Shown piece by piece: positions 1 to 17,084 of a stretch of DNA of 17,084 nucleotides. A program made the position numbers and the translations under genes. Origin of the DNA: Octopus sinensis (taxonomy: Eukaryota). Within the stretch, counting starts at the first letter, position 1. Each line of letters begins with the position of its first letter. The stretch is from contig NW_021824956.1 of the NCBI RefSeq assembly GCF_006345805.1, positions 1-17,084 of the forward strand, read 5' to 3'. Below the pieces are notes generated by a model, which was not told where the DNA came from, searched no databases, and was given only the letters and a program-made list of their open reading frames with translations.

Positions 1-29
1 TAGATACCTTCAAATTAATTATATGTTAA
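1..29. repeat. End of a preceding copy of the 75-bp satellite array (partial type-A monomer)
   Basis: tagatacctt caaattaattatatgtta matches the array end at 16162-16191 (tagagaccttccaaattaaattatatatta), with several indels. Confidence 0.8.
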
Positions 30-87
30 TGTCCCATGGGTGATCAGACCCCCATGGGCAACCTGGCCTTTACGTGTTTCATGGCAC
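28..87. repeat. Right terminal inverted repeat of the preceding satellite element
   Basis: Direct copy of 16190-16251 (atgtc.catgggtgatcagacccccatgggca.cctggcctttacgtgtttc.atggca.c) with a few single-base losses. Confidence 0.85.
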
Positions 88-218
88 TTCTAGCAAATAT
101 TTACGACGAACGAACGAACAGATTTTATTGACTTAGCAACCGAAAGAGAAGAGTTATATGAAAAGGTTTTATTAAAATCGAGACACCGAAAGCCTCCTCC
201 TTGCTTCCTTTTCACTTC

Positions 219-2789
219 TCATGCCCTTTGCAATGAGCAGGACTTGCCGAATGTTTTGAGTTTGTTCGTCTAGCTCTCTGGGAGATCCTGATCAAGCCGT
301 AGCTTATACGCCAGTTTAATCGCAAAGCGCCTTGTTTTCTCCAGTTTGGTGATTATGCGATTTCTCTCGTCTGTAGGGTACCAACCTTCATGTCCATAGA
401 TAAGGACTGGTTCTACAGTCGCCTTATAGATGAAGATAAAGGTGTCTGGGGAGAGATGGAAGCGTATAAGGCTTCTCAGGATCCCGGAACATTTCCTTCT
501 TCTAGATTCCACGAACTTAAGGAACGATCCGTCAGCCCCGATCGTTACCCCAAGGTAGCGTAGGTCGTCAGAAATTCTTAGTCCCATTGTCTCCAGAAGT
601 GGTTCTCTTCCTTTCCGAGTTTTAGAAATCCACGTGATGGTGGACTTGTCTCGTGCTAAAGAGAGGGCTTTCTCCGTTGCCCAAGACTCAACCCTCGCTA
701 CATATTCCCTCAGCCTTTTCCAAGAGAGGTCCTTGGATCGCGACAGATCCGTAACCAATATGTCGTCCGCATAGATAATTAGTAGACTCTCCGGATTTTC
801 TGGTTTCGGGATGTCGGCAACGTATAAGTTGAAAAGTAGAGGGCTCAGGACCGACCCTTGAGGCACTCCCCTCCTTAGATTGATTGTATCCGAGGTCCGG
901 TTACCACATCTGATAAAAGACTTTCGCATGTGTAAGAAATTCTCTAGCCATTTGACAGTCCTTTGCCCCGGATGGATACTGATGATCCTTTCCAGGAGGC
1001 CTAGGTGCCAAACGCTGTCGAACGCCTTTGAAATGTCCAGACAAACAGCTGTCATCCCCATCTTGTGTGTAAGGGCCCTCGAGATTTGCGTTTCCAGTTG
1101 CAAAGCAGTTTCCACAGGACTTCCCACGTCGGAAACCCCATTGTTCTTTAGCCAGGTAACCTGACTCCTCCACGAGAATAGATAATCTGTTAAAGATTAT
1201 ACGTTCCATGATTCTTGATATGGAGCAGATGAGACTTATGGGTCGGAAATTTTCTGCACGGTCTTTAGGTTTCCCTGCCTTTGGAATCATTCGTACCACG
1301 GTTTTCTTCCATGCATTCGGGACGTATCCAGTCTCCCAACTGGCATTGAAAAGTATCGTTATTATCTTGACTAGGCTTATCGGGGCCTCTTTGAAGACTC
1401 GGATGGGTATGTAATCAAACCCGGTGCGTTGTCCTTGCATCTTTTAATTGCTAGTAGGGTTTCATCCAGGGTGATTGCGTGACAAAGTCGACCAGGGACA
1501 TTTTCGCAGAGGCTATTGCCCTCTTTTTATCGTCCATTATATCTGTCGGGACAAAACAGCTCGGGTCGACATCTTGAATTTTCGCCAGTTGTTGACGTAA
1601 AGCGTCAGGTACATCGTCTCGGTTGATGGCATAGCCATTTTCTGTGGTTAAATTGATTTCATCTCCTTTGCATTCCGTTCCTTTAGGCGATTATATGCCT
1701 TCCAGAAACTTGGGTGTCTTCGATTAAGCTTAGAACATTCCAATCTCCAAGCTGAGTCAATGTTTTCTTTAGACCTTTTGTCGATCCTCTTTTTAAGAGA
1801 GGAAATCATTGCTCGTAGGCGTGTGCAGTCTGTTGGGTCAAAACATCTGCGTAGCCTCTTCTGGTATCTTGCCTTTTCTTTCAGGAGACTCACTACTGTG
1901 TCGTCGAGTTCATGAGTCCCTCCACCAGAGTGTTTAATGAACTTTTTCCTGGAGAACTTCTCCAAAGAAGTGTTGATGAGATTCCTAACGAGCTGGTCCA
2001 GACTTTCAATTTGTTTTGTCGTGTGAACTGCTGCCCGATGTATGAGTGACTCTAGCGAGGTTGTCAGGAATAGGGACACAAGGGGCCAATTCGTTTGATT
2101 GGTATTGTATCCAATAAATACTTCATCTTGCAGAACTGAGCTTGCACGTAACACCATTGTTTGAGGAAGGTGATCGCTTCCGATATCAATTTCAATGCGT
2201 GGGCGGTCACAGAGGGGGGCTAAGCAGTCCGCCACGAGAAACACACCAAGTCGATCTTCTCCGTAACATGAGAAGTGATTCGTTTCGTCAGAGGACCAGA
2301 CCTCAAAACCGTGTCTCGCCGATAAGGTATGAAGTAACCGTCCGTCACTGTTTGTGATACGCATCCATATAGCGAGTTCTTTGCGTTTAGGTCTCCGACT
2401 AGAATCGACTTTCCATTTGCCTTGAAGAAACCTCCAACTAGGCCTGGGTAACTCTTGAGGTCCTTTGAGTACATCCCCCCAATAGTGATCCATCCCAGAG
2501 AAGTATGGAGCTCGAGAGACAGCATTTCGCATCGACTTTCTTCTATTCTCCTGTAGTTTCTTGTTTGAAGGTTTTCTTTATAGTAGATGCACGATCCGGT
2601 TCCCGCATTCGCGAACGGTTTCCAAGCAATACTCAATGACTTGTATCCTTTGATGCTGAAGGATTGGCTTTCCTTCAGTTTCGATTCATTGATAACAAGT
2701 ATATCCATGTCTACGGAGCCAATCATGTGGAGTAGCTACGTAGCCCGTCTCCGAAGAGATCGGGCGTGTGTGAGCGTCATAACGCTCAT
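219..2789 (-). CDS. LINE-A ORF2, apurinic-like endonuclease + reverse transcriptase (~855 codons, broken by several frameshifts in this sequence)
   Basis: APE motifs: ARSLRRR, VINESKL, LVGDLNAKN, IGSDHLP. RT motifs: WKKTVVRMIPKAGK, FRPISLICSISRIMERII, CLDISKAFDSVWH, GVPQGSVLSPLLFNLY, YADD, YLGVTI. The stop at 219-221 is inferred from the open frame in the second copy (16382). Confidence 0.93.
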
Positions 2790-2872
2790 ATCTTTCGTCT
2801 GATACTGGCGGCAGACCTCTCCTTTAAGGCGCCACCAGGAGGAGTCAACCCTCTCCCATCTTTTTGTCAGCG
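2786..2872 (-). pseudogene. C-terminal remnant of LINE-A ORF1 (gag-like)
   Basis: One frame reads ...ALKERSAASIRRKI*, resembling the LINE-B ORF1 end LLSERSSPAK*. Its TGA overlaps the ORF2 ATG (ATGA at 2786-2789). Confidence 0.6.
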
Positions 2873-3080
2873 ATATTTACTAAAAGGCCAACTAATATAA
2901 AGACAATGGAAGTTTTATTGTAAGTAAAACAGAGACTAAGTAAAAAGGTTGGACGAGGTTAAACGAGACGACTGCGAAGACAGTCGAGCTCTGCCGAGAT
3001 TCGTCCTAAGGGAATATATGAGCCGGTTTTTGAAGAGTCACTCTCTGATTGAATTTCAGACGCGATCCACGAAAAATCGG

Positions 3081-5644
3081 TCACCTGAGACCGCCGACGA
3101 AAGTTCGGATGGAATCAAGGATGACTTTCTCGATTAGTGGAGATTTCTCCTCTGCCCAGTTGGGTAGCGGGGCGCGTAGATCCAATCTGTACGCTAGCTT
3201 TAACGCATAGCGACGGATCTTCTCACATTTTTTCATATTTTTTCCGAATTGGTTTGAATAGTGCCACGCCTCCATCCCATACAAGAGACTTGGGAGAATC
3301 GTCGCGCGAAAGACAAACAGAAGTGTCGGGGGCCAAATGCATACCCCTCAGGAAGCGAAGGGCCGCACGCCTTTTCCTTTTTTGGGTGATGTGCAGTAAG
3401 TACTCCGAGTTAGAGTCTACCGTCAAGCCCAGATAGCGAATGTGGCTCGGGCGGGGAAGTCTTCTGAGAATCTCAGGCTCTTGCCTCGATTTGCGCCGTG
3501 AGTTAATTTCAGGTACGCCGACTTGTCCATAGCAATGGATAGTTGTTTACCCCGACACCAGGTCTCTATCATTCCGATGTAGCTGGAAGACGGTGCTCCG
3601 AGAGTGCGGGGGCTTTTTGAATATCCATAATGAGGACGTCATCAGCGTACAAGAGGAAAGTTGTCCGCGGATTGGGGAAGGAAGGGAAGCTGCTCATCAC
3701 AAGGTTGAACAGCAGCGGGCTGAGACTGGATCCCTGCGGACACCCCTTCGGAGATGTATATCTCTGGAGTGGAAGCCCGACTGGGACCAAAGAGATACGG
3801 TTAGAAAGAAGCAATTCAGCCAGAGAAATGCCTCTCTCGTTGGCTCACAACTGCGAACCCTGTCAATAGGTCTGGGTGGTACACGCTGTCGAATGCTTTA
3901 GAGATGTCAAGGCAGATGCAAGATAAAGTTTCGTTGAACTCCATTGCTTTCAAAGCCATCGATTGAGAATCAGAAAACAATCGGCGCAGCTGCGCCCGAG
4001 CGGAACCCCACTGCTGGGGCAGAAGCACGCATTTTCTGCTCAGCGAAGGAGTCGAAGCGTTTGGTCATAATTTTTTCCATAAGCCTCGAGATCGTTGTAT
4101 TAGACTGATGGGTCGATAGCTGCTGGCAAGGTAGCTGGTTTTGCAGGTTTCTTGATCATCCGGATTTCGGCGACTTTCCAGGCACTTGGAACGTGGCTCC
4201 AGCGAAGACTAGCCGAGAAGAGGCGTGCCAAAAACTCAGACAGTTCCGGAGGGCCTTCTTTGAACATTTTCATTGGTAGCATGTCATGCCCCGGTGCGTT
4301 GTCCCTCGCCGAGAGGATGGCCCAGGTCACCTCAGCGGCGGTGATTGGGTGATGATCAACAGATAGGGAGTCTGCTTGGTCTATAGGACTGGCATGTGAG
4401 TTTCCCCAGCGATCCTCATGGTCCGGCAGAGGACGGTCCAGGTGATCAGCAAATATGTTGGGGATTTCCTCCACCGACCGAGGCATTCCAGCTGAGTTCG
4501 ATAATTCTGGTGCCTGAGAGTTCACGAGATGATTAGAGAGTCTGTTGTAGGCTATCCAGAAGTTTGGGTTCCTGTGATTAAGACCAGAGCAGGCCTTCTT
4601 CCACATCCTCTCAAGATCTTTCTTTCTTGTGAGTTCAATTTTGTGGTTGAGCAGAGAGATTTCCGACCTTAGGGTACCTTGGTCCGTTGGGTCGGCACAG
4701 CGTTTTGAGCTTGTTTCGCAGGCGTTTCTTTTCGCCCAGAAGTTGGAGAAGTTTGGGGTTTTGATGTGTAATGCCCTTGCTAGTTGGGCGCACCCTCCTA
4801 GCGTGGGCTTCCAAGTAGAGTCGCATGAAGTCCGTCAATTCGGCGCCCGAGTTGTCGATGTCCGAGGTAGATTGATAGCTGCCTGGGCGTACGTTGTTGC
4901 GAAAGAAACGTTCAGAGCATAACGGTAGTGCGCCCAGTTGATGTTCGAAAGGGTGTATCGTGGTGGGCAACGGATTTGGGTGTCTACCGAGACGTGGACA
5001 CAGACCTGCATTGGCAGTGGTCGCTCCCAATATCGTCGAGTACTATTGTTCTCCCATAAGATTCGCGACTGATTGAGAGCTCAGTGCTACGCAAAGGTTG
5101 TCCCAGCCGAATGGGGAGCGGTGGTTCCGGGCTTTCGAGGTGCGGACACAGACGTCTAGCCTACCTGCCGCTCTTTCAAGTAACCGGCCGTCCCGATTGG
5201 TCACGCGACACCAAATGCCGTGTGTTTGGAGTTTAGATCACCGATGAGGAGGCAATGATTTGAGCTGACAAAAGAAGTCTTCGATAAGACCGATGCATGG
5301 AGCAAGGTTTTGCGATATATTCCGCCCACTTTTAACCAAAAGCGCTGGGTTTTAATCTCTAGCGAGATAAATTCGCATAGGTTCCGTTCGATAGTCTTGA
5401 GGTTACGTGTCTTGAGATTTTGCAGGTAGTAGATAGTCGTCCCAGTCCCAGGCGTAGAGTTATTTCTCCATTTCAGGTCAAGGGAGCAGTATCCTGGCAA
5501 TTCGAAGCATTGACCTTCTTTCAGCTTAGACTCGTTGACGACGATTAAGTCAGGATGGCCGCTGTTTACCATCTCAACGAAGTCGAGGTGCCGTCTCTTG
5601 ACAGATCGGGCATTCACAGCGATGATTTTTAGTGGCGTGGTCAT
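3081..5644 (-). CDS. LINE-B ORF2, endonuclease + reverse transcriptase (~855 codons, multiple frameshifts)
   Basis: MTTPLKIIAVNARSVKRR, VVNESKL, LIGDLNSKH, DDIGSDH, SAWKVAEIRMIKKPAKP, CLDISKAFDSVYH, PQGSSLSPLLFNLV, YADD and EKIRRYALKLAYRL occur in colinear order across the ORF fragments. Confidence 0.92.
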
Positions 5645-6514
5645 TTTGCTGGCGAGCTCCTCTCTGATAGGAGCTCTTCTAGCTTCTTGGGTTTGACTCC
5701 CAGTTTCAGCAGTGCGTCGACACAGCGTTGGTAAAATTCCAACAGAGCATCCTTGTTGTGAGAGTCTACCTTCGCCTGCGTTTTGGCCTGCTGAGTACCG
5801 TTCCTTATTGGGCTGACGGGCCTCGGTTTCACAGCCTCGGCGACAGGGGCCTGCATGCTCTGCGCACCAACCTCAACGACTTGCGTCGTCTGGGTATGGG
5901 CGTCCCGCCACACACGGGGTTATTAGCGGCCGTACTTTCCAGATAGGCGTGACCGGCTTAGCTTTTACCATTACCATGCGGGTTGGGTTAGGAGACCGAG
6001 GCATTGCTTCTGCGCGGGCGGCCCATTTAGCTGCTGTTGCAGCTTTGGCCGTCGGGCATCCACCATACGAAGCGAGGTGGCCGGGGCGGTCACAATTGAT
6101 ACAATGCCGACCGCAGGGCTCCACTAGACTTTGTTTGCTGCAGGGCATTCCCTTCGGTCGTGGTCCTTGCCGCAGTATAAGCACCGGGCTTTTTCTTGAC
6201 AGTTACGGGACAGGTGTCCGAATCTCTGACAATGGAAACATCGGACGACAGGAGGTCTGAACCATTCACAGGTGATAAGGCAGAAACCAGCTGTGATTCC
6301 GGTGCGGATCAAAGAAGTAGCTTCAGCTCGTGAGTCAAGCGTCAGCTTAGCAACTGGGATGTTGAGACCATCTCGCGTGAATCGCTCGAGAACGAACACC
6401 GACTGAGGGTTTCCTTCAGGTGCAGCTCTAGGTCCCGATTGGAGATCCATCGCGGAATCCCTTTAGGACTAGTGCTGACTTTTGCGGAGTAACTAAGGCA
6501 AGTTTATGGCCGCC
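5641..6514 (-). CDS. LINE-B ORF1, gag-like nucleic-acid-binding protein (N-terminus missing, frameshifted)
   Basis: Knuckles CFHCQRFGHLSRNC (CX2CX4HX4C), CLYCGKDHDRREC (CX2CX3HX4C) and CINCDRPGHLASYGGC (CX2CX4HX6C) at 6056-6240. Upstream LVLKG/IPRWISNRDLELHL segment is typical of Jockey/I/R1-type ORF1. Confidence 0.9.
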
Positions 6515-6522
6515 TATAAAGA

Positions 6523-7260
6523 AACGAACATTTTTTGAATTGAAATGTTATTTTCTATGTACAACTCGTCACTAGATTAAAAGGGGGAGAAGAGCAAACG
6601 AAACCAAGGAGACGAGAAACAAGTTTGTTTGCTGATTGGGTCATTCTAATGGGACACCAGATGTCCCTTCGATAAAATAACGACCCTTGCACCACTATTT
6701 ATTTAAGTGATGCAACAAGTTTTCAATGGATCGTACCGATCCCTCCAGCTCTGGGGTTAGTTTGGATTTTAAGTCCAAGCCATGTGCCAGTTTTAATGGC
6801 ATATCTCCGCGTTTTCTCCAAAAGATCAATATGTTTCTTTCCTTCGCAGCTTCCGAACCATCCTTGAGATCATAGATCAGGAAGGGTTCTATACACCAGA
6901 GTATACGTATAAGAACGTTTCCGGTTTCAGCTGGAATCGCATCAGAGCTTTCAACATTTGGGTAGCCTGTTCTTTCTCTTCCTTATATACATCTTGAATG
7001 AACCAGTTGCATCCACAACTATTCCGAGGTATTTAAGATCATCCACGGGTTTTATCGCTCCGGTGTTAATACAAACATCAGGTTTCCTTCTCCTTTTACC
7101 AATCCAGCAAACAGTGCTTTTTTCAAAAGATAAAGACAAGCCTTTATCCTGGCACCATTTGCCAATTTTTTCGATATGACTGTGGGTTTTCCACGATATT
7201 GACTTGCTCATAGAGAAATCCATAATTAAAATATCGAACAGAACTAATGATTGAACTTTA
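6523..7260 (-). mobile_element. LINE-C: short 3' fragment of a third related non-LTR family
   Basis: RT C-terminal homology, a 3' UTR, and an end (CAAAAAATGTTCGTT, sense) resembling the LINE-A end (CAATAAAATCTGTTCGTT). The 5' boundary is approximate (7250-7300). Confidence 0.8.
6695..7260 (-). pseudogene. LINE-C ORF2 RT C-terminal remnant
   Basis: SLVLF-DILIMDFSMSKSISWK, KGLSLSFEKS, LKYLGIVVD and LEKTRRYAIKLAHGLDL align with LINE-A DDILVTDLSRSKDLSWK, LRYLGVTIG and LEKTRRFAIKLAYKL. Frameshifted; stop at 6695-6697. Confidence 0.85.
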
Positions 7261-7437
7261 AATTTTTGAGAAAATGATGTTTTATATTTGAAACCTGCTT
7301 GCTTTAAAATTGTAAAATTATTTACAACATTAGCAAATTATAATGTGAATTATTTTTATTTTTGATAATATAAATTGCAACATTAGCAAATTATCATTTA
7401 CATCAAATTTTTCGCAAAGTTTGTAACAACGTTAACT

Positions 7438-7597
7438 CTAACCTTAACCCAAACCCTAACGTTGGCAAATGACAACATAAATATATTTCAAAATCTGAAT
7501 CCTAACTTAACCCAAACCCTAACGTTGGCAAATGACAACATAATAGATTCAAAATCTGAACCCTAACCTTAACCCACACCCTAACGTAACCCTAACT
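7438..7597. repeat. ~62-bp tandem repeat (2.5 copies) containing telomere-like CCCTAA/TAACCC words
   Basis: Unit ctaaccttaacccaaaccctaacgttggcaaatgacaacataa...ttcaaaatctgaa starts at 7438, 7502 and 7563. CCCTAA at 7454, 7517, 7561, 7579, 7590. The related word caacattagcaaattat occurs at 7325 and 7378. Confidence 0.85.
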
Positions 7598-7926
7598 CGA
7601 AATTAAATGATGTTTCTGCTGACGATTCTTAAGACATTTTGACAAAATTGGAAGCTTTTTGGGCCAACGGTGTTTGCTTCGAGCATTCATATCCTCCGGG
7701 AATATCCCGATTAACGTTTCCTTAATATGATTGTATTCGTTAATATTTCTGACGTAACCCTTAAACCCAGACATCACAAAGTGTGAGAGACCCGCTGTTA
7801 AAATTATAAACTTTGGGTAAGCCATTTTAAAAGATAATTCAAATGTAATTTTTAATTAGAATAATTGATCAATCTACACTCTTCCATATATAAATTGTTA
7901 TATTCAATATTTAATACCTTTTCTGC

Positions 7927-7989
7927 GTTTCCATAGAAACACGTAAAAGGACTGGCTGCCCATAGCGACATAGTCGCCCATGTGACATA
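7927..7989. repeat. Left terminal inverted repeat
   Basis: gtttccatagaaacacgtaaaaggactggctgcccatagcgacatagtcgcccatgtgacata aligns to the reverse complement of 16190-16251 at 49/63 columns; the inner 13 bp are identical. Confidence 0.85.
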
Positions 7990-10900
7990 TTATGAAATTA
8001 ATTACATAATCTCAAGTACTCCCATTTTCTCACATCTAGAGACCTTCCAAATTACATTATATATTATGAAATTAATTACATAATCTCAAGTACTCCCATG
8101 TTCTCACATCTAGAGACGCTCCCAAATTGTAAAATATATTACGCAATTCATTAAATAATCTCAAGTACCCTCATGTCTTCAAATCTATGGACATCTCTTA
8201 ATTGCATAATATATTACGCAATTTATTATATTATCTAGGGTACCCGAATGACCTAAAATCTAGGGACATCTCTTAATTGCATAATATATAACGCAATTAA
8301 TTACATAATCACAATTACACCCATTTTCTGACATCTAGAGACCTTCCAAATTAAATTACATATTTTGAAATTTTATTACATAAAATCAAGTACCCCCTGG
8401 TCTTCAAACCTATGGACATCTCTTAATTGCATAATATATTACGATATTAATTACATAATCTCAAGTACTTAAATGTTCTCACATCTTAAGACGCTCCCAA
8501 ATTGTAAAATATATTAAGCAATTCTTTAAATAATCTCAATTACCCCAATGTCTTCAAATCTAGGGACATGTCTTATTTGCATAATATATAACGCAATTAA
8601 TTACATAATCTCAATTACACCCATTTCCTAACATCTAGAGACCTTCCAAATTACATTATATATTATGAAATGAATTACATATACTCAAGTACTACCATGT
8701 TGTCACATGTTGAGACGCTCCGAAAATGTAAAATATGTTAGGCAATTCTTTAAATAAACTCAAGTACCCCAATGTCTTCAAATCTAGGGACATCTCTTAA
8801 TTGCATAATAAATAACGAAATTAATTACATAATCTCAATTACACTCATTTTCTCACATCTAGAGACCTTCCAAATTACATTATATATTATGAAATTAATT
8901 ACATAATCTCAAGTACTCCCATGTTCTCACATCTTGAGACGCTCCCAAATTGTAAAATATATTACGCAATTCTTTAAATAATCTCAAGTACCTCCTGGTC
9001 TTCAAATCTATGGACATCTCTTAATTGCATAATATATTACGCAATTAATTACATAATTTCAAGTACACCCATTTCCTAACATCTAGAGACCTTCCAAATT
9101 ACATTATATATTATGAAATGAATTACATATACTCAAGTACTACCATGTTGTCACATCTTGAGACGCTCACAAAATGTAAAATATATTACGTAATTCATTA
9201 AATAATCTCAAGGACCCCCATGTCTTCAAATCTAGGGACATCTCTTAATTGCATATTATATAACGCAATTAATTACATAATCTCAATTACACACATTTTC
9301 TCACATCTAGAGACCTTCCAAATTAAATTATATATTATGAAATTAATTACATAATCTCAAGTACCCCCTGGTCTTCAAATCTATGGACATCTCTTAATTG
9401 CATAATATATTACGCAATAATTACAACATAATTTCAAGTACACCCATTTCCTACATCTAGAGACCTTCCAATTACATTATATATTATGAAAATAATTACA
9501 TATACTCAAGTACTACCATGTTGTCATCGCTTAGACGCTCACAAAATGTAAAATATATTACGTAATTCATTAAATAATCTCAAGGACCCCCATGTCTTCA
9601 AATCTAGGGACATCTCTTAATTGCATAATATATTACGCAATTAATTACATAATTTCAAGTACACCCATTTCCTAACATCTAGAGACCTTCCAAATTACAT
9701 TATATATTATGAAATTAATTAAATAATCTCAAGTACCCCCATGTCTTCAAATCTAGGGACATCTCTTAATTGCATATTATATAACGCAATTAATTACATA
9801 ATCTCAATTACACACATTTTCTCACATCTAGAGACCTTCCAAATTAAATTATATATTATGAAATTAATTACATAATCTCAAGTACCCCCTGGTCTTCAAA
9901 TCTATGGACATTTCTTAATTGCATAATATATTACGCAATTAATTACATAATCTCAAGTACTCCCATGTTCTCACATCTTGAGACGCTCACAAATTGTAAA
10001 ATATATTACGTAATTCATTAAATAATCTCAAGGACCCCCATGTCTTTAAATCTAGGGACATCTCTTAATTGCATAATATATAACGCAATTAATTACATAA
10101 TCTCAATTACACCAATTTTTTCACATCTAGAGACCTTCCAAATTAAATTATATATTATGAAATTAATTAAATAATCTCAAGTACCCCCTTGTCTTCAAAT
10201 CTATGGACATCTCTTAATTGCATAATATATTACGCAATTAATTACATAATTTCAAGTACACAACACCATTCAACCCTTCCTAACATCTAGAGACCTTCCA
10301 AATTACATTATATATTATGAAAATAATTACATAAACTCAAGTACTCCCATGTTCTCACATCTTGAGATGCTCACAATTGTAAAATATATTAAGAAATTCT
10401 GTAAATAATCTCAAGTACCCCAATGTCTTCAAATCTAGGGACATGTCTTATTTGCATAATATATAACGCATTAATATACATAATCTCAATTAAACCCATT
10501 TCTCACATCTAGAGACCATACAAATTAAATTATAGATTATGAAATTAATTACATAAACTCAAGTACCCCCTGGTTTTCAAACCTATGGACATCTCTTAAT
10601 TGCATAATATATTACGATATTAATTACATAATCTCAAGTACTCAAATGTTCTCACATCTTGAGACGCTCCCAAATTGTAAAATATATTAAGCAATTCTTT
10701 AAATAATCTCAAGGACCCCCATGTCTTCTAATCTAGGGACATCTCTTAATTGCATAATATATAACGCAATTAATTACATAATCTCAATTACACCCACCAT
10801 TTTCTCTCACATCTAGAGACCATACAAATTAATTATAGATTATGAAATTAATTACATACATATCTCAAGTACTCTCATGTTCTCACATCTTGAGACGCTC

Positions 10901-13900
10901 TCAAATTGTAAAATATATTACGCAATTCTTTAAATAATCTCAAGTACCTCCTGGTCTTCAAATCTATGGACATCTCTTATTGCATAATATATTACGCAAT
11001 TAATTACATAATTTCAAGTACACCCATTTCCTAACATCTAGAGACCTTTCAAATTAAATTATATATTTTGAAATTAATTACATAAACTCAAGTACCCCCT
11101 GGTTCTTCAACCTATGGACATCTCTTAATGCATATATATTACGATATTAATTACATAATCAAGTACTCAAATGTTCTCACATCTTGAGACGCTCCCAAAT
11201 TGTAAAATATATTAAGGCATTCTTTAAATAATCTTAATTACCCCAATGTCTTCAAATCTAGGGACAAGTCTTATTTGCAAATATATAACGCAATTAATTA
11301 CATAATCCAATACACACACACCCATTCCTAACATCTAGAGACCTTCCAAATTACATTATATATTATGAAATTAATTACATAAACTCAAGTACTCAAAGTT
11401 TCTCACATCTTGAGACGCTCACAAATTTAAAATATATTACACAATTCATTAAATAATCTAAAGTACCCCAATGTCTTCCAATCTAGGGACATCTCTTAAT
11501 TGCATAATATATAACGCAATATATTACATAATCTCAAGTACACCCCTTTTCTCACATCTAGAGACTTTCCAAATTACATTATATATTATGAAATGAATTA
11601 CATAACTCAAGTACTCCCATGTTCTCACATCTTGAGACGCTCCGAAATTGTAAAATATGTTAGGCAATTCTTTAAATAACTCAAGTACCCCAATGTCTTC
11701 AAATCTAGGGACATCTCTTAATTGCATAATAAATAACGAAATTAATTACATAATCTCAATACACCCATTTTCTCACATCTAGAGACCTTCCAAATTAATA
11801 TATATTATGAATTAATTACATAATCTCAAGTACCCCCTGGTCTTCAAATCTATGGACATTTCTTATTGCATAATATATTACGCAATTAATTACATAATCT
11901 CAAGTACTCCCATGTTCTCACATCTTGAGACGCTCACAATTGTAAAATATATTACGTAATTCATTAAATAATCTCAAGGACCCCCATGTCTTTAATCTAG
12001 GGACATCTCTTAATTGCATAATATATAACGCAATTAATTACATAATCTCATTACACACCAATTTTTCACATCTAGAGACCTTCCAAATTAAATTATATAT
12101 TATGAAATTAATTAAATAATCTCAAGTACCCCCTTGTCTTCAAATCTATGGACATCTCTTAATTGCATAATATATTACGCAATTAATTACATAATTTCAA
12201 GTACACCCATTTCCTAACATCTAGAGACCTTCCAAATTACATTATATATTATGAAAATAATTACATAAACTCAAGTACTCCCATGTTCTCACATCTTGAG
12301 ATGCTCACAAATTGTAAAATATATTAAGAAATTCTTTAAATAATCTCAAGTACCCCAATGTCTTCAAATCTAGGGACATGTCTTATTTGCATAATATATA
12401 ACGCAATTAATTACATAATCTCAATTAAACCCATTTTCTCACATCTAGAGACCATACAAATTAAATTATAGATTATGAAATTAATTACATAAACTCAAGT
12501 ACCCCCTGGTTTTCAAACCTATGGACATCTCTTAATTGCATAATATATTACGATATTAATTACATAATCTCAAGTACTCAAATGTTCTCACATCTTGAGA
12601 CGCTCCCAAATTGTAAAATATATTAAGCAATTCTTTAAATAATCTCAAGGACCCCCATGTCTTCTAATCTAGGGACATCTCTTAATTGCATAATATATAA
12701 CGCAATTAATTACATAATCTCAATTACACCCATTTTCTCACATCTAGAGACCATACAAATTAAATTATAGATTATGAAATTAATTACATAATCTCAAGTA
12801 CTCTCATGTTCTCACATCTTGAGACGCTCTCAAATTGTAAAATATATTACGCAATTCTTTAAATAATCTCAAGTACCTCCTGGTCTTCAAATCTATGGAC
12901 ATCTCTTAATTGCATAATATATTACGCAATTAATTACATAATTTCAAGTACACCCATTTCCTAACATCTAGAGACCTTTCAAATTAAATTATATATTTTG
13001 AAATTAATTACATAAACTCAAGTACCCCCTGGTCTTCAAACCTATGGACATCTCTTAATTGCATAATATATTACGATATTAATTACATAATCTCAAGTAC
13101 TCAAATGTTCTCACATCTTGAGACGCTCCCAAATTGTAAAATATATTAAGCAATTCTTTAAATAATCTTAATTACCCCAATGTCTTCAAATCTAGGGACA
13201 AGTCTTATTTGCATAATATATAACGCAATTAATTACATAATCCCAATTACACCCATTTCCTAACATCTAGAGACCTTCCAAATTACATTATATATTATGA
13301 AATTAATTACATAAACTCAAGTACTCAAATGTTCTCACATCTTGAGACGCTCACAAATTTTAAAATATATTACACAATTCATTAAATAATCTAAAGTACC
13401 CCAATGTCTTCCAATCTAGGGACATCTCTTAATTGCATAATATATAACGCAATATATTACATAATCTCAAGTACACCCCTTTTCTCACATCTAGAGACTT
13501 TCCAAATTACATTATATATTATGAAATGAATTACATAAACTCAAGTACTCCCATGTTCTCACATCTTGAGACGCTCCGAAATTGTAAAATATGTTAGGCA
13601 ATTCTTTAAATAAACTCAAGTACCCCAATGTCTTCAAATCTAGGGACATCTCTTAATTGCATAATAAATAACGAAATTAATTACATAATCTCAATTACAC
13701 CCATTTTCTCACATCTAGAGACCTTCCAAATTACATTATATATTATGAAATTAATTACATAATCTCAAGTACTCCCATATTCTCACATCTTGAGACGCTC
13801 ACAAATTGTAAAATATATTACGCAATTCATTAAATAATCTCAAGGACCCCCATGTCTTCAAATCTAGGGACATCTCTTAATTGCATAATATATAACGCTA

Positions 13901-16192
13901 TTAATTACATAATCTCAATGACACCCATTTTCTCACATCTAGAGACCATACAAATTAAATTATAGATTATGAAATTAATTACATAATCTCAAGTACTCTC
14001 ATGTTCTCACATCTTGAGACGCTCCCATATTGTAAAATATATTAGGCAATTCTTTAAATAATCTCAAGTACCCCAATGTCTTCAAATCTAGGGACATGTC
14101 TTATTTGCATAATATATAACGCAATTAATTACATAATCTCAATTACACCCATTTTCTCATATCTAGAGACCTTCCAAATTAAATTATATATTTTGAAATT
14201 AATTACATAATCTCAAGTACCCCCTAGTCTTCAAACCTATGGACATCTCTTAATTGCATAATATATTACGATATTAATTACATAATCTTAAGTACTCAAA
14301 TGTTCTCACATCTTGAGACGCTCCCAAATTGTAATAAATAAACTCAAGTACCCCAATGTCTTCAAATCTAGGGACATCTCTTAATTGCATAATAAATAAC
14401 GAAATTAATTACATAATCTCAATTACACCCATTTTCTCACATCTAGAGACCTTCCAAATTACATTATATATTATGAAATTAATTACATAATCTCAAGTAC
14501 TCCCATATTCTCACATCTTGAGACGCTCACAAATTGTAAAATATATTACGCAATTCATTAAATAATCTCAAGTACCCCCATGTCTTAAAATCTAGGGACA
14601 TCTCTTAATTGCATAATATATTACGCAATTTATTATATTATCTAGGGTACCCGAATGACCTAAAATCTAAGGACCTCTCTTAATTGCATTATATATTACG
14701 CAATTTATTATATAATCTCAATTACTCCCATGTTCTCACATCTTGAGACGCTCACAAATTGTAAAATATATTACGTAATTCATTAAATAATCTCAAGGAC
14801 CCCCATGTCTTCAAATCTAGGGACATCTCTTAATTGCATAATATATAACGCAATTAATTACATAATCTCAATGACACCCATTTTCTCACATCTAGAGACC
14901 ATACAAATTAAATTATAGATTATGAAATTAATTACATAATCTCAAGTACTCTCATGTTCTCACATCTTGAGACGCTCCCAAATTGTAAAATATATTAGGC
15001 AATTCTTTAAATAATCTCAAGTACCCCAATGTCTTCAAATCTAGGGACATGTCTTATTTGCATAATATATAACGCAATTAATTACATAATCTCAATTACA
15101 CCCATTTTCTCATATCTAGAGACCTTCCAAATTAAATTATATATTTTGAAATTAATTACATAATCTCAAGTACCCCCTAGTCTTCAAATCTATGGACATC
15201 TCTTATTTTCATAATATATTACGCAATTAATTACATAATCTCAAGTACTCTCATGTTCTCACATCTTGAGACGCTCCCAAATTGTAAAATATATTAGGCA
15301 ATTATTTAAATAATCTCAAGTACCCCAATGTCTTCAAATCTAGGGACATCTCTTAATTGCATAATAAATAACGAAATTAATTACATAATCTTAATTACAC
15401 CCATTTTCTCACATCTAGAGACCTTCCAAATTTCATTATATATTATGAAATTAATTACATAATCTCAAGTACTCCCATGTTCTCACATCTTGAGACGCTC
15501 ACAAAATGTAAAATATATTACGTAATTCATTAAATAATCTCAAGGACCACCATGTCTTCAAATCTAGGGACATCTCTTAATTGCATAATATATAACGCAA
15601 TTAAATACATAATTTCAATTACACCCATTTTCTCACATCTAGAGACCTTCCAAATTAAATTATATATTTTGAAATTAATTACATAATCTCAAGTACCCCC
15701 TGGTTTTCAAACCTATGGACATCTCTTCATTGCATAATATATTACGATATTAATTACATAATCTCAAGTACTCCCATGTTCTCACATCTAGAGACCTTCC
15801 AAATTACATTATATATTATGAAATTAATTACATAATCTCAAGTACTCCGATTTTCTCACATCTAGAGACCTTCCAAATTACATTATATATTATGAAATTA
15901 ATTACATAATCTCAAGTACTCCCATGTTCTCACATCTAGAGACGCTCCCAAATTGTAAAATATATTACGCAATTCATTAAATAATCTCAAGTACCCCCAT
16001 GTCTTCAAATCTATGGACATCTCTTAATTGCATAATATATTACGCAATTTATTATATTATCTAGGGTACCCGAATGACCTAAAATCTAAGGACCTCTCTT
16101 AATTGCATAATATATAACGCAATTAATTACATTATCTCAATTACACCCATTTTCTCACATCTAGAGACCTTCCAAATTAAATTATATATTAT
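7987..16192. repeat. AT-rich satellite, ~110 monomers of 74-75 bp with higher-order organisation
   Basis: Manual count: ~35 type A (ctagagaccttccaaatta, 74 bp), ~29 type B (cttgagacgctc.caaattgtaaaa, 75 bp), ~43 type C (tcttcaaatcta[g/t]ggacatctctt, 75 bp), 3 type D (ctagggtacccgaatgacctaaaat at 8235, 14642, 16061). Confidence 0.98.
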
Positions 16193-16251
16193 GTCACATG
16201 GGTGATCAGACCCCCATGGGCAACCTGGCCTTTACGTGTTTCCATGGCAAC
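16190..16251. repeat. Right terminal inverted repeat
   Basis: tatgtcacatgggtgatcagacccccatgggcaacctggcctttacgtgtttccatggcaac; inverse of 7927-7989 and direct copy of 28-87. Confidence 0.85.
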
Positions 16252-16269
16252 TACATAGCAAATATTTAC

Positions 16270-17084
16270 GAACGAACGAACAGATTTTATTGACTTAGCA
16301 ACCGAAAGAGAAGAGTTATATGAAAAGGTTTTATTAAAATCGAGACACCGAAAGCCTCCTCCTTGCTTTCCTTTTCACTTCTCATGCCCTTTGCAATGAG
16401 CAGAGGACTTGCCGAATGTTTTGAGTTTGTTCGTCTAGCTCTCTGAGGAGATCCTGATCAAGCCGTAGCTTATACGCCAGTTTAATCGCAAAGCGCCTTG
16501 TTTTCTCCAGTTTGGTGATTATGCGATTTCTCTCGTCTGTAGGGTACCAACCTTCATGTCCGTAGATAAGGACTGGTTCTACACTCGCCTTATAGATGAA
16601 GAGAAAGGTGTCTGGGGAGAGATGGAAGCGTATAAGGCTTCTCAGGATCCCGGAACATTTCCTTCTTCTAGATTCCACGAACTTAAGGAACGATCCGTCA
16701 GTCCCGATCGTTCTCCCAAGGTAGCGTAGGTCGTCAGAAATTCTTAGTCCCATTGTCTCCAGAAGTGGTTCTCTTCTTTCCGAGTTTTAGAAATCCACGT
16801 GATGGTGGACTTGTCTCGTGCTATAGAGAGGGCTTTCTCCCCAGCCCAAGACTCAACCCTCGCTACATATTCCCTCAGCCTTTTCCAAGAGAGGTCCTTA
16901 GATCGCGACAGATCCGTAACAATATGTCGTCCGCATAGATAATTAGTAGACTCTCCGGATTTACTGGTTTCGGGATGTCGGCGACGTATAAGTTGAAAAG
17001 TAGAGGGCTCAGGACCGACCCTTGAGGCACTCCCCTCCTTAGATTGATTGTATCCGAGGTCCGGTTACCACATCTGATAAAAGA
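16270..17084 (-). mobile_element. Second copy of LINE-A (3' end; runs off the window)
   Basis: Colinear with 105-924, ~97-98% identical by eye. Same (GTTC)3 tail, same flanking ATATTTAC (16262-16269). Confidence 0.95.
16382..17084 (-). CDS. LINE-A copy 2 ORF2, RT C-terminal part (partial, frameshifted)
   Basis: Homologous to 219-924, including GVPQGSVLSPLLFNLY and YADD. Ends RLDQDLLRELDEQTQNIRQVLCSLQRA*. Confidence 0.9.

Follow-up and report, generated by a model that had tools for sequence, protein, structure and literature searches.

One would wonder, on looking at this locus of Octopus sinensis, whether three LINEs that lie next to a terminal inverted repeat (TIR) in satellite DNA were directed to that site or gathered there by chance. 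The window that we analyzed is the whole stretch of 17,084 bp. We consider it probable that it contains a 75-bp satellite interrupted by a TIR-bounded block, that the three LINEs are clustered inside this block, and that a second junction of LINE-A is a copy of the first one.

All three LINEs are on the minus strand. LINE-A (2,768 bp, positions 105-2872) encodes APE and RT with several frameshifts and has no ORF1, and is thus either 5'-truncated or a member of a single-ORF family. Its RT domain matches RVT_1 (PF00078) on the minus strand with E=1.6e-25, and its APE, when stitched over one frameshift, scores 30.1 bits against PF14529 and passes the cut-off of 27.4. As read from this degraded copy, ORF2 is short, ends immediately downstream of the RT thumb, ~165 nt short of the 3' end, and shows neither RNase H nor a C-terminal Cys-His motif. 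The 3' tail is TG(TTCG)3TC. LINE-B (3,611 bp, 2904-6514), which ends in ...AATAAAACTTCCATTG, is apparently full length and carries many frameshifts. A three-frame reading gives a 64-nt 5' UTR and an ORF1 with three Cys/His knuckles, followed by APE and RT, the element being collinear with LINE-A. Its ORF1 matches the zf-CCHC zinc knuckle and its RT domain matches RVT_1 (PF00078) on the minus strand with E=5.2e-10. The APE region of LINE-B contains the motifs NESKL, GDLN and SDH, together with a weak Exo_endo_phos match and a PF14529 score of 19.6 bits, below the cut-off of 27.4. LINE-C (6523-7260) is a ~0.74-kb 5'-truncated remnant without APE, consisting of the RT thumb, the end of ORF2 and the 3' UTR, and its 5' limit at ~7260 is approximate. 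Positions 6945-7259 match the RT thumb of database LINEs (tblastn) and of LINE-A, with which they are collinear (tblastx). LINE-C ends right after the right-hand duplication of LINE-B, and its tail TGTTCGTT, the same motif as the TG(TTCG)n tail of LINE-A, would mark its 3' end.

Amino-acid identity is 41-48% between LINE-A and LINE-B and ~30-35% between LINE-A and LINE-C, and nucleotide similarity among the three is almost nil. They are three distinct, related APE/RT LINE families. The initial annotation, which had described three different co-directional families at one short target, is borne out by 3' junctions that fall within 23 bp and by amino-acid identities of 30-48%. The features of APE-type LINEs are distributed among them, with RT in all three, APE in LINE-A, 8-bp duplications in LINE-A and LINE-B, and 5' truncation in LINE-C. 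Their best protein relatives in the databases are 31-37% identical, PDB matches for the RT are to R2 and group II RTs only, and no close relative of the LINE proteins was found among 5.8 billion clusters; likewise, JGI metagenome and IMG/VR contigs yielded no further copy of the LINE-A 3' end or of the TIR. The three elements look Jockey/CR1-like by their CCHC ORF1, their short ORF2 without C-terminal Cys-His and their (TTCG)n tail, a likeness judged by reading degraded copies and not by phylogeny.

How precisely the insertions can be placed depends on their target duplications. The LINE-A duplication ATATTTAC is present at 97-104 beside the 3' tail and at 2873-2880 on the 5' side, and its only other occurrence in the window, at 16262-16269, is the 3' junction of a second LINE-A copy. 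For LINE-B, the octamer TATAAAGA occurs in the window only at 2896-2903, beside the 3' end, and at 6515-6522, on the 5' side, where it abuts the LINE-C tail. No target duplication of LINE-C was found in the window. The 8-bp direct repeats initially annotated for LINE-A and LINE-B are therefore perfect octamers, unique to their junctions in the window, and only the positions then assigned to them had to be moved by a few bases. By our own estimate, the chance that an 8-mer recurs a few hundred bases or less from where the 5' end is expected is ~0.5-2% per element. Removal of LINE-A (105-2872) and LINE-B (2904-6514), each with one duplication copy, gives an empty site that reads ...GTTTCATGG-CACTTCTAGCAA-ATATTTAC-TAAAAGGCCAACTAA-TATAAAGA-AACGAACATTTTTT. 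Here CACTTCTAGCAA is the 12-bp spacer (85-96) from the inner edge of the TIR to the LINE-A target duplication, and TAAAAGGCCAACTAA is the 15 bp of original target (2881-2895) between the A and B sites. In empty-site coordinates, the 3' junctions lie 20 bp (LINE-A) and 43 bp (LINE-B and LINE-C) from the inner edge of the inverted-repeat arm; their closeness to the TIR, first given as 10-41 bp, is thus retained with corrected distances. Relative to the left end of the block, the junctions lie 73-96 bp inward.

Does the second LINE-A junction represent another hit at this site? Positions 1-920 and 16162-17084 are 98% identical throughout satellite, TIR, junction and LINE-A. At a lag of 16,162-16,164 bp, the repeat includes the satellite end, the TIR, a 12-14-bp spacer, the duplication and 815 bp of LINE-A, which are the 3' part of a second copy (16270-17084, minus strand, tail TG(TTCG)2TTC) cut by the window end. 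Since its whole context is repeated at 98%, this junction is not an independent hit. LINE-A does recur beside the next TIR, at 16262, as the initial annotation had noted, but the independence attributed to this recurrence is lost within the 98%-identical 920-bp repeat. It is possible that the second LINE-A inserted independently at the same site, its 5' end lying beyond the window. The composite and the 8.2 kb of satellite appear to be a single ~16.16-kb unit, which either was duplicated by unequal exchange in the array or is seen twice through an overlap of contig ends. The array is itself a mosaic of 95-99% segmental duplications, with lags of 953 bp, ~1.93 kb, 4.6-4.9 kb and 7.8 kb, so that kilobase-scale exchange of similar age is evident here.

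The next question is what the LINEs inserted into. The window opens with the end of a preceding 75-bp satellite array (1-31), which aligns with 16162-16193 and carries a degenerate version of the octamer ATATTATG at 23-31. The left TIR follows at 32-84 (TCCCATGGG...GTTTCATGG), and its alignment to the right TIR (7932-7986, CCATAGAAACACG...CCCATGTGAC) scores 31 against a shuffle maximum of 16; for the right arm, the score is 41 against a shuffle maximum of 15. The inverted arms are imperfect, 53-55 bp long and roughly 75% identical. Between LINE-C and the right arm, the residual non-LINE core (7261-7931) contains two 53-bp repeats at 7313-7410, 2.5 copies of a 63-bp repeat with CCCTAA motifs at 7434-7605 and, on the minus strand at 7592-7825, a 77-aa ORF without any Pfam match. 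The satellite array (7987-16193, 8,207 bp, higher-order periods of 149 and 224 bp) opens (7987-7994) and closes (16186-16193) with ATATTATG, and another inverted-repeat arm at 16194-16247 starts the next copy of the block.

Satellite phase is continuous over the 7.96-kb repeat-bounded block (32-7986), which has the 8-bp direct repeat ATATTATG at both edges. The left flank ends with ...AAATTATATATTATG and the right flank begins with ATATTATGAAATTAATTAC; when joined with one ATATTATG, they yield a normal monomer of the higher-order type expected at this place. This phase and the repeats at the edges indicate that the block is an insert in one satellite monomer. The LINEs, annotated initially as lying just outside a TIR-satellite element, are thus inside: the TIRs bound the 7.96-kb non-satellite block. 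Without its LINEs, the block is a ~0.82-kb non-autonomous, non-coding TIR element with an 8-bp target duplication. It resembles hAT- or P-like MITEs in its imperfect TIRs, the lack of a transposase, the 8-bp target repeat and the internal short tandem repeats; its termini (TCACATGGG...) match no canonical hAT end known to us.

In a tandem order of satellite, block, satellite and block, a block in satellite and a satellite within TIRs are circular permutations of each other, and the choice between them rests on the 8-bp repeat and on phase continuity, which by our own estimate would coincide by chance in ~4-6% of cases, given the 224-bp period. The earlier architecture took the satellite as the interior of a TIR-bounded, foldback- or Tetris-like element (7932-16247), with the LINEs in its external flank. 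It is true that the satellite has an inverted arm facing it on either side, that some known TIR elements contain tandem repeats in their interior, and that the near-identical 381-bp ends of the array could be a sub-terminal structure. However, 7932-16247 has no flanking direct repeat (its sides read GCGTTT|CCATAG... and ...CCATGG|CAACTAC), and the spacer, the duplication and LINE-A are kept outside the arm in both copies, which would be unexpected for independent transposon flanks. Moreover, it is over the other block that satellite phase continues, with its 8-bp repeat. We therefore regard the satellite as an unlikely interior, and retain the block as the insert. Over 381 bp, the two ends of the array are 97.6% identical and thus form a direct duplication flanking the block. 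Such a duplication is atypical of a cut-and-paste transposon, which counts against the block as an insert, and distinguishes the block from the MITEs mentioned above.

As for the LINEs, we propose that each of them integrated by target-primed reverse transcription (TPRT), in one orientation. LINE-B and LINE-C would have been primed at the same nick of the plus strand, after ...AATATAAAGA, and LINE-A 23 bp nearer to the TIR, after ...AATATTTAC, with the first plus-strand nick after position 104. A second nick 8 bp upstream would account for the 8-bp duplications of LINE-A and LINE-B. The nick positions are deduced from the junctions. The bond shared by LINE-B and LINE-C hints at a determined site over random insertion, and the 23-bp stretch is likely to be a local integration hot spot.

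The opposite view would be that there is no hot spot, and that the LINEs form a chance nest in the sole insertion-tolerant, non-homogenized DNA of the satellite, noticed because we select for oddities. Satellite turnover purges insertions, and exchange within this array has been heavy and recent; the target is rich in AT, which many APE endonucleases prefer; and satellite islands commonly contain nested transposable elements, as in the retroelement islands of Drosophila centromeres (PMC6516634). However, we estimate the probability of three co-oriented insertions within 23 bp at ~6e-4 even within the ~0.82-kb non-LINE core, and at ~5e-6 over core plus satellite, and that of two families at the same bond at ~1/1600. 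Furthermore, the bodies of LINE-C or LINE-B, once present, offered a much larger target than 23 bp, yet they were not hit. A pure chance nest thus seems quite improbable to us. Three insertions in 23 bp, two of them at one bond, exceed the neutral expectation and leave room for true targeting.

Under such targeting, which is the initial proposal adjusted to the architecture described above, a lineage comprising the three families would specifically recognize the site beside the TIR. This could occur through the sequence specificity of the endonuclease or through position relative to a TIR-bound factor, by analogy with Tx1L in Tx1D. In addition to the three families in one orientation within 23 bp and the identical bond of LINE-B and LINE-C, both target duplications have the same length of 8 bp and start in an AATAT-type motif, and the neighbouring 8.2-kb AT-rich satellite is free of any LINE. 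Site-specific APE LINEs are known as well, one of them hitting a DNA transposon (PMC1950540, PMC4640811). On the other hand, the second LINE-A junction being part of the 98% repeat, there is a single independent locus. The surroundings of the nick bonds are unlike (TAC^TAA vs AGA^AAC or AGA^?), comparable motifs found in this element at a distance of 300-500 bp are empty (TAGCAAATTATCATTTAC at 7384, TAATATAAA at 7366), and the mirror position inside the other TIR holds no LINE remnant. The known target-specific APE LINEs belong to the Tx1 and R1 clades (PMC4640811), whereas LINE-A looks more like Jockey/CR1. Altogether, specific recognition of the site appears doubtful to us, and the hot spot is the reading that we keep.

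A parallel can be drawn with Xenopus laevis, where the LINEs Tx1L and Tx2L are described as inserted in the DNA transposons Tx1D and Tx2D (PMC1950540; Garrett et al. 1989 therein). There too, an APE-type LINE occupies a defined site in a TIR DNA element with internal tandem repeats, and the composite may pass for a single unit (PMC1950540). However, numerous copies and endonuclease assays have proven the specificity of Tx1L, whereas here we have one locus; Tx1L is a member of the Tx1/L1 group, whereas our elements look Jockey/CR1-like; and here three families share the site. With this precedent, a radiation of site-specific LINEs is possible. We find it rather doubtful that a Jockey/CR1-like lineage of at least three families, 30-48% identical, evolved position-specific integration beside the TIR of a satellite-resident DNA transposon, and equally so that this lineage, placed outside the Tx1 and R1 clades, is an equivalent of Tx1L/Tx1D with several families.

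Site specificity of APE LINEs is known in these two clades (PMC4640811). Members of the R1 clade (R1 in 28S rDNA, TRAS/SART in telomeric repeats) share with our elements APE and RT, a CCHC ORF1, precise junctions, a fixed orientation and a multicopy target (PMC4640811, PMC1919474). They differ in that our LINEs did not insert in an RNA gene, none having been found in the window, and that the junctions are outside the CCCTAA-like repeats at 7434-7605, which begin ~170 bp beyond the LINE-C 5' end. An array of telomere-specific LINEs (TRAS/SART; HeT-A/TART) was considered and rejected, the junctions being in unique AT-rich sequence with 8-bp duplications. Comparable in setting are the G2/Jockey-3 islands of Drosophila centromeres, where Jockey-type LINEs occupy a satellite-flanked, satellite-amplified non-satellite island (PMC6516634); their enrichment is, however, regional or at the level of chromatin, without a shared nick bond.

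As it stands, the locus illustrates a well-known phenomenon, in which transposable elements nested in a satellite island are carried along by amplification of the array, and it teaches that a recurrence within such an array does not count as independent evidence of targeting. If targeting were true, it would represent a third, independent origin of site specificity in APE-type LINEs. In addition, it would yield a natural collection of diverged endonucleases aimed at one short DNA segment, which would inform enzyme retargeting, and a clear case in which one transposon offers safe harbour to others within satellite DNA.

The left end of the window carries the end of a 75-bp satellite array (1-31), an imperfect inverted-repeat arm, R1 (32-84), and a 12-bp spacer (85-96), beyond which three APE/RT retrotransposons follow one another, all on the minus strand. 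LINE-A (105-2872) is bracketed by two copies of the octamer ATATTTAC (97-104 and 2873-2880) and, after 15 bp of original target (2881-2895), LINE-B (2904-6514) is bracketed by two copies of TATAAAGA (2896-2903 and 6515-6522). A 5'-truncated LINE-C (6523-~7260) comes next. Both octamers are exact and, in 17 kb, are found solely at these junctions and, for ATATTTAC, at a second LINE-A junction (16262-16269). Deleting LINE-A and LINE-B, each with one duplication copy, recovers the empty site reconstructed in the initial annotation, whose description of distinct, clustered and co-directional LINEs is borne out. The anatomy of this cluster is real and tidy.

Reverse transcriptase (RT) domains were found in LINE-A and LINE-B, and a CCHC ORF1 in LINE-B. 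The LINE-A endonuclease, stitched over one frameshift, passes Pfam PF14529; that of LINE-B stays below the Pfam threshold, yet displays the motifs NESKL, GDLN and SDH. LINE-C matches LINE proteins in the RT thumb region and is collinear with LINE-A. Amino-acid identity is 41-48% between A and B and about 30-35% between A and C, with almost no nucleotide similarity, and the three are families within one broader group. LINE-B seems complete, its ORF1 ATG being preceded by a 64-nt leader. LINE-A aligns to it starting only at about B position 800 and thus lacks ORF1. As read from the sequence alone, all three look Jockey/CR1-like in architecture, with a CCHC ORF1, a microsatellite-like tail and a short ORF2 devoid of RNase H and of a C-terminal Cys-His motif. 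Database searches provided no finer placement: in the PDB, the LINE-A endonuclease had no match and its RT matched R2 and group II RTs alone; when the A RT and a stitched B RT served as protein queries, the closest relatives were unnamed, 31-37% identical and from ENA assemblies, and the contigs of two distant relatives carried no information on host or clade. The 3' ends of A and C read TG(TTCG)n and that of B ...CTTCCATTG. The TG(TTCG)n end (105-120, 6523-6530 and 16270-16282) is thus common to A and C despite their about 30-35% protein identity, and is absent from LINE-B, though the latter is nearer to LINE-A in protein sequence than LINE-C is.

At each insertion the + strand passes from the flank straight into the complement of the LINE 3' tail, so that, under a model of target-primed reverse transcription, the + strand would have given the primer. 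LINE-A would have been primed after ...AATATTTAC, and LINE-B and LINE-C, in either order, both after ...AATATAAAGA, at one and the same bond. LINE-C has no recognisable target duplication, the region 7240-7450 holding no convincing candidate. The heptamer AACTAAT (2890 and 7242) was rejected as such a duplication, because 7242-7248 falls within the LINE-C RT homology, in the ...QSLVLFDILIMD region that aligns to LINE-A ...ESLLIIYADDILV. A B-C chimera produced by template switching was rejected, since TATAAAGA brackets LINE-B by itself. With two families sharing a bond and a third inserted 23 bp from it, the clustering exceeds what uniform insertion predicts; we estimate its probability at about 6e-4 in the ~0.82-kb core described below, orientation included, for a window that was itself chosen for its oddity.

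Between LINE-C and a second inverted arm, L (7932-7986), lies non-coding AT-rich DNA (7261-7931). It is followed by the 75-bp satellite, which spans 8,207 bp (7987-16193) and has higher-order periods of 149 and 224 bp, then by arm R2 (16194-16247), a 14-bp spacer (16248-16261) and a second LINE-A copy running to the window end (16270-17084). The inverted arms are well above chance (alignment score 41; shuffled sequences reach at most 15). The initial annotation had the terminal inverted repeats (TIRs) enclose the satellite, with the LINEs just outside; this architecture is probably inverted. The satellite left of arm R2 finishes ...CCAAATTAAATTATATATTATG and that right of arm L opens ATATTATGAAATTAATTACATAATC; fused via one ATATTATG, these flanks give a normal monomer of the correct type in the 224-bp period. 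The alternative unit, arm L-satellite-arm R, has no direct repeat at its flanks, and the LINE-side sequence of arm R is conserved in both copies. On these grounds the block 32-7986 seems better read as the insert. It would combine 7.1 kb of LINEs with a ~0.82-kb TIR element that is non-coding and has an 8-bp target duplication; the LINEs would then lie within the element, 20-43 bp away from the left TIR's inner edge. This block is flanked by the two extremities of the array, 381 bp each (7987-8367 and 15813-16193; five monomers and a further 8 bp). They align gap-free at 97.6% identity, whereas the runner-up within the array reaches 93.9% and all other matches 88% or lower. This similarity may stem from a long duplication of the target, from a direct tandem duplication at whose junction the element sits, or from the array's duplication mosaic.

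The AT-rich core has repeats of its own. A 63-bp repeat present in 2.5 copies (7434-7605) has telomere-like CCCTAA/AACCCTAA motifs in each of them (TTAGGG on the minus strand). These copies sit in the TIR element, some 170 bp away from the LINE-C 5' end, and contain no LINE junction. Two 53-bp direct repeats (7313-7410) carry TAGCAAAT..., TATTTAC and TAATATAAA, motifs also present in the LINE target stretch (TAGCAAATATTTAC...TAATATAAAGA), which may be a third, diverged copy; the two visible copies bear no insertion. A 77-aa ORF on the minus strand (7592-7825) had no Pfam match.

The recurrence of LINE-A beside the second TIR had been taken as support for targeting. It is not independent evidence, since the whole context is repeated: 1-920 matches 16162-17084 at 98%, with 17 substitutions and 12 short indels, from the satellite end across the TIR, spacer, duplication and tail into 815 bp of LINE-A, the two tails differing by one ACG. 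Substitution divergence is 3.1% in the flank and 1.6% in LINE-A, a difference that is not significant, and it was discarded as a test of independence. The array is a patchwork of 95-99% duplications with lags of 953 bp, ~1.93 kb (two 1.8-kb copies), 4.6-4.9 kb and 7.8 kb, so that unequal exchange at the kb scale, as old as the 1-920 repeat, is evident. For instance, ~1.8 kb are duplicated between 9787-11587 and 11737-13537 (lag ~1.93 kb, 94-99%), and 300+ bp between 13837-14137 and 14790-15090 (lag 953 bp, 98-99%). If the 17,084 bases are the whole contig, the terminal repeat could instead be a contig-end overlap, in which case the redundant ends may come from assembling a tandem or circular repeat and need not be two physical copies. 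Duplication and overlap alike remove the recurrence as support; the sole discriminating feature, the 5' end of the second LINE-A copy, falls beyond the window. Many of the differences are 1-bp indels, which look like consensus noise. At 10,090-11,300, many 1-bp deletions relative to the twin likewise resemble long-read consensus noise.

Several observations bear on targeting. Rfam and tRNA scans revealed no RNA gene, and the LINE junctions lie outside the telomere-like repeats. The sequence contexts of the two nick bonds are unlike each other, and similar motifs in the TIR element stand without insertion (TAGCAAATTATCATTTAC at 7384, TAATATAAA at 7366). The 8.2-kb AT-rich satellite holds no LINE sequence. 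At the mirror position inside arm L, a local alignment hinted at a LINE 3' remnant (7860-7930), but the 3' ends of A, B and C align to 7262-7931 no better than shuffles, and no remnant is present there. Searches for further copies drew no match: an exact TIR 28-mer was missing from JGI metagenome contigs, a LINE-A 3' UTR 22-mer from these contigs and from IMG/VR, and a satellite 16-mer from the full texts of papers; nor did the protein searches above yield another copy.

Among APE LINEs, site specificity is found mainly in the Tx1 and R1 clades, with transposons among the targets (PMC4640811). Tx1L, inserted in the DNA transposon Tx1D of Xenopus laevis (PMC1950540), is the closest functional precedent. 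Nests of Jockey-type LINEs in satellite-flanked islands are well described in Drosophila centromeres (PMC6516634). Altogether, targeting at the family level, as in the radiation first proposed, is possible but of low probability, and the cluster likely marks a local integration hot spot.
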